The notes below the pieces were generated by a model that ran no database searches, was not told the origin of the DNA, and saw nothing but the letters and a program-made list of their open reading frames with translations. Both the position numbers and the translations under genes were made by a program. From positions 5,582 to 69,581 of the forward strand of contig CADAFS010000004.1 in assembly GCA_902787305.1 (NCBI GenBank): a DNA stretch of 64,000 nucleotides. The letters are read 5' to 3'. Shown here piece by piece: positions 1 through 64,000 of the stretch (position 1 is its first letter; every line of letters begins with the position of its first letter). The DNA is from an uncultured Pseudomonadota bacterium (GTDB lineage: Bacteria > Pseudomonadota > Alphaproteobacteria > Rs-D84).

Positions 1-24
1 TGATAAAACATATAGCGGTTTCAT
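1..24 (-). CDS. 5' end (8 codons) of an unidentified gene running off the left edge
   Basis: ATG at 24-22 on the minus strand, preceded by AGGAG (complement of 30-34) with a 5-nt spacer. The rest of the gene lies outside the window. Confidence 0.3.
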
Positions 25-83
25 TTTTTCTCCTTTTTTATAGCATTATAATTTTATTATAAATTGCGGTGTTTGACAACATT

Positions 84-761
84 TTATTCCCCCAACTTTG
101 CCATGAATTCGTCGTGGATTTTTTGTTCGGCATCTGGCACTGGGAATTGACGGTATGGAAAATTCGCACCAATTTTTGGGTGTTTCAAAAATGCCTCGTG
201 CTGTTTCGCGACAATTTCCGAAATTTCCGGCGCGGGCGCGGTGTTTTCAAGTTCCAAATAAACCTTGGCCAAAATTTCAGAGTCAATCAATGCCCCGTGC
301 GCATCGGCACGCGCGGTCAGTGATATTCCAAACCATTTTGCAAGTGCGTCCAGTGTATAACTTTTTGGCCCAAACACACGATTGCGCGCGATGACCAATG
401 TGTCCGCCATTTGCGAACGCGGAATCGGCGGCAAGTGCAACATTTCCAATTCGTGATTCACAAACGGAAAGTCAAAGTCCAATCCGTTATGCGCGACAAT
501 TGTTGAATCGCCAATAAATTCCAAGAACTTTGGCGCGACGACGGACATTTTCGGTTTGTCATCCAAAAACGCGTTTGAAATTTTATGAACCATATATGTT
601 TCCGGTGGAATAATTTTACCTTCGGGATTTATGTATTCGTGAAAAGTTTTATCGGTGATTTTTCCGTCTACGATTTCCACCGCGCCGATTTCGATGCAAC
701 GGTCGCCGCGCAAGTATTCGAATCCGGTCGTTTCAATATCAAAACAAATTACCCTTGCCAT
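84..761 (-). CDS. dnaQ: DNA polymerase III epsilon-type 3'-5' exonuclease
   Basis: 225-aa ORF with Exo I FDIETTG, Exo II HNGLDFDFPF and Exo III HGALIDSEILAKVY motifs. Confidence 0.85.
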   Translation of the reverse strand: MARVICFDIETTGFEYLRGDRCIEIGAVEIVDGKITDKTFHEYINPEGKIIPPETYMVHKISNAFLDDKPKMSVVAPKFLEFIGDSTIVAHNGLDFDFPFVNHELEMLHLPPIPRSQMADTLVIARNRVFGPKSYTLDALAKWFGISLTARADAHGALIDSEILAKVYLELENTAPAPEISEIVAKQHEAFLKHPKIGANFPYRQFPVPDAEQKIHDEFMAKLGE

Positions 762-807
762 AATTCCACCATAGTTTTATTATCCATAGGCCAATTATAA
801 TAAAACA

Positions 808-2889
808 ATGAATGTAAATCTAGAAAATCTTAACCCCGAACAAAAGAAAGCGGTCGAAACGACCGAAGGGCCGGTTTTGGTGCTGTCTGGGGCGGGCACG
901 GGAAAAACGCGCGTGCTGGTTATGCGGGTTGCGCACATATTAAATATGAATTTGGCGTTGCCGTGGCAAATTTTGGCGCTGACCTTTACGAACAAGGCCG
1001 CAAACGAAATGAAAAATCGCATCGCGGAAATTTTGAACGCGGGCGGCGGCAATTTTTATGCGCGCGATTTATGGTGCGGAACATTTCATTCAATATGTCT
1101 GCGTATTTTGCGGGCGAACGCCGCACGTGCGGGGTTAAGGCCGGATTTTATAATCTTTGGCGAAGATGACCAAAAGGCGGTTTTGAAAAACGTCTTTGCC
1201 GCGATGGGCGCGGACGCCAAGGAATACGATGCCGGCGATTGGGTCGAAAAAATTTCAAATATCAAAGACCGCGGAAATATCGAAAGTCCCGACATCGGTG
1301 CGCGCACGAAAAAAATCCTAAGTGATTACAATGCGGAATTGCGGCGCCAAGGTGCGGTCGATTTCGGCGATATTATTTTGCTGGTGCTGAAACTGTTTGA
1401 ATCTGCGCCGGATGTGCGCGAAAAATACGCGCGGCAATTCAAATACATTATGGTCGATGAATTCCAAGATACAAATAATGCGCAAATGCAGTTTATAAAA
1501 TTGCTAACGCGTGATGTGGAAAAACCTAATGTGTGTTGCGTGGGCGATGATGACCAATCGATTTATTCTTGGCGCGGGGCGGAAATAAAAAACATTTTGG
1601 AATTTGAAAAAAATTTCCCGGGCGCGCAAATCATACGCCTTGAAACAAATTACCGCAGTACCGGAAACATACTGGGGGCGGCGAATTCGTTGATACGGCA
1701 TAACAACGGGCGATTGGGCAAAGACCTGCGCCCGGCGGATGAAAAAAGTGTTGGTGAACCGGTCTATGTCCTAACGGTGCCATCAAATTATGACGAAGCA
1801 AAACTTATTGCCGACACAATTTTGCGGTATGCGAATGGCAATTATTCGAATTTTGCGGTTTTGATTCGCACGGGTTCGCTTTCGCGCGGATTCGAAGAAG
1901 AATTCGCAAATGCGCGTATTCCGTATCGGTTGATTGGAACAACCAAGTTCTATGACCGTATGGAAATTCGCGATGTTATCGCATATGTGCGTTTGTTGGT
2001 TCATGCGGAAGATGATGTTTCGTTCGCCCGCGTGATTGCGCGCCCGCGCCGCGGATTTGGTCCAACGGCGATTGCAAAAATGCGCGCGGCGGGCGGTTCA
2101 TTGATGGCCGGATTGCGCGCGGCAAATTTTGGGGGCAAGCAAGGAATCGCCGCCAATGAATTTTTATCTGTGTTTGATTTTGAATGGCAATCTATGCGGC
2201 CGGCGGACGCGGTGAAAAAATTACTTGAAGATGCAAAATATATGCAATACTGGCGCGAATCCAAAGACCCCGACGCCGAAGAAAGAATTTCAAACATTCG
2301 TGATTTAATTACAAATGTTATTTCAACATACGACAGTTTGCCGGATTTCTTGGAACACGCGGCATTGATGACAACCGATGATAACGATAATGAAATCGCC
2401 GATAATACCCAGGCGGTAAATATAATGACGATTCACGCCGCCAAAGGTTTGGAATTTGATACGGTGTTTTTGCCCGCATGGGAAGATGGAATTTTCCCAA
2501 ATGATAAATCAATCAAAGAAGGCGGAATGGAGGAAGAACGCCGCCTGGCCTATGTCGCGTTAACGCGGGCGCGGCGGCGTGCGATTATCACAAACACCAT
2601 GTCGCGTGTTATTTTCGGTGCGCGTCAATACTATTCGCCGGCGCGATTCATAACCGAAATGGATAATCGATATTTGGACTTTGGCGGACGCACGCCGCGC
2701 TATGAAACGCCGGCGCGGACAATGCAACCGAAAACGCATACGGTTAAAAGTATTGTTGGAAAATTGGTTGAACACGGCGAACTTGGGCGTGGTGTTGTTA
2801 TCGAATCAAACGGCGGAATTTTGACGGTTGCATTTAATCGCACAGGAATTAAAAAAGTTGCCGAAAGTTTTGTAAAAATTATCGATTAA
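808..2889 (+). CDS. UvrD/Rep/PcrA-family ATP-dependent DNA helicase
   Basis: 693-aa ORF with Walker A GAGTGKT, DEFQDT, TIHAAKGLEFD and YVALTRA helicase motifs. Confidence 0.9.
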   Translation: MNVNLENLNPEQKKAVETTEGPVLVLSGAGTGKTRVLVMRVAHILNMNLALPWQILALTFTNKAANEMKNRIAEILNAGGGNFYARDLWCGTFHSICLRILRANAARAGLRPDFIIFGEDDQKAVLKNVFAAMGADAKEYDAGDWVEKISNIKDRGNIESPDIGARTKKILSDYNAELRRQGAVDFGDIILLVLKLFESAPDVREKYARQFKYIMVDEFQDTNNAQMQFIKLLTRDVEKPNVCCVGDDDQSIYSWRGAEIKNILEFEKNFPGAQIIRLETNYRSTGNILGAANSLIRHNNGRLGKDLRPADEKSVGEPVYVLTVPSNYDEAKLIADTILRYANGNYSNFAVLIRTGSLSRGFEEEFANARIPYRLIGTTKFYDRMEIRDVIAYVRLLVHAEDDVSFARVIARPRRGFGPTAIAKMRAAGGSLMAGLRAANFGGKQGIAANEFLSVFDFEWQSMRPADAVKKLLEDAKYMQYWRESKDPDAEERISNIRDLITNVISTYDSLPDFLEHAALMTTDDNDNEIADNTQAVNIMTIHAAKGLEFDTVFLPAWEDGIFPNDKSIKEGGMEEERRLAYVALTRARRRAIITNTMSRVIFGARQYYSPARFITEMDNRYLDFGGRTPRYETPARTMQPKTHTVKSIVGKLVEHGELGRGVVIESNGGILTVAFNRTGIKKVAESFVKIID

Positions 2890-2894
2890 ATTTT

Positions 2895-4175
2895 TTATTT
2901 CTTTAACGCCTTGATAAATTCTTCGGCCTTTTTCTTGGTGTCGTTATACAGCGTTTTCAAATCTTTTTGCAGGTTTGTCCCGATTCCCGCATCAATTCCA
3001 CCACCAATTGATTTTGCAATTTCATCCGCATGCGTTGCGATATACGCAACCAACGCACCGGTCATAAGTAATGTGATAACATTGCCGTCCAATATAGAAA
3101 TAATATGCGTTTGCGTGTTTAATTGAACCGCACCACCAAGCAACGCGCCACCAATCGAAACAACAATCGCAAGTGCGACAAAATAAATCGCCGCATCAAT
3201 GAACTTTTTAACCTGGGACGAAAGACTCGATGTTTTGAATATGCCAAGGAACCCATTATATATATCGCCGGCGATACCTTTATACGATGTCTTTTGAACC
3301 GTTTCCGCAATCGCCGTAAATGGCAACAGTATGATAACAAGGAATAAATCCGCAATCACACCAAACGCAACAAATGCAAACTTAAATGCGGTATATATGA
3401 ACAAGACAACAAACACCAATCCCATTAAAAATGTAAATGTGCTGGTCCCCAATCCCGCGCCCATCATTTTCCAACCGAACTTTATCGCACCATAATAAAA
3501 CCCGGACATCCGCGTTGGCACACACATAATATCTGCGGCGGTTTTTGCATCAACAATCGATGTGTCTGTCATATGTGCCGCGGCATAATTTTGAATTGCG
3601 GCGCATGTGTCAGAAAGTTCAAAATTACCAATTTTCGCAACCGTATCCAAAATCAGATTCGCAACATACGAACCAAACGCAACAATTGGCCCCATAATCA
3701 TTCCAAACAATCGTGGCAATCCGATTCCCAAAATTATCAACCATATCGCAAGTGTGATACCTTTTTTTATTATATCTTCGACCGTTGGCATCGCTTTGAC
3801 TTTGGAATCTTTAATCATCCGGTACGCTTCGAACATAACCCAAAAAATGAAAGCAACAATTAAAAATATATTCACAAACCGTACCAACGAATCATCCAAA
3901 ATATGTGCCGTGTATGTCAATGCACTCATAAAAGATATCCCAAGTTTTGCCTCTATCGGAACACCGGTTTCAACATATTCGCGTTCGAATCCTGACTCAA
4001 AACCATCCAAATCATTTTGCACGGTTTGAATAAGTTCTTCGCGATTGTGTTCGGTTGTCCATGCACCGAAATCGCCAATGTCGCCGGTCACCAAATTAGA
4101 TTCCGCCGCCACCGCCACACCGCAAAAAGCGATACAAACAACAAACAATAAAAATTTTTTAATTATGTTTTTCAT
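2895..4175 (-). CDS. virB6: VirB6/TrbL-like polytopic membrane protein, paralogue 1
   Basis: Signal peptide, several long hydrophobic helices and the segment LLPFTAIAETVQKTSYKG, which resembles the TrbL/VirB6 core. ATGA overlap with the upstream paralogue. Family call is from pattern recall only. Confidence 0.55.
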   Translation of the reverse strand: MKNIIKKFLLFVVCIAFCGVAVAAESNLVTGDIGDFGAWTTEHNREELIQTVQNDLDGFESGFEREYVETGVPIEAKLGISFMSALTYTAHILDDSLVRFVNIFLIVAFIFWVMFEAYRMIKDSKVKAMPTVEDIIKKGITLAIWLIILGIGLPRLFGMIMGPIVAFGSYVANLILDTVAKIGNFELSDTCAAIQNYAAAHMTDTSIVDAKTAADIMCVPTRMSGFYYGAIKFGWKMMGAGLGTSTFTFLMGLVFVVLFIYTAFKFAFVAFGVIADLFLVIILLPFTAIAETVQKTSYKGIAGDIYNGFLGIFKTSSLSSQVKKFIDAAIYFVALAIVVSIGGALLGGAVQLNTQTHIISILDGNVITLLMTGALVAYIATHADEIAKSIGGGIDAGIGTNLQKDLKTLYNDTKKKAEEFIKALKK

Positions 4176-5629
4176 TTTTCCTTTATCAATTTATCCGCAA
4201 ATTCTTGTGGTTTTTTCCATGTCATTTTGACCAATTTTTTCAAATCTGTGCCAAAATTATCAACACCGCCGCCACTATCATCGGATTTTCCAAACGGTTC
4301 AAAAGACGGCACACTTGCAATAAGTTTATCAACACGTGGCGCCAAAACATAGAAATATATAAATATCAACCCCGCCATTAAAAGCAAAAATCCAAAACCG
4401 TCACGCATAAAATCAAATGCCCCCGGGTATCGTGATTCGATTTGTGCCTGATGCAAATTAAAGCAATTTTTGAATGCGTCTTTATCCACCGTGCCGTTTA
4501 TCGTTGCCGCCGATTCACATGTTGCGAAAACATTTCTTATGGACAACGCGGTGGTATCGGTTGGCATTACTTCACCAACCAACAATGGCGGGAATATCGC
4601 ACTATATTTATCCACCGGCCCGGGGAAAAATTCGTCGGCGGCAAAGAACACCATCGCGTAAACAATTACAACCTTTAATGATATTGCGACGACTTTTATC
4701 GCTGCTTCAATTAAAATGTCCACGGATTTCTTTACAACACCCGATGCCTTTTTCCATGTTTTTTCAAATGCCGCCGCCGCCGCAAGTAATGGTAAAAATA
4801 TCACAAGGAAAACAAGTTTGAATATCACCGACAAAATTTCAAAGAACAAATTGAATCCAATTACAACGAACATAATCACAACCAACAATCCCGCAATCCA
4901 TGTGAACGCGCCACCACCCAATCCCATCCACGCGTAATTCATCAGTGCGAATCCGCCCGCCGCGCCCGCAAGCATGACACTGTTGATATTTCCAACAATA
5001 CACATAAATGAATTTGAAACCGATGACATCGGATTATCAGCACCGATTTCCGCCGGCACGCATTGTGCGGAACTTGATATGCCCGTTGCCGCCATGGACA
5101 GTTCCGTTCCGACATACATCACCGGTTGAATCGTTATGTTTGATAATGCCTTTATTGATGATATACCACCCGTACCAAACGCACCGATAATTGCACCGAC
5201 AATCATAATGCGCACGCCGTTTTTCCAAACATCATCGAACCACGGACCGAACGCAAGTTTCTTTTCGCCCGTGTCCAATTTTGTTGTTTCCATCATCGCC
5301 TTGTAAATATATTTCGCACTGTGTATAAACAGGAAAACACCAAACCCAATCACCATTAAAATCCAAAGGTGCGAAACAATTGCATGCCAAAAAGATTCCG
5401 ACGCATCGCCCAGGACAAAGAACAAATCATTCACATATTTGCAAAGGAAACATCCATTTGTTGACGCAACATTTCCGTCCCCCGCACCAATTGAACGCAG
5501 GAATCCATCCATACTGGTGTACGTCAATGATGCCCCCGATAGCGATGAACTTACATACCAAATGCCAACACCCAACGCGATTGCGCCAAACAAGAAACGA
5601 ACAAGATACCCAAGGAATAATTTTTTCAT
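4172..5629 (-). CDS. virB6: VirB6/TrbL-like polytopic membrane protein, paralogue 2
   Basis: Polytopic protein with N-terminal CFLC motif and the segment FLPLLAAAAAFEKTWKK. Abuts paralogue 3 (stop 5630) and overlaps paralogue 1 by 4 nt. Confidence 0.55.
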   Translation of the reverse strand: MKKLFLGYLVRFLFGAIALGVGIWYVSSSLSGASLTYTSMDGFLRSIGAGDGNVASTNGCFLCKYVNDLFFVLGDASESFWHAIVSHLWILMVIGFGVFLFIHSAKYIYKAMMETTKLDTGEKKLAFGPWFDDVWKNGVRIMIVGAIIGAFGTGGISSIKALSNITIQPVMYVGTELSMAATGISSSAQCVPAEIGADNPMSSVSNSFMCIVGNINSVMLAGAAGGFALMNYAWMGLGGGAFTWIAGLLVVIMFVVIGFNLFFEILSVIFKLVFLVIFLPLLAAAAAFEKTWKKASGVVKKSVDILIEAAIKVVAISLKVVIVYAMVFFAADEFFPGPVDKYSAIFPPLLVGEVMPTDTTALSIRNVFATCESAATINGTVDKDAFKNCFNLHQAQIESRYPGAFDFMRDGFGFLLLMAGLIFIYFYVLAPRVDKLIASVPSFEPFGKSDDSGGGVDNFGTDLKKLVKMTWKKPQEFADKLIKEK

Positions 5630-6847
5630 CTACTTTTTCCCGTCGTCCTTTTTTTCGTCTTTATTTTCGCCACCATTTATAATTTTGTTGCCGACATTTT
5701 TTATTCCATTTGTGACCAATGCAACCAATTTTTCCGCATCATTTGCCATTTGTTCACTTAGTTTATTTTCGCCGTCACTTGCACCAAACGCCCCAAGAAC
5801 CATTTTTGAAACATTTGGAATTTGCTTGTATATATAATTCAAAACATACACCAATATAATTGCACCAATCAATGTAATACTTGCCAAATTTTCTTCCGAT
5901 AAATCAGATGCGAAAACTTCGCCCGATAAAATTGCATTCATCAATTCGTTGGTATCCATACCGGCGTCAGAAAAATATCGTGATATAATCGCAAGGATTA
6001 CCATATATGTTATCACCGCCGATGCAAGTGTTATAATCGCACTAATAAGTTTTTTTAGTTGGTTTGTGCCAAGACCTTTGCCCAATGACGACATCCAATC
6101 CGGCATTTCACCGCCACGAAATGACATCATCATAAGTCCAATCGGAAACAGAAACGCAAACATCGCCATATCTACAATCACATCTACGAAATAAAAACAA
6201 AATTTTATAAACAACTTGAAAAATCCATAGAACAAATAAAGCCCCACAAAAAACATAATAATATGTCGGAATATATCACCAAGGTTATGAATATGTTTCC
6301 ATGAAAATGCGCCGTCCATAACCGCAATCCCAAGTTTCATATAATCTTGAAACATTGTCACGGTTGTTTTCATTATCGATATAATTGTGTTGCGCAGCGC
6401 GGGTCTAAAAAAACCATCATCGTTCATTTTTGTCGGTTGATAATGTACGCGTTCATCGACCGCCGCCGGGGTCGTTTGCAACATCGCCTGGCTGTATATC
6501 AACGTCACATCGGCAACCGGTTCAAAAGTGACACGTGTTATAAAACGTGGGAATCCAACACCAACGCCAAGTAATGTTAGTGCAAACAGTGAATTTATAA
6601 CAACGCGCACAACCGATTTCATATAAAACGGGTCGCCTGTTTCCGGCTTTTTCGGGTTCACATGTTTCCACACCGCCCACACAACAAAGAACACAAACAG
6701 CACCGCAAACAGTATAAAACATATGTCGGCGATTTTATTGTAAACGGCGGCACCCGCATTCGATACAACGCGGAACAGGTTGTCAAACACGGCGCACCCC
6801 CAACACTGCACCGCGGTATCAACAAAACCGTTTAATATCCCGTTCAT
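5630..6847 (-). CDS. virB6: VirB6/TrbL-like polytopic membrane protein, paralogue 3
   Basis: Polytopic protein with N-terminal CWGCAVF motif (compare CWTCEMF in paralogue 5). Translationally coupled within the array. Confidence 0.5.
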   Translation of the reverse strand: MNGILNGFVDTAVQCWGCAVFDNLFRVVSNAGAAVYNKIADICFILFAVLFVFFVVWAVWKHVNPKKPETGDPFYMKSVVRVVINSLFALTLLGVGVGFPRFITRVTFEPVADVTLIYSQAMLQTTPAAVDERVHYQPTKMNDDGFFRPALRNTIISIMKTTVTMFQDYMKLGIAVMDGAFSWKHIHNLGDIFRHIIMFFVGLYLFYGFFKLFIKFCFYFVDVIVDMAMFAFLFPIGLMMMSFRGGEMPDWMSSLGKGLGTNQLKKLISAIITLASAVITYMVILAIISRYFSDAGMDTNELMNAILSGEVFASDLSEENLASITLIGAIILVYVLNYIYKQIPNVSKMVLGAFGASDGENKLSEQMANDAEKLVALVTNGIKNVGNKIINGGENKDEKKDDGKK

Positions 6848-8130
6848 TTTTTAATAAGCCCCAATATCTTTTTTATTGATTCATATGTTCCCTTGGCCTT
6901 TGCCGTTGTCGCGTTAAAATCACCTTTGACCTGTTCGTACATGCCTGTCATGCCCGGCGCATAAACTTCTTCCAACTGCTTTTTCGTCATATCAAATATC
7001 GCATTCATTAAAAAGAACGTAAGTATCGCCGATAGCCAAAGCATGGCGTGCCCACCAAATCCAATCGCACTGTTCGTGACCAAATTACTTGTCGCGGTTC
7101 CGCCCGCCGCAACATTGAATACACTGTTATTCAAACCAAACATCGCATGCACAATCGCAACATTTATAATCATAATAAACGCGCACGCAATCATTGTGAT
7201 AACCAGTTTGCGCAGTGCCGTAATAATTCCATCAAACGCCGGCCAGATATCAAGCCACTTGTCACTTTTCTTTGCAACCCATGCCAAAACATTAAACGGA
7301 TAAAGAATAAGTGCAACGCCAAAATCAAATATACCTTGGATAATTAGCAACGCCATAAACAAATTACATCCAACAAAGGTAAATATCAACAATACGCCCG
7401 TTATCATATCCATTATGTTTTGACCGCCGTGTGAAAATATAGTGAATAACCCACGAATTCCACGCGACACAAATTCAAACCCGCGTTTAACAACCGCATT
7501 ATTCACCGCCGACAAATCAGATATTGGCTGGATTAAAAAGTTGCAACTTTTTTTACTTATCCAATCATTTGATAAAATACTTTCAGGACATTCGATGTTT
7601 TGTTTTTTTACGCCGGTGATATTTGCCTGGTCACTAATCGCCGATGTATAAATTGCACCAAATTCCAAGAACGGATTCACCAACCATTGTGTGACATAAA
7701 TCGGCCTGACCTGCAACAGCAACACCGCGGCAACAATTGCGCGCACACCACTTTTAAGGACCGTTTCAACCATCGTGAAACCTTTAACATTGCCGTCCCA
7801 CATTTCGCCACCACCGGACATTCCGAAAAATTCCAACCACCGTTTTGGAAAATACATTTTGAACGCGTACATAAAAATAGATATCGCCAAAAACGCCCAA
7901 ACAAAAATGTAAATGATTCCGTCACCCGAACCCACAAAGTATTCATAACCGCCACGCGCAACCATCATAAACGCATCCAACACACGTGGCACAAACGGCG
8001 CAAGATTTAATTTATCAACAATTTCCCACTTTGCAAATGCCGCGCCCGGCGTGACAAAGGCCGCAACCAATAACGCCGGCACAATAATCCGCCTTAAAAA
8101 TTTTGCAAAAAGCAAACGATGTAAAAACAT
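6844..8130 (-). CDS. virB6: VirB6/TrbL-like polytopic membrane protein, paralogue 4
   Basis: Start set at the internal ATG 8130 (MFLHRLLFAKFLRR... with signal-like AAFVTPGAAFA), because the longer ORF to 8415 overlaps the divergent paralogue 5. Polytopic; contains the segment LILYPFNVLAWVAKKSDKW. Confidence 0.5.
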   Translation of the reverse strand: MFLHRLLFAKFLRRIIVPALLVAAFVTPGAAFAKWEIVDKLNLAPFVPRVLDAFMMVARGGYEYFVGSGDGIIYIFVWAFLAISIFMYAFKMYFPKRWLEFFGMSGGGEMWDGNVKGFTMVETVLKSGVRAIVAAVLLLQVRPIYVTQWLVNPFLEFGAIYTSAISDQANITGVKKQNIECPESILSNDWISKKSCNFLIQPISDLSAVNNAVVKRGFEFVSRGIRGLFTIFSHGGQNIMDMITGVLLIFTFVGCNLFMALLIIQGIFDFGVALILYPFNVLAWVAKKSDKWLDIWPAFDGIITALRKLVITMIACAFIMIINVAIVHAMFGLNNSVFNVAAGGTATSNLVTNSAIGFGGHAMLWLSAILTFFLMNAIFDMTKKQLEEVYAPGMTGMYEQVKGDFNATTAKAKGTYESIKKILGLIKK

Positions 8131-8194
8131 ACTTCCTACATTTATAATTTGATTTATATCACATCTTGGCAAAATTGTGGTATAATTAAATGAA

Positions 8195-9490
8195 ATGAGC
8201 AAGTTAAAAAAATTTTTTATTGTATTTTTATCGTTCTTTCCATTATCGGCGGGCGCGATATTGCCATGGCTGCTTGCGGCGGGTGCGGCAACGATTGCGG
8301 GATTTTCAATCTGGCGCAGTACGGCACCGGTTGATATGCAAGACGCACTTAGTTTTTTTTCTTCGTGTTGGACATGCGAAATGTTTTCTTCCATCATGGC
8401 GAAACTTTCAAACATTTTGCCACCGATTTATTACGGCATCGGCGAAGTCATAATTCCAATTGCGGCGATGCTTACGGCGGTGTATTTCACATGGACACTT
8501 GCATCAAACTTTATGAACGGCAAGGTTGAAAGTGGTTGGACAACGGCATCGAATTTTGGAACGCATTTAATCCGATTGGCGATAGTAAGTGCGTTGTTGG
8601 TATTTCCGTTACCGCGTTTAATAAGTGGCGTTGTTATCGAACCGATTTTCAATCTTGGTTTATCGGTGAATCATATAATCGGTGACACAGAAAAGTTTTC
8701 CGAATGTATGGTGGCGACGGCGCTTTTGGATGAAAACGCGAATCGCACATCATTGGCAAACGGAAATATGCCGGCGGGGGCGTTCCCGGTAAAATTGCGC
8801 AGTGGCCTGACCTGTGAACTGGCCAATGTGCACCAAGTGACCGGTCTTGGGATGACGGTTGGGTGGACAATGTTGAATATGGCATTCAACGTCGAATATA
8901 TGCATAAAATTATGTGGGATATTCCGGTTTTCCCAAATGTTCCGATATTTTTTGCAGGGCTTCTTGTTTTGGCGTTGTATTTTATGGCACTTTTGCCGAT
9001 ACCGCTTTATTTTCTTGAAATATTCGTGACGCTTGCGCTGGATATGGTTATGTTGCCGCTTATGCTGCTGTCGTGGCTGTTCAAAGGTTGGGATAAAATC
9101 TTTCCAAAGGGCGGGAAAAGTATCCAAGGCATGATAGATGATGTTATAACCGGAACGGTCGGAATCGCCATGACGGTCGTGTTTTTGGTGTTTGGCCTGT
9201 CGTTTTTAGACGCGATTGTGGGACACATTGGGGGAATATCCCGAATCGCGGCGGCAATTTCCAGTGGCGATTCGCAAATTCTTATGGATGGGCTTATGTT
9301 GCGGGACGGGGGGCTGTTGTCCATCATAATGCTTGGGGCGTTTTTTGCGGTGTTTATGACATCGATACCGAATCTGATAAAGACATTATTCAATGTCAAA
9401 ATATCCGATAAATTCTATGTGGCGGCGAAAAAAGATTTCGATTTAACCCGCGCAACACTTGGGAAATGGTGGAAAAACCTAAAAAAATAA
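8195..9490 (+). CDS. virB6: VirB6/TrbL-like polytopic membrane protein, paralogue 5 (divergent)
   Basis: Signal peptide, CWTCEMF motif, multiple TM helices and the segment MLPLMLLSWLFKGWDK. Divergent from paralogue 4 across a 64-bp spacer. Confidence 0.5.
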   Translation: MSKLKKFFIVFLSFFPLSAGAILPWLLAAGAATIAGFSIWRSTAPVDMQDALSFFSSCWTCEMFSSIMAKLSNILPPIYYGIGEVIIPIAAMLTAVYFTWTLASNFMNGKVESGWTTASNFGTHLIRLAIVSALLVFPLPRLISGVVIEPIFNLGLSVNHIIGDTEKFSECMVATALLDENANRTSLANGNMPAGAFPVKLRSGLTCELANVHQVTGLGMTVGWTMLNMAFNVEYMHKIMWDIPVFPNVPIFFAGLLVLALYFMALLPIPLYFLEIFVTLALDMVMLPLMLLSWLFKGWDKIFPKGGKSIQGMIDDVITGTVGIAMTVVFLVFGLSFLDAIVGHIGGISRIAAAISSGDSQILMDGLMLRDGGLLSIIMLGAFFAVFMTSIPNLIKTLFNVKISDKFYVAAKKDFDLTRATLGKWWKNLKK

Positions 9491-9559
9491 AAAAATCAAG
9501 AAATTTATTTTTTTATCCCCCCTTTTTTATTCGCACCGAATCTGATATAATTCTTAGCA

Positions 9560-10075
9560 ATGAGTAGATTTCCGATTCTTTATTGGCCACACAGCACGAA
9601 GTCCGATACCACATATCAGACGGCGCGCAAAGTTATAAATGCGGCAATTGGCGCAATGCCAGAAGTTATCACAGGCGATTTAAATGTCGCCGATATTTTT
9701 GCCACGCACCCCGATGCGGTTATCTATTACCCTGTATTTTGCGGTTCAACCGGTTGGTGGGGCGAATTGCTGGGTGGGGACGCGGCCATAACGGACAAGG
9801 TTATTGTTTCCCCCGAATGCCAATTGATGGTAATTGAAAACGCGCCCGCAACGCATCATGGCCGGCGTGCGGCACACCAACTGTTCGCGGCGGAAATATA
9901 CCCAACAAGCGGATTTTTCAAGAAAATGAGTTCCGAAATCGCAACCGTTGCGGATATGTTGGCGACGGATACGGGAACGATACTTGCGTTGTTTGCCGGG
10001 CACGATAAGAACAAGTTTGTAAATATCCTTGAATCGACCGGAAATTCATATTTGGGCTGTATCGGCCAGTATTAA
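9560..10075 (+). CDS. hypothetical protein
   Basis: 171-aa ORF with no motif I recognise. Confidence 0.4.
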   Translation: MSRFPILYWPHSTKSDTTYQTARKVINAAIGAMPEVITGDLNVADIFATHPDAVIYYPVFCGSTGWWGELLGGDAAITDKVIVSPECQLMVIENAPATHHGRRAAHQLFAAEIYPTSGFFKKMSSEIATVADMLATDTGTILALFAGHDKNKFVNILESTGNSYLGCIGQY

Positions 10076-10082
10076 TATCAAT

Positions 10083-10134
10083 CACTAACCACTTACACTA
10101 ACACTAACCACTTACACTAACACTTCTCACTAAT
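10083..10134. repeat. CACTAAC/CACTTAC heptamer array (copy H1)
   Basis: cactaaccacttacactaacactaaccacttacactaacacttctcactaat. The same motif recurs at 11141, 11378, 31201, 44626, 54945 and 59288. Confidence 0.85.
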
Positions 10135-10201
10135 TCCCTTGCTTTTTCAAAAAAAGGCGGTATAATCCCCTGACAAATAAAAAACAAAAAGGGTAAAAGC
10201 G

Positions 10202-10414
10202 ATGAAAAAAGGCATTCATCCAGAATATCATGAAATCAATGTCACAATGACTGATGGCGAAACGGTTAAAATGTATTCTTCGGTTAAGAAAGATTTGGTT
10301 CTTTCAACCGACAATTTGAACCATTCTGCGTGGACCGGTCAACGTTCGAACACCGGTGAAAAGGGCCGCAGAACGGAAAGTTTCAAAAAGAAATACGCCG
10401 GATTCGGTTTCTAA
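10202..10414 (+). CDS. rpmE: 50S ribosomal protein L31
   Basis: MKKGIHPEYHEI... N-terminus typical of L31; 70 aa; -35/-10 (cttgct/tataat) upstream. Confidence 0.9.
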   Translation: MKKGIHPEYHEINVTMTDGETVKMYSSVKKDLVLSTDNLNHSAWTGQRSNTGEKGRRTESFKKKYAGFGF

Positions 10415-10441
10415 AATTTTTATGCAATTGGGGGGCGCATT

Positions 10442-11149
10442 ATGGATTTGCTGATTAAGGGTTCGCCGGAACTGAATAAAATGTTTATGGCGTTGCAGCG
10501 AACGGCAACCGGCCTGCGTCACGATTTTGGCGAAGTTGAAAATTTGCAACAATCCCTGCGCGGGGCGCGGGATTTTGTGCATCGTGCCGCCACACGAATC
10601 GAAGAAGAAATTTTATCAGATTTATCACTTGTTCGCCCGTCGGCGGGACTTTTGACACCGAATTTAACGCGTGACGGTGACGGACGCGATGAATTTGTTT
10701 TGGCGTTGTCGGGGGCGGAAAATTTTGTGCGTGCAAATCCACGCTTTGCAATATCACTTGCACTGCGCACGGGTTATGAAACGAAAATCGCACTTATATA
10801 TTCCCCAATTGATGAATATCTGTATTATGCGGAATCGGGCGCGGGCGCATTTGCGTATTCGGCATTTCATTCGGCACGCATTCGCGTTTCTAATATCAAA
10901 GACCCGGCGGATATGACGGCGGCATACAACGGTATTGCTGGAAATCCGCTTGGCGTTGGTGCGGTCCGTGAAACCGGTTGCCCGGCGATGGATTTGGCAT
11001 GGGTTGCCGCGGGAAAATTTGATGCATTTATGTCCGGCACAATTGATTTTGCGGAAATATGCGCCGGTGAATTGATTGTGCGTGAATCGGGCGGTAAAAT
11101 CGAAATCGGCGCCGACATCACCGCCACAAATGGAAAAATTAGTGGTTAG
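10442..11149 (+). CDS. SuhB/inositol monophosphatase-family protein, probably catalytically inactive
   Basis: C-terminal LAWVAAGKFDAF...AGELIVRESGG matches the IMPase fold. LALSGAENF stands where the DPxDGTxNF metal-binding motif is expected. Confidence 0.65.
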   Translation: MDLLIKGSPELNKMFMALQRTATGLRHDFGEVENLQQSLRGARDFVHRAATRIEEEILSDLSLVRPSAGLLTPNLTRDGDGRDEFVLALSGAENFVRANPRFAISLALRTGYETKIALIYSPIDEYLYYAESGAGAFAYSAFHSARIRVSNIKDPADMTAAYNGIAGNPLGVGAVRETGCPAMDLAWVAAGKFDAFMSGTIDFAEICAGELIVRESGGKIEIGADITATNGKISG

Positions 11150-11172
11150 TGTAAGTGTAAGTGATTAGTGTG
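11141..11172. repeat. heptamer array (copy H2, inverted orientation)
   Basis: agtggttagtgtaagtgtaagtgattagtgtg; overlaps the stop codon of the SuhB-like gene. Confidence 0.8.
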
Positions 11173-11195
11173 CGGGGCAATGCCCCGCGTTTTTT
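11172..11195 (+). terminator. intrinsic terminator after the suhB-like gene
   Basis: Hairpin gcggggc-aat-gccccgc followed by a T-run. Confidence 0.7.
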
Positions 11196-11201
11196 GCAAA
11201 A

Positions 11202-11348
11202 ATTCCAGAGTGCGAAGTTCCCCTCCATTGGAGGGGTGCCGGGTAGCACCCGGCGGGGTGGTTAGAGTGTTCTTAATAATTTCGTATTCTCTAACCACCT
11301 CCCCCTTTGGGTACTCCTCCAAGGGAGGAGAACTTTGTTTTCTGGAAT
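11202..11348. repeat. hairpin-mosaic element E1 (MITE/REP-like) with 8-bp inverted termini
   Basis: Bounded by attccaga ... tctggaat. Contains hairpins cccctcc-att-ggagggg, gccgggt-agc-acccggc and ctcctcc-aag-ggaggag. Modules are shared with elements at 31074 and 59153. Confidence 0.8.
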
Positions 11349-11377
11349 AAGTTCGTAATTACGAATAAATTCCAGAT

Positions 11378-11410
11378 ACTACTAACCACTAGCCACCAAC
11401 ACTAACCACT
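11378..11410. repeat. heptamer array (copy H3)
   Basis: actactaaccactagccaccaacactaaccact. Confidence 0.75.
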
Positions 11411-11412
11411 AT

Positions 11413-11437
11413 AAAAAATCGCCGTGGCGATTTTTTT
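11413..11437. terminator. bidirectional hairpin terminator (left bracket of gene A cassette)
   Basis: aaaaaatcgcc-gt-ggcgattttttt; near-identical to the hairpin at 12911-12938. Confidence 0.65.
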
Positions 11438-11441
11438 ACCC

Positions 11442-11471
11442 TTGACCCGATTCGGTGATTTTTGATATAAT
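11442..11471 (+). promoter_or_regulatory. sigma-70-like promoter of fibre gene A
   Basis: TTGACC (11442-47), 18-nt spacer, TATAAT (11466-71). The CTTGACCCGATTCG block is shared with the upstream region of gene B (44693-44706). Confidence 0.55.
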
Positions 11472-11732
11472 AAATTTGAATCAGATGGGAATCTGGTTCG
11501 GGGCATTAGCGTGCCTTTACACGGTCGGTGCAAAGCATCGTAATCCATTGAAAGAATTCCAGATGTTTTTGCACCGTTATTGTATTTCCCCGATTTTGGT
11601 CGGGGTGTGTCGGTTATAAAACAGGCCTTGCCAAAATCCGACAGATCATTACTGTGTATGATACGCTAACCCCCGACCGCTTGTTTTCCAACGCGGTTTT
11701 TTCATAACAACAAACAAAATGGAGAGGACACA
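11472..11732 (+). promoter_or_regulatory. long structured 5' leader with terminator-like hairpin (possible attenuator or riboswitch)
   Basis: About 260 nt between the -10 box and the ATG. Long-range stem cggtgcaaa/tttgcaccg and hairpin ccccga..tcgggg. Terminator-like accgcttg..caacgcggt plus T6 lies about 30 nt before the SD. An upstream ggtcgggg can pair instead with ccccgacc. Confidence 0.4.
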
Positions 11733-12905
11733 ATGAAAAAGATAAATTTATTCAACCGTAATACAAATTCACCGTCATACCGGCGCAGGCCGGTATCCCG
11801 TGGTATTGTAGAGAATCGTCACACCGCGGAAGCGCGGTGCCCAGGCATCGCGATAGCGATGACTTGCCCCGCAGGGGATTTTTCATCGCAAGGCGATGAA
11901 AAACATAATGTCTGCGACGCAAGTTTTTGCATTCGCAAAAACTGGATCCCGGCCTTCGCCGGGATGACGATGATTGCGATTGCGGCGTTATTTGCCACGC
12001 CATCATTTGCGGAACCAACGGAATTGGATAAAAAAACCGTGGCATCTAAGGCATATGTCGATACGAAACAGGATAAAATCACAACTGGGTTGGTGGAGTT
12101 TAATGACGATCCTGACTATATGTTGCCGGCGATTACGACATATGATTCAACAAGTGGATTGGTTGCAAATAAAATCGGTATTTTGGATTGGCAAACCGCA
12201 GATGATGTGGGTGGATTTCTCGAGAATTTTTCCTACGAGGGTGGTGGTTACGGTTCCGAAATGGATAATTATGTTCCAACCGTTCGTGCCGTAGCGGAAA
12301 GTTTGTCGGATTTACTTAACGTCAAACAAGATAAACTTTCTTTGTTATGGACAAGCACAACAAATCCGTATAATATGGCATCCATGGGTGGGGAAACGAT
12401 TGATTTGACAACGACCCCGGGGATCGTTGATCATCGTTATATCACCGCGGGTGGGTCGCAACCACTTACCAAAAAATCCGGTGCGGATAATGTTATATTG
12501 TATATCAACGGAACAAAAACATTGGCGCAGTATCAAACATCAAACTTTGGTGGAACCGGTGATGGCGCAACCACAAATCAAAACTATATCAAGGGTGCGT
12601 TGGTGTCGTTGGAACTGCTGAAAGATGTGTATAGTGCGTTGCATAATGAAATTCAAAATGCAACCCCAACCGGCACACCGGGTAATGTCGCGATGTATGA
12701 CGCAAGCACCGGTGCGTTGGGCGATGGGGTTGCAACTTATTCCGGTGCAACGGCACAAAATCCGTATAATGCGACAAATGATGCCGCCAAAATCGCCACC
12801 GCCGCCGCGGTTGAAACGAAACAAACCAAACGTGTGTGCGCCGGATACGAACCCGGCCATGAAAATGCCCCCGATTATTGTTGGCTTTGGGATTTTCCGG
12901 ATTAA
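11733..12905 (+). CDS. KAYVD-family exported tail-fibre-like protein A (signal peptide interrupted by an in-frame mosaic element)
   Basis: Strong SD ggagagg before ATG 11733. Contains KTVASKAYVDTKQDKI, ALVSLELLKDVYS and C-terminal CAGYEPGHENAPDYCWLWDFPD. Residues ~13-78 are encoded by palindromic repeat DNA. Confidence 0.7.
   Translation: MKKINLFNRNTNSPSYRRRPVSRGIVENRHTAEARCPGIAIAMTCPAGDFSSQGDEKHNVCDASFCIRKNWIPAFAGMTMIAIAALFATPSFAEPTELDKKTVASKAYVDTKQDKITTGLVEFNDDPDYMLPAITTYDSTSGLVANKIGILDWQTADDVGGFLENFSYEGGGYGSEMDNYVPTVRAVAESLSDLLNVKQDKLSLLWTSTTNPYNMASMGGETIDLTTTPGIVDHRYITAGGSQPLTKKSGADNVILYINGTKTLAQYQTSNFGGTGDGATTNQNYIKGALVSLELLKDVYSALHNEIQNATPTGTPGNVAMYDASTGALGDGVATYSGATAQNPYNATNDAAKIATAAAVETKQTKRVCAGYEPGHENAPDYCWLWDFPD
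11769..11967. repeat. hairpin-mosaic element E2 inside the 5' end of gene A
   Basis: About 150 bp aligns with 13364-13515, including identical 44-nt (11861-11904 = 13406-13449) and 38-nt (11909-11946 = 13455-13492) blocks. Confidence 0.85.
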
Positions 12906-12910
12906 ACCAT

Positions 12911-12938
12911 AAAAAAATCGCCATTTGGCGATTTTTTT
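12911..12938. terminator. bidirectional hairpin terminator (right bracket of gene A cassette)
   Basis: aaaaaaatcgcc-attt-ggcgattttttt between convergent gene A and rpmH. Confidence 0.65.
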
Positions 12939-13089
12939 AATTTGCCGCCGTAACCGCGATTCTTTTGCGGCCCGTCGCACGGCGACGATTTAATACATCG
13001 CGACCACCCTTGGTTGCCATGCGCGCACGGAACCCGTGTGTGCGAATGCGACGTGTTTTTGACGGTTGATATGTTCTTTTAGTTGCCAT
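12937..13089 (-). CDS. rpmH: 50S ribosomal protein L34
   Basis: [24 protein letters not shown]... from the internal ATG at 13089. Confidence 0.9.
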
Positions 13090-13350
13090 TTCAAATCCTT
13101 TTGTGCGTATATTTAACCATACCTTTTGCAAAAAAGCAAATATTTTATTTACTTTTTATCAATCCCAATTTTTGCAACGCCAACACAACAAGGTGCCACG
13201 CGAACAACGCCGCAAATAAATTATAAAAAGGTAAAAATAATTCCATAAGTTTTCCTTTTTGTTCTGTTTTACTCTATTACAAACAAATCGCTTTGTCAAT
13301 CTGAATTTTGGTGCGTGTTAATGCGCAAATAAAACGGGGCAGGGGGTATT

Positions 13351-13527
13351 ATTCCAGAACCGCGTCACGCCGCCGAAGGGCGGTGCCCAGGCCGAACGTA
13401 GTGAGGACTTGCCCCGCAGGGGATTTTTCATCGCAAGGCGATGAAAAACTTGGATGTCTGCGACGCAAGTTTTTGCATTCGCAAAAACTGGACCCCGCGC
13501 TTCCGCGGGGTGACGCCTTTCTGGAAT
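13351..13527. repeat. hairpin-mosaic element E2' with attccaga/tctggaat termini
   Basis: Intergenic copy of the element found inside gene A. Consists of a chain of short hairpins with GCA, GAAG/CTTC and AAG loops. Confidence 0.85.
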
Positions 13528-13634
13528 TTTTGCATTCCTTTTTAACCGTGTAATAAAAAATTGCTTTATTTCTTGACCCGCGCGGTAAAAATTTGCTATG
13601 TTTTATATGCGAAAAACATAAGGAAAGTTTTATC

Positions 13635-16361
13635 ATGTCAGAAATTGAAAATACAAATGAAATAAACACAATCAAAATTCCACAATCTTCGATTGAACAT
13701 GAAATGCGGACATCGTTTTTGGACTATGCGATGTCGGTTATTGTTGACCGCGCGTTGCCTGATGTGCGCGACGGTTGCAAACCGGTGCATCGCCGTATTT
13801 TATATGTTATGAACGATGTCGCACCGGCGACCAAGCCAACGGTGAAATCTGCGCGTATTGTCGGTGATGTTATGGGTAAATATCACCCCCATGGCGATAG
13901 TTCGATATACGAAGCCATGGTCCGTATGGGCCAGGATTTTTCCATGGGCGAAATGCTGGTCCAGGGGCAGGGTAATTTCGGTTCGCGCGACGGGGACAAG
14001 GCCGCCGCCATGCGTTACACCGAAGCGCGCCTTTCAAAACTTGGTGCGTCACTCATGGAAGATATGGACAAAGACACCGTTGATTGGCAACCGAACTTTG
14101 ACGGAACACTCCAAGAACCGGTTGTTTTGCCGACCAAGTTTCCAAATTTCCTTGTCAACGGTGGTTCGGGTATTGCGGTTGGTATGGCGACAAATGTGCC
14201 GACATATAATTTGGGTGAAATTTGTAATGGAATTTTGGCGATTTTGGATAATCGGGAAATTTCCGATGATGAATTGTTTGAAATTATCCCCGGTCCGGAC
14301 TTTCCGACGGGCGCGGTTATCATGGGGCGCACCGGCGCGTACAAGGCACATACGACCGGACGCGGTTCGATAATTGTTCGCGCAAAAACACATACTGAAA
14401 AATTCCATGATCACGAGGCGATTGTTGTCGACGAAATCCCGTACCAGGTAAACAAGGCGCAAATGATTATCAAAATTGCCGAACTGACCAAGGATAAAAA
14501 GATAGAGGGTATTTCTGAAATTCGCGATGAATCGTCCAAGGAAGGTCTGCGCATTGTGATTGAACTGAAACGCGATGCGATTGCGGATGTGGTTTTGAAT
14601 CATTTATTCCAATACACGGAAATGCAAACGAATTTCCCGGTGAATATGATGGCACTGAACCGCGGGCGGCCAATGTTGTTTAATGTTCGTGGTGTGTTGG
14701 ATGCGTTTATCGAATTCCGCGAAGAAGTTATTCGTCGCAGAACGATTTTCGATTTGAACAAGGCGCGTAATCGTGCACACACATTGTTGGGACTTTCGGT
14801 TGCGGTTGGCAATTTGGACGAAGTTATTGAACTTATCAAATCGTCCGCCAACCCAGAAGAGGCGCGTATTGCACTTGTATCGCGCGGGTGGCGGGCATCG
14901 GATATCGAAAATTATATTCAACTGATTGATGACCCGAACACGGAATATAAGGACGGTATGTTCTATATGTCCGAAGACCAGGCCAAGGCGATTTTGGAAT
15001 TGCAATTACATCGGCTAACGGGGCTTGAACGCGACAAATTGCACGCGGATTTGGTGGAATTAGGTGCGCAGATTCGCGATTTGTTGGACATACTTGCGTC
15101 GCACGAACGCATTGTGCAAATTATTCGTGAAGAAACCGCGGCGGTGCGCGACAATTGGGCTTCGCCGCGCCGGACGGAAATTTCTGATGCGGAAATCGAC
15201 ATCGATATCGAAGATTTAATCGCCCGCGAAGATATGGTCGTGACGGTTTCGAATACGGGCTATATCAAACGCGTTTCACTGGATACATACCGTGCGCAAA
15301 AGCGCGGTGGCAAGGGCCGCAACGCAATGACGACCAAGGACGACGACTATGTGGTTCAGGTTTTTGTTGCAAATACGCATACGCCGCTGTTGTTCTTCTC
15401 TTCCCGCGGGCTCTGCTATAAATTGAAAACATATAAATTGCCCGAAGCGGCGGCTGCGGCCAAGGGACGGCCACTGGTGAATTTATTGCCACTGGCCGAA
15501 AACGAAACGATTACTGCTATTTTGCCGGTGTCCGAAGAGGACGCGGCGGCGATACAGGAATCAGGCAAAGAACACTTCCTTATGTTCGTGACGGCATCGG
15601 GAACTGTGCGGCGCAATCGTATGGCGGACTTTGATTCAATCCGCGCGAACGGGAAAATCGCGATGAAGTTGGACGACGGCGACAGTTTGGTTTCTGTTCT
15701 GCCGTGCACCGAAGACCAAGATGTGTTTTTGGCGACCTATCGCGGGCGTTGCATTCGTTTTCCGGTTCCGGAAATTCGTGTCTTTGCCGGCCGCAATTCA
15801 ACCGGCGTGCGCGGAATCACACTTGGCAAAGATGACCGCATTATCGGTATGTCGATGCTGAATCGTGGCGAATCTGATTCCGCGGTGCGTGCGGCGTATG
15901 TAAAGCAAAGCCGTGCCGCGCGGCGTGCCGCAACCGGTATAGAAGAAGAGGCCGACAACGAAGAAGAAACAACAACGCTTGTGCTGGACGACGCGAAAAT
16001 GGCAGAAATGGCGGCAAAAGAAGAGTTTATACTTACAATTTCTGAAAATGGATTTGGAAAGCGCACCAGTTCGTATGAATATCGTCTTACGCATCGTGGC
16101 GGTGGCGGATTTACAAACATCAAACTTGGCGGGAAAAATACCGCGGTCGCGGGCTCGTTCCCGGTCACGGCGGACAACGATGTTATCATGGTGACGGACG
16201 GCGGCAAAATCATCCGCACGCCCGCATCGGATATCAGGATAGCCGGACGCAGCACTGCGGGCGTGACACTGTTCCGCACGGCGGAAAATGAAAAGGTTAT
16301 GTCGGCAATATCTATTGAATCGGACGGCGCGGACGAAATCGAAACAGAAGAAGACATATAG
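13635..16361 (+). CDS. gyrA: DNA gyrase subunit A
   Basis: SD aaggaaag before ATG 13635. [12 protein letters not shown] and [10 protein letters not shown] (active-site Tyr region). C-terminal beta-pinwheel repeats. Confidence 0.95.
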
Positions 16362-16364
16362 GAG

Positions 16365-16985
16365 ATGGCAATGCAACAAACAGATAAAATAAAAAAAATG
16401 ACTTTGGCGGGTGTGGAAATACAATTAAAAGATCGATATAGATATTTGAAAAAAGAACCGATGTCAGAAACAAAGGATGGTTATGAATATTCTGGATACA
16501 CAATATTTGTAGGTCGGGTTCCGGTGTTTGTTGTGGGCGACCGAAAATCATTGGATCATGCAATTAAAGACCATTTTATAAAAATAGACGGTAAGTATTT
16601 TTATTATGATGCAGATGAGTTTCTCGATATTAAAAAGGATTTGATGTCAATCCCAGAAAACGAGAACTATTCCAAGCTTATTATTGCATCAAGTAAACTC
16701 GGTCCCAAGGTAACAGAATTTTTGAACAAGATAAATAAAGCGCAATCGGTGTATAGGTCAGAATCATACAAAAAAAACAGCAATGCTCTCAAATGGTTAT
16801 GGCATGTTGGAAAATATACTGTTGATACAGAAACAGGTGAAGTTTATATTCCACACAAAGAAGGACCTGAAGTAGTATATAATTTTACGGGGGTAGAAAT
16901 CCCCCAGGTCGTTAGCGCATGTAAACGTCGTAAAGCGGTATTGGATTGGCAGGCAAAACAAAACAGTGCCGAAGTTAAACACTAA
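16365..16985 (+). CDS. hypothetical protein (AT-rich ORFan)
   Basis: 206-aa ORF immediately after gyrA, visibly more AT-rich than its neighbours; no recognised motif. Confidence 0.45.
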   Translation: MAMQQTDKIKKMTLAGVEIQLKDRYRYLKKEPMSETKDGYEYSGYTIFVGRVPVFVVGDRKSLDHAIKDHFIKIDGKYFYYDADEFLDIKKDLMSIPENENYSKLIIASSKLGPKVTEFLNKINKAQSVYRSESYKKNSNALKWLWHVGKYTVDTETGEVYIPHKEGPEVVYNFTGVEIPQVVSACKRRKAVLDWQAKQNSAEVKH

Positions 16986-17056
16986 ATCATAAAGATTGCA
17001 TAACCTGATGTGTTTGTCGGTTGGCAAATAGATAAACAAATCACAATAATGGCATT

Positions 17057-17521
17057 ATGATGGAAAATAACGAATACTTTGCATCGATAAATTCTGTATC
17101 CCAAGACCTTGGGATACCGGCATACACGCTGCGCTATTGGGAAAAGCAGTTCCCAACCGTGGTGCGGCCTGTGGCGGGCGCGGGCGGCCGGCGTTACTAT
17201 CGGCCGGAAATGGTTGCGCGTCTGCGCACGATAAAGGATTTGTTGTATAACCGCGGGCTTACCATCGCGGGGGTCAAGAAAATGATACGCAGTGGTGAAT
17301 TTTCCGCGCTTGATTCGCACACATCTTGGGCACCGGCGCCACGCCCACGGCCTGCGCTGCGCCCCGAACCACGCCCGCAAAATTTTGACCCGGAATCGCG
17401 ATTGCAAAGTGTGTATGATGACTTTATGAACGAACGCCCCACGGGTGCCATATCAATTGATTTAACAAAGTTGGATATCGCGGTCGATTTACTGCACCAG
17501 GCGCGCGAACTGTTGAACTGA
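17057..17521 (+). CDS. MerR-family transcriptional regulator
   Basis: N-terminal HTH ...LGIPAYTLRYWEKQFP...GRRYY... Confidence 0.75.
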   Translation: MMENNEYFASINSVSQDLGIPAYTLRYWEKQFPTVVRPVAGAGGRRYYRPEMVARLRTIKDLLYNRGLTIAGVKKMIRSGEFSALDSHTSWAPAPRPRPALRPEPRPQNFDPESRLQSVYDDFMNERPTGAISIDLTKLDIAVDLLHQARELLN

Positions 17522-17537
17522 ACAAAAAGGAATTAAA

Positions 17538-17933
17538 ATGGCGGGAAAAATTGAAATGAACGGCATGACATATATGACAGAGGCCGAAAGACAACTTTTG
17601 CCGGAGATTGCGGGATGCCCGGCGGCATTTTTGCGCGCGAAAAATCCGTCCGAAGAATTTATGCGCGCGGCGGCTTTTCTAAATCCGCGCGTTCTTCGTT
17701 TTGTTGAAAACCAAAGTCACATGGTGCGTATGATTGCGGCAAAATTGGATTGTGCGACCGAACCGTTGATTCGCGGAATCACGCCGGAAATTCGCGTGGC
17801 ACTAAATAAAAAGAACACGCGCGGCGTAATGGGCGCGGACCTGAATCGTCGTGAAATCGAAGAATACGCGAACGCGATGAATGTTATGAAATTTGGCTTT
17901 GCCGCCGAACACCTGTACCCGCGAAAAAGGTAA
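17538..17933 (+). CDS. hypothetical protein
   Basis: 131-aa ORF 16 nt after the MerR gene. Confidence 0.45.
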   Translation: MAGKIEMNGMTYMTEAERQLLPEIAGCPAAFLRAKNPSEEFMRAAAFLNPRVLRFVENQSHMVRMIAAKLDCATEPLIRGITPEIRVALNKKNTRGVMGADLNRREIEEYANAMNVMKFGFAAEHLYPRKR

Positions 17934-18086
17934 AATGTACAGTGGCGAAAGACGGACCTGTCTCGCTGTAGCGTAAGCGAAAGCGGATGGCATCCGCCTG
18001 CGCTGGTGCTTAATCGCGTTAAAATAATAATCGGCTTGTGTGAATTCTTTTCGAAAAACGAGTCGGCTACGGCGTGATGCTCAAAT

Positions 18087-18120
18087 TTCTTAATTGTGTG
18101 CGTTGCGCACAATAACGAAA
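18087..18120. repeat. conserved tRNA-trailing hairpin (copy 1)
   Basis: ttcttaattgtgtgcgttgcgcacaataacgaaa lies directly 3' of tRNA-Glu. A 34-nt near-copy lies 3' of tRNA-Gly (28993-29026). Confidence 0.75.
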
Positions 18121-18122
18121 TT

Positions 18123-18197
18123 TGGCAGTCCCAACGGGAATCGAACCCGTGTTACCGGAATGAGAATCCGATGTCCTAACCGCTAGACGATGGGACC
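18123..18197 (-). tRNA. tRNA-Glu (anticodon read as CTC)
   Basis: Manual cloverleaf: acceptor GGTCCCA/TGGGACT, D-arm GTCT-AGCGGTTA-GGAC, anticodon loop TTCTCAT, T-arm ACGGG-TTCGATT-CCCGT, encoded CCA. Confidence 0.8.
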
Positions 18198-18349
18198 GAC
18201 AAAACAAGGTCCCATTGTCGTTTTGTCATTCTGGCGCAGGCCAGAACGATGGGACCGGCGAAACAGAACAATTTTAACCAATTTATTTTATTTTTCAATA
18301 AGTTTCACAATATATTTGACGGCCCCTTTTTTCGGCACTATACTTGGTG

Positions 18350-19411
18350 ATGATGAAGACCATAAATGGGTATTTTATACGGCAACTAACCATGATATTT
18401 ACGTTGTTGCTGCTTATTCTTACTGGACTTGCGTGGATGGTCCAGATTGTCGCCATGATGAAATTCTTGGTCAATTATGGTGTGGAACTTAGCAGTTTTT
18501 TAGGCCTTACCGCCATGATGATTCCGTTTATTGTTTCCATAATTTTGCCATTTGTGACATTTATTACGGTGCTGTTTGTATATAACAAAATGATTGGCGA
18601 TAACGAGGTTGTAGTTATGGCATCGTCGGGTTGTTCCCCAGCGCAAATCGCGCGACCGGCATTATTTTTGGCGGGGATTTTGGTTGCGGTGCATTTTGTT
18701 TTAAACCTTTGGGTTGTCCCAATTACCCAGGCAAAGTTTTACGACACACAATGGAATTTGCGATATGGACTTGCGCATATGAAATTACAAGAAGGCGCGT
18801 TTACGGAACTTTCCCGCGGGTTGGTTGTTTATGTGGATAAAGTTTCCGGACATGATTTAAGCCAGGTTATGTTGTCCGACATGCGCGATGCAAAATCCCA
18901 GGTCACAATTTTTGCAAAAACCGGTAAATTGGTTGCAACGATGCGCGGACTTTCCATTGTAATGATCGACGGTTCGTTGCATGCCGTAAATAATGGCAGT
19001 GTGATTGGAACATTTGATACATTTGATATGGATTTAAGTATCGCAGAAAAAAATAATGATACCGCGTTCAAGGCACGACGTATGTCAACGGGGACACTCT
19101 TTAAAAGTTTGCAAACGGAACTTGCGCCAAAGCAATATAAAACCGTTATGTCCGAACTTTGCAATCGGTTGTTTGGCCCAACAATGAATTTTATTTTGGT
19201 GGCGATTTGTTTGGCGGTGCTGTTGCGTTCTTCGCTGTTGCGGCGACGGACAAGCTTTGCACCCGCGATATCCGTCCTTTGCATGGGGGGCGTTATGGCG
19301 GCATTTATGTCGTTGTCGAATATGCTGGCGGGCGCTTTCGACCTTTGGTTGATGGGTGGCGGAATCGCATTGGTTTTATGTATAACAATGGTGATATTGT
19401 TGCGGAAATGA
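18350..19411 (+). CDS. LptF/LptG-family LPS export permease (synteny suggests LptG)
   Basis: YjgP/YjgQ-like N-terminus MKTINGYFIRQL and 6 TM-like segments. ATGA overlap with lptD. Confidence 0.75.
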   Translation: MMKTINGYFIRQLTMIFTLLLLILTGLAWMVQIVAMMKFLVNYGVELSSFLGLTAMMIPFIVSIILPFVTFITVLFVYNKMIGDNEVVVMASSGCSPAQIARPALFLAGILVAVHFVLNLWVVPITQAKFYDTQWNLRYGLAHMKLQEGAFTELSRGLVVYVDKVSGHDLSQVMLSDMRDAKSQVTIFAKTGKLVATMRGLSIVMIDGSLHAVNNGSVIGTFDTFDMDLSIAEKNNDTAFKARRMSTGTLFKSLQTELAPKQYKTVMSELCNRLFGPTMNFILVAICLAVLLRSSLLRRRTSFAPAISVLCMGGVMAAFMSLSNMLAGAFDLWLMGGGIALVLCITMVILLRK

Positions 19412-21420
19412 GACGGTTTATTATTGCCTTTTTATCGATTTTATGCACGCGCACCGCATTTCCAATAACGGTGAATCAAAATGAACCTACAACAATCAAG
19501 GCGGATAAAATTGAATACAATCTTAAATCCGGCACTTTGAAAACCGTTGGAAAAACCGAAATTACCAACAAATCTGGGCAAAAAATGACACTGCGCGATT
19601 CATACATTACAAATAATGGGAAAAATTTATCGGGCAATGATATTGAAATATGGTTGGGACCACATGTTTATCTTGAATCTGAAAATGTTTCGCGCGATGG
19701 CGATATAACGGTCGCAAAGTCCGCGACATTTACCGCGTGCAAAAATTGCGACAGTTATGGCGAAGCGTGGGAAATAACCGCAAAAAATGTTAGACACAAT
19801 CTTGATTCGCGAATGCTTTATTTCAAAAACATGGTGTTTTGGATTTATGATTTGCCGGTTATGTGGTTGCCTTATTTCAGTATGCCCGATCCCGGTGTTA
19901 AACATAAAACTGGTTTTTTAACGCCTAATTTGGAATCAACCAACAAAATGGGAACGCAAATAAATATCCCGGTGTATTTTTATATATCGGACACACATGA
20001 TTTGACAACAACATTTTCTTATTTAACCAAAGAAAACCCGCTGTTTCAATTGGAACATCGGTTGAATTTGTCGCATGCGGAATTTAGAACCCAAGGTTCA
20101 TTCACACACAATCGCGAAGGCGAAAATCGTTGGCATATATTTAATGATGATGTTATTGAATTGGGCGAAAATGCGCGCGCAAACATATTCTTGGACCGCG
20201 CGTCCGATAAAACATATTTGCAAAAATATGGATTCTATGAAGAGCAACCGTATTTGGATTCTGGGGCGCGTGTGGAATTATTCGGTCAATCGGGCTATGT
20301 AATTGCGGATGCACATATATTCCAAGAATTGCGTAATGACATGTATAACTATTCCGTGCCAAACGGAAATATATTGCCAAACGTTCGTGGCGTGTATCAA
20401 ACGAGTCCACTGTTTGCCGCGACATATGCGACATTTATGGGCGATATACTTGGGATATCGGGCGACGGAATTTCTTCACAACGTGTAATTGGCGAAGCGC
20501 GCATTACATCGCCATGGACACTTTTGGGTGGTAATCGCATAATCGCAAGTGTCGCCGCACGATATGATGTTTATAATTTCAACAATACGCCAATGGTTGA
20601 TGGCGATATTTACTCGGGTGTTCGCGACAGGTTTTTACCAAGTGGATATTTGGAATGGGGATTGCCATTATTTAGGCCCGGTGAAAAATGGACAAATGTG
20701 GTTGAACCGCGCGCGCGCCTAACCGTAATGCGGCACACACATGAAAATCAATTTGCGGTTGATAATGATTCCGCCGGTGCATTGTTATCAGATGCAACCT
20801 TGTTTTCGGCCAATCGTTTTTCGGGACTTGATTTATGGGAAAACGGAACATTCGCGGATTATGGGCTGCGTTGGGCGGCGTTTAACCCAGATGGCGAAAC
20901 AATTGAAACATTTTTTGGTCAAAGTTATGATTTTACACGGCGCGAAGCAACCGACCCCAATAGTGGTTTCCGCAACGGACAATCGGACTATGTTGGGCGC
21001 ATCGGGTATAATAATATGAAGTGGATGGATATATATTCGCGTTTTCGTTTTTCCCAGGAAAATTTTGGTCTGCGCCATATTGAAACAAATGCGGTTATCG
21101 GAACGCCAAGAAATTTTGTAAATGTTGGGCATATTTGGTCAAAGCAATTTGTCGATGTGCAAACCGTTGCGGAATCAATTCATGAATTCGCGGGCGGTGT
21201 TGGATTTGCAATAACCGACCGGTGGTCTGTACGGTGGACGGGAATATATAACGCGACCAATGACCGTTTTCAACAACACAGTGGTGCGGTATACTATGAA
21301 CATCCGTGTTATTATTTAAGTGTTGGATATCGGCGCGATAATGCGTACAAGGAAGATTATGTCGGAAACACGACTTTTCAATTTAGATTTGGAATAAGTA
21401 TGGACGGGAAACATTATTAA
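19408..21420 (+). CDS. lptD: LPS-assembly outer-membrane protein LptD
   Basis: Start at ATG 19408, overlapping the lptF/G stop. Signal-like N-terminus, OstA-like N domain, large aromatic-rich beta-barrel region; position lptG-lptD-surA. Confidence 0.75.
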   Translation: MRRFIIAFLSILCTRTAFPITVNQNEPTTIKADKIEYNLKSGTLKTVGKTEITNKSGQKMTLRDSYITNNGKNLSGNDIEIWLGPHVYLESENVSRDGDITVAKSATFTACKNCDSYGEAWEITAKNVRHNLDSRMLYFKNMVFWIYDLPVMWLPYFSMPDPGVKHKTGFLTPNLESTNKMGTQINIPVYFYISDTHDLTTTFSYLTKENPLFQLEHRLNLSHAEFRTQGSFTHNREGENRWHIFNDDVIELGENARANIFLDRASDKTYLQKYGFYEEQPYLDSGARVELFGQSGYVIADAHIFQELRNDMYNYSVPNGNILPNVRGVYQTSPLFAATYATFMGDILGISGDGISSQRVIGEARITSPWTLLGGNRIIASVAARYDVYNFNNTPMVDGDIYSGVRDRFLPSGYLEWGLPLFRPGEKWTNVVEPRARLTVMRHTHENQFAVDNDSAGALLSDATLFSANRFSGLDLWENGTFADYGLRWAAFNPDGETIETFFGQSYDFTRREATDPNSGFRNGQSDYVGRIGYNNMKWMDIYSRFRFSQENFGLRHIETNAVIGTPRNFVNVGHIWSKQFVDVQTVAESIHEFAGGVGFAITDRWSVRWTGIYNATNDRFQQHSGAVYYEHPCYYLSVGYRRDNAYKEDYVGNTTFQFRFGISMDGKHY

Positions 21421-21432
21421 AAAGGAGAAGAA

Positions 21433-22257
21433 ATGAAAAAATTTGTTTTGTTTATAATGTTGGCTTTTGTTGGATTTTATGCAAATGCGGCGACGGTTAT
21501 TGCAACGGTTGACGGCAAACCGGTGACCGATACCGATATTACCGCGCGAACAAAACTTATGGCGCGTCAAGGCAACACATCAACCGACAATCGGCGCCAG
21601 GCATTACAGAACATAATCGACGACAGTGTGAAATTAAACTATGCCGCAAAATTTAATGCGGTTCCGTCCGACAAAGATGTAGATAGCGAATTAAAACGTA
21701 TGGATTTGGGTGATTTAAGTGCGTCTGAACGCGAAATGGCACGCAGCGCCGTCCGCGCAAACATCGCATGGCAGGTAATAGTTGCCCGAACAATTATGCC
21801 GACGGTTGACGTTTCTGATGAAGATATAAAAAACGAAAAAACAACACTTGAACGCGAACATGGATTGCCAATTGAAATGACTATGGTGCGTTTGCTTTCC
21901 GTGCCGGACGATGTTGTAAAAAAACTAAGCACACCTAAAAGTTGCGATGATGCAATAAATATCGCGACGCGTCTTGGCGGGGCGCCACAAAAATTCACCG
22001 CGGCCCAGTATGAATTGGCATCTGATATTCGTGAACGCATTGCGGGGCTGAAAAAACTAACCTGGTCAAAGCCAACCGCGGATGGTTCGGTGTTTCTGAT
22101 TTGCGACACAAAAAAGACCAAGGAATATGGAAAACTTGATAACATAATAAAACAAAATGCGATATATAAACAATCTATGTTTATCGCGGACCAGCAACTT
22201 AAACAACTACGCCGGCGTGCGGTTGTGATTATAAATGACGACAGGTATAAAATATAA
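21433..22257 (+). CDS. SurA-like periplasmic chaperone (short form)
   Basis: Signal peptide MKKFVLFIMLAFVGFYANA and its position after lptD. No clear parvulin signature seen. Confidence 0.5.
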   Translation: MKKFVLFIMLAFVGFYANAATVIATVDGKPVTDTDITARTKLMARQGNTSTDNRRQALQNIIDDSVKLNYAAKFNAVPSDKDVDSELKRMDLGDLSASEREMARSAVRANIAWQVIVARTIMPTVDVSDEDIKNEKTTLEREHGLPIEMTMVRLLSVPDDVVKKLSTPKSCDDAINIATRLGGAPQKFTAAQYELASDIRERIAGLKKLTWSKPTADGSVFLICDTKKTKEYGKLDNIIKQNAIYKQSMFIADQQLKQLRRRAVVIINDDRYKI

Positions 22258-23342
22258 TGAAAACCGTATTATTTAATTTAACCGGCGCGGAATTGGAAAA
22301 GTTTGTCACCGACATGGGGCAACCGCGTTTTCGCGCAAAACAGATTTCAGAATGGCTGTCGCGCGGGGCACCTGATTTTTCGGCGATGAAAAATTTGCCC
22401 GAAAAATTGCGTAATGATTTGGACGCGTGTGCGGAAACTTTGCCGGTAAAAATTGTGAAAAAACTGCAATCGTCCGACGGACAAACAACCAAGTTTTTAT
22501 TGGAACTGTGCGATGCGGAACAAATCGAATGCGTTTTAATGCGCACAAGTTATGGCAATAGTGTTTGTGTCAGTTCCCAGGCCGGATGCGCAATGGGGTG
22601 CAAATTTTGTGCAAGTACGTTGCTTGGGCTTAAACGCAATTTAACGGTGAACGAAATTTTTGCACAAATACTTGTCGCACAATGGGAACTGCGCAATGAC
22701 AAGTTTTCTGAAAAATCCATACGCGCGAACGGCGATGCAAACAATGATGATGTGTCGCACATTGTGATTATGGGCACGGGCGAACCGTTGCAAAATGTGC
22801 AAAATGTTATTGGGTTTATGGAACGCGCAAATGGCGAAATGGGAATCGGGTGGCGACGTATTACGGTTTCAACCTGTGGAATTGTGCCGGGGATATATGA
22901 ATTGATTGATTGGGGGCGACCGATAAATTTGGCGATATCGCTGCATGCGCCGAACGATGAATTGCGCCGGAAATTGATGCCGATTGCGAACAAATATAGT
23001 ATTGCGGAAATAATGGATGCGGCACTTCAGTTTACCGACTTGCATAATCGGCAATTGATGATAGAATACTTGCTGGTTGCGGACAAAGACGGCAATTTAT
23101 TGAACGCAACAAATGAATGCGCGGAACAATTGTCGGACCTGGTACGTGGGAAAAATTGCATGGTAAATTTAATTCCATGGAACACGGTCGCGGAACGTGA
23201 ATTTACCGCGCCATCGGGCAATGCGGTACATCGATTCCAAGATGTGCTAATTAAAAACGGAATTCATGCACGCATACGACGCGAACGTGGAACGGATATT
23301 GGCTCTGCGTGCGGACAGTTACGAATTAAAGGAAAAAATTAA
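22257..23342 (+). CDS. rlmN: 23S rRNA/tRNA m2A methyltransferase, radical SAM
   Basis: CxxxCxxC (GCAMGCKFCAST), MGTGEPL, and C-terminal GSACGQL with the second catalytic Cys. Confidence 0.9.
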   Translation: MKTVLFNLTGAELEKFVTDMGQPRFRAKQISEWLSRGAPDFSAMKNLPEKLRNDLDACAETLPVKIVKKLQSSDGQTTKFLLELCDAEQIECVLMRTSYGNSVCVSSQAGCAMGCKFCASTLLGLKRNLTVNEIFAQILVAQWELRNDKFSEKSIRANGDANNDDVSHIVIMGTGEPLQNVQNVIGFMERANGEMGIGWRRITVSTCGIVPGIYELIDWGRPINLAISLHAPNDELRRKLMPIANKYSIAEIMDAALQFTDLHNRQLMIEYLLVADKDGNLLNATNECAEQLSDLVRGKNCMVNLIPWNTVAEREFTAPSGNAVHRFQDVLIKNGIHARIRRERGTDIGSACGQLRIKGKN

Positions 23343-23387
23343 AGGGGGGCATATCGGGGAGAGAGCAGGATTAAAAAAGGAGAAAAC

Positions 23388-24164
23388 ATGAACATAGAAT
23401 ATATAACCTGCAGCGGTATCGGTCCACATAACGATATATCAGAAATTATCAATCTTGGCAAAAATTATGAAAATGCAGAATTTGCGGTTCAGGTAAGTCG
23501 TGAAAAATTTTTCCCATATAATGATAGGTATAATTTCTTTCGAACATTGGTTGCCACATGCACCGTGAATGACGTGAATCTTGCAATGCATGTGAATCTT
23601 GAATATAGGACAGATTTGTGTCGCGGAATTGTCCCGGAATTTTTTCAAGATTTATGGACTATCAAGCGTCAAAAAGGAACACAGAATGCGGACAAACCTG
23701 TTATCGGTCGTGTCCAGATAAATATAAACGGCGGAAATGATAAATTTAAGTTTTATGCCGATAAAGTCGCAGACATAATTCGCGCATACCCGGATATTAA
23801 ATTTATTTTTCAATATGCGCCGGCACAGCATGAACGCGTTTCGAAACTTGATAAAAAACATGTATCATTTGCGCTATTGTATGATGCATCAGGTGGGCGC
23901 GGTATTTCCCCAGAAACGTGGGACGCACCGGTTTTTCAAAGTCATCAAATGGGGTACAGCGGGGGTATATCGCCGGATAATGTTGTTAATAACCTAAATG
24001 ATATAAACGAAATTTTACCCATGGATTATTCGACATGGATTGATGCCGAAGGAAAATTAAAAAGCCCCGATAATAATGGCAAAAAACTGTTCGATATCGC
24101 GTTGGCCGAAAAATATATAGAACGCGCATATCAATGGCAAGTGAAAAACGGGTACAATCGGTAA
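23388..24164 (+). CDS. hypothetical protein with weak TrpF (phosphoribosylanthranilate isomerase)-like C-terminal motifs
   Basis: LLYDASGGRGISPETWD...GYSGGISPDNV resembles LLDxxGGTGxxFDW...LAGGLxPxNV of TrpF; recalled similarity only. Confidence 0.35.
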   Translation: MNIEYITCSGIGPHNDISEIINLGKNYENAEFAVQVSREKFFPYNDRYNFFRTLVATCTVNDVNLAMHVNLEYRTDLCRGIVPEFFQDLWTIKRQKGTQNADKPVIGRVQININGGNDKFKFYADKVADIIRAYPDIKFIFQYAPAQHERVSKLDKKHVSFALLYDASGGRGISPETWDAPVFQSHQMGYSGGISPDNVVNNLNDINEILPMDYSTWIDAEGKLKSPDNNGKKLFDIALAEKYIERAYQWQVKNGYNR

Positions 24165-24257
24165 AAAAATTTCAAATTGCCATTATTACCCTATTGACTT
24201 TTTTTTATAAAAGGTGCTAGGATTCAGGCGGATTAGTAAAATCAAAGGAGAAAACAC

Positions 24258-24635
24258 ATGAAAAAAATACTTATCTATGGTGTCGCGGTCGCCGCTATTG
24301 CGGGATGTTCGGCAAAGGAAGAAACAAAAGAAGTCAAGGTTTTTGATGCATCTTGTGAAAAGGTCGCCGTTTTCGAACAGGGCGATATGATTGTGAAATG
24401 CCCGACCAATGAAACATTGTCTTCGTTGCAAGACCAAACCCCAACTGGTATGTTTGTTCAAGGCGAAGGTTTCGATTTTGCCAGCGCGGCCGCGGATGCG
24501 GAACATGTCTATGTGAACGTTATTCCGGCGGGCGCGTATGAATGGGCGACATATAAAGAATACCGCATAATGGTGAAAAATCCGGTTATGGATGAAAATT
24601 CCCTTTATACCGTTAGCGTTGTGGTTCAAGAATAA
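24258..24635 (+). CDS. small lipoprotein
   Basis: SD aaaggaga; lipobox AIAGC at residues 15-19. Confidence 0.6.
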   Translation: MKKILIYGVAVAAIAGCSAKEETKEVKVFDASCEKVAVFEQGDMIVKCPTNETLSSLQDQTPTGMFVQGEGFDFASAAADAEHVYVNVIPAGAYEWATYKEYRIMVKNPVMDENSLYTVSVVVQE

Positions 24636-24653
24636 TTGAATTTTTGTGTAATG

Positions 24654-24682
24654 AAAAACCATCGGTTTTCCGATGGTTTTTT
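24654..24682. terminator. bidirectional intrinsic terminator
   Basis: aaaaaccatcgg-ttttc-cgatggtttttt between convergent genes. Confidence 0.7.
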
Positions 24683-24696
24683 ATTGTGTAAAAATT

Positions 24697-25230
24697 TTAT
24701 TTTCCCAACAATTCAACACATTCCTTGGTCAACACTTTTAATTGGTCTTCTATTTCCCGACCGTGGTTATAGTATTCGGTTATTTGTTCGATACTAAGGT
24801 TTTCAAACATTTTGTTTGCCGCGCATTTGCAATACTCTGACGCTATACCCAACCCAGCCCCAGATTCCATCGCGCTTTCGACACATTGTTCTGTTATTGC
24901 CGATATAATTTGTTCTTTGGTATCAGAATCTGGCGAATCTAATAATATACCGACACATTCTTTGGCCGAAAGTTCCATCAACTGTTCAATCGTACGCCCA
25001 TGTTTATAGTATTCGGTTATTTGTTCCACAGATAATTCAGATACAACCTTTAACAAAACACAATTACAGTAATCCGAAGCCATTCCAAGTCCGGCACCAT
25101 CTTCCACCATACTATCAACGCATTCTTCCATCGCAGAATCAACAAATTCACGTCCAATTTCAGAATCTGGGCTTACCGCAAATGCCCCGGTACAAGCCAT
25201 CATAATAAATAAAGCAAAGATTTTTTTCAT
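24697..25230 (-). CDS. secreted Cys-containing protein made of two tandem ~75-aa repeats
   Basis: Signal peptide MKKIFALFIMMACTGAFA. Repeats share ...GAGLG[MI]AS[DE]YC.C....LS[VI]EQITEYY.HGR.IE...KECV. Confidence 0.6.
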   Translation of the reverse strand: MKKIFALFIMMACTGAFAVSPDSEIGREFVDSAMEECVDSMVEDGAGLGMASDYCNCVLLKVVSELSVEQITEYYKHGRTIEQLMELSAKECVGILLDSPDSDTKEQIISAITEQCVESAMESGAGLGIASEYCKCAANKMFENLSIEQITEYYNHGREIEDQLKVLTKECVELLGK

Positions 25231-25525
25231 AATTCCCCCCTTTATGTGCCAAGTGTATTATTTTTAATTATGTTTGGTCAATATAAAGTTGCAAAAAATT
25301 CGAAATTGGAATATAATCACAATGTGTCAGAAAGGAGTAAAAAATGCTAACCCTTATATTTGTGATATTAAAACTAACAAACGTGTTAAATTGTTCTTGG
25401 TGGTGGATTGTTTTAACATTGTTATTGGATTTTGGTGTTATACGGATTTTGTAATTGCCACAATAAAACCACAGGGCCCGCGCACGACGGGTCTTTTTTC
25501 AGCATAGATTTAAAAGGGGAATTTT

Positions 25526-25804
25526 ATGAATAATTTTTTAGGCGAAATCGTGGGTTATTTATCTGGTGTTTGCACGACACTGGCATTTTTACCCCAGGCA
25601 ATAAAGTCCATTACCACAAAAAACGTGTCGGGCCTTTCCCTGTATATGTATATCATATATTGCATGGGGTTGGTGTTTTGGATTCTTTACGGTGTGTATT
25701 TGCATTCATTTCAAATAATGTTGTTCAACAGCATTACACTGGTGTTCAATGGAATAATACTATACATGATAATTAAATCCAATTCGAAGAATAAGAAAAA
25801 ATAG
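25526..25804 (+). CDS. SemiSWEET / PQ-loop family transporter
   Basis: 92 aa, three TM helices, LPQ motif in TM1 (TLAFLPQAIKS). Confidence 0.7.
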   Translation: MNNFLGEIVGYLSGVCTTLAFLPQAIKSITTKNVSGLSLYMYIIYCMGLVFWILYGVYLHSFQIMLFNSITLVFNGIILYMIIKSNSKNKKK

Positions 25805-25870
25805 AGAAAATAGGATGTTGATTTTTTAATATATTGTTTTTACAATAAGAACACATCAAGGAGAAATTGT

Positions 25871-26677
25871 ATGAAAAAACTTATTGCCTTAATCTCGGCA
25901 TTATTTTTATCAGCATGTAATGAAAATGACAATGTTGCAATCAACCAAATGAACATAACTACTCGACCACTAACGGCAGAAGAATCATGGGAAAATATTT
26001 TACACAATCATGATATGTATTACAGCGAACTTAAACAATTTTATCCAGAGGTTGATACTTTTATTCCTTTCCCTGGCAATAAAGATATGGAATCTATGTA
26101 CAATAAAGAGGTGTTAACAACCAAAGAAATTGAAAAATATCGTAATATTGTTATAAATGAACTTTATGATATTAAAACATTAAATCGTTTAGACAATGTG
26201 TTTCAACAATATGTAATACCCGAATTACAAAATAAAACAAATGAATATTTAGTGTCGTTATTATCATCATGGAATACACAATTACCAGAAAAATTAGAAA
26301 TATTTTATTTTTACGACTATGGCAGTTATTATAATTATCCAATAAATGGTGTTGCATCAATATATTTTGGTGTAAACAACCCTTCGTTTAGCGCAGACAA
26401 TCCGTTTGATGATAAAGATAAAATATTTAGTTTGGTATTTCATGAATTCATACATACTTTAATAGAAATACCAATAATTCGTGAATACGGTGTTCCGCAA
26501 GATTTAAAAGAACGCATAGTTGATTTGATTTGTTATGAATTTATAAAACGGCCAGTTCAAAAAGATTTTGAAAATTCTTTTGCAAATGCATATATAACCC
26601 CAGATGTGATAAGAACCGATTTGCCCGGTGCAGTTAAAAAAATGATGAAAGATTACAAGGCAGCACAGAAAAAATGA
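25871..26677 (+). CDS. lipoprotein with HExxH (putative zinc metallopeptidase)
   Basis: Lipobox LSAC; VFHEFIHTLIE motif; AT-rich. Confidence 0.5.
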   Translation: MKKLIALISALFLSACNENDNVAINQMNITTRPLTAEESWENILHNHDMYYSELKQFYPEVDTFIPFPGNKDMESMYNKEVLTTKEIEKYRNIVINELYDIKTLNRLDNVFQQYVIPELQNKTNEYLVSLLSSWNTQLPEKLEIFYFYDYGSYYNYPINGVASIYFGVNNPSFSADNPFDDKDKIFSLVFHEFIHTLIEIPIIREYGVPQDLKERIVDLICYEFIKRPVQKDFENSFANAYITPDVIRTDLPGAVKKMMKDYKAAQKK

Positions 26678-26772
26678 TAATAAACTGTTCGAAAATTGGT
26701 AAAAATTAACATGTTTCAGACATGTTATTTTCGAACTGCTCGAATAATATAAAATCCAACAAAAAACCGCAC

Positions 26773-26814
26773 TGTTAAAGTGCGGTGTATCTTTTGGTGG
26801 GAGTATGCTTGCAC
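26773..26814. repeat. 42-bp direct repeat, distal copy (includes a 10-nt pseudo-3' end of tRNA-Tyr)
   Basis: aaaaccgcactgttaaagtgcggtgtatcttttggtgggagt; one mismatch versus 28818-28859. Confidence 0.85.
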
Positions 26815-26961
26815 TAATCGAGCAGAAAACAAACAAGAATTTTCTGATTTAATGCAAGAAGTGAAGCTGTTTAAAGAAAAGTGGTTATGATTTCACCCAT
26901 GGGTGAAATTTGACTGACTTTTTATTTCATGGTACAATAGTAGACAGTAAAAGGATAAACG

Positions 26962-27390
26962 ATGAGAAAACTTTTCGTATTATTTACATTTGTTGTACTT
27001 TGTGGTTGTGTAGGAAGTCAAGATTCGGCAACAAAAAAACAAACTCAGTTGTGTCAGGAGGCCGGTTTAGAATTTAATACTGAAGAATGTTCAAAATATA
27101 TAATAGAACTAGAGAAACGTTTATTAGAAGAACAACAAAAACAGATACAGGAAAGAAATAAAAATTGGTGTGCGGAAGTTGGACTAAAGTTTAATACATC
27201 AGAGTGTGCTCAATATATAATCAATAAAGAAAATCAAATAATGCAAAACGAGAATCAACGCGAACAAATAGATGTATTGAAACAATCTAACAAAATTCAA
27301 GAAAGAGCAATAAAATGTAGAGGCATAAAAGGCAATTCAGGATATGGTGATTGGGGTAATTCTTTTATGCGTGGATTCTATGGATGTTAA
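26962..27390 (+). CDS. small lipoprotein with internal duplication
   Basis: Lipobox LCGC; repeats CQEAGLEFNTEECSKYII / CAEVGLKFNTSECAQYII. Confidence 0.55.
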   Translation: MRKLFVLFTFVVLCGCVGSQDSATKKQTQLCQEAGLEFNTEECSKYIIELEKRLLEEQQKQIQERNKNWCAEVGLKFNTSECAQYIINKENQIMQNENQREQIDVLKQSNKIQERAIKCRGIKGNSGYGDWGNSFMRGFYGC

Positions 27391-27443
27391 TATAAAATAC
27401 TTGATAAACTTGAATAAACAAAAAGGTTAGATTTCTAACCTTT

Positions 27444-28562
27444 TTATAATCCCATCTCAATAATATCTATATATTCTTTGTAAGCATATATTCGATAACG
27501 TTGTTTATTATTTATTTGAACCAAAATCCCTTCAGATTCTAATTTTTTTACCAAAGTGTTTGCTGTTGCATTTGTTACACCAAGTTCTTCTTGTAATTCT
27601 TTAATTGTAATAACAGGATTATTCAATAAAATATCAAAAGCTTTGATAGCTGTTCCTGTTTGTAATCGAGCTCTGTCTCTGTTTTCTAAAGCAATAATTC
27701 TTTTTGTGGTTGTCATTGTTTGTTCTGAAACAGCAATAACCCCCTCTAAGAAGAAGCGTATCCACTGAATATAATCACCTGTATCCCGAACTTTTGTTAA
27801 TGAAGAATAATACTCATTTTGTTTCTTCTTTAAATACAAACTTATGTATAAAGTTGGCGAATAAAGAATTTCTTTATCTATTAAAAATAACAATATCAAT
27901 AACCTACCTATACGACCATTACCATCTTGGAAAGGGTGTAATGTTTCAAACTGATAATGAATCAATGCTGCTTTTATCAAATTAGGATGAATGCCTTGAT
28001 GAATATAATTTTCAATATCATTCATATAAACATCAATATCGGTTGCAACAGGTGGTACATATACAGCATCAGATGGACCTGTGCCACCAATCCAATTTTG
28101 TGATGTTCTAAATTCGCCAGGAGTTTTAAACTGTTCGCCTCCACGAACACCAGACATTAAAACCCTGTGACACATACGTAATAATCGTCCAGACAAAGGA
28201 AGCCCTTTGGGGTTTTGTAAACTATCAACCCCAAAAGTTAATGCTTTAAAATAATTTCTTACTTCCATAACATCTACATTGGAAGGTTTTGAACCTTCTT
28301 TTTCTAAAATCTCAACCAATGTAGATTGGGTGCCTTCTATTTGAGAAGACAATAAAGATTCTTTTAAAGCATACCTTTCTGTTAATAATTTAGGATTTGG
28401 CAACATTTTTTCCAAAGCTCTTAATTCTCCGACAGCTAAATTTGCACGATCAACCAGAGCTTGTATATCAGATAAGTCCAAATCTTTTTCAATAACATTT
28501 AACTTTTCTGGCACAAAAGCTTTGTAGCCTTTCCCTGTTTCTATATAATTTCCACTGTTCAT
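27444..28562 (-). CDS. Fic-family protein (AMPylase-type) with intramolecular inhibitory motif
   Basis: Fic motif HPFQDGNGRIGRLL. N-terminal SSQIEGT matches the [ST]xxxE[GN] inhibitory helix. C-terminal wHTH-like tail. Confidence 0.85.
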   Translation of the reverse strand: MNSGNYIETGKGYKAFVPEKLNVIEKDLDLSDIQALVDRANLAVGELRALEKMLPNPKLLTERYALKESLLSSQIEGTQSTLVEILEKEGSKPSNVDVMEVRNYFKALTFGVDSLQNPKGLPLSGRLLRMCHRVLMSGVRGGEQFKTPGEFRTSQNWIGGTGPSDAVYVPPVATDIDVYMNDIENYIHQGIHPNLIKAALIHYQFETLHPFQDGNGRIGRLLILLFLIDKEILYSPTLYISLYLKKKQNEYYSSLTKVRDTGDYIQWIRFFLEGVIAVSEQTMTTTKRIIALENRDRARLQTGTAIKAFDILLNNPVITIKELQEELGVTNATANTLVKKLESEGILVQINNKQRYRIYAYKEYIDIIEMGL

Positions 28563-28817
28563 AACAACCTCTTTTTTATCATGTTTTATTATAATTACGA
28601 GTACAACATAACAAAATAATTATAAAAAATCAACAAAAATTATAATTAAAAAGTTTTTGTTGTAAGTAATTATACCAATCTATAATTATGCAAACAAACA
28701 GTCAAAAAAGTGTTGGATTTCTAACATTTTTTTACAACACTGTTCGAAGATTGGTGAAAAACGGTGTTTTTTGGATATGCTTTCTTCGAACCATTAAAAG
28801 TATTGTAAATCTAAAAG

Positions 28818-28859
28818 AAAACCGCACTTTTAAAGTGCGGTGTATCTTTTGGTGGGAGT
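28818..28859. repeat. 42-bp direct repeat, tRNA-proximal copy
   Basis: aaaaccgcacttttaaagtgcggtgtatcttttggtgggagt; 28850-28859 is the real 3' end of tRNA-Tyr. Confidence 0.85.
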
Positions 28860-28936
28860 GGGTGGATTCGAACCACCTCAGGCTTAAGCCAACAGATTTA
28901 CAGTCTGCCCCGGCTCTCCAACTCCGGCGCACGCCC
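28850..28936 (-). tRNA. tRNA-Tyr (GTA), long variable arm
   Basis: Anticodon arm GCAGA-CTGTAAA-TCTGT, variable stem GGCTT/AAGCC, T-arm GGTGG-TTCGAAT-CCACC, encoded CCA. A C4:U69 mismatch and C at position 8 are atypical. Confidence 0.7.
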
Positions 28937-28992
28937 GATCTCTAACCTGCCCGTCTCTGTGTGCTTCGCACACTCCGCCGCGGCACAGGATT

Positions 28993-29026
28993 TTCTTAAT
29001 TGTGCGCGCTGCGCGCAATAACGAAA
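28993..29026. repeat. conserved tRNA-trailing hairpin (copy 2)
   Basis: ttcttaattgtgcgcgctgcgcgcaataacgaaa directly 3' of tRNA-Gly. Confidence 0.75.
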
Positions 29027-29031
29027 ATCCG

Positions 29032-29106
29032 TGGTGCGGGCAGCGGGACTCGAACCCGCATATCAAGCTTGGAAGGCTTGCGTACTAGCCCTTGTACTAT
29101 GCCCGC
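29032..29106 (-). tRNA. tRNA-Gly (TCC)
   Basis: Acceptor GCGGGCA/TGCCCGC, D-stem GTAC/GTAC, anticodon loop CTTCCAA, T-arm GCGGG-TTCGAGT-CCCGC, encoded CCA. Confidence 0.85.
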
Positions 29107-29288
29107 AACGAGTTCACAGTACGCAGATTATATAATATATTTGATAAAAATCAAGTGGTAAATTGCGGCCATTATTCGTTTTTGTCCGTCGCCGCAAAGT
29201 GGGGCGGGGCGTATCAAAAAATAACCCTTGCGTTTTTTGTGGCGTTGCACCACAATAAGGACACTTGTCATTTGGGGGAAATGTTTCA

Positions 29289-31073
29289 ATGAAAAAGTCC
29301 GATACATATATACATACAATGCCACGGACCGTCATGGGGTTCTATTTTCGGCATGTTTATAACAAGTATTCCAAACGTATTATCCTATTCCTTGTTGTTC
29401 AACTTATCGCTGGGTGCAGTGCGGTTTTATGGCCATACATAGAACGATGGATTGTGGCAATGTTTGAAAATGCGCCCGTTGGTGTTGATATAATGCACCA
29501 CGTTATGCCGACCATCGTGCTCATCGTTATTCTTAATATGGCGATAAGCAGTGCCGCCATAATAAACAACCACATTTTTTCTGTTGTTATGCCGACTTTG
29601 CGGCGTCATATATCGGAAATTTTAACTGACTATGTTCATACACAATCAATGTCTTTTTGGGTCAATCGCATGGCGGGCTCAATCAATACAAATATCGGTT
29701 TTTGCGTGACCGGCGCCAAGGTTTTAATCCAAGACGTTTGGGGAATGGTGGTGCGATTATTTATTATTCTGGCGAATTCGGCATTGTTGTTCACGGTCAA
29801 TAAATACATTGCGCTGACGTTTATTGCGGTGTTTATTTTGCGTGCCGCGTTTATGTGGGCTTTGCGAAAGCCAATCAAAAATTCTGCGGAAAAACGCGCA
29901 AAGACGGCTTCGGTGCTAAGTGGCAAGATTTTAGATGGTTTTGCCAATCAAATGGTTGTTCGGTCTTTTGCCGGTGCGACACGCGAACACAATTATCTTG
30001 ATGTGCCACGTTCGGAAAACGTTAGCGCGATTCGTTACGCAATGTTTATACAGCGTTTGTCTTGGGCAATTCCATCTTATCTGTGGGATATTATGTTGGG
30101 GCTGACGGTAGTATTTTGTGCATATTTATATAGTCAAGGTTTAATGAATATCGCCGATATAGTTTACAGCATGTCCGTATATTACACCGTAATGGGGTCT
30201 ATATCAATGCTGATAAATCAAATACCGTCCGTTATTGATGATTTGGCATCCGCCGCCAAGGGCTATTCCGAATTGGTTGTTCCGATCACGGTCACCGATA
30301 CCCCGAATGCGCCAGATTTGGTTGTTAAACGTGGCAAAATTGAATTCAAAAATGTTTCGTTCAAATATAAAAATAAATATGTCTTGCGCGATTTAACACT
30401 TACAATCCGGCCCGGTGAACGCGTTGGAATCGTTGGGCCGTCGGGCGCGGGGAAAACGACACTTGTAAATTTACTGATGCGTTTTTACGATGTTGCACAT
30501 GGTGAAATTTTAATTGATGGTACCGATATTCGCACGATAACCCAGCAATCTTTGCGTGAAAATATATCCTTTATTCCCCAAGACCCCGCGATGTTCAATC
30601 GGACGATTCGTGAAAATATCGCGTATGGTCGCCCCGACGCGACATTGTCCGAAATCAAAAATGCGGCGCGTTTCGCATCGGCGGATAAATTCATCAGTGG
30701 CACGGAAAAGAAATATGACACATTGGTCGGCGACCGCGGAATAAAAATGTCTGGCGGCCAACGGCAACGCATCGCAATCGCACGCGCGTTTTTGAAAGAT
30801 GCACCAATTTTGATACTGGACGAGGCGACATCCGCCCTGGATAGTGAAACCGAGGTTGCAATTCAACATTCGTTTGAAAAACTTTCGCACGACCGAACAA
30901 CAATCGCGATTGCACATCGACTTTCGACATTGCGAAATATGGATAGAATTGTTGTTTTGGACAACGGCAAAATTGTTGAATCCGGCACACATAATGCACT
31001 GTTGCGACGCGGTGGCGAATACGCACGACTTTGGAAAATGCAATCTGGCGGATTTTTACAGGAAGAAAAATAA
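29289..31073 (+). CDS. ABC exporter, fused permease/ATPase (MsbA/multidrug-like)
   Basis: Six-TM N-terminal half; Walker A GPSGAGKTT, signature MSGGQRQR, Walker B ILILDEATS. Confidence 0.85.
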   Translation: MKKSDTYIHTMPRTVMGFYFRHVYNKYSKRIILFLVVQLIAGCSAVLWPYIERWIVAMFENAPVGVDIMHHVMPTIVLIVILNMAISSAAIINNHIFSVVMPTLRRHISEILTDYVHTQSMSFWVNRMAGSINTNIGFCVTGAKVLIQDVWGMVVRLFIILANSALLFTVNKYIALTFIAVFILRAAFMWALRKPIKNSAEKRAKTASVLSGKILDGFANQMVVRSFAGATREHNYLDVPRSENVSAIRYAMFIQRLSWAIPSYLWDIMLGLTVVFCAYLYSQGLMNIADIVYSMSVYYTVMGSISMLINQIPSVIDDLASAAKGYSELVVPITVTDTPNAPDLVVKRGKIEFKNVSFKYKNKYVLRDLTLTIRPGERVGIVGPSGAGKTTLVNLLMRFYDVAHGEILIDGTDIRTITQQSLRENISFIPQDPAMFNRTIRENIAYGRPDATLSEIKNAARFASADKFISGTEKKYDTLVGDRGIKMSGGQRQRIAIARAFLKDAPILILDEATSALDSETEVAIQHSFEKLSHDRTTIAIAHRLSTLRNMDRIVVLDNGKIVESGTHNALLRRGGEYARLWKMQSGGFLQEEK

Positions 31074-31306
31074 AGTTCCCTCTGTTGCACGCCTTTGCGC
31101 GACGAAGAGAGGGGTGCATGAAGGACGGGGAAAAGACCACCTCCCGGCGTTCCACGCCGTACTCCTCCGCAGGAGGAGAACTTGGCAGTCTGGAATATGC
31201 CAACACTAACCACTTACACCAAGCCAGGGCAAAGCCCTGGCGCAGTCTCGGCGTAGTCCTGTCACCGCTGTGCGGTGACGGACGAAGACGGATAACCACC
31301 AATTAA
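31074..31306. repeat. hairpin-mosaic element E3
   Basis: Starts at the ABC gene stop. Shares aagttccc.., ctcctcc-gca-ggaggag and tctggaat with E1, and about 83 bp (31220-31302) with 59213-59294. Confidence 0.85.
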
Positions 31307-31350
31307 TTTCCTGTTGACCCGCGATACATTTTTTTAATAACATAAAAAGC

Positions 31351-32472
31351 ATGAGGAAAATTTTATCTTTTATTATTGCGGTTTTACTTTGTGGTGGCGC
31401 GTTTGCGGCGGATTATCGTGCGGCACTGGTTGCGGATATGGACACGGGGCGCGTGATTTTTTCCGAACATGCGAACGATGCAAATTATCCCGCAAGTTTG
31501 ACCAAGATTATGACATTGTATTTGACATTTGATGCGTTGGAACACGGGCGTTTGCATTTGGATGATTATTTGATTGTGTCGCAAAGTGCCGCCGCCGCGC
31601 CGTCTGTGAAACTGGGGCTTGCCGCCGGTTCCAAGATTCGTGTCGAAGATGCAATAATCGCACTTGCGGTGTACAGTGCGAACGATGTCGCGCGGGTACT
31701 CGCCGAAAACCTTAAGGGCGGCAAAGAGGGAACATTTGCATCATTGATGACGCGTGTCGCGCGCGAAATCGGCCTATCACACACAAATTTTGAAAATTCA
31801 TCCGGTTTGCCGGACGACGACCATTTATCCACCGCGCGTGATATTGCGTTGCTGTCCATGGCGGTTTATAAGCATTTCCCACAGTATTGGAAGTATTTTG
31901 GAATAAAAACGTGGACCTATAACGGAAAAACATACACGAACGGAAATCGATTGTTGGAAACATATCCGGGTTGCGATGGGATGAAGACGGGATATACAAA
32001 TAAATCGAAATATTCGCTTGTGGCAACGGCGGCGCGTGGGGGGCATCACTTGTTGTCGGTTGTATTGGGCGCTGAAAGCAAAGATGTGCGCACGGCGGTA
32101 TCAACGCGGCTGTTGAATCGTGGTTTTGAAACATATGGTATCGGTGCGGCGGCAAACTATACCGTTGAACCCGCGCCTGTGACATCGCCCATCGTCCAAA
32201 AATACGCGGACGATGCACCAAGGGTTGCGCCGGTGAGCACACCGACCTATGCGACCGGCGGTGTTGGTGTTCAATTTGGGGCGTTCGGCAGTACGGATTC
32301 CGCAAACGCGATGATTGCGCGTGTTAAAAATGCGACCGGTGCCACGGCGCATTTGGAACCGAACGGCGCGGGGCTTTATCGTGTGCGTGTGACGGGACTT
32401 TCCGAATCCGCGGCCCAAAACTTAAAAAATCGCGCATCGTCCGCGGGAATTGATTGCTATGTGTTTCATTGA
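31351..32472 (+). CDS. D-alanyl-D-alanine carboxypeptidase (PBP5/6 class) with C-terminal SPOR domain
   Basis: SxxK (ASLTK), SxN (SAND), KTG (KTGYT). C-terminal VQFGAFGS...LYRVRVTGL...GIDCYVF is SPOR-like. Confidence 0.85.
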   Translation: MRKILSFIIAVLLCGGAFAADYRAALVADMDTGRVIFSEHANDANYPASLTKIMTLYLTFDALEHGRLHLDDYLIVSQSAAAAPSVKLGLAAGSKIRVEDAIIALAVYSANDVARVLAENLKGGKEGTFASLMTRVAREIGLSHTNFENSSGLPDDDHLSTARDIALLSMAVYKHFPQYWKYFGIKTWTYNGKTYTNGNRLLETYPGCDGMKTGYTNKSKYSLVATAARGGHHLLSVVLGAESKDVRTAVSTRLLNRGFETYGIGAAANYTVEPAPVTSPIVQKYADDAPRVAPVSTPTYATGGVGVQFGAFGSTDSANAMIARVKNATGATAHLEPNGAGLYRVRVTGLSESAAQNLKNRASSAGIDCYVFH

Positions 32473-32482
32473 TTGATATTAT

Positions 32483-33085
32483 ATGGTTATGAATTCAAAG
32501 ATTGAAAAACTTATTAAACAATTTGCAAAACTGCCACGTGTGGGAAATCGGGCGGCGCAACGCATTGTGTTGGCGCTTTTGCAAGATAAAACCGGTCGCA
32601 TTGAAAAATTGGTCGAAGCATTGGTTGATACAAATGAAAACATACATGCGTGCCCGATTTGCGGCGTTCTGACCGACCGTGCGATGGAAAAATGCGAATA
32701 CTGTCGCGATATGCGGCGTGCGAATAATATGCTGTGCGTGGTTCGTGATTTATCAGATGTTTGGACACTTGAAAAATCGGGCGTGTTTGGCGGACGTTAT
32801 CATATAATTGGTGGGTTGCTTTCGGGTGTGGCGGGAATTACACCCGAAGATTTGAATTTGGCGAATTTATCGGCGCGAATTGCGGACGAAAAAATCACGG
32901 AAATTATTTTTGCGTTACCAAACACTATCGAAGGCAAAACGACCCAGCAATATATTATGTCGATAATTGATAAAGAAAATATAAAGTTTTCCGAACTTGC
33001 GTCGGGTGTGCCATTGGGTGGCGAACTGGATTACATCGATGACGGTACATTATCGTTGGCGTTTGGGGGGCGGCGCACAATATGA
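32483..33085 (+). CDS. recR: recombination protein RecR
   Basis: LPRVGNRAAQRI HhH, C4 zinc finger CPICG...CEYC, Toprim region. Confidence 0.9.
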   Translation: MVMNSKIEKLIKQFAKLPRVGNRAAQRIVLALLQDKTGRIEKLVEALVDTNENIHACPICGVLTDRAMEKCEYCRDMRRANNMLCVVRDLSDVWTLEKSGVFGGRYHIIGGLLSGVAGITPEDLNLANLSARIADEKITEIIFALPNTIEGKTTQQYIMSIIDKENIKFSELASGVPLGGELDYIDDGTLSLAFGGRRTI

Positions 33086-33909
33086 TGGATAAAATTTCAT
33101 CTTTGCCGCCGGTGTCGGAAATGATGCGTGACGCGGGGTTGGAACCGAAAAAGCAATTCGGCCAAAATTTTTTGTTTGACCTAAATTTAACCGGCCGTAT
33201 CGCACGCGCCGTGCCAGATTTAGAACACACAACAATTATCGAAATTGGTCCCGGACCGGGCGGCCTTACACGGGCATTATTGTTGGCGGGTGCGCGACGC
33301 GTAATTGCAATTGAAAAAGATAAAACCACTGAACCAATTTTGTCGCAAATTGAATCCGCCGCAAATGGTCGGTTGTGTGTTATCTATGATGATGCATTGC
33401 ATGTCGATATGAAAAAAATTGCGGGCGGTGAATTTTCTATTTGTGCAAATTTGCCTTATAATGTCGGCACGGAATTATTGGTAAATTGGTTGCAAGATAT
33501 CGCGAACGGCGTACCAATAAAATCAATGACACTAATGTTTCAACGCGAAGTTGCGGAAAGAATTGTTGCAAAAATGGGTGATAATGCGTATGGCCGTTTG
33601 GCGGTTTTAACGTCGACCGTTTCGAATGCGAAAATTTTGTTCGGCGTGCCATCAACCGCGTTTGTGCCACGGCCACGGGTGGAAAGCGCGGTTGTGCAAA
33701 TAATTCCGAACACCGCAAAGATAAAGAAAATTGAAAACATTTCGGCACTTGAAAATTTAACCGCAAAACTTTTTGGAATGCGGCGAAAAATGATTCGCGG
33801 AATTATGCGCGATGTTGATTGGGAAAGTTTTGGTTTATCGGGAACGGAACGCGCCGAAGATTTAACGGCGGAAAAATTTCTTGAACTTTCAAAAAAACTT
33901 GTTGCATAA
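33082..33909 (+). CDS. rsmA: 16S rRNA (adenine1518/1519-N6) dimethyltransferase
   Basis: KKQFGQNFL, EIGPGPGGLT and NLPYNV motifs; 4-nt overlap with recR. Confidence 0.9.
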   Translation: MMDKISSLPPVSEMMRDAGLEPKKQFGQNFLFDLNLTGRIARAVPDLEHTTIIEIGPGPGGLTRALLLAGARRVIAIEKDKTTEPILSQIESAANGRLCVIYDDALHVDMKKIAGGEFSICANLPYNVGTELLVNWLQDIANGVPIKSMTLMFQREVAERIVAKMGDNAYGRLAVLTSTVSNAKILFGVPSTAFVPRPRVESAVVQIIPNTAKIKKIENISALENLTAKLFGMRRKMIRGIMRDVDWESFGLSGTERAEDLTAEKFLELSKKLVA

Positions 33910-33958
33910 ACACCGCAAATTTTTGCTATAATAAATCGCGAGTCGTACGGAGAGAGAA

Positions 33959-35668
33959 TTGTCTTTATCGGTCCTGATATTTTTTGCGATGATTTTTGTG
34001 CTGGTGTTCTTGCTGCGCACGTTGCGTGTTGGGGCATTGGTTGCATTTTTGGTCGCCGGTATGATATCAGGACCATATATTTTGAATTTGTTTCAACTGA
34101 ATTCTACATGGACATTTCTTGGCGACCTTGGGATTTTATTTTTGTGGTTCACCATCGGTTTGGAAATAAATATAAAACGCCTTTGGAACATGCGTCGAAC
34201 AATTTTTGGTTTCGGTGCAACCCAGGTTTTAATGGTTGCAATGATGTTGTTTCCAATTCTGTTTGGAATGACAACATGGTCGGTGATTGGTACAATCACG
34301 ATTTCACTTTTGTTCGCAATGTCCAGTACGTCCGAAGACCTGCAATTACTAACCGACCGTAATCAGTTAAACACGACCATGGGACATCAAACTTTTTCGA
34401 TTTTGTTGTTCCAAGATTTATTGTCGATTCCACTTCTTGCCATGTTGCCGGTGTTTGCCGGGCGTTCTTTCAACCTTGGGGCAACATTGATTGATGTCGT
34501 GGTGACTTCGGTCACATTGATTTTTGGTGTTGTTGTAATTGGTCGGTTTGTTTTGAATCCGGTGTTAAAACGCGTGGCAAAATTAAAATCCAAAGAGGCA
34601 TTTTTACTTGCCATCATGTTAAACATCGCACTTTGGGCGGTGTTGATGAACCTTTTGGGATTGCCGACGGGACTTGGCGCGTTTTTGGCGGGTATGCTAA
34701 TGTCTGAGACAATATACAGTCACCAGGTCCGCGCAGAAATCGACCCATATGCATTATTGTTTTTGTCGTTGTTCTTTATATCGCTTGGGATGGGATTGAA
34801 TCTTGAAGTGCTGATGCGGAATTGGTATTTGGTTATTGGCGGTATGGTTGGATTGGTTTTTATAAAATTCTTTGCGCTGTTTATGGTGTCGCGCGTGCGT
34901 GGCATTCCGGTTTTTGATGCGCGCCTTATCGCATTGGTGTTAAGCCAGGGCGGCGAATTCGCGTTGCTGATGTTTCAGACAATGAAAACCAGTGGCATTT
35001 CCGCCGTGCCCGCCGCGGACCAAGAAATTTTGACCGCGATAATAATCTTATCTATGGTGTCAACGCCGTTCTTATTGGCGTTGCACGATAAAATTTTTCG
35101 TTCGAAAAAAATGTTTGCGCGTTCGCGTATGCGCCAATTAAATGCAAACGACAACGAAACAAAACCCGAAGTTTTAATATGTGGTTTTGGTCGTGTGGGG
35201 CAAATAATTGCGCATGTTTTGCGTGCGCGAAAAATACCATACATTGCGCTTGATTTGGATGTAAACGCGGTCATGCTTGGGCGTGAACATGGGTACAATG
35301 TATTTTATGGCGACAGCACGAATCACACGGTTTTGCGTGAATTTGGTTTGGCATCGCGTCACGTGCGTGCGGTTGTTGTTGCACTTGATAATGCGGCGAC
35401 CGCGCGTAATGCGGTTTTGACAATAAGGGGCATCGCACCAAAGGTGAAAATTTTTGCACGTGCGCGCAATTTGTGTGAATCACGCGCGCTGACCAACGAA
35501 GGCGTCGAAGAAGCATGGCCGGAAACAGTGGAATCTTCGTTGATGTTGGCGCACGGGGTTTTGGAAAAACTTGGTGTGTCCGATGAAATAATTTCCCGCA
35601 CATTGCAAGAAATGCGCAGTGAAAATTATTCGAAACTTGATAACGCAATCGCGGATAAAAACAATTAA
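33959..35668 (+). CDS. CPA2-family monovalent cation:proton antiporter with TrkA-N domain (KefB/KefC-like)
   Basis: Many TM helices followed by Rossmann ICGFGRVGQ. TTG start at 33959 is uncertain. Confidence 0.8.
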   Translation: MSLSVLIFFAMIFVLVFLLRTLRVGALVAFLVAGMISGPYILNLFQLNSTWTFLGDLGILFLWFTIGLEINIKRLWNMRRTIFGFGATQVLMVAMMLFPILFGMTTWSVIGTITISLLFAMSSTSEDLQLLTDRNQLNTTMGHQTFSILLFQDLLSIPLLAMLPVFAGRSFNLGATLIDVVVTSVTLIFGVVVIGRFVLNPVLKRVAKLKSKEAFLLAIMLNIALWAVLMNLLGLPTGLGAFLAGMLMSETIYSHQVRAEIDPYALLFLSLFFISLGMGLNLEVLMRNWYLVIGGMVGLVFIKFFALFMVSRVRGIPVFDARLIALVLSQGGEFALLMFQTMKTSGISAVPAADQEILTAIIILSMVSTPFLLALHDKIFRSKKMFARSRMRQLNANDNETKPEVLICGFGRVGQIIAHVLRARKIPYIALDLDVNAVMLGREHGYNVFYGDSTNHTVLREFGLASRHVRAVVVALDNAATARNAVLTIRGIAPKVKIFARARNLCESRALTNEGVEEAWPETVESSLMLAHGVLEKLGVSDEIISRTLQEMRSENYSKLDNAIADKNN

Positions 35669-35671
35669 AAA

Positions 35672-35695
35672 ACCGACCAAACGGTCGGTATAGTT
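35672..35695. terminator. bidirectional intrinsic terminator
   Basis: accgacc-aaac-ggtcggt flanked by an A-run and a T-rich tail. Confidence 0.6.
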
Positions 35696-36277
35696 TTATC
35701 GTGCCTGGCGGTTTAATAGATTTGTCACGCATTGTGGCGACAAAGGTATATGATACGGATGCACGGGAGTTATTTTTGGCCTATCTAAACGCCAGTTGCC
35801 ATACTTATCCTTTGATATGCAAAATTTCCATTTTTGCCTATAATAAACATCAATAGAATTGCCGAACTGTTTCACTTCATATTGTCCGATATGTTTGAAA
35901 GTTAAATCATCCAAAGCATGAAGGTGTTTGTCCATTAGTTTATCCATTTCTGCCATGGCGATGGCACAATTTTTTGCCACCGGACAGGCTGGACCAAATA
36001 ATTCGCCATTCACATATACATTATAGTATTCTTTTGTGCGTTCATTCTGGGTCCCGGTAATAATGAACTTTTCCTCACCAATTGGTTCGATAAAGTGGTT
36101 TATTACATTGCGCGGGTTTTCATAAATAGCGAACTCGCTGAATGGGTGACCAAGATAATCTTTGTTGGGACGACGTATAAAACTGTATCTAAAATAAGGT
36201 GACGTAGCCATGTGCAATATAATATCCCCAATGGTGATGTTTTGTCCGTTCATTGTGATGATTTTTTCTAGTTCCAT
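35696..36277 (-). CDS. hypothetical protein (ORFan)
   Basis: 193-aa ORF, no recognised motif, convergent with the kefB-like gene. Confidence 0.45.
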   Translation of the reverse strand: MELEKIITMNGQNITIGDIILHMATSPYFRYSFIRRPNKDYLGHPFSEFAIYENPRNVINHFIEPIGEEKFIITGTQNERTKEYYNVYVNGELFGPACPVAKNCAIAMAEMDKLMDKHLHALDDLTFKHIGQYEVKQFGNSIDVYYRQKWKFCISKDKYGNWRLDRPKITPVHPYHIPLSPQCVTNLLNRQAR

Positions 36278-36422
36278 ATTCTACTATTCCTTTTATATTG
36301 TCTCTCGCGCACCCGCTACTCTGGGCATACTAACACACAAAATAGAAAAATCAAACATTTTGCGTTTGCTTTTATTTATCTATCTTGCTATATTGTGCAA
36401 AACCTTTACAAAGGAAAGAAAA

Positions 36423-36953
36423 ATGAAAAAATCACTGTGGGCAATTGTTGCGATAATCGCAATCGTTCTGGTTGACCAAATTACCAAGGGCACGCTGCTG
36501 TATTTAATAACTGGTTCGGCATTTGTTTGGGGCGCGGCGTGGACCGTTGTGCCGGTGCCATATTTAATGCGGCACGTGACAAACTTTTTTAATGTTGTGT
36601 TCACGTGGAATCCGGGCACGGCGTTTTCGCTGTTTCGGAATTTCGGTGATAATTTACCGATGATAATGACAATTGCAACGGGTGCGATAATTGCATTGAT
36701 TTTATATTACCTGTTTGCGCGTGCGAAAAATTATGAACGCATACCGCTTGTTCTGATTGCGGGTGGCGCACTTGGTAATTTCGTGGACAGGTTGCGTTTC
36801 GGCGCGGTAATCGATTTTTTGGACTTTCATATTGGTGGCGCGCATTGGCCGGCGTTTAATGTCGCGGACAGCTTTATTACCGTTGGTGTTTTGCTTTACA
36901 TTTTGAATTGGTGGTTGGCGCGCCGTCGTTGTATGCGTAATTTAAAAGGATAA
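36423..36953 (+). CDS. lspA: lipoprotein signal peptidase II
   Basis: Start at ATG 36423 (MKKSLWAIVAII); NPGTAFS and FNVADS motifs. Confidence 0.9.
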   Translation: MKKSLWAIVAIIAIVLVDQITKGTLLYLITGSAFVWGAAWTVVPVPYLMRHVTNFFNVVFTWNPGTAFSLFRNFGDNLPMIMTIATGAIIALILYYLFARAKNYERIPLVLIAGGALGNFVDRLRFGAVIDFLDFHIGGAHWPAFNVADSFITVGVLLYILNWWLARRRCMRNLKG

Positions 36954-36956
36954 AAA

Positions 36957-38537
36957 ATGGTAAAATTTCTTGATAACAATAATTCGGGGTTTGCGGCATG
37001 GAACGCAAATCGTAATGCAACCACAAAACCAAAATCGAAACTTGGGTCTTTTTTGTGGTGGCTTATTTTGTTCATCGGGTCATGGTGGCTGATTAGTATG
37101 TGGACCGCGCCAAAGAACGCGCCCACGCCAACCGATGCGGATGTTGCGATTATTTCGGCAACCGCAACCGATATGCCGGCGCGCGAAATTTCTTCGGATA
37201 AAATTGTTGCAAATGTTCGTGGACTGCGCATTTCAAATGTTGCATTGATGGACTTTGCGGCGACATCGGGTGCGGAATCCGACCGCGTAAAACTGCTTGG
37301 GGCGGAAAATGATTTCTTGGAAATCGGGTTAAACGCGACCGGCACAACCGCGCCAGATGTGAATACGGTTTGGCAAGATAGTGCGGGTAAAATGACCTGG
37401 CGCAATTCGGACGGTGTTGTATTCACGCGCGACATAACCGTCGATGGATACTTGGTCACGATTACCGACAGTGTCGAAAACAATACCGCGCGCGATATTT
37501 CCTTTGCGCCGTATGCGCGCATTGTGCGTGGACCTGCGCCTTCTTCGTCGGGCGTTGCAACGGGCGCGGTGACGAATACGAATTCGCGCGTGCGCTATGT
37601 TGATTGGGGAAAAATGGCCAAGAAATCTTATGTATATTCGACAACAAACGGCTTTGTTGGATTTGCAGACCAATACTGGCAAACAATTGCTAACATAAAA
37701 TCGCCCGACCAAACAATGCGTGTAAAGTCGGTGGCAGACAAATATATTGCGGATTCCACTGCGGCGCCGATTGTTGTAAAACCAAATGATACTGGTGTTT
37801 TCACAACAACTGTTTTTGCCGGGCCGCGTGAACAGCGCGTTTTGGATACTGCGGAAACAACGATTCCTGGAATTGGTCAAACCATAGATTATGGGTGGTT
37901 CTGGTTCTTTGCGCGGCCACTGCTTTGGGCATTGAACATTTTGAATTCGTTCGTGATGAATTATGGTGTTGCAATAATCTTGCTAACGATATTATTGCGA
38001 TTACTGATGTGGCCGCTTACGCGCAAGTCATATGTGTCGTCGATAAAGATGCAACAGATGCAGCCGGAATTAAAACGCATACAAAAACTTTACGCGAACG
38101 ACAAAGTCCGCCTGCAAATGGAAATGATGAATTTATATCGCACGCATAAAACTTCGCCGATGTCCGGTTGCTTGCCGATGCTGATTCAGATTCCGATTTT
38201 CTTTGCACTTTACAAGGCACTGCTTGTTTCGGTAAATATGCGGAACGCGCACTTTTTGTGGATAAGCGATTTGGCGGCGATGGACCCGTACTTTATCTTG
38301 CCGATACTTATGGGCGCGACAATGTGGTTGCAACAATACATGCAAACCGGTCGCGCAAAGGCCGCGGATGCAAACGATGTTGCGGCACAAACGGGACGCA
38401 TGATGAAATGGTTGCCAATTATATTTACGATAATGTTCGCATGGATGCCGGCGGGATTGGTTTTGTATTGGACGGTATCAAACATTTTTGGCATAGTCCA
38501 AACATACATCATCAAACGCAGGTTGAATACGAAGTAA
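36957..38537 (+). CDS. yidC: membrane protein insertase YidC
   Basis: N-terminal TM, large periplasmic domain, and a conserved C-terminal 5-TM core (ILLTILLRLLMWPLT.KSY...MQ..QPE). Confidence 0.9.
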   Translation: MVKFLDNNNSGFAAWNANRNATTKPKSKLGSFLWWLILFIGSWWLISMWTAPKNAPTPTDADVAIISATATDMPAREISSDKIVANVRGLRISNVALMDFAATSGAESDRVKLLGAENDFLEIGLNATGTTAPDVNTVWQDSAGKMTWRNSDGVVFTRDITVDGYLVTITDSVENNTARDISFAPYARIVRGPAPSSSGVATGAVTNTNSRVRYVDWGKMAKKSYVYSTTNGFVGFADQYWQTIANIKSPDQTMRVKSVADKYIADSTAAPIVVKPNDTGVFTTTVFAGPREQRVLDTAETTIPGIGQTIDYGWFWFFARPLLWALNILNSFVMNYGVAIILLTILLRLLMWPLTRKSYVSSIKMQQMQPELKRIQKLYANDKVRLQMEMMNLYRTHKTSPMSGCLPMLIQIPIFFALYKALLVSVNMRNAHFLWISDLAAMDPYFILPILMGATMWLQQYMQTGRAKAADANDVAAQTGRMMKWLPIIFTIMFAWMPAGLVLYWTVSNIFGIVQTYIIKRRLNTK

Positions 38538-38541
38538 AAAA

Positions 38542-38566
38542 AGCCCGTCGTTATGACGGGCTTTTT
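38542..38566 (+). terminator. intrinsic terminator of yidC
   Basis: agcccgtc-gttat-gacgggct plus T5. Confidence 0.8.
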
Positions 38567-38777
38567 CATTCCGAATAAACCCCGCCCTTGCGGCGGGGTC
38601 GATGCGACCAAAGCGATAGCGATGGTCAAATCGGGGGCGGGTAAAAATATCCATCCGTCTCGCCTACTTTTTTTTGCGAAACAAGGGAACAACCCGCCCC
38701 CGCATCGCGCGAAATTTTTATTCGCGCTCTGCGGCCCCGCCGCAAGGGCGGGGCGATATTTTTTTCATTCCGATAAC
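38565..38777. repeat. hairpin-mosaic element E4 bounded by direct repeats
   Basis: ttcattccgaataa ... ttcattccgataa direct repeats. Mirror-image hairpins ccccgcccttgcggcgggg (38580-98) and ccccgccgcaagggcgggg (38735-53). Inner inverted repeat gggggcggg/cccgccccc. Confidence 0.75.
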
Positions 38778-39100
38778 GCACGATAAAGCGCATCGGGCGT
38801 TTGTATAAACGGTGCGCACATTTTAATTGCATCTTTGGCCATATTGACACAGGTCCAATTTTTTCGCGGGAAATTTCGTGGCAAATCACACGGCACATAA
38901 ACAAAGCACCAACCGTATTTGCGAAGCATTTTCATATCCCGCGCCCGCAGAACAATTTTTTCAATATGTCCATGCGATATGAATTGATATAGTGTAAATT
39001 TCGCGCGCCCACGCACGATAACCGCACAGTGCCGAAATTTTTTACAAAATATATTTGGTAAAATTTTTGAAGATTTTTGTGCAAACCCAATAATAACCAT
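38765..39100 (-). CDS. hypothetical protein
   Basis: 111-aa ORF, co-directional with and downstream of virB10; Cys/His-containing, no family recognised. Confidence 0.4.
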   Translation of the reverse strand: MVIIGFAQKSSKILPNIFCKKFRHCAVIVRGRAKFTLYQFISHGHIEKIVLRARDMKMLRKYGWCFVYVPCDLPRNFPRKNWTCVNMAKDAIKMCAPFIQTPDALYRALSE

Positions 39101-39117
39101 ATTAAAATCCTTTTCGT

Positions 39118-39462
39118 TTATTCAATCCAACCCTTGGCGCGGGCGGCCGCATCAATAACGCGCATCGCCGAATCCCACACGGCGGCGGCATGATTTTCAC
39201 GCCAAATATATTGGTGTGGTGCGCGCCGGCGATCGCCAAATTCTTTGATAACCGACAATTGTTCATCATTTAATTTTCCCGCCAAATAAAGTTTTGTAAT
39301 CATTGTTTCAACATCAACCAATTCGCACACGCGCCGTGTCGCCACATTACCGCGATATTGCCCAATATCATTACGCACAGATTTAGAATACAAAAACCAA
39401 AACCATATTTGTTCTGCGCTTTGAAATTTTTCCGGTGTTATATTGACTTGTGAATTATTCAT
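39118..39462 (-). CDS. hypothetical protein
   Basis: 114-aa ORF, co-directional with virB10 but separated from it by about 285 nt. Confidence 0.4.
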   Translation of the reverse strand: MNNSQVNITPEKFQSAEQIWFWFLYSKSVRNDIGQYRGNVATRRVCELVDVETMITKLYLAGKLNDEQLSVIKEFGDRRRAPHQYIWRENHAAAVWDSAMRVIDAAARAKGWIE

Positions 39463-39748
39463 TATAATTTCTCCTTTTTTTCTAATTCCTTTTAATATAT
39501 AAAGACACGATTGAGTTCAGTAAATAACTACAACCATAAATTGAAACAAAGTGTGAATTAGCGATTCGTTCAGTGTTTATGAAAAAAATTCCTGCGAATC
39601 GATAAACATTTGTTTTTTTATAAAAGGCGATGCATATGCATCGCCTCTCTCACTTATGGCATAATATATATGTTTGCTATGTCATGTTAAAATCCTTTGG
39701 TTAAAAAAACCGCCATGCGGCGGTTTAGTTGTTTTTATAATCTGTGCA

Positions 39749-42175
39749 CTAAAACACAATCGGCGGGAAACAATCACCACCCGTATTCGGACAGCAATTA
39801 AACCCTTGGTCACCCATGTCGGTGTATGTTTCACCCGGACAGCATCCATTGACATCCGGATTCGCGCCACCATCACATGTGATAACAGATGTGTTTTGCT
39901 GTTGCGCCGGCGCGGCGGGCGTTTCCTTTTTGAACGGATTCTTTATAGTGCCATCCGCATTATATTCAAGTCCAAGAACCTGGGTATTATAGTCAACGGT
40001 ATTCGCACCTGTGGTATAATCTGTTTTCTGCACACCCATTTGTTGCTGGTTTTGGAACACCGCTTCTTGCCGTGCATTATTGATTGCGGTATATGTCCCA
40101 AATGAACGACAATAGAAATCAAGCGTCGCAAAACTATAATTTCTACAAATCTCCACATCATTCCAATTGCTTACAGGCACAGATGCTTTTTGTCCTGTTG
40201 GGGCGGTGCAACATCTTTCCTGTAATGAAGCCTGCATCATGGAACGAACCTGACCAATAAGTTCTTCCATATCTGTACTTGGGGTTATGTTATTGGCGGC
40301 CGTTCTCCAATTCGCGCGGTTCTCACCACCTGTACCATCCGCTGCCTTGGTTTGGTATGGTCTTATTGCACACGCCTTACCCGGTTGATCACCACACGTC
40401 ACAAATAAATCAACCGGCGAAAATACGGTAATACGTGTGCCCGCGGCAATTGAAAAAGGCGGTGTTGTATTATTCATAACATCAACCAATAATTTTGTCG
40501 CAACATTATTCCATGCGGTGATAATTTCATTCTTGGCCAGTTCGGATGAACGCACCGTTCCGCTTTGAACAACGGTATTATTATCCAAATCAATCTGATT
40601 CACAAATGCATCGGACACCGGTGCAATCAAATTTACCGCCGCCGGCACAATAGCGGTCAGCATTGGCATAATAAATTGTTGCAAATAATCCGTACTGCCG
40701 TGCCCGGGGACACCCTTGCGTCCTTGGGAATCCGCCGAAAACGGACGTTGGTTATCTTTTGTAAAATTAAACTCAACCCCATCGGGACGAATAAATTGAT
40801 ACCATTCTATTTGCATACGACCAACGGCCTTGTATGGCCCTGGCAAATTCCCCGTCACATACCCCAGCATCAATGTCCCAGTTGGAATAATCACTGTGCG
40901 ACCGTTATCGGAATAAACATTCCTATCCACCGTTGCACGCACCGGAAGACCATTCGTTAACATCTCTGCATCCGCTTGAACATCCGAAACAATTGTCGCC
41001 GGAATTGGTTTATATTGACGCAACACAAATGTCCGGTCATATGGCATAGATGAAAATACACCGTCACTTGCACCAGACCCAAGATACGTTTCTTCTTTGA
41101 CCTTGTTCGGTGTCAACTCCAGTTTTTTCATTCCGCCCATGCCGCTCGATTGCCGCTCGGCAACCAAGGCGTTCAGTTCCGCATCCGTCAATTGCCGTGC
41201 CCGATTCCCGCGTTTCTTTACCGAACGCGCGCCCAATGCGGGTAATTGGTCCGTAATGGTCAAACGAATATGTTCCGCATCCGACCCAATACGCCGCGCC
41301 GGATTATTTATATCCATAATATAACCCGTATCCGGATTATAAATTCCGGTCGGCGTTTTACAATTCACATCGGAAAACGGGTGATAGTAATACGCACCGC
41401 CGTCGGGCCTTATCCAACCCGCATGTACGCCGGATATATTGTATCCCGGAAAAGAAAATTCCGAACAACCCGCGCCCGACGTCGAACCCGTGGGCGTTGC
41501 GGCAACCGTTGGATCCGGCCAATCATATGTCGGCATTTGCGTATTATTAAAATCAAATTCCGGCGAAATATCGTCCACATCTTTTTCAAAATCATACGTC
41601 GGTTCCGGTTCAAAAATCGGGTCCGGTTCATATGTCGGTTCGGGTTCCGGCGCGGGTTGTATCTTTAACGGTTCACGCGCACCAATAACAATAGTAATTG
41701 CGTTTGGTTCGTCACGTTCCACGCCCGTGGCAAAGTCTGTCCATTTAATCGCAACATCAACATTGGTAATGGTAATTGGATGTTCGGGTTCGTATTTCAA
41801 CCGTATTTTGCACGGCATATCCGCATCGATAATAGTATTTTCATTTGTGCATGTTTCGGTTGCCGAAATTCCCGCGGCATCGGTCGTATCACCATCAACC
41901 ACAACATTTACATCCGTCACCTGGACACGGGTATTTGCCGACACAGTATATTCAATTTCGCGCGATTCACCAACATCCGTATCAACCCAGTCAATCGGTT
42001 CATTCGGCGACACAATCAGTTCCGGCGTGACCGCCACCGGTGAATCAACGATCTCAACCTTTTTTGTATCCTTGCCCCGCGTTAGCATCACGAACAACGC
42101 AACCACAACAATGATTGCCACAATAAGCAAGAACCATTGCAACCCACGCGGCGAAGAATCATTTTCCATACTCAT
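39749..42175 (-). CDS. virB10: T4SS core component VirB10/TrbI, extended form
   Basis: N-terminal TM (WFLLIVAIIVVVALFVML), Pro-rich PAPEPEPTYEPDPIFEPEP, and TrbI/VirB10 beta-barrel region (IPATIVSD...VIIPTGTLMLGYV...RMQIEWYQFIRPDGVEF...). ATG 42175 has SD aagggga. Confidence 0.8.
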   Translation of the reverse strand: MSMENDSSPRGLQWFLLIVAIIVVVALFVMLTRGKDTKKVEIVDSPVAVTPELIVSPNEPIDWVDTDVGESREIEYTVSANTRVQVTDVNVVVDGDTTDAAGISATETCTNENTIIDADMPCKIRLKYEPEHPITITNVDVAIKWTDFATGVERDEPNAITIVIGAREPLKIQPAPEPEPTYEPDPIFEPEPTYDFEKDVDDISPEFDFNNTQMPTYDWPDPTVAATPTGSTSGAGCSEFSFPGYNISGVHAGWIRPDGGAYYYHPFSDVNCKTPTGIYNPDTGYIMDINNPARRIGSDAEHIRLTITDQLPALGARSVKKRGNRARQLTDAELNALVAERQSSGMGGMKKLELTPNKVKEETYLGSGASDGVFSSMPYDRTFVLRQYKPIPATIVSDVQADAEMLTNGLPVRATVDRNVYSDNGRTVIIPTGTLMLGYVTGNLPGPYKAVGRMQIEWYQFIRPDGVEFNFTKDNQRPFSADSQGRKGVPGHGSTDYLQQFIMPMLTAIVPAAVNLIAPVSDAFVNQIDLDNNTVVQSGTVRSSELAKNEIITAWNNVATKLLVDVMNNTTPPFSIAAGTRITVFSPVDLFVTCGDQPGKACAIRPYQTKAADGTGGENRANWRTAANNITPSTDMEELIGQVRSMMQASLQERCCTAPTGQKASVPVSNWNDVEICRNYSFATLDFYCRSFGTYTAINNARQEAVFQNQQQMGVQKTDYTTGANTVDYNTQVLGLEYNADGTIKNPFKKETPAAPAQQQNTSVITCDGGANPDVNGCCPGETYTDMGDQGFNCCPNTGGDCFPPIVF

Positions 42176-42197
42176 TACCAATTCCCCTTAAAAAACA

Positions 42198-43748
42198 TTA
42201 CTGTATGCGAACCACCTGGCAACTGGCGCCACTAAACTTTAACAATTGGTCACACAATTGCTGCGCGGTATCAATATCCGGCATCGGCCCGATACGCAAC
42301 CGATACAGCCGCGCCGCCGAAGATGTCGCCCCAAGTTCGCCAACGCCTTCTTCGTCAACGGCATAAAACACGCTGTCTTTATATTTATTCAATAATCCTT
42401 TGCCGTCATTACCACTGAATCGTGCAACCAATCCGGCCCAGTATTCATCCAATGCCTTGACACTGCTGTCCGACCGCAATTCAACGGCGACACCACCTTG
42501 GTTGCTGGTAATAAGTGGTATATTCGAATTCGGCAAATAAGACCCCGCGGTCACGCGTTCGGTTGGCATCATACTTATGCCACGCGTGCCATTGCCCAGG
42601 GCGGGCGCATCATACGTGCCATACATCATCGTGCCCGTATTCATCGGCATCGCCGGCATGGTCGGCAACACCGCGGCATTTGGCACATTGCTAATATACG
42701 TCGGACTTGCGGTAAGGTTTCCGTACCCCGCATTTATCGCGGTCATATTGTCGGCATAAATCATATTATTTAATGAATTGCCCGACATCATACTTTGCGC
42801 AACATTCGCCTCGGCCAATGCCATCACACTTGCGGTGTCGGCAATCAAGAACGGCTTTGCGCGCTTTTTAATACATACAATGCGTTGTCCACTGCGCAGA
42901 ACCATATCGCCCACGGCCTCTACAATAAGCAACCGACCATCTTGACCATCGGTGCGGAACCCGACCGGCGATTCGCCGCCTTCGACCAACAACGACACCA
43001 CGGGACGTTGCGTCATTGAAATAACCTTGTCGCCAAAGTCAATATACGTGAACACACGGTCACGCCATACGCGTTCCGGCGCAATTACATAGTCGTCCGG
43101 ATTTGGAACAAAAATATCCAAATCGAAACGGAATTCCGACGGGTCAATCTTCATTGTTTTAATCCAATCGTAATCTTCGCCATCGACACCGATGCTGGTG
43201 CTTTTCGTATTTGTGTTTTTAAATATGGAATTCATCGACCCGCCACTTGGTGCGGTTGCCGCGCCCGCCATGGGCAAACGGGCATTGCCATCCAAAACAA
43301 CATCAACCTGGGAATAGGTAATTTCGGACGCGTTCGACGGTTCACTGCGCAGATAGAAAGTATAAACATTTCCCGACTTTCCCGTCACAATCAAATTTGT
43401 ATCCGACCCCATATTGTCCGGCGCGGGTGTAATGTAAAGCGTCCGCCCGCCTTGATTTCCATTGATTTGAAAGAACCCTTCGTTTCCGACAACCGCGTCT
43501 TCAATCTGTTCGCCCTTTGGCAAGTTTACCATCGTCACCATACCATTACGCAATTTCACCGGCAACACAGTCCCCGGTTCCCACGCAAGTTGTGCGTATC
43601 CGGGTTTCAAACTGCCACTTGCCATATTGGCGTTTGGATTATCCCACGCGGCCTGAACACCCCAGTTTCCGTCCAACGGCGCCGCCCACGCACCAGATGC
43701 GACAACACATGCGCAAATTGCAAATCTAAAAATCCAAAGTGCTTTCAT
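42198..43748 (-). CDS. virB9: T4SS core component VirB9/TrbG fused to a C-terminal SPOR domain
   Basis: Signal peptide and a VirB9-like N and C domain (NLIVTGKSGNVYTFYLRS...). C-terminal ...LYRLRIGPMPDIDTAQQLCDQLLKFSGASCQVVRIQ is SPOR-like. Confidence 0.75.
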   Translation of the reverse strand: MKALWIFRFAICACVVASGAWAAPLDGNWGVQAAWDNPNANMASGSLKPGYAQLAWEPGTVLPVKLRNGMVTMVNLPKGEQIEDAVVGNEGFFQINGNQGGRTLYITPAPDNMGSDTNLIVTGKSGNVYTFYLRSEPSNASEITYSQVDVVLDGNARLPMAGAATAPSGGSMNSIFKNTNTKSTSIGVDGEDYDWIKTMKIDPSEFRFDLDIFVPNPDDYVIAPERVWRDRVFTYIDFGDKVISMTQRPVVSLLVEGGESPVGFRTDGQDGRLLIVEAVGDMVLRSGQRIVCIKKRAKPFLIADTASVMALAEANVAQSMMSGNSLNNMIYADNMTAINAGYGNLTASPTYISNVPNAAVLPTMPAMPMNTGTMMYGTYDAPALGNGTRGISMMPTERVTAGSYLPNSNIPLITSNQGGVAVELRSDSSVKALDEYWAGLVARFSGNDGKGLLNKYKDSVFYAVDEEGVGELGATSSAARLYRLRIGPMPDIDTAQQLCDQLLKFSGASCQVVRIQ

Positions 43749-43773
43749 TTTTCCCTTCCTTTTCTTTGCGTAT

Positions 43774-44430
43774 TTATTTTGATATCCAATTCAACGGGTC
43801 GTTCCCATTCAACACCGTGTATTCCATGACTTTCAGTCCCAACGGATTGTTTAGCCGCTCCACCCAATCAATAATCCTGTCGTTATCCTTGGCCAAAACA
43901 ACACGAATCTTATAGTCCTTTTTATTTGTCGGCCCACTGTTTGATTCACAGTAATATCGTATCGTCACGGTATATGTGTCTTCCTTTAATACCAACGGCG
44001 CACCAATAAATGTGACGGGGCATGTAAACGCAAAGTCCGGATAGTCACCAATAATTGCGTTATACATATCGGTCTGTGTGAATGCCTTGTAAACCGCGGG
44101 CGTGGACCACATTGCAACAACGCCACCTTCGTTACCCCACTTGCGCCGCATAATGGAAGTATTGCGTTCCACTTCGTTCCGGGCGCGGACATATTCCATA
44201 ACGAACGCCTTTTTATATTCGTCCACGTTTTCATCACTTGCCGGCAATTCAGTAATTTGAATACTTGATGAATTTGCGGGCTTGGTCGTGATAAAGAAAA
44301 TTTCGGGTCGATTTAGTGGAAACATTTTCCCCAGTGTCATAAACAATACAAACAGCACCACCGCCATTCCGGCGAATACAAACACAACCAATCTGGACAG
44401 CAAAACAGGCGGTTCTATGCGGTGTTGCAA
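43774..44430 (-). CDS. virB8: T4SS component VirB8
   Basis: Single N-terminal TM, NTF2-like periplasmic domain, C-terminal NNPLGLKVMEYTV motif. Start taken as TTG 44430, preceded by taggagagg; the maximal ORF extends to TTG 44481. Confidence 0.75.
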   Translation of the reverse strand: MQHRIEPPVLLSRLVVFVFAGMAVVLFVLFMTLGKMFPLNRPEIFFITTKPANSSSIQITELPASDENVDEYKKAFVMEYVRARNEVERNTSIMRRKWGNEGGVVAMWSTPAVYKAFTQTDMYNAIIGDYPDFAFTCPVTFIGAPLVLKEDTYTVTIRYYCESNSGPTNKKDYKIRVVLAKDNDRIIDWVERLNNPLGLKVMEYTVLNGNDPLNWISK

Positions 44431-44543
44431 GGTTCCTCTCCTAAACGTTTTTTTTGATTGTAGAAAAAATCTTGCAACCAATGCAAGTAAAAAATAGTGG
44501 TCAGTGCAAATGGAAAGTGTCGGTGTAGTCAGTCATATAGATG

Positions 44544-44585
44544 TTACCAATTTTGATGACAAGATTACCAATTTTGATGACAAGA
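44544..44585. promoter_or_regulatory. perfect 21-nt tandem direct repeat in the virB8 / gene B divergent control region
   Basis: ttaccaattttgatgacaaga occurs twice, at 44544-44564 and 44565-44585. Confidence 0.6.
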
Positions 44586-44610
44586 TTATCGGAATAATAC
44601 AACAATTTCC

Positions 44611-44660
44611 AGAACGGCGTCACCCCCACTAACCACTTACACTACCACTTCACACTAACA
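44611..44660. repeat. truncated mosaic-element end plus heptamer array (H5)
   Basis: tttccagaacggcgtcac (compare 13351 attccagaaccgcgtcac) followed by cactaaccacttacactaccacttcacactaaca. Confidence 0.7.
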
Positions 44661-44802
44661 TAAAAATTTTTTCCAAAAAAATGAAAAAAGCACTTGACCC
44701 GATTCGACGAAATTTAGTAGCCTGGTATTAAAGAAATAGTTGTGTTTGTGTGCAAACGCACGGAAACCGGGCTTTTCGGGGCGAAAGGAAGGGAACGAAA
44801 AC

Positions 44803-47322
44803 ATGAAGTTTTTAACGTCGAGAGTTGTTGTATCTGCGATAGCGTCGTTTATTGCGTTTGCAATTGTGCCCGCGATTGCCACCACGCCAGAGGCCGATTT
44901 CAAAACTGTGACGTCCAAGGCATATGTTGATTCATTGATATCCAATAATGATATTTCGGGTCACAAGGTTAATGGCGCGCCATTATCAAATGCGGCATCA
45001 TACTTTTATGGCGAAGGTGTTGGTGCGGCGGACACGGCAACCAAGACGGTTAGCATACCGTCAATAACCGGCACGCCCGCGGTTGGTCAGGTCATTGTTG
45101 TCAAGCCGGCAACAACGAATACCGCATCAACGATGAAGATAAATTTAAACAACACGACGGCATACAGCGTTTTGTATAGGGGCAGTTCTAGCAATATCCC
45201 AAAGGATGTTTGGACGGCATATGTTCCGTCGATATTCGTTTTGGATGTGTCCAGTGGAACAAAATATTGGCGTTATGTCGGGACATCACCGGTGGCGATG
45301 ACATGGTCTGCAACCGAAACTGCCGCGGCCAATGCGTACAGTACTACATTTGACGGCACGACCGGAAATTGGCCGGTGGCGGATGAAAATAAATACGTCA
45401 AGGGTGATTCATTTGCCCAAGGTCTTGCATTGAAACAAAATAAGTTGCCTGCAAAATCCACCGGGAATGCGGCCCCAAAAGGAAATCAGGCCGTTGTATT
45501 GAATACCGCTGGGAATCCATCAAATGTTTACACGACCGCGGGTAAAGATTTGGCGTTAACCGCAAAATCCGGTGCGCAAAAAGTTATGAACTATATTGAT
45601 GGGACAACGGCATCCGCCACGTTTGCAACCAGTCAAGGCCTTACCGAAGCACTGGTTAAATCCGCACTTGTTTCATTGGAACTGCTGAAAGATGTGTATA
45701 GTGAACTGAATTCTAAAATTACGAACAATGCCCTGCCGACGGGGACGGCCGGTACGGTTGTGACATATAACGGAACCAATCCACAAACCGGTGTCCAACA
45801 ATTTACCGAAACCGCTATTGTGGATGCACCGGTATATACAAACGGGGATTTAACAAATGGGGATTCTTTGCCGTCGGTTGAATATGTCGAAGATGCGCTT
45901 GCCACAAAGCAGCCGATAATTCAACCGTCAACCGTTAATGGCAAAACACAAATTGTGGTAAAACCGGCATATGGTGGAACCGCCGGCAATATTGGGTATT
46001 TAACATTGGATACGGCAAGTTTGACAAGTAATAATAGTTATGTTCCGTCTTCAAAATTGGTTGCGGATAGTTTGTTGTCGAAAATGGATAAAAGGGACGC
46101 GTGGTCCGTGGACCAGGCTACAGGTGAGCTTTATAATGATTCAAATGGTGCGCTAACATCTGTATCGTATTTATACCAGGTCCCTGGAATGGCGGATTCT
46201 GGGACGCGGTGGGCAAAAGATGCGATGATCTATTGGGGCGACGAAAAAATTGTTCCGACGATGGATACGTTGGCGGTGTCGCTTACTGGGGTTTTTGACG
46301 CGCTTGATAAACGTATCCAAAATTACCCAGAGGCCAGTGATTATATTAGAGGCCAATCTGTCAAAAGTCCAAGCCAAATTGAATATACCTATGCGCCAAC
46401 ACTTACCGATGGGGCACAGTTGTTTTGGTTGCCATCTCTTGCAAAGGCGGGGGATGAAAAAGCGGATTTTTTACTGGGTGTGTACCAAAAAGAAAAAATC
46501 GTTCCGACCATGGATGAATTGGCGCATGCATTGGATGGTGTTTTGCAAACCCATGAAACCACCAGAGAATGGCAAGCTGTCTTACCTTATTACGGTCTTC
46601 GTGAAATGTCTCTTTTTGAACTTGCAGATATGATTAATATCTCTAACGCTAATGCTATATTACTTAATAGAAGTGGTTATTTGCAAACATTTGCCCCAAC
46701 ATTAGAGGCATTGATGAACGAATCATATGGGTTATACCGATTGATAGATACAAAACAAAATAAATTATCCGGTACCAATGGCGCCCTGGTCACGTATGGT
46801 GCGACCGCGGGTCAAACCGGTTCCAAAGCGATTGCAACCAGTATAAGTAATAATGCCAATACGATACCAAATACGGCGGCGGTTTACAATGCTGTAAATG
46901 CGCGACAAAATGTAATCCCGGTTGCCGGTAAATATCGTTCATCAAACACTATAACAACCGACACAGACATATCTGATTGGACCGCTACAAATATCAAGGG
47001 AACTGCACTGGTGACCAAACCAACGTCGGCAAACGGTGTTGTTGGCGAACGCAAGATTTTCGAAGCCGGCGATACATATACAAACGATGCCGCAACAAAT
47101 ATACAAATCGCGACGATAGGCGCGGTTATGGAAAACATAGAAAACACGGTCACAAAAAGATGCGTCGGATATAAACCCGGTACAAGTGTTCAAAATGCCG
47201 AAAATTGTTGGCTTTGGGAATTTGTAGGCAATTCTGCAAGTTGCATCGCTACAGGTGGATCGTGTACGAATAATAGCGAATGTTGTTCGGGAACCTGTGG
47301 TGTCGGGGGGCAATGTAATTAA
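44803..47322 (+). CDS. KAYVD-family exported tail-fibre-like protein B with C-terminal six-Cys knot
   Basis: SD aaaggaaggg before ATG 44803. Signal peptide ...IVPAIATTPEA and KTVTSKAYVDS. Repeated xPxxxxVxxxL...KQ(D/N)K units, ALVSLELLKDVYS, neck CVGYKPGTSVQNAENCWLWEF and terminal CIATGGSCTNNSECCSGTCGVGGQCN. Confidence 0.8.
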   Translation: MKFLTSRVVVSAIASFIAFAIVPAIATTPEADFKTVTSKAYVDSLISNNDISGHKVNGAPLSNAASYFYGEGVGAADTATKTVSIPSITGTPAVGQVIVVKPATTNTASTMKINLNNTTAYSVLYRGSSSNIPKDVWTAYVPSIFVLDVSSGTKYWRYVGTSPVAMTWSATETAAANAYSTTFDGTTGNWPVADENKYVKGDSFAQGLALKQNKLPAKSTGNAAPKGNQAVVLNTAGNPSNVYTTAGKDLALTAKSGAQKVMNYIDGTTASATFATSQGLTEALVKSALVSLELLKDVYSELNSKITNNALPTGTAGTVVTYNGTNPQTGVQQFTETAIVDAPVYTNGDLTNGDSLPSVEYVEDALATKQPIIQPSTVNGKTQIVVKPAYGGTAGNIGYLTLDTASLTSNNSYVPSSKLVADSLLSKMDKRDAWSVDQATGELYNDSNGALTSVSYLYQVPGMADSGTRWAKDAMIYWGDEKIVPTMDTLAVSLTGVFDALDKRIQNYPEASDYIRGQSVKSPSQIEYTYAPTLTDGAQLFWLPSLAKAGDEKADFLLGVYQKEKIVPTMDELAHALDGVLQTHETTREWQAVLPYYGLREMSLFELADMINISNANAILLNRSGYLQTFAPTLEALMNESYGLYRLIDTKQNKLSGTNGALVTYGATAGQTGSKAIATSISNNANTIPNTAAVYNAVNARQNVIPVAGKYRSSNTITTDTDISDWTATNIKGTALVTKPTSANGVVGERKIFEAGDTYTNDAATNIQIATIGAVMENIENTVTKRCVGYKPGTSVQNAENCWLWEFVGNSASCIATGGSCTNNSECCSGTCGVGGQCN

Positions 47323-47499
47323 AGATATATTGGTTGCAAGTTCAAAAAAATTAGATTAGGGGTATTGACCCGATTTTCCGCTTGCAAAAATGTGCTAAAA
47401 AAATTATAATATTTGCGCTTGATTTTTCGTGATTTTGTTGCTAACCTATCGCGGAATATCGGAATGCTTTCGGACCAAAGTGGCGTATTTCGGGCACAA

Positions 47500-47573
47500 A
47501 GGGGCATGGTTCAATGGTAGAACATCGGTCTCCAAAACCGCGGATGAGGGTTCGATTCCTTCTGCCCCTGCCA
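47500..47573 (+). tRNA. tRNA-Trp (CCA)
   Basis: Acceptor AGGGGCA/TGCCCCT, anticodon loop CTCCAAA, T-loop TTCGATT; classic position upstream of secE-nusG. Confidence 0.9.
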
Positions 47574-47624
47574 TAAAAAATGTGGGTGGACATTGCGATA
47601 AAACAAAGGGTACTGGTGCGTCTT

Positions 47625-47804
47625 ATGAAAAAAATAATGGAATTTATACGTGGGGTGCGGGCCGAATGGTTCAAAATTACATGGCCAACCCGGGCGGATG
47701 TCGTGCGTGCAACAATCATGATTATTGTGTTTTCTGCACTTGCGGCGTTATTCTTTTTTGTGGTGGACAGTATCTTAAACGCACTGGTTGGGTGGATTTT
47801 CTAA
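47625..47804 (+). CDS. secE: preprotein translocase subunit SecE
   Basis: MKKIMEFIRGVRAEWFKITWPTR... followed by a single TM; position tRNA-Trp-secE-nusG. Confidence 0.85.
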   Translation: MKKIMEFIRGVRAEWFKITWPTRADVVRATIMIIVFSALAALFFFVVDSILNALVGWIF

Positions 47805-47829
47805 AACGATTTGCCAAGGGGAATGCATA

Positions 47830-48363
47830 ATGGATGATAAAATGCAATGGTTTGTTGTAAATGTTCATACGGGCTGTGAAGACAAGGTCGCACGCAGTAT
47901 GCGCGAACAGATTGATAAACGCCGCCTTAATGCGTATTTTGGCGAAATTATGGTACCAACGCGCGAAATTACCGAAATCAAGGGCGGTAAACGGGTCAAG
48001 GTTGATAAAAAATTCTTTCCGGGCTATATCGTTGTGCAAATGATTATGAACAACGAAACCTTTTCGTTGGTGAAGTTGTTGCCACATGTAATTATGTTTC
48101 TGGGGGCGCGGCAAAAACCAATCGCGGTTAGTGAAGAAGAGGCGCGTCGCCTTATTAAACAGGTAGAAGAGGGCAGCACCGTTCCCGATGACATCACATA
48201 CGATGTCGGCCAAGAAGTCCATGTTATCGATGGGCCTTTTGCGAACTTTAACGGTGTTATATCCGAAGTTGACAATGTAAAACAAAAAATGACCGTGAAC
48301 ATTTTGGTCTTTGGCCGCGAAACAAGTGTTGCGCTTGATTTCGAACAGGTCGAACGGGTTTAA
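47830..48363 (+). CDS. nusG: transcription termination/antitermination factor NusG
   Basis: NGN domain WFVVNVHTGCE and KOW motif GQEVHVIDGPFANFNGVISEV. Confidence 0.9.
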   Translation: MDDKMQWFVVNVHTGCEDKVARSMREQIDKRRLNAYFGEIMVPTREITEIKGGKRVKVDKKFFPGYIVVQMIMNNETFSLVKLLPHVIMFLGARQKPIAVSEEEARRLIKQVEEGSTVPDDITYDVGQEVHVIDGPFANFNGVISEVDNVKQKMTVNILVFGRETSVALDFEQVERV

Positions 48364-48466
48364 CCGATTTTGTAAAATCGGCGGGCGTGTGCAAGGCGCG
48401 CAAAAAAACAAATCGTGGTGGATGCGCCACATCGAACCACGAATCCAAAAACAAAAAGGATGAAAA

Positions 48467-48898
48467 ATGGCAAAAAAAGAACTAAAGGGGATTGTTAAAC
48501 TGGTTGTCCCCGCAAAACAGGCAAATCCTGCGCCACCAATCGGGCCGGCGTTGGGTGCGGCGGGTGTGAATATCGCCGAATTCTGCAAACAATTTAACGA
48601 CAAAACGTCTGACAAAGAACCGGGTATGCCGATTCCGTGCATTATTACCGTCTATACGGACCGCAGTTTCGAATTCATTATGAAATTGCCGCCGGTTTCG
48701 TATTATATTAAAAAGGCGTTGAAATTGAAAATCGGTTCTCATAAACCGGGTCGTGATTTCGTTGGCACCATTACCAAGGCGCAAATCAAAGAAATCGCGG
48801 AAAACAAAATGCCGGATTTGAATTGCTCTACCATTGAATCTGCGATGAATATCGTTGCGGGTCAGTGCCGTTCAATGGGCGTCAAGGTGGAGGATTAA
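48467..48898 (+). CDS. rplK: 50S ribosomal protein L11
   Basis: [20 protein letters not shown] signature. Confidence 0.95.
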
Positions 48899-48901
48899 AC
48901 C

Positions 48902-49576
48902 ATGAGAATTACAAAAAGACAAAAAACGTGGGCTGAATTGGATACTGCAAAGGCGTATTCTTTTGCCGATGCAATTGAAGCGTTGCGTCCATATTGTTCG
49001 AAAAAGTTCGATGAAAGTTTGGAAATCGCCGTGCGTTTGGCCATTGATGTGACCAAGGCCGACCAAAATATCCGTGGTATGTTGTCATTGCCAAATGGTA
49101 CGGGTAAAAAGGTGCGTGTTGCTGTTTTCACAAATGATAAGCAAGATGATGCGAAAAAGGCGGGTGCCGATGTCATTGGTGGCGAAGATTTGATTGAAAA
49201 AGTTGCCGCCGGTGAAATCAATTTCGATCGTGTTATCGCAACACCGGAAATGATGCCGAAAATGTCAAAGGTCGCGCGTGTCTTGGGTCCCAAGGGTTTG
49301 ATGCCCAATCCTAAACTTGGAACGGTGACGAATGATGTCGCAACGGCGGTGGCGAATGCCAAGGCCGGGCAAATCGAATATCGTGCCGAAAAGAATGGCA
49401 TTATCCACGCTGGGCTTGGCAAAATGTCGTTTGCAACCGATAAATTGGTCGAAAACGCAAATGCGTTGGTTGAACAATTGAAAAAGGTTAAACCGGCATC
49501 GGTCAAGGGTCAATATATTGTTGGAATTGCGGTTTCAACAACCCAAGGTCCGGGCCTGCATATCGATGCAAAGTAA
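48902..49576 (+). CDS. rplA: 50S ribosomal protein L1
   Basis: Position and conserved DVTKADQNIRG...LPNGTGK. Confidence 0.95.
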   Translation: MRITKRQKTWAELDTAKAYSFADAIEALRPYCSKKFDESLEIAVRLAIDVTKADQNIRGMLSLPNGTGKKVRVAVFTNDKQDDAKKAGADVIGGEDLIEKVAAGEINFDRVIATPEMMPKMSKVARVLGPKGLMPNPKLGTVTNDVATAVANAKAGQIEYRAEKNGIIHAGLGKMSFATDKLVENANALVEQLKKVKPASVKGQYIVGIAVSTTQGPGLHIDAK

Positions 49577-49776
49577 TTATTGCGGTTTGGTGCGAATGCA
49601 TCATGCCGCAAACAAAGATTTCTGTCCAAGACTGATGGTGCGGTGACGCTTAATTCCCATCATAGACAAAGAAAATTTCTTTGGGACAGGAAGTGGTCCC
49701 ATCCCGGGGAAACCCGGATGGAAAGTTGAATTGGTTCGTGCGATTTTCAATCGAACCAGAAGTAAGGGTAAGAAAG
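49577..49776 (+). promoter_or_regulatory. rplJL leader (expected L10-L12 autoregulatory region)
   Basis: 200-nt untranslated gap before rplJ. Its role is inferred from the conserved operon architecture; the structure was not folded. Confidence 0.35.
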
Positions 49777-50256
49777 ATGAAACGCGAAGAAAAGTCAAAC
49801 TTGATTTCTGCGTTGCAATCGTCCTTAGGGCAGGCGAACGGCGTTTTCGTCGTCGAAAATCATGGCCTTAGTGTTCGGGAATTCGAAGGGTTGCGTAATG
49901 AATTACGTCCACTTGTTTCCGTGTTCAAGGTTGTGAAAAATCGCCTTATGAAATTGGCGTTGAAAGATACCGATTTCGAACCCGTATCCGAACTTATGAA
50001 ACGTCCGACCGCCGTTGCCGTTGCAACCGACGGATTGGCCGTGACCAAGGTTTTGGTTAAATTCGCCGAAGAACATCCAAACCTTACCATCGTTGGTGGT
50101 AAAATGGATGCCGGCGTTTTGGGTGTGGACGATATTGTGCAATTATCCAAGCTTCCGTCGCTGCTTGAAATTCGTGGCACGATTGCGCGTATCTTGGTTG
50201 AACCGGGGTCGCGCCTTGCACGCGTTTCCGCAGAGTATGGAAAAAAGAATCAATAA
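49777..50256 (+). CDS. rplJ: 50S ribosomal protein L10
   Basis: Start at ATG 49777 (MKREEKSNLISAL); position. Confidence 0.9.
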   Translation: MKREEKSNLISALQSSLGQANGVFVVENHGLSVREFEGLRNELRPLVSVFKVVKNRLMKLALKDTDFEPVSELMKRPTAVAVATDGLAVTKVLVKFAEEHPNLTIVGGKMDAGVLGVDDIVQLSKLPSLLEIRGTIARILVEPGSRLARVSAEYGKKNQ

Positions 50257-50300
50257 TTATTGGAATAACTTTCCAGTAAGAAATCTTAAGGAGCAAAAAA

Positions 50301-50669
50301 ATGGCAGACATTCAAAAATTAGTTGAAGAATTGTCAAAATTGACCGTTTTGGAAGCCGTAGAACTTTCCAAAGCGTTGGAAGAAACATGGGGCGTTAGTG
50401 CCGCCGCCGCGGTCGCAGTTGCCGCAGGTCCGGCCGCCGGCCCAGCCGCCGAAGAAAAATCTGAATTCGACGTTGTTTTGACCGATGTCGGTGCAAACAA
50501 ATTGGCGGTTATCAAGGCCGTGAAAGAAATCACGGGTCTTGGACTTGGCGATGCCAAGGCATTGGTTGAATCTGCACCAAAGACGGTGAAAGAAGCCGTT
50601 GCCAAAGACGAAGCCGAAAAGATGAAAGCTTCGATAGAGGCCGCAGGTGCCAAGGTTGAATTGAAATAA
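50301..50669 (+). CDS. rplL: 50S ribosomal protein L7/L12
   Basis: Ala/Pro hinge and the C-terminal block [20 protein letters not shown]...[10 protein letters not shown]. Confidence 0.95.
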
Positions 50670-50806
50670 TTTGACCCCGAACCAAATGGTTCAAAAAAAC
50701 AGTGTCCATGCCCGCACGGATAAAAATGTCTGTGCGGGCGATGGGCGAAAAAAGGTATATGTAATAGTTTCGTTTGCAAGATGCACAAAAAAAAGGATTG
50801 AAACCC

Positions 50807-53800
50807 ATGGCAGTTATCCAAAAATTAAGAAAATCTTTTGGTAAAAGTTTTTTGCAAACTCCGCTTCCTGATTTGATAGAAATTCAATACAATTCCTATA
50901 AAGAGTTTTTGCAGGGCGATGTCGCACCCCAAAATCGCAAGAACAAAGGGTTGCAAAGTGTATTTACTTCTATGTTCCCAATCAAGGATTATGCGGGGGC
51001 CGCCGAATTGGAATTCGTGGAATACAATTTGGAAAAACCGGCATATAACGTCAAAGAATGCCTTGCGCGGAAAATGACGTATTCAAGCAAGTTAAAACTG
51101 AAATTAAAACTGATTTTGTGGGATGTCGCCGAAGACGGAAAAAAGTCTTTGCGTGATATCAAAGAACAAGAAATATTCATGGGCGAAGTGCCACTTATGA
51201 CCGAACGGGGCAGTTTTATTGCGTCCGGTGTCGAACGTGTCATCGTTTCGCAAATGCATCGCGCCCAAGGTGTCGTTTTTGCCACCACCAAAGAGGCCAA
51301 AGTCGCGGGCAATCCTATTACATATACCGCGCGCATAATTCCGGAACACGGGTCTTGGATTGATTTCGAAGAATCCAAGGGCATAATTTATGTTCGTATC
51401 GACCGTCGTCGTAAAGTTCCGGCAACGGTTTTGTTGCGTTGCCTGCCGTGTGCCGAAGACGAAAAGAAATGGATTGCCGAACCGCGCAAACCAACAATTC
51501 GTGGAATGTCGGATACCGAAATTTTGTCGGTGTTCTATAAACGTATCGCACTTAAAAACAATGGTAAATTGTGGGTTGGTGACACATCCGTGTTCGAAGG
51601 TTTGGATAAATATCGTTTAAATTACGATTTGATAAACCCCAAGGATAAAAAAGAATTGGCGGCCAAGGGTGATCGTTTGAACGCAAAGCGCCTAGGCAAG
51701 ATTATGACCGCATCAAAACAATTCGGTATTTTGCCGGATGCGTTGGTGGGCGAATATTTGTTTGACCCGATTACATCGGCGGGCGAAGTGATTTACCCGT
51801 CGGGTACCGAAATCACCGAAGAAGTTTTGGCAGATATTGAAAAATTGGGTGTCAAAGAAATATCGCTTATTTCGATTGATAACACGACAATAACCGCGCA
51901 TATGCGCAATACACTTGTTGCGGATAAAACCGCAAATCGTGAAGATGCGTTGATTGAAATTTATAACATCATCCGTCCGGGCGAACGCCCAACGTTAGAG
52001 GCGGCAATCAACCTGTTCATGCGCCAAGGTTTCGAACCGGCATACTATGACCTTTCGGCGGTTGGTCGTTTCAAAATGAACAAACGTTTGAAAATCGATT
52101 CCGGCAAAAAGCCCGAAGATGAACGTTTGCTTACCAAGAACGACTTCCTTGCGGTGTTGAAAACATTGACCAACATCATCGACCACAAAGATACAATTGA
52201 CGATATTGATAACCTTTCAAATCGTCGTGTTCGCACGGTTGGCGAATTGTTGGAACAAAATTTCCGTACCGGTATGGTTCGTATTGAACGCCTTGTCCGC
52301 GAAGCGTTATCTTCGCCGAACATTGCAACAATGCAACCCCAAGATGTCGTGAATGTCAATCCATTGATGTCATTGGTTGCAGAATTCCTTGGAACCAGCC
52401 AGTTGTCGCAATTTATGGATGCGTACAACCCACTTTCGGAATTGGAACACAAACGTCGTATATCGGCATTGGGGCCGGGCGGATTAAATCGTGAACGTGC
52501 AGGTATCGATGTCCGCGACGTCCATCCAACACACTATGGTCGTCTGTGTCCAATTAACACACCCGAAGGTGCAAACATTGGTTTGATAAACCACCTTGCG
52601 TCTTATGCACGGGTGAATCCATACGGATTTATCGAAACGCCGTATTATGTTGTCGAAAACAGCAAAATTACCGATAAAATGGTTTACCTTACCGCGGACG
52701 AAGAGTTGGGTCACAAAATCGCCCAGGGTAATACCCCAACAAATGACAAGGGCGTTTTAACCGAAGAAATGGTGACGGCGCGTGTTGATGGCGAATTTAC
52801 CCGTGTTCCACGTGATGAAATTGACCTGATTGACGTTGAACCGCGCCAGGTTGTGTCCATTTCAACCGGACTTATTCCGTTCGTTGAAAACGACGACGCA
52901 AACCGCGCGTTGATGGGTTCAAACATGCAGCGCCAGGCCGTACCATTGATGCGGGTGCAAACACCACTTGTTGGAACGGGCATTGAACGTGAGGTTGCAC
53001 GTGATTCCCGTACGGGCAAGGTTGCAAAACACAGTGGTATCGTTGAATCTGCGGACGCGAATCGTATCGTTGTGAAATGTATGAACAGCCGTAATGTTGT
53101 GACGGGTGTGGACATTTACAACCTTGAAAAATACGAACGTTCGAACAACGACACAATTTTACATCAAAAACCGTTGGTGCATGCGGGCGACCGTATATCT
53201 GCGGGCGACATCATCGCGGATGGTTCGTCAATGAACTATGGCGAATTGGCGTTGGGTCGCAACGTCTTGGTTGCATTTGTGCCATGGCGCGGATATAACT
53301 ATGAAGATTCTATTGTGATTTCGGAACGTATATCGCGTGATGACGTTTTCACATCTGTCAAAATTGTGGAAAAAGAAATCAAGGTTCGCGATACACAATT
53401 GGGACCTGAAAGTTTGACGCGTGATATTCCAAATGTTAGCGAAGAAGCGTTAAAGAATTTGGATGAATCCGGTATTATCTATATCGGTGCGCGCGTAAAA
53501 CAGGGTGATATTTTGGTTGGCCATGTGTCGCCGAAATCTGAAACATTGCTTACCCCCGAAGAAGCGTTGCTGCGCAACATCTTTGGTGAAAAGGCGTTAA
53601 ATGTCAAAGATACATCGCTGCGCGTTGGTCCGAACGAAGAAGGAACCGTTATCGGTGTGAATATCCTTACGCGTCACGGTGTTAAGAAAGACGAACGCAC
53701 CCAAATGATTGAATTGGAAAAAATCGCGAAAATTAATAAAGACCGCGATGAAGAAGTTCAAATCATGGAAAAAGGTTTCGCCGATCAAATCTTCCAAATT

Positions 53801-54943
53801 GCCGAAGGTCATACGATTGAATCAGGTACGGGCAGTTTGAAACCGTTTATCGGTAAAAAATTGAATCAGGAAGTATTCGATGCAATTAAACCGTCGGACT
53901 TTAAAAAGATGGTTATTTCTGATAAAGAGGCCCAGGCAAAAATCGAAGAAATTCGTGATGTGCACATATTGACACTGAAACAATTGAACGAAAATGCCGA
54001 TCGCGAAATCGAAAAGGCAACGGAAAGCAATTCACTGAATGCCGGTGTTTTGAAAGAGGTTAAGGTTTACATCGCGCACAAAATGAAATTGCAACCGGGC
54101 GATAAAATGGCGGGACGTCACGGGAACAAGGGTATCGTTTCACGCGTTGTTCCAATCGAAGATATGCCACATATGGAAGACGGAACACCGGTTGACCTTG
54201 TGTTGAATCCGCTTGGGGTGCCAAGTCGTATGAACTTTGGCCAGATTTTGGAAACACACCTTGGTATGGCGGCGCGTACACTTGGCGAACAAATCGGTGC
54301 TGTTTTGGATGCGGTTAAACAAAAACGTGCGGTGACGGACGATTTGCGCGCGGTCATGGGCAAGATTTACGGCAAAGACATGGCGGAAAAATTGGCCAAG
54401 ATGACCGATACTGATGTTCGTGCCAACGCCGCGTTGTTGCGTGACGGTGTGCCAATGGCAACCCCGACATTCGATGGTGCGAACGCCGAAGATATTCGTC
54501 GCATGTTGAAATTGGCGAATTTACCTGAAACAGGTCAGTTCACATTGTATGACGGTGTGACCGGTGAAAAGTTTGCACGTCCAGTGACCGTTGGTGTGAT
54601 GTATATGTTGAAATTGCACCACTTTGTGGACGAAAAGATTCACGCGCGTTCAACCGCAAGTTATTCACTTGTCACGCAACAGCCATTGTCCGGTAAGGCA
54701 CACATGGGTGGTCAGCGTTTGGGTGAAATGGAGGTTTGGGCACTTGAGGCACATGGTGCCGCGCACTTGCTGCGTGAAATGCTTACGGTAAAGTCGGACG
54801 ATATTGTTGGACGTAACAAGATGTATGAATCCATCATTTCCGGCAGTGACGATATCCAAGTCGGCACCCCAGAGGCATTTAACGTGTTCGTTCGCGAATT
54901 GCGTGGATTGGGTCTGGCAATGACGCCAAAGAAAATCGATTAA
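50807..54943 (+). CDS. rpoB: DNA-directed RNA polymerase subunit beta
   Basis: ATG 50807 with SD aagga. Conserved blocks include MAGRHGNKGIVSRV and GGQRLGEMEVWALEAHGAA. Confidence 0.97.
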   Translation: MAVIQKLRKSFGKSFLQTPLPDLIEIQYNSYKEFLQGDVAPQNRKNKGLQSVFTSMFPIKDYAGAAELEFVEYNLEKPAYNVKECLARKMTYSSKLKLKLKLILWDVAEDGKKSLRDIKEQEIFMGEVPLMTERGSFIASGVERVIVSQMHRAQGVVFATTKEAKVAGNPITYTARIIPEHGSWIDFEESKGIIYVRIDRRRKVPATVLLRCLPCAEDEKKWIAEPRKPTIRGMSDTEILSVFYKRIALKNNGKLWVGDTSVFEGLDKYRLNYDLINPKDKKELAAKGDRLNAKRLGKIMTASKQFGILPDALVGEYLFDPITSAGEVIYPSGTEITEEVLADIEKLGVKEISLISIDNTTITAHMRNTLVADKTANREDALIEIYNIIRPGERPTLEAAINLFMRQGFEPAYYDLSAVGRFKMNKRLKIDSGKKPEDERLLTKNDFLAVLKTLTNIIDHKDTIDDIDNLSNRRVRTVGELLEQNFRTGMVRIERLVREALSSPNIATMQPQDVVNVNPLMSLVAEFLGTSQLSQFMDAYNPLSELEHKRRISALGPGGLNRERAGIDVRDVHPTHYGRLCPINTPEGANIGLINHLASYARVNPYGFIETPYYVVENSKITDKMVYLTADEELGHKIAQGNTPTNDKGVLTEEMVTARVDGEFTRVPRDEIDLIDVEPRQVVSISTGLIPFVENDDANRALMGSNMQRQAVPLMRVQTPLVGTGIEREVARDSRTGKVAKHSGIVESADANRIVVKCMNSRNVVTGVDIYNLEKYERSNNDTILHQKPLVHAGDRISAGDIIADGSSMNYGELALGRNVLVAFVPWRGYNYEDSIVISERISRDDVFTSVKIVEKEIKVRDTQLGPESLTRDIPNVSEEALKNLDESGIIYIGARVKQGDILVGHVSPKSETLLTPEEALLRNIFGEKALNVKDTSLRVGPNEEGTVIGVNILTRHGVKKDERTQMIELEKIAKINKDRDEEVQIMEKGFADQIFQIAEGHTIESGTGSLKPFIGKKLNQEVFDAIKPSDFKKMVISDKEAQAKIEEIRDVHILTLKQLNENADREIEKATESNSLNAGVLKEVKVYIAHKMKLQPGDKMAGRHGNKGIVSRVVPIEDMPHMEDGTPVDLVLNPLGVPSRMNFGQILETHLGMAARTLGEQIGAVLDAVKQKRAVTDDLRAVMGKIYGKDMAEKLAKMTDTDVRANAALLRDGVPMATPTFDGANAEDIRRMLKLANLPETGQFTLYDGVTGEKFARPVTVGVMYMLKLHHFVDEKIHARSTASYSLVTQQPLSGKAHMGGQRLGEMEVWALEAHGAAHLLREMLTVKSDDIVGRNKMYESIISGSDDIQVGTPEAFNVFVRELRGLGLAMTPKKID

Positions 54944-54944
54944 A

Positions 54945-55022
54945 GTGTTAGTGCAAGTGGTTAGTGGTTAGTAAAAAAATACTAACCATCACTAACCACT
55001 AACACTAACCACTAACACTAAA
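54945..55022. repeat. imperfect inverted repeat built from heptamer units (H6) in the rpoB-rpoC spacer
   Basis: gtgttagtgcaagtggttagtggttagt - aaaaaaat - actaaccatcactaaccactaacactaaccactaacactaaac. Confidence 0.8.
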
Positions 55023-55038
55023 CAAGGAGTTTAGAAAA

Positions 55039-58000
55039 ATGGCAAATATGTTGCAAAAGATATTTGGACAAATTGAAACAAGGGAACAATTTGATGCGTT
55101 GCGCGTGACAATTGCATCGCCAGAAGAAATTCTTTCTTGGTCACATGGCGAAGTCACAAAGCCCGAAACCATCAATTATCATTCGTTGAAACCGGAACCG
55201 GATGGATTGTTCTGTCAAAAGATTTTCGGACCCGTCAAAGATTACGAATGTGCGTGTGGAAAGTATAAAAGAATCAAATTCCGCGGTGTTATCTGCGAAC
55301 GTTGCGGGGTCGAAGTTGGTTCTTCGTCTGTTCGTCGTGAACGTATGGGCCATATCAAATTGGCGATGCCGGTCGCACACACATGGTTCTTGCGTGAAGG
55401 TAAAATTGCAACATTGTTAAATAACCTGTCACAAAAGAAATTGGAACAGGTTGTATCATATGATGCATACATTGTTATTGAACCGGGTCTTACGAACCTT
55501 AAACAATACGATGTTATTAGTGAAGATGAATATCGTGCCGCGGTCGAAGAATATGGCCCGGATGCGTTCCGCGTTGGTATCGGTGCCGAAGGCGTGCGCA
55601 GTATTATTGCAAACCTTGACATGGGTGACGAAAGAACACGTCTGCGTGCGGAATTGGCGGAAACTAAATCCGAAGCGAAACGCAAATCTATTATGAAACA
55701 ATTAAAGTTGGTCGAAGCGTTCTTGGATTCCAAAACCGAACCGCAATGGATGTTGCCGGATATTATTCCGGTTATTCCGCCGGATATGCGACCGCTTGTC
55801 ACATTGGATGCGGGACATGTTGCGGCATCTGACTTGAATGATTTGTATCGTCGTGTGATTATCCGCAATAACCGTTTGAAACGGTTTATGGAAATGCATG
55901 CGCCTGAAATCATCGTTCGTAATGAAAAGCGTATGTTGCAAGAAGCGGTCGATTCATTGTTTGACAATGAACACAAGGCGCGTCCGATGGTTTCACAGAA
56001 TCGCCGCCCGCTTAAATCATTGTCGGGTGCTTTGCACGGTAAATCCGGTCGTTTCCGTATGCATATGCTTGGTAAACGTGTGGATTATTCTGGACGCAGT
56101 GTGATTGTGTCCGGCCCATCGTTAAAGATGCATCAGGTTGGCTTGCCCAAGGCGATGGCGTTGGAATTATTCAAACCATTTGTGTTTGCGCGCCTTATGG
56201 CGGGTGATTTCGCCAATACTTTAAAGACCGCACGTAAAATGGTTGAAAACGGCGAACCGGTCGTATGGGATATTTTGGAAAAGGTTATCCACGAACATCC
56301 AGTTTTGTTGAACCGTGCACCGACGTTGCACCGTTTGTCACTTTTGGCATTTGAACCCGTTTTAATCGAAGGCAAGGCAATTCGTTTGCACCCGTTGGTC
56401 TGTGCGGGATTTAACGCCGACTTTGACGGTGACCAAATGGCTGTGCACGTTCCAATTTCATTAGAGGCACAATTAGAAGCACGCACATTGATGCTTTCGA
56501 CCAATAACATTTTGTCGCCGGCAAATGGTCAACCAATGACCGTTCCGTCACAAGACATGGTGTTGGGTATTTACTATATTTCGTTGATTGACGGCGAACA
56601 TACCGATAAATCACCACGGTTTAGCAACATGGACGAAGTCGAAATGGCGTTGGAAAACAAGAGTATCACATTGCATACGCCGATTGTCGCACGTATCAAT
56701 GGTAAAATATACAAAACAACCGCGGGTCGTATGATTATTGGTCAATTGCTGCCGAAATCCGACAATATGCCGTTCGATTTGGTAAACAAGGTTATGGGCC
56801 AACCGGATATCAAGGCGTTGTTGTCAACGACATATGAACGCTGTGGCGACAAGGCGATGATTTTGCTTGCCGATGCGTTAAAGAATACCGGATTTGAACA
56901 GGCGGCACGCAGTGGTATTTCCATTGGATACGAAGATGTCGTCATTCCCGAAGAAAAAGAACAAATGATTGCTGATACCGAAGAGGCCGCAAAAGATATC
57001 GAAGATCAATATCAAAACGGTTTGCTGTCGGCGGGCGAACGTTATAACAAATTGATTGACCTTTGGTCGAAAACGACCGACCGTCTTGGCGATTTGTCGT
57101 TTGCGGCACTTGGTAAATCCGAAGGTGACAATTGGAATTCCATCTATATGATGGCTGATTCCAAGGCGCGTGGTTCCAAACGTCAGATTCAACAGCTTGC
57201 CGGTATGCGTGGTATGATGTCAAAGCCCGACGGTTCGATTATCGAAGTTCCGATTATTTCGAACTTTAAGGAAGGTTTGACCATGGCGGAATACTTTACA
57301 TCAACCCACGGTGCGCGCAAGGGTCTGTCGGACACCGCGTTGAAAACGGCCCAGGCGGGTTATTTGACACGTCGTTTGGTTGATTTGGCATTGAATACCG
57401 TTATTACCGAACACGATTGCGGAACAACTGAATATATTACCGCAAAACCTGTGTACCAGGGCAGTACACTGTCCGTGCCGCTTGGTGATGTTGTTTTGGG
57501 ACGCACCGTGGCGCATGACGTTATTCACCCGATTACCAAGGAAGTTATCGTTCCGGCCGGTGAATTGGTGACCAAGGCCGCCGCACGCAAGATAAACGAA
57601 TCTGGTCTGCCCAGTGTCGATGTGCGCAGTGTCCTTACCTGTTGCAGTGACGGTCTGTGTGCAAAATGCTATGGTATGGATTTGTCGCGTCAATCATTGG
57701 TCCATGTGGGCGAAGCCGTCGGTGTTGTCGCGGGTCAATCCATTGGTGAACCGGGGACACAGTTGACACTTCGTACCTTCCACATCGGTGGTATTGCGTC
57801 GGGCGGAACCGAAAGTCACTATATCGAAGTTCCGGTCGCCGGCAAGATTAAATTGATTGGCGTGAACACAATTAAAAATTCTGCGGGTCGTGTGGTTGTT
57901 CTTTCGCGTAATGGAAAAATCGCGGTTGAATCACCGTCTGGCGAAGAATTGTTTAGTTGCGGTTTGCCGTACGCATCTATGTTGATTGTGAACGAAGGCG

Positions 58001-59148
58001 ACAGTGTTGAAAAGGGTGCCAAGGTTGCCGAATGGGATCCATATTCCAACACAATCATTGCGGAAAAGGATGGTATTGTGAACTTTAACGATTTGGTCGA
58101 AAATGTTTCGTTCCAAGAAGAAGTTGACGCAACAACCGGTATCGTTTCGCGCAAGGTTATAAATTGGAAACTGAACACGAAAAAGGCAATGCAACCCGCA
58201 ATCCGTTTGGTAAATGACAAGGGTGATGTCCTTTCGCTTGGCGGGAAAAAGGTTGCGGAATACTTGTTGCCCATTCATTCGGTTTTGAACGTTGCAAACG
58301 GCGCAACGGTTGCGGCGGGTGATATTTTGGCACGCATCCCGGTTCAGGCAAAGCGTACGGGCGATATTACCGGTGGTTTGCCGCGCGTCGAAGAATTGTT
58401 AGAGGTTCGTCGTCCATCCAACCCGGCATTGCTTGCGGAAATCGATGGGACGGTCGAATTGGAAGATGCAAAATCAAAAATCATTATCCGTATTGAACCC
58501 GATGACGGAACCGCGCCGGTCGAATATGCGGTGCCAAAGGGAACAAACCTGTTGGTGCGCAGTGGCGATGTCGTCAAAAAGGCGGATAAATTGGTCGATG
58601 GTGACCCGGTCCCGCAAGATATCTTGCGTATTTTGGGGCAAAAGGCACTTGCGACATTTATGGTTGAACAAATTCAACAGGTTTACCGGCTTCAGGGTGT
58701 GTCCATCAACGATAAACATATCGAAATTTTGATTCGTGAAATGACGCGTCGTGTGGAAATCACCGACCCCGGCGACACAAGTTTCCTGACCGGACACGTT
58801 GTTGACCGCGTTGATTTCGAAGAAGAAAACGCGCGTGTTGTCCACGATGGTGGTCGCCCGGCAACCGCGTCCCAGGTTCTGGTTGGTCTTACCCGTGCGT
58901 CGCTTACCACACGGTCGTTCATATCGAATGCGTCGTTCCAACAAACGACCAAGGTTTTGGTGGATGCGGCAATCAATGGTTCAACCGATAAATTGGTTGG
59001 TATAAATGAAAACGTGATTGTCGGTCGTCTTATTCCGATTGGAACGGGCGCATACGTCCGTCGCGTTCGCGAAATTGCGCGGGCCGAAGAAAAGGCCGAA
59101 CGCATCGCACGTGAAGGTGGCGAAAACCAACAATTGCTGGACTTATAG
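55039..59148 (+). CDS. rpoC: DNA-directed RNA polymerase subunit beta'
   Basis: Zn finger CACGKYKRIKFRGVICERCGVEV; catalytic NADFDGDQMAVH. Confidence 0.97.
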   Translation: MANMLQKIFGQIETREQFDALRVTIASPEEILSWSHGEVTKPETINYHSLKPEPDGLFCQKIFGPVKDYECACGKYKRIKFRGVICERCGVEVGSSSVRRERMGHIKLAMPVAHTWFLREGKIATLLNNLSQKKLEQVVSYDAYIVIEPGLTNLKQYDVISEDEYRAAVEEYGPDAFRVGIGAEGVRSIIANLDMGDERTRLRAELAETKSEAKRKSIMKQLKLVEAFLDSKTEPQWMLPDIIPVIPPDMRPLVTLDAGHVAASDLNDLYRRVIIRNNRLKRFMEMHAPEIIVRNEKRMLQEAVDSLFDNEHKARPMVSQNRRPLKSLSGALHGKSGRFRMHMLGKRVDYSGRSVIVSGPSLKMHQVGLPKAMALELFKPFVFARLMAGDFANTLKTARKMVENGEPVVWDILEKVIHEHPVLLNRAPTLHRLSLLAFEPVLIEGKAIRLHPLVCAGFNADFDGDQMAVHVPISLEAQLEARTLMLSTNNILSPANGQPMTVPSQDMVLGIYYISLIDGEHTDKSPRFSNMDEVEMALENKSITLHTPIVARINGKIYKTTAGRMIIGQLLPKSDNMPFDLVNKVMGQPDIKALLSTTYERCGDKAMILLADALKNTGFEQAARSGISIGYEDVVIPEEKEQMIADTEEAAKDIEDQYQNGLLSAGERYNKLIDLWSKTTDRLGDLSFAALGKSEGDNWNSIYMMADSKARGSKRQIQQLAGMRGMMSKPDGSIIEVPIISNFKEGLTMAEYFTSTHGARKGLSDTALKTAQAGYLTRRLVDLALNTVITEHDCGTTEYITAKPVYQGSTLSVPLGDVVLGRTVAHDVIHPITKEVIVPAGELVTKAAARKINESGLPSVDVRSVLTCCSDGLCAKCYGMDLSRQSLVHVGEAVGVVAGQSIGEPGTQLTLRTFHIGGIASGGTESHYIEVPVAGKIKLIGVNTIKNSAGRVVVLSRNGKIAVESPSGEELFSCGLPYASMLIVNEGDSVEKGAKVAEWDPYSNTIIAEKDGIVNFNDLVENVSFQEEVDATTGIVSRKVINWKLNTKKAMQPAIRLVNDKGDVLSLGGKKVAEYLLPIHSVLNVANGATVAAGDILARIPVQAKRTGDITGGLPRVEELLEVRRPSNPALLAEIDGTVELEDAKSKIIIRIEPDDGTAPVEYAVPKGTNLLVRSGDVVKKADKLVDGDPVPQDILRILGQKALATFMVEQIQQVYRLQGVSINDKHIEILIREMTRRVEITDPGDTSFLTGHVVDRVDFEEENARVVHDGGRPATASQVLVGLTRASLTTRSFISNASFQQTTKVLVDAAINGSTDKLVGINENVIVGRLIPIGTGAYVRRVREIARAEEKAERIAREGGENQQLLDL

Positions 59149-59152
59149 GGGA

Positions 59153-59316
59153 ATGTGAAAGTTCCCCTCCTGCGGAGGGGTGGACGCGAAGCGGACGGGG
59201 TGGTCTTTTCACCAAGCCTGGGCAAAGCCCTGGCGCAGTCTCGGCGTAGTCGCGTCACCGCCGTGCGGTGACGGACGAAGACGGATAACCACCAACACTT
59301 ACACTAATCACTAACA
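59153..59316. repeat. hairpin-mosaic element E5 plus heptamer array (H7)
   Basis: aagttcccctcc-tgc-ggaggggtg and ccagggc-type hairpins. An 83-bp block is shared with E3. Ends in accaacacttacactaatcactaaca. Confidence 0.85.
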
Positions 59317-59383
59317 ATTTTTTTCCTTGCAAATGGGCAAGAATTGGATAGAATTAACAACTGTCGAATAAAAGGATAGAAAA

Positions 59384-59533
59384 ATGGCAACGCCAAGAAG
59401 TAAAACAAGTAAAGCACGCAGCGCACAACGTCGTTCACATGATGCATTATCTGTGATGCCATGTGGCGTGTGCAAAACATGTGGCGAAAAGAAACGTCCA
59501 CATCACATTTGCCCGGCTTGCGGTGCAAAATAA
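59384..59533 (+). CDS. rpmF: 50S ribosomal protein L32
   Basis: 49-aa ORF, too short for the ORF track: MATPRSKTSKARSAQRRSHDAL...CGVCKTCGEKKRPHHICPACG. Lies upstream of plsX as usual. Confidence 0.85.
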   Translation: MATPRSKTSKARSAQRRSHDALSVMPCGVCKTCGEKKRPHHICPACGAK

Positions 59534-59590
59534 TAAACAAAATATATGCAGATTGGGCGCATTCGTGTGCCCTTCTGTATTTCTAAAACA

Positions 59591-60652
59591 ATGTCCGACA
59601 ACGATAAAAAAATTATTGCGATTGATGCGATGGGCGGCGACCGTGGGCCGGCCGCGGTTCTTGGTGGTATAAATCAGTTTTTATATCAACACGGTGAATC
59701 GCACACTTTTTTTCGTATCTTTGGCGATGAAAAATTGTTGCGCAAATTGCTTGCGAAATATCCGCGTGTTGCGCGTAATTCCACGGTGATTGATGCGCCG
59801 GATGTTATTCGTGGCACGGATAAAATTCGCGATGTAATCCGCCATGCGCAAAACACTTCGATGTATATGGCGATAAAGGACGTGCGCGAAGGGAACGCTG
59901 CCGCGGTGGTCAGTTCCGGGAACACCGGCGTTTTAATGTCGCTTTCGAAACTTGCACTCAAGACCGTTGATGGGATTTCGCGCCCGGCGATTACGACAAT
60001 GTTGCCGTCGGGGGCGGGCGATTCACGTGTGGTCGTGCTTGATTTGGGCGCAAATGTACAATGTGATGCGGAAAACCTGTTTGACTTTGCGGTCTTGGGC
60101 AGTGTTTATGCCGAAATCATCGGTAAAATGTCGCGGCCAAAACTGGGGGTGCTAAATATCGGTGAAGAAGAAACCAAGGGCAACGAAACATTGCAACACA
60201 TAAACAAATTGCTGACCGCGCACCGTGCGGAATTACCGTTCGAATACCTTGGGTTTGTGGAACCGACGGACATCAGTGCCGGCCGGGTCCAGGTTGTAGT
60301 CACCGATGGATTTACCGGCAACATCGTTTTGAAAACTGTCGAAGGCACGGCGAAACTTATCAAACGCGTTATATCTGAAAATATGAAGAAATCGTGGCTT
60401 GCGATAATCGGCGCGTTTTTCCTGGTCCATGTGTTCAAACGGTTAAAACATAAAATCGATCCGCGTTCCTATGCGGGCGCAACATTTTTGGGGTTAAAGG
60501 GTTTTGTTGTTAAAACACACGGAAATTCAGATGCGCTGGCGTTCGCAAACGCGATACAATACGCGTCTGAATTCGCAAAGAAAGATTTGAACGATATAAT
60601 CGGCGGCCGTGTTGCGAACCTGGGCCACATCCGCGCAGAACTTGCGGAATAA
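59591..60652 (+). CDS. plsX: phosphate acyltransferase PlsX
   Basis: ATG 59591; IAIDAMGGD and GFTGNIVLK motifs. Confidence 0.9.
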   Translation: MSDNDKKIIAIDAMGGDRGPAAVLGGINQFLYQHGESHTFFRIFGDEKLLRKLLAKYPRVARNSTVIDAPDVIRGTDKIRDVIRHAQNTSMYMAIKDVREGNAAAVVSSGNTGVLMSLSKLALKTVDGISRPAITTMLPSGAGDSRVVVLDLGANVQCDAENLFDFAVLGSVYAEIIGKMSRPKLGVLNIGEEETKGNETLQHINKLLTAHRAELPFEYLGFVEPTDISAGRVQVVVTDGFTGNIVLKTVEGTAKLIKRVISENMKKSWLAIIGAFFLVHVFKRLKHKIDPRSYAGATFLGLKGFVVKTHGNSDALAFANAIQYASEFAKKDLNDIIGGRVANLGHIRAELAE

Positions 60653-60705
60653 AATTTACTGATTTGGTGGGATATAAACACTTGTGTTATACGTTGTAAC
60701 AACCT

Positions 60706-61656
60706 TTACATATCAGGCCCGGCGGTAAATGTTCCGGTTCCGGCGTTTTCTTTAAATGTTCCGCTTACGGTATCATACATACCTAACACATCGTCGCTGT
60801 TACGACGCGCGGGGACAAGGTTTTGGACCAAGTTCCCATTTTCATTAATGCGCCATGAATATACATAACCTTCAAACCTAAAATATGCGTCGCCACCAAT
60901 CCATAACGGATTAGTGCCAGAAAAATCAGGAACATCACCATTGTATGAATATCCTGTATTATCAAACGTCACACCATTTCTGTTTTGAATAATTTTATGT
61001 TTCGTATTCAAAGAAGTTGTAAAAATGGTGCTTCGCCCGTTCATATTGGCGGTCCCGCCACTACCATTAATATTGTAATACATTCCATTAAAAGACGAAG
61101 TTGACCCCGATGTGCTGTATGCCATTTTACTGCCAGCTTTGGCCAACATTTCCATTTGTAGTTCTGTATTAGAAGACGGAAGAACTTCGGTATTAATCCA
61201 CTGGTTTCCTGTAAATTCAATGTATTCAAGATGTGTATAACCACTTGGTAACATATCCCCATACGCTGTTTGATCGACGATGGTCCACAGGGTGCAGGCC
61301 GGGCTGTTCGCGCATTCCAATTTTGTTGTTGGGGTTGTTGGTAAATTCGTAAATGTCGCATTTAACGCCGATGCGGTAATAAGTTTATCGCCGTCTGTGC
61401 TTGCATCATAATTGCTGATGTCCGAATACAGGCCGCGTTCACCAATTTGGCCATTTCCGGTCGCGGTATACGTCATTACCGTTTCACCCGCACCAACATT
61501 CGGTTGACCCGCCGCGGGGATTTTTAACTGCTTCGTTTCTATCTTCGTATCAACATACGCCTTTGATGCAACGGTTTTCATATCATCTTCGGCATGCGCA
61601 ACATTGGTTATCGCAGTAATCACAAATATCAATGCCAATAATATCTTTTTTAACAT
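60706..61656 (-). CDS. KAYVD-family exported fibre-like protein C with a globular C-terminal domain
   Basis: Signal peptide ...ITNVAHA, KTVASKAYVDTKIETKQLKIPAAG and neck CANSPACTLWTI. These are followed by LEYIEFTGNQWINT...LGMYDTVSGTFKENAGTGTFTAGP. Confidence 0.75.
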   Translation of the reverse strand: MLKKILLALIFVITAITNVAHAEDDMKTVASKAYVDTKIETKQLKIPAAGQPNVGAGETVMTYTATGNGQIGERGLYSDISNYDASTDGDKLITASALNATFTNLPTTPTTKLECANSPACTLWTIVDQTAYGDMLPSGYTHLEYIEFTGNQWINTEVLPSSNTELQMEMLAKAGSKMAYSTSGSTSSFNGMYYNINGSGGTANMNGRSTIFTTSLNTKHKIIQNRNGVTFDNTGYSYNGDVPDFSGTNPLWIGGDAYFRFEGYVYSWRINENGNLVQNLVPARRNSDDVLGMYDTVSGTFKENAGTGTFTAGPDM

Positions 61657-61697
61657 ATCCTTTCCCCCCGTTCACACGTTATGTTTTTTAATTGCCA

Positions 61698-62147
61698 CTA
61701 ATTACTAGTCCCGGTATTACTGTTACTATTATTACCGTTGCTGTTTCTGCCATATACTTGTTGATCTTCAATGGTCCATAAACTGCATGTACCCGGATTC
61801 GCACAGGTCAATTTTGATGTTTCCATTGTGGGCAAGCTTGTGACACTGCCCTTTAATGCCGATGCGGTCACCAATTTATTTCCGTCCGTTCCCGCGGTAT
61901 AACTTGTTGGGTCACTGTATATCCCGCGTTCACCGATTGTTCCGTTTCCAGTTGTTGTATACATCACAACCGCCGTTCCGGCGTTCGCGCTGTTTGTTCC
62001 CGCGGCCGGGATTTTTTCTTGTCGTGTTTCAACCGATGTATCAACGTATGCCTTGGACGATACAGTCTTACGGTCGGTTGATGTCGTTTCCGCATACGCG
62101 GTGCCAATCATAACAATTCCGCACAACAATAAATTTCCGATTCGCAT
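61698..62147 (-). CDS. KAYVD-family exported fibre-like protein D (stalk and neck only, N/S tail)
   Basis: SD aaggagag; signal ...GTAYA, KTVSSKAYVDTSVETRQEKIPAAG, neck CANPGTCSLWTI. Ends in NSNGNNSNSNTGTSN. Confidence 0.7.
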   Translation of the reverse strand: MRIGNLLLCGIVMIGTAYAETTSTDRKTVSSKAYVDTSVETRQEKIPAAGTNSANAGTAVVMYTTTGNGTIGERGIYSDPTSYTAGTDGNKLVTASALKGSVTSLPTMETSKLTCANPGTCSLWTIEDQQVYGRNSNGNNSNSNTGTSN

Positions 62148-62195
62148 GATTTACTCTCCTTTTCCTTTGATTTACTTGCATACAAATTCGCTGAT

Positions 62196-62341
62196 AAAAG
62201 TGTAACAAAAACCAAGGTTTTTTTTATACACTTTTGGTTAAAAAACCAAAATCCGTAAGTCATTGATTTTACAATAAATAAAAATTTTGGATTTTTGAAA
62301 AAAAGTGTTGACTAAAAACCTTGGTTTTTTTCAACACTTTT
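62196..62341. repeat. two related nested palindromes (62196-62235 and 62301-62341)
   Basis: aaaagtgta..aaaaac-caag-gttttt..tacactttt and aaaagtgttga..aaaaac-cttg-gttttt..tcaacactttt, about 105 bp apart, between nrdG and fibre gene D. Confidence 0.7.
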
Positions 62342-62532
62342 CATCCCCAGCAACCCCACGAATTCCGCGGGTTTGCGTAAAATCCACCACCCCAAAAAAG
62401 CACCCCAAAAAATCAATTTTGGATGCCACTTATTCTTGATAAAAATACAAAAGACCGTTACCATAATCGGTGCTATTAAATTTGATAAAAATGTTCATGT
62501 TTTTACAGACCCCTGTGGAAAGGTGATTTGCC

Positions 62533-63234
62533 CTATTCCCGCCAAACTACATTTTCAAACATGGAATTTATTTCGTTGCGGATGGTATCATCGTTAAAAA
62601 ACGCGCCACGCATCGCGGGGGTTGTTTTATGTTCGTCGTCTTCAAAGTGTGGAATATATTTTTGCACCGCAAAGTTTTTAAATCCGCGCGCCGACACATC
62701 GCGCGCAATGTTCAATAAATCGTCCGTTGTCACATATCGTGGGTCACAGGTGATGCGAACCTCCGCATCCTTGCCCGTCTTTGCCCATACGTCCAAACTT
62801 TGCAGCAACCGGTCGTATGCGATATTTATTCCGGTCAATTTTTCGTAATTCGTTTTGGTTGCCTTGTAATCAATACCAATCCAATCAATCAAATCCGCGG
62901 CCGCCGCCAATCTTTCGGGATAAAATCCATTTGTGTGCAGGCCGATTGCAAACCCCAAATCGCGCACGCGTCGCATATAGTCGATTGTCGCGTCGCCCTG
63001 CATCAATGCTTCGCCACCGGAAAAAACAACGCCCTCTAACTTTCCAATGCGGGTACGCAGCCAATCAAAAACCTTGTCCGCATCGTATTCGCCGGGGGCG
63101 ACATCAATCAGATGCGGGTTGGAACAATACGCACAACGCAATGGGCAACCGACCAAGAACAAAACCGCCGCCAATTTACCCGGGAAATCAATCGTTGTGA
63201 ACGATACCAACCCGCCAATCTGAACAGTATTCAT
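62533..63234 (-). CDS. nrdG: anaerobic ribonucleotide reductase activating protein (radical SAM)
   Basis: Start at ATG 63234 (MNTVQIGGL), 3 nt after the preceding stop; CPLRCAYCSNP cluster. Confidence 0.85.
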   Translation of the reverse strand: MNTVQIGGLVSFTTIDFPGKLAAVLFLVGCPLRCAYCSNPHLIDVAPGEYDADKVFDWLRTRIGKLEGVVFSGGEALMQGDATIDYMRRVRDLGFAIGLHTNGFYPERLAAAADLIDWIGIDYKATKTNYEKLTGINIAYDRLLQSLDVWAKTGKDAEVRITCDPRYVTTDDLLNIARDVSARGFKNFAVQKYIPHFEDDEHKTTPAMRGAFFNDDTIRNEINSMFENVVWRE

Positions 63235-63236
63235 TT

Positions 63237-63422
63237 TTACGCGGCCTTTTTCATCAATTCGGCGTGCCGTGCGCCGGTCGTCAAACAGTTGCATTCGGTG
63301 AACGTCTTGCGTTCGCAGAATTCAGAATATTTCCCGATGTTGAAATTTTTTGTCGGGCGAATAAATCCCATGCTGCGTGAAAATACTTCGCAAGGTGTTC
63401 TTTGTTGTTGGTTAGCAATCAT
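63237..63422 (-). CDS. stand-alone glycyl-radical segment of anaerobic ribonucleotide reductase
   Basis: 61-aa ORF with its own SD (aaaggagag). EVFSRSMGFIRPTKNFNIGKYSEFCERK matches the NrdD C-terminal RxxGYxxP..(F/W)NxGKxxExxxR glycyl-radical motif. Confidence 0.7.
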   Translation of the reverse strand: MIANQQQRTPCEVFSRSMGFIRPTKNFNIGKYSEFCERKTFTECNCLTTGARHAELMKKAA

Positions 63423-63467
63423 GTTTCTCTCCTTTCTTTTTTTATATTGCTTTTTTGGTTCTTGTTT

Positions 63468-64000
63468 TTATGCCTTGTTTGACACTTCATCTGGCGTTAT
63501 GCCAAGTTCGGCGTCGCACTTTGGGCAAAATTCATGCCGGCCTGGCAAATACCCGTGCTTTGGACATATTGAAAATGTCGGGGTAAGTGTCATGTACGGA
63601 ATCTTGTAGTTTTCGAATATCGTGCGGACGATTTTCTGGGCCGCTTCACCACTGGATACCGGTTCGCCCATATAAAGGTGCAACATTGTGCCACCGGTAT
63701 ATTTACGTTGCAATTCTTCCTGGTGTTCCAATGCGACAAACGGGTCGTCGGTAAAGTTCACCGGCAATTGCGTTGAATTCGTGTAATACGGTGCATCACG
63801 CGTGCCGGCGGTGATGATATCCGGGAAATTTTTAACATCGGTTTTTGCAAAGCGATACGAACAACCTTCGGCCGGCGTTGCCTCTAAGTTATAAAGGTTG
63901 CCGGTTTCTTCTTGGAACTTTACAAGTTTTTCACGCATAAAGTCCATTAGGTCCAACACAAGTTTTTTGCCGTACGGGGTTGCGATGTTTTCCTTGCCAT
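63468..64000 (-). CDS. nrdD: anaerobic ribonucleoside-triphosphate reductase large chain, C-terminal part (5' end outside the window)
   Basis: YNLEATPAEG..., HLYMGE and the Zn-ribbon-like ICPKHGYLPGRHEFCPKC. The ORF is open to the window edge and stops at 63468, before the glycyl-radical motif. Confidence 0.8.
   Translation of the reverse strand, partial: GKENIATPYGKKLVLDLMDFMREKLVKFQEETGNLYNLEATPAEGCSYRFAKTDVKNFPDIITAGTRDAPYYTNSTQLPVNFTDDPFVALEHQEELQRKYTGGTMLHLYMGEPVSSGEAAQKIVRTIFENYKIPYMTLTPTFSICPKHGYLPGRHEFCPKCDAELGITPDEVSNKA

What the first reader, a model, noticed from the sequence alone, without database searches (positions are those of the whole stretch)
63237..63467. Split class III ribonucleotide reductase: the glycyl-radical segment is a separate 61-aa ORF
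The NrdD large chain runs through the Zn-ribbon-like ICPKHGYLPGRHEFCPKC and stops (TAA, 63468-70) after ...DEVSNKA. After a 45-nt intergenic gap, and 6 nt after a strong SD (aaaggagag), a new ORF starts: MIANQQQRTPCEVFSRSMGFIRPTKNFNIGKYSEFCERK... This carries the conserved glycyl-radical motif, which in known NrdD proteins is part of the same polypeptide about 10-15 residues after the CPxC. Its stop is 2 nt before the nrdG ATG. The dedicated SD argues against a simple sequencing error. If real, the radical-bearing loop is supplied in trans, reminiscent of the GrcA/YfiD spare part for pyruvate formate-lyase.
Basis: partly seen in the sequence, partly recalled or inferred. Interest (0 to 1): 0.65.

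Follow-up and report, generated by a model that had tools for sequence, protein, structure and literature searches.

The report
Two-piece anaerobic ribonucleotide reductase (split NrdD)
The enzyme that makes DNA building blocks without oxygen is encoded here in two pieces, with the radical-carrying tip on a separate 61-residue protein; this is real, under strong selection and common in many bacteria, including cultured Pseudomonas and Cupriavidus, yet I found no description of it in the searchable literature.

Summary
On the minus strand, nrdD stops at TAA 63470-63468, 15 residues after its Zn-ribbon. A 45-nt A-rich spacer with a Shine-Dalgarno site follows. A 61-aa ORF (63422-63237) then carries the glycyl-radical loop (SRSMG19F), and nrdG starts 2 nt after its stop.

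It is not an error, a pseudogene or a read-through. The identical ORF lies on at least 21 contigs. The spacer varies from 43 to 46 nt among strains, which puts the ORF in all three frames. dN/dS is about 0.08. Rumen metatranscriptome contigs span the junction with the stop codon intact.

The split is not peculiar to this genome (Candidatus Enterousia, a gut alphaproteobacterium). Of 80 species-representative relatives, 72 have the same nrdD-large / small ORF layout, mostly followed directly by nrdG. These include cultured Pseudomonas, Campylobacter concisus, Caulobacter and Acidithiobacillus. Separate plasmid searches found the same split in Ralstonia and in the genetically studied pHG1 system of Cupriavidus necator H16.

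Close fused relatives join the two parts by a variable linker of 11-55 residues.

Best reading: a two-chain class III RNR whose 6-7 kDa chain receives the radical from NrdG and docks into the large chain. No Pfam or NCBIfam family and no searchable paper describes it. It is a new variant of a known kind.

The parts
63468..64000 (-). 3' part of nrdD-large (catalytic chain of class III RNR), cut by the window end. The full gene is 680 aa (ATP-cone + NRDD) in strains with the same junction (L007/L008). It ends ...CPKCDAELGITPDEVSNKA with stop TAA at 63470-63468.
   Evidence: Pfam PF13597 5e-53, profile 378-528 of 562. NF006126 7e-82, profile 488-653 of 684. Full-length ORF and MCCR finger loop in L007.
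63516..63566 (-). Zn-ribbon motif C-x2-H-x9-C-x2-C (ICPKHGYLPGRHEFCPKC), lying entirely on the large chain.
   Evidence: C145, H148, C158 and C161 are invariant in alignment A2. They align to the T. maritima NrdD Zn site, which is described as CxxxHx6CxxC between the last barrel strand and the Gly loop (PMC4493059).
63423..63467 (-). 45-nt A-rich intergenic spacer with Shine-Dalgarno AAAGGAGAG (63435-63427) and two poly-A runs (63456-63451, 63443-63437) whose length varies between strains.
   Evidence: 43-46 nt in L001-L008. An RNA contig carries a 2-nt deletion at 63437. No promoter-like or terminator-like site lies in the spacer.
63237..63422 (-). Small chain of the split NrdD (61 aa): MIANQQQRTPCEVFSRSMGFIRPTKNFNIGKYSEFCERKTFTECNCLTTGARHAELMKKAA. 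The putative radical glycine G19 is encoded at 63368-63366. A conserved Cys (C11) lies 8 residues upstream of it. The C-terminal extension G50-x-R52-H53...L56-x-K58-x-A60-A61 is conserved.
   Evidence: 27 invariant columns among 28 family members. dN/dS 0.079. The identical ORF lies on at least 21 contigs. RNA contigs cover it.
62533..63234 (-). nrdG, the radical-SAM activase (233 aa), starting 2 nt after the small ORF's stop.
   Evidence: TIGR02495 NrdG2 2.3e-51, 173.9 bits against a cut-off of 131.15. Pfam Radical_SAM and Fer4_12. The 253-aa ORF listed (start 63294) is an upstream over-extension.

Best explanation
This is a naturally split, two-chain class III (anaerobic, glycyl-radical) ribonucleotide reductase encoded by the operon nrdD-large / small ORF / nrdG.

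The 680-aa large chain carries the ATP-cone, the catalytic barrel with a double-cysteine (MCCR) finger loop, and the Cys-His-Cys-Cys Zn-ribbon. It ends in a short tail. The 61-aa small chain is translated independently from its own SD and ATG, and it is the glycyl-radical loop of NrdD.

Inferred mechanism: NrdG abstracts the C-alpha hydrogen of Gly19 of the small chain. The small chain occupies the slot in the barrel that the C-terminal loop fills in single-chain NrdDs. The glycyl radical then generates the thiyl radical on the finger loop for NTP reduction.

Shown here: gene structure, independent initiation, co-transcription, purifying selection, wide conservation, and homology of each piece to the corresponding part of fused NrdDs.

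Inferred only: radical installation on the small chain, non-covalent assembly, and activity.
For: - Contiguity: the two ORFs match consecutive parts of NrdD profiles. Fused relatives read CPxC-(linker)-CEVWTRVMGYHRPV..FN.GK..E..ER, colinear with the large-chain end plus the small chain.
- Independent translation: the spacer is 43-46 nt in strains with the identical small protein, which gives all three relative frames. Among 62 scored species loci, frames 0/1/2 number 24/20/18 and stop codons are TGA 30, TAA 26, TAG 6. The start is ATG in 60 of 62, an SD is present in 50 of 62, and spacers run 4-298 nt. In 8 further loci the small ORF's start overlaps the nrdD stop.
- Selection: median dN/dS is 0.079 with saturated dS, and there are 27 invariant columns.
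- Expression: a rumen metatranscriptome contig (X2) spans 63227-63585 at 99% identity with the TAA retained. Other contigs cover the small ORF and the start of nrdG. No terminator-like site lies in the spacer.
- Distribution: 72 of 80 GTDB species-representative loci are split, including cultured Pseudomonas, Campylobacter, Caulobacter and Acidithiobacillus. Megaplasmids of Ralstonia, Cupriavidus and Azospira carry it too.
- Function in vivo for a split-type system: the pHG1 nrdD/nrdG locus of C. necator H16 is of this type. It is reported as required for anaerobic, denitrifying growth (PMC2864759 citing Siedow 1999).
- Structure: an AF2 model of a fused relative places a helix (residues 664-678) after the Zn-ribbon, then a low-confidence coil (the 680-690 block has pLDDT 56) exactly where the split lies, then the Gly hairpin at pLDDT about 85. 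The model matches solved NrdDs with TM up to 0.71. The small chain alone folds poorly (pLDDT 52), as expected for a piece that needs its partner.
Against: - There is no biochemical evidence for radical formation on the small chain, or for assembly, in any split system.
- The window holds only the last 176 residues of the large chain, so the active-site checks come from near-identical strains (L007).
- I could not co-fold the two chains.
- The Enterousia Gly loop (RSMGF) departs from the commoner RVMGY/RVVGY.
- I could not check whether this organism has another RNR, so essentiality is unknown.
- RNA evidence is from assembled metatranscriptome contigs, which can contain DNA carry-over.
- One relative (L084) has the truncated-type nrdD with no small ORF or nrdG nearby.
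Confidence: 0.85

Rival explanations
1. Programmed recoding: the TAA is read through (or bypassed), so a single full-length NrdD is made and the small ORF is not a separate protein.
For: In this window, and in L006-L008, the small ORF is in frame with nrdD with only one TAA between them. Natural fused relatives with long linkers exist.
Against: Strains encoding the identical 61-aa protein have spacers of 43, 44, 45 and 46 nt, so all frames occur. Across species the frames number 24/20/18, all three stop codons are used, spacers run 4-298 nt and some starts overlap the nrdD stop. Nearly all have their own ATG and most have an SD. An RNA contig shows a 2-nt indel in the spacer.
Confidence: 0.03
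2. Artefact or decay: a sequencing or assembly error, or a recent nonsense mutation in a dying nrdD gene.
For: A single in-frame stop codon is what a point mutation would give.
Against: The identical ORF and stop appear on at least 21 independent contigs from ENA, NCBI and Logan assemblies. There are 317 related small ORFs. 72 of 80 species loci are split. dN/dS is 0.079. RNA contigs keep the stop. The large chain is intact at 680 aa with an MCCR finger loop.
Confidence: 0.01
3. GrcA-like spare part: the small protein only rescues oxygen-cleaved NrdD and is not a constitutive subunit.
For: It is a stand-alone radical-loop mini-protein beside the activase gene, like GrcA/YfiD for pyruvate formate-lyase (PMC13450708).
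Against: The large chain has no radical loop of its own. It ends 15 residues after the Zn-ribbon, as do all split relatives, so there is nothing to be a spare for. There is no PF01228 (PFL-type Gly_radical) match.
Confidence: 0.05
4. The split is selectively neutral: a break in a tolerant surface linker with no functional consequence beyond two chains that bind tightly.
For: Fused relatives have highly variable linkers of 11-55 residues at exactly this point. The linker is low-confidence coil in the AF2 model. Fused and split forms are interleaved in the NJ tree.
Against: The split form predominates and is stably kept across Alpha-, Beta-, Gamma- and Epsilonproteobacteria, CPR and others. Both new termini carry conserved motifs (CD.E..A.K tail; L.D.ERQ.CEVW head). 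This does not contradict the best explanation; it concerns only why the split exists.
Confidence: 0.4

Closest known systems
Single-chain class III RNR NrdD with NrdG (E. coli, phage T4, T. maritima, P. copri, S. thermophilus; NrdD2 / MCCR double-cysteine subclass)
   Same: Same family by sequence (PF13597, NF006126). It has the ATP-cone, the MCCR finger loop, the Cys/His Zn-ribbon, the Gly loop motif, and an adjacent radical-SAM activase of the NrdG2 type.
   Different: The radical loop is on a separate, independently translated 61-aa protein. The large chain ends after the Zn-ribbon. The small chain has a conserved 19-residue C-terminal extension. All solved or characterised NrdDs are one chain.
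Split class II RNR NrdJa/NrdJb of Pseudomonas aeruginosa and other Proteobacteria (Crona et al. 2015, PMC4520616)
   Same: An RNR gene broken into two adjacent genes of one operon, with both presumably needed. It occurs in overlapping taxa (Proteobacteria).
   Different: It is a different class (AdoCbl-dependent). The split separates the barrel from a C-terminal Zn-finger/IscU-like redox domain, not the radical-bearing element. [quoted passage not shown]
GrcA/YfiD, the autonomous glycyl-radical cofactor of pyruvate formate-lyase
   Same: A small stand-alone protein that carries a glycyl-radical loop, is activated by the cognate activase, and supplies the radical to a large barrel in trans.
   Different: GrcA is a spare part for a PFL that has its own loop and acts only after O2 cleavage. 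It belongs to the PFL-type Gly_radical family. Here the small chain is the only radical loop and is NrdD-type.
Class I RNR (NrdA + NrdB)
   Same: The logic of a catalytic chain plus a separate radical-harbouring chain.
   Different: The radical chain is unrelated (a ferritin-like metallo-subunit with long-range radical transfer). The resemblance is in organisation only, with no homology.

Membership tests
Class III ribonucleotide reductase NrdD (PF13597 / NF006126) | Sequence match to the NrdD catalytic barrel | tested here: met
   PF13597 5e-53 and NF006126 7e-82 on the window fragment. The full 680-aa chain with ATP-cone in L001-L008 matches PDB NrdDs.
Class III ribonucleotide reductase NrdD (PF13597 / NF006126) | Finger-loop catalytic cysteine motif (MGCR or MCCR) | tested here: met
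   VRSMCCRLRLD in L007, a strain with the identical junction. This lies outside the window itself.
Class III ribonucleotide reductase NrdD (PF13597 / NF006126) | Zn-ribbon between the barrel and the Gly loop | tested here: met
   C-x2-H-x9-C-x2-C, invariant in A2. It aligns to the T. maritima Zn site.
Class III ribonucleotide reductase NrdD (PF13597 / NF006126) | C-terminal glycyl-radical loop on the same polypeptide | tested here: not met
   The loop (SRSMG19F...) is on the separate 61-aa ORF. This is the point of difference, so I file it as a variant of the family.
Class III ribonucleotide reductase NrdD (PF13597 / NF006126) | Cognate radical-SAM activase NrdG encoded alongside | tested here: met
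   TIGR02495 173.9 bits against a cut-off of 131.15. nrdG follows the small ORF in 57 of 62 scored loci.
Class III ribonucleotide reductase NrdD (PF13597 / NF006126) | Glycyl radical formed and NTPs reduced | not testable with these tools
   This needs EPR and an activity assay.
GrcA/YfiD spare-part proteins | Host enzyme keeps its own radical domain, which the small protein replaces after damage | tested here: not met
   The large chain ends 15 aa after the Zn-ribbon and has no Gly loop.
GrcA/YfiD spare-part proteins | PFL-type Gly_radical domain (PF01228) | tested here: not met
   Only a weak NRDD match was found and no Gly_radical hit.
Programmed stop-codon read-through or frameshift genes | Fixed frame relation and conserved recoding signal between the two ORFs | tested here: not met
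   All three frames occur within one species. Frames number 24/20/18 across species, and stops and spacers vary.
Split class II RNR (NrdJa/NrdJb) | AdoCbl-dependent NrdJ homology | tested here: not met
   All profile and structure matches are to class III NrdD. The resemblance is organisational only.

The most novel reading that the evidence does not exclude
The small chain is an exchangeable, disposable radical cartridge. NrdG activates it off the enzyme, with no need to pull a buried loop out of the barrel. It then docks into the large chain. After oxygen exposure only the 6-7 kDa peptide is cleaved and replaced, while the 77-kDa catalytic chain is reused.

This would explain why the split form predominates in bacteria that meet oxygen often (Pseudomonas, Cupriavidus, Ralstonia, Campylobacter, Caulobacter, gut-wall Alphaproteobacteria). 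It would be a class III counterpart of the separate radical subunit of class I RNR.
Probability: 0.3. Interest if true: 0.85.

Novelty: new variant of a known kind. Interest (0 to 1): 0.68.

Why it matters
Class III RNRs and glycyl-radical enzymes in general are described as carrying their radical on the catalytic polypeptide. A 2015 paper from RNR specialists calls NrdJ the only split RNR of cellular organisms (PMC4520616). A 2026 review says small radical-loop proteins are known only for formate-lyases (PMC13450708).

A large clade, including tractable model bacteria, instead puts the radical on a separate chain of about 60 residues. That has four consequences.

- It gives a natural system for asking how activases reach the buried glycine, and whether radical loops can be exchanged.
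- It bears on oxygen tolerance of anaerobic DNA synthesis in facultative bacteria and pathogens.
- It matters for annotation. The small ORF is often missed, called hypothetical, or swallowed by an over-extended nrdG, and the large chain would look like an NrdD lacking its radical site.
- It matters for heterologous expression, because cloning nrdD and nrdG without the small ORF should give a dead enzyme.

Tried and rejected
- A profile of the small-chain family against PDB sequences found nothing at E <= 10. The piece is too short and too divergent for that search.
- AF2 of the small chain alone gave pLDDT 52. It is uninformative except as a hint that the chain does not fold alone.
I modelled a natural fused relative instead.
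- tblastn of a proteobacterial small chain against 50,697 phage records found no match.
- The papers of Wei et al. 2014 (PMC4246965) and Siedow et al. 1999 (PMC93980) are not held. I could not check whether either mentions the small ORF.
- The first NJ attempt with Biopython timed out and was redone with numpy.
From memory PA1920 is about 675 aa, which would fit the split type, but this is unverified.
- I considered a Zn site shared between the chains through the conserved Cys11 of the small chain. I did not pursue it, because the large chain already has a complete C/H/C/C set matching the T. maritima site.
- I considered selenocysteine read-through for relatives ending in TGA. I rejected it because the frames vary and TAA and TAG are also used.

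Full report
**What is in the window.**
On the minus strand the window ends inside nrdD. The frame reads ...TPTFSICPKHGYLPGRHEFCPKCDAELGITPDEVSNKA and stops at TAA 63470-63468. A 45-nt A-rich spacer (63467-63423) holds AAAGGAGAG (63435-63427). The ATG at 63422 opens a 61-aa ORF, MIANQQQRTPCEVFSRSMGFIRPTKNFNIGKYSEFCERKTFTECNCLTTGARHAELMKKAA, with stop at 63239-63237. nrdG starts at 63234 and runs to 62533 (233 aa).

Pfam NRDD matches profile positions 378-528 of 562 in the large fragment and 532-562 in the small ORF. NCBIfam NF006126 matches 488-653 and 649-682 of 684. NrdG matches TIGR02495 at 173.9 bits against a cut-off of 131.15. One thing was not noted: here the small ORF is in the same frame as nrdD, with only the TAA between them. 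Read-through therefore had to be tested.

**It is not an error, a pseudogene or read-through.**
- The identical 61-aa protein is encoded on at least 21 contigs from independent assemblies. It always lies between a 680-aa nrdD (ATP-cone + NRDD) and nrdG.
- In eight of these loci the spacer is 43, 44, 45 or 46 nt, because two poly-A runs vary in length. The same protein therefore sits in all three frames relative to nrdD.
- More distant members of the genus have spacers of 26-58 nt.
- The small-ORF family is highly conserved, with 27 invariant columns in 28 sequences. These include R8, T9, C11, the loop F14-SRSMG19, F27-N28-x-G30-K31, E37-R38, and a C-terminal extension G50-x-R52-H53...L56-x-K58-x-A60-A61.
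- Pairwise dN/dS has a median of 0.079, with synonymous sites saturated.
- Rumen metatranscriptome contigs cover the locus. One (run X2) spans 63227-63585, from the start of nrdG through the small ORF and spacer into nrdD, at 99% identity with the TAA unchanged. Another carries a 2-nt deletion in the poly-A spacer.
- No promoter-like or terminator-like site lies in the spacer.

**The organism and the spread of the split.**
A scan of one genome per GTDB species places the window in Candidatus Enterousia, an uncultured gut and rumen alphaproteobacterium (86-94% identity, L017-L021).

Of the 80 best loci, 72 have nrdD ending 9-40 residues after CPxC (one with a 105-residue tail) plus a separate small ORF. 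That ORF carries ...(E)RQ(R/P)CEVWTRVMGYHRPV..FN.GK..EH.ER.... The remaining eight break down as follows.
- Five are fused.
- Two are cut by the contig end.
- One (L084, a Holosporaceae MAG) has a truncated-type nrdD with no small ORF nearby.

Among 62 split loci scored automatically:
- relative frames 0/1/2 number 24/20/18;
- stop codons are TGA 30, TAA 26, TAG 6;
- the start is ATG in 60 and an SD is present in 50;
- the spacer is 4-298 nt (median 37);
- the small ORF is 45-78 aa (median 61);
- nrdG follows in 57.

In eight further loci the small ORF's start overlaps the nrdD stop.

The split loci include cultured bacteria: Pseudomonas brassicacearum, P. rubra and P. silensiensis, Campylobacter concisus, Caulobacter segnis, Acidithiobacillus ferrianus, Allochromatium, Marichromatium, Janthinobacterium, Duganella, Hydrogenophaga, Ottowia, Castellaniella and Alloalcanivorax. 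They also include CPR phyla, Bdellovibrionales and Omnitrophota.

A 50%-identity representative search with the 176-aa NrdD fragment shows the same picture. Many of the closest cluster representatives end 7-25 residues after CPxCD[AE]E without a Gly motif.

**How it is annotated.**
A Pseudomonas-type small ORF finds 1624 relatives, and the best 120 are all 48-91 aa long. RefSeq calls them 'anaerobic ribonucleoside-triphosphate reductase', 'oxidoreductase' or 'hypothetical protein'. On plasmids and megaplasmids (162 records, mostly Ralstonia) the ORF is often unannotated.

In Azospira pAZI09 and in C. necator H16 pHG1 the order is 'ribonucleoside triphosphate reductase' (679 and 676 aa), then a 59- or 66-aa 'nrdD', then the activase.

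No Pfam or NCBIfam model is dedicated to the small chain. The proteobacterial ones pass the Pfam NRDD threshold through the last 30 profile positions (30-36 bits). The Enterousia one (20.7 bits) does not, which fits its being left unnamed or called 'hypothetical'.

**Relation to fused forms.**
Among the 120 best relatives of a fused NrdD from an Obscuribacterales MAG (L068), 47 are fused and 73 are split. Fused forms range from a short link (CPQCGEECEVWTRVMGY, 11 residues) to linkers of up to 55 residues. The long linkers keep both the large-chain tail motif (CD.E[IL]+A.K..) and the small-chain head motif (L.D.ERQ.CEVW), joined by variable low-complexity sequence.

In a neighbour-joining tree of the last 165 residues of the large chain, 78 of 79 truncated-type loci (the 72 confirmed split ones plus a few where the small ORF could not be assessed) fall on one side of a bipartition, together with 7 fused sequences. 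A Falkowbacteria locus (L085, EVYSRITGY type) lies outside. So there was more than one split, or there were re-fusions. The tree is unrooted and approximate, and I do not claim a direction.

An AF2 model of a long-linker fused relative (pLDDT 78) shows, in order:
- the Zn-ribbon strands;
- a confident helix at residues 664-678 (the CD.E... tail);
- a low-confidence coil (the 680-690 block has pLDDT 56);
- the Gly hairpin and a following helix at pLDDT about 85.

The model matches solved NrdDs with TM up to 0.71. The split therefore falls in a disordered surface linker between the Zn-ribbon and the radical loop.

**Mechanism.**
The large chain of a strain with the identical junction carries the MCCR double-cysteine finger loop. 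Burnim et al. (bioRxiv 10.1101/2022.04.23.489257) link this motif to the T. maritima-type subclass. From my own knowledge, the thioredoxin-dependent N. bacilliformis enzyme belongs there too.

The Zn-ribbon, C-x2-H-x9-C-x2-C, is complete on the large chain. The small chain is colinear with the radical loop of fused NrdDs.

The most likely mechanism is therefore that NrdG installs the radical on Gly19 of the small chain, which sits in the barrel of the large chain as the C-terminal loop does in T4 and T. maritima NrdD. This is inferred by homology and is not shown.

In vivo support for a split-type system comes from C. necator H16. Its pHG1 nrdD/nrdG locus is of this type, and it is reported as necessary for anaerobic, denitrifying growth unless B12 allows NrdJ to take over (PMC2864759).

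Why the split is kept is open. It may be neutral, a break in a tolerant linker. Or the small chain may be a cheap, replaceable radical carrier that is easier for NrdG to reach and is the only part lost on oxygen exposure. Split systems are common in facultative and microaerophilic bacteria, which fits the second idea. That pattern is confounded by phylogeny.

**Is it known?**
Full-text searches for split, bipartite or two-subunit class III RNR or NrdD returned nothing. Related searches found no mention either.

Crona et al. [quoted passage not shown] All solved NrdD structures are single-chain.

The ORF is thus present in databases under a generic name, but as far as I can search it has not been recognised as a separate radical-bearing subunit. 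Subscription papers, including Siedow 1999 and Wei 2014, could not be read, so prior mention cannot be excluded.

**Verdict.**
It is a new variant of a known kind, and the window's copy is one member of a large, apparently undescribed clade of two-chain class III RNRs.

Noticed in passing
window 60706-61656 (-) and 61698-62147 (-): Two adjacent paralogous proteins with signal peptides share an N-terminal module of about 110 aa (KAYVDT..KIPAAG..TGNG.IGERG.YSD..DG.KL.TASAL..LPT..KL.CAN..C.LWTI.DQ..YG). Their function is unknown. The region downstream of nrdG differs between strains L001-L008.
   Followed up: no
window 63273-63281 (E-C-N-C of the small chain); L018, L020, L021, L033, L039, L052, L061, L063, L070, L081; P0122, P0507, P0534: Cysteine pairs (CxxC, CC, CxC) recur at the extreme C-terminus of the large chain, the small chain or fused forms, varying by lineage. 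Together with the MCCR finger loop, this suggests a flexible redox-shuttle tail like that of class I/II RNRs. In Enterousia the pair is not conserved.
   Followed up: partly
window 62533-63294 (-): A 253-aa ORF extends nrdG upstream into the small ORF. Gene callers chose it in several strains. The NrdG2 profile starts at residue 6 of the 233-aa form, so the extension is probably spurious. From memory, and not checked here, a similar over-extension might explain the 30.9-kDa NrdG reported for A. eutrophus.
   Followed up: partly
L084 (Holosporaceae MAG) 271-2319: A truncated-type nrdD (ending CDAEIIERKKREIFIQQKS) is followed by a membrane transporter. There is no small ORF or nrdG within 2.4 kb. 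The partner genes are either elsewhere or the system is decaying in an endosymbiont.
   Followed up: partly
L087 (Sulfuricurvum) 4156-4332: Here the small ORF lies about 1.1 kb downstream of nrdD rather than directly after it, so the gene order differs.
   Followed up: no
P0521 (Chlamydiae MAG, fused NrdD): The C-terminus holds a tandem duplication of the Gly-loop segment (IPDKDRQECEGWTRVMGYL IPDKDRQECEVWTRVMGYFRP).
   Followed up: no
P0128, P0136, P0149, P0162, P0175, P0207, P0234, P0241 and others: Many close NrdD relatives are 1000-1900 aa long, probably through inteins or other insertions. Some end in a third tail type (CPYPHTEE...).
   Followed up: no
L097 (Azospira sp. I09 plasmid pAZI09) 1-4995: A conjugative IncP plasmid carries nrdA, split nrdD-large, the small ORF, nrdG and nrdB as one block beside an integrase. 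This is a mobile cassette with both an aerobic and an anaerobic RNR.
   Followed up: no
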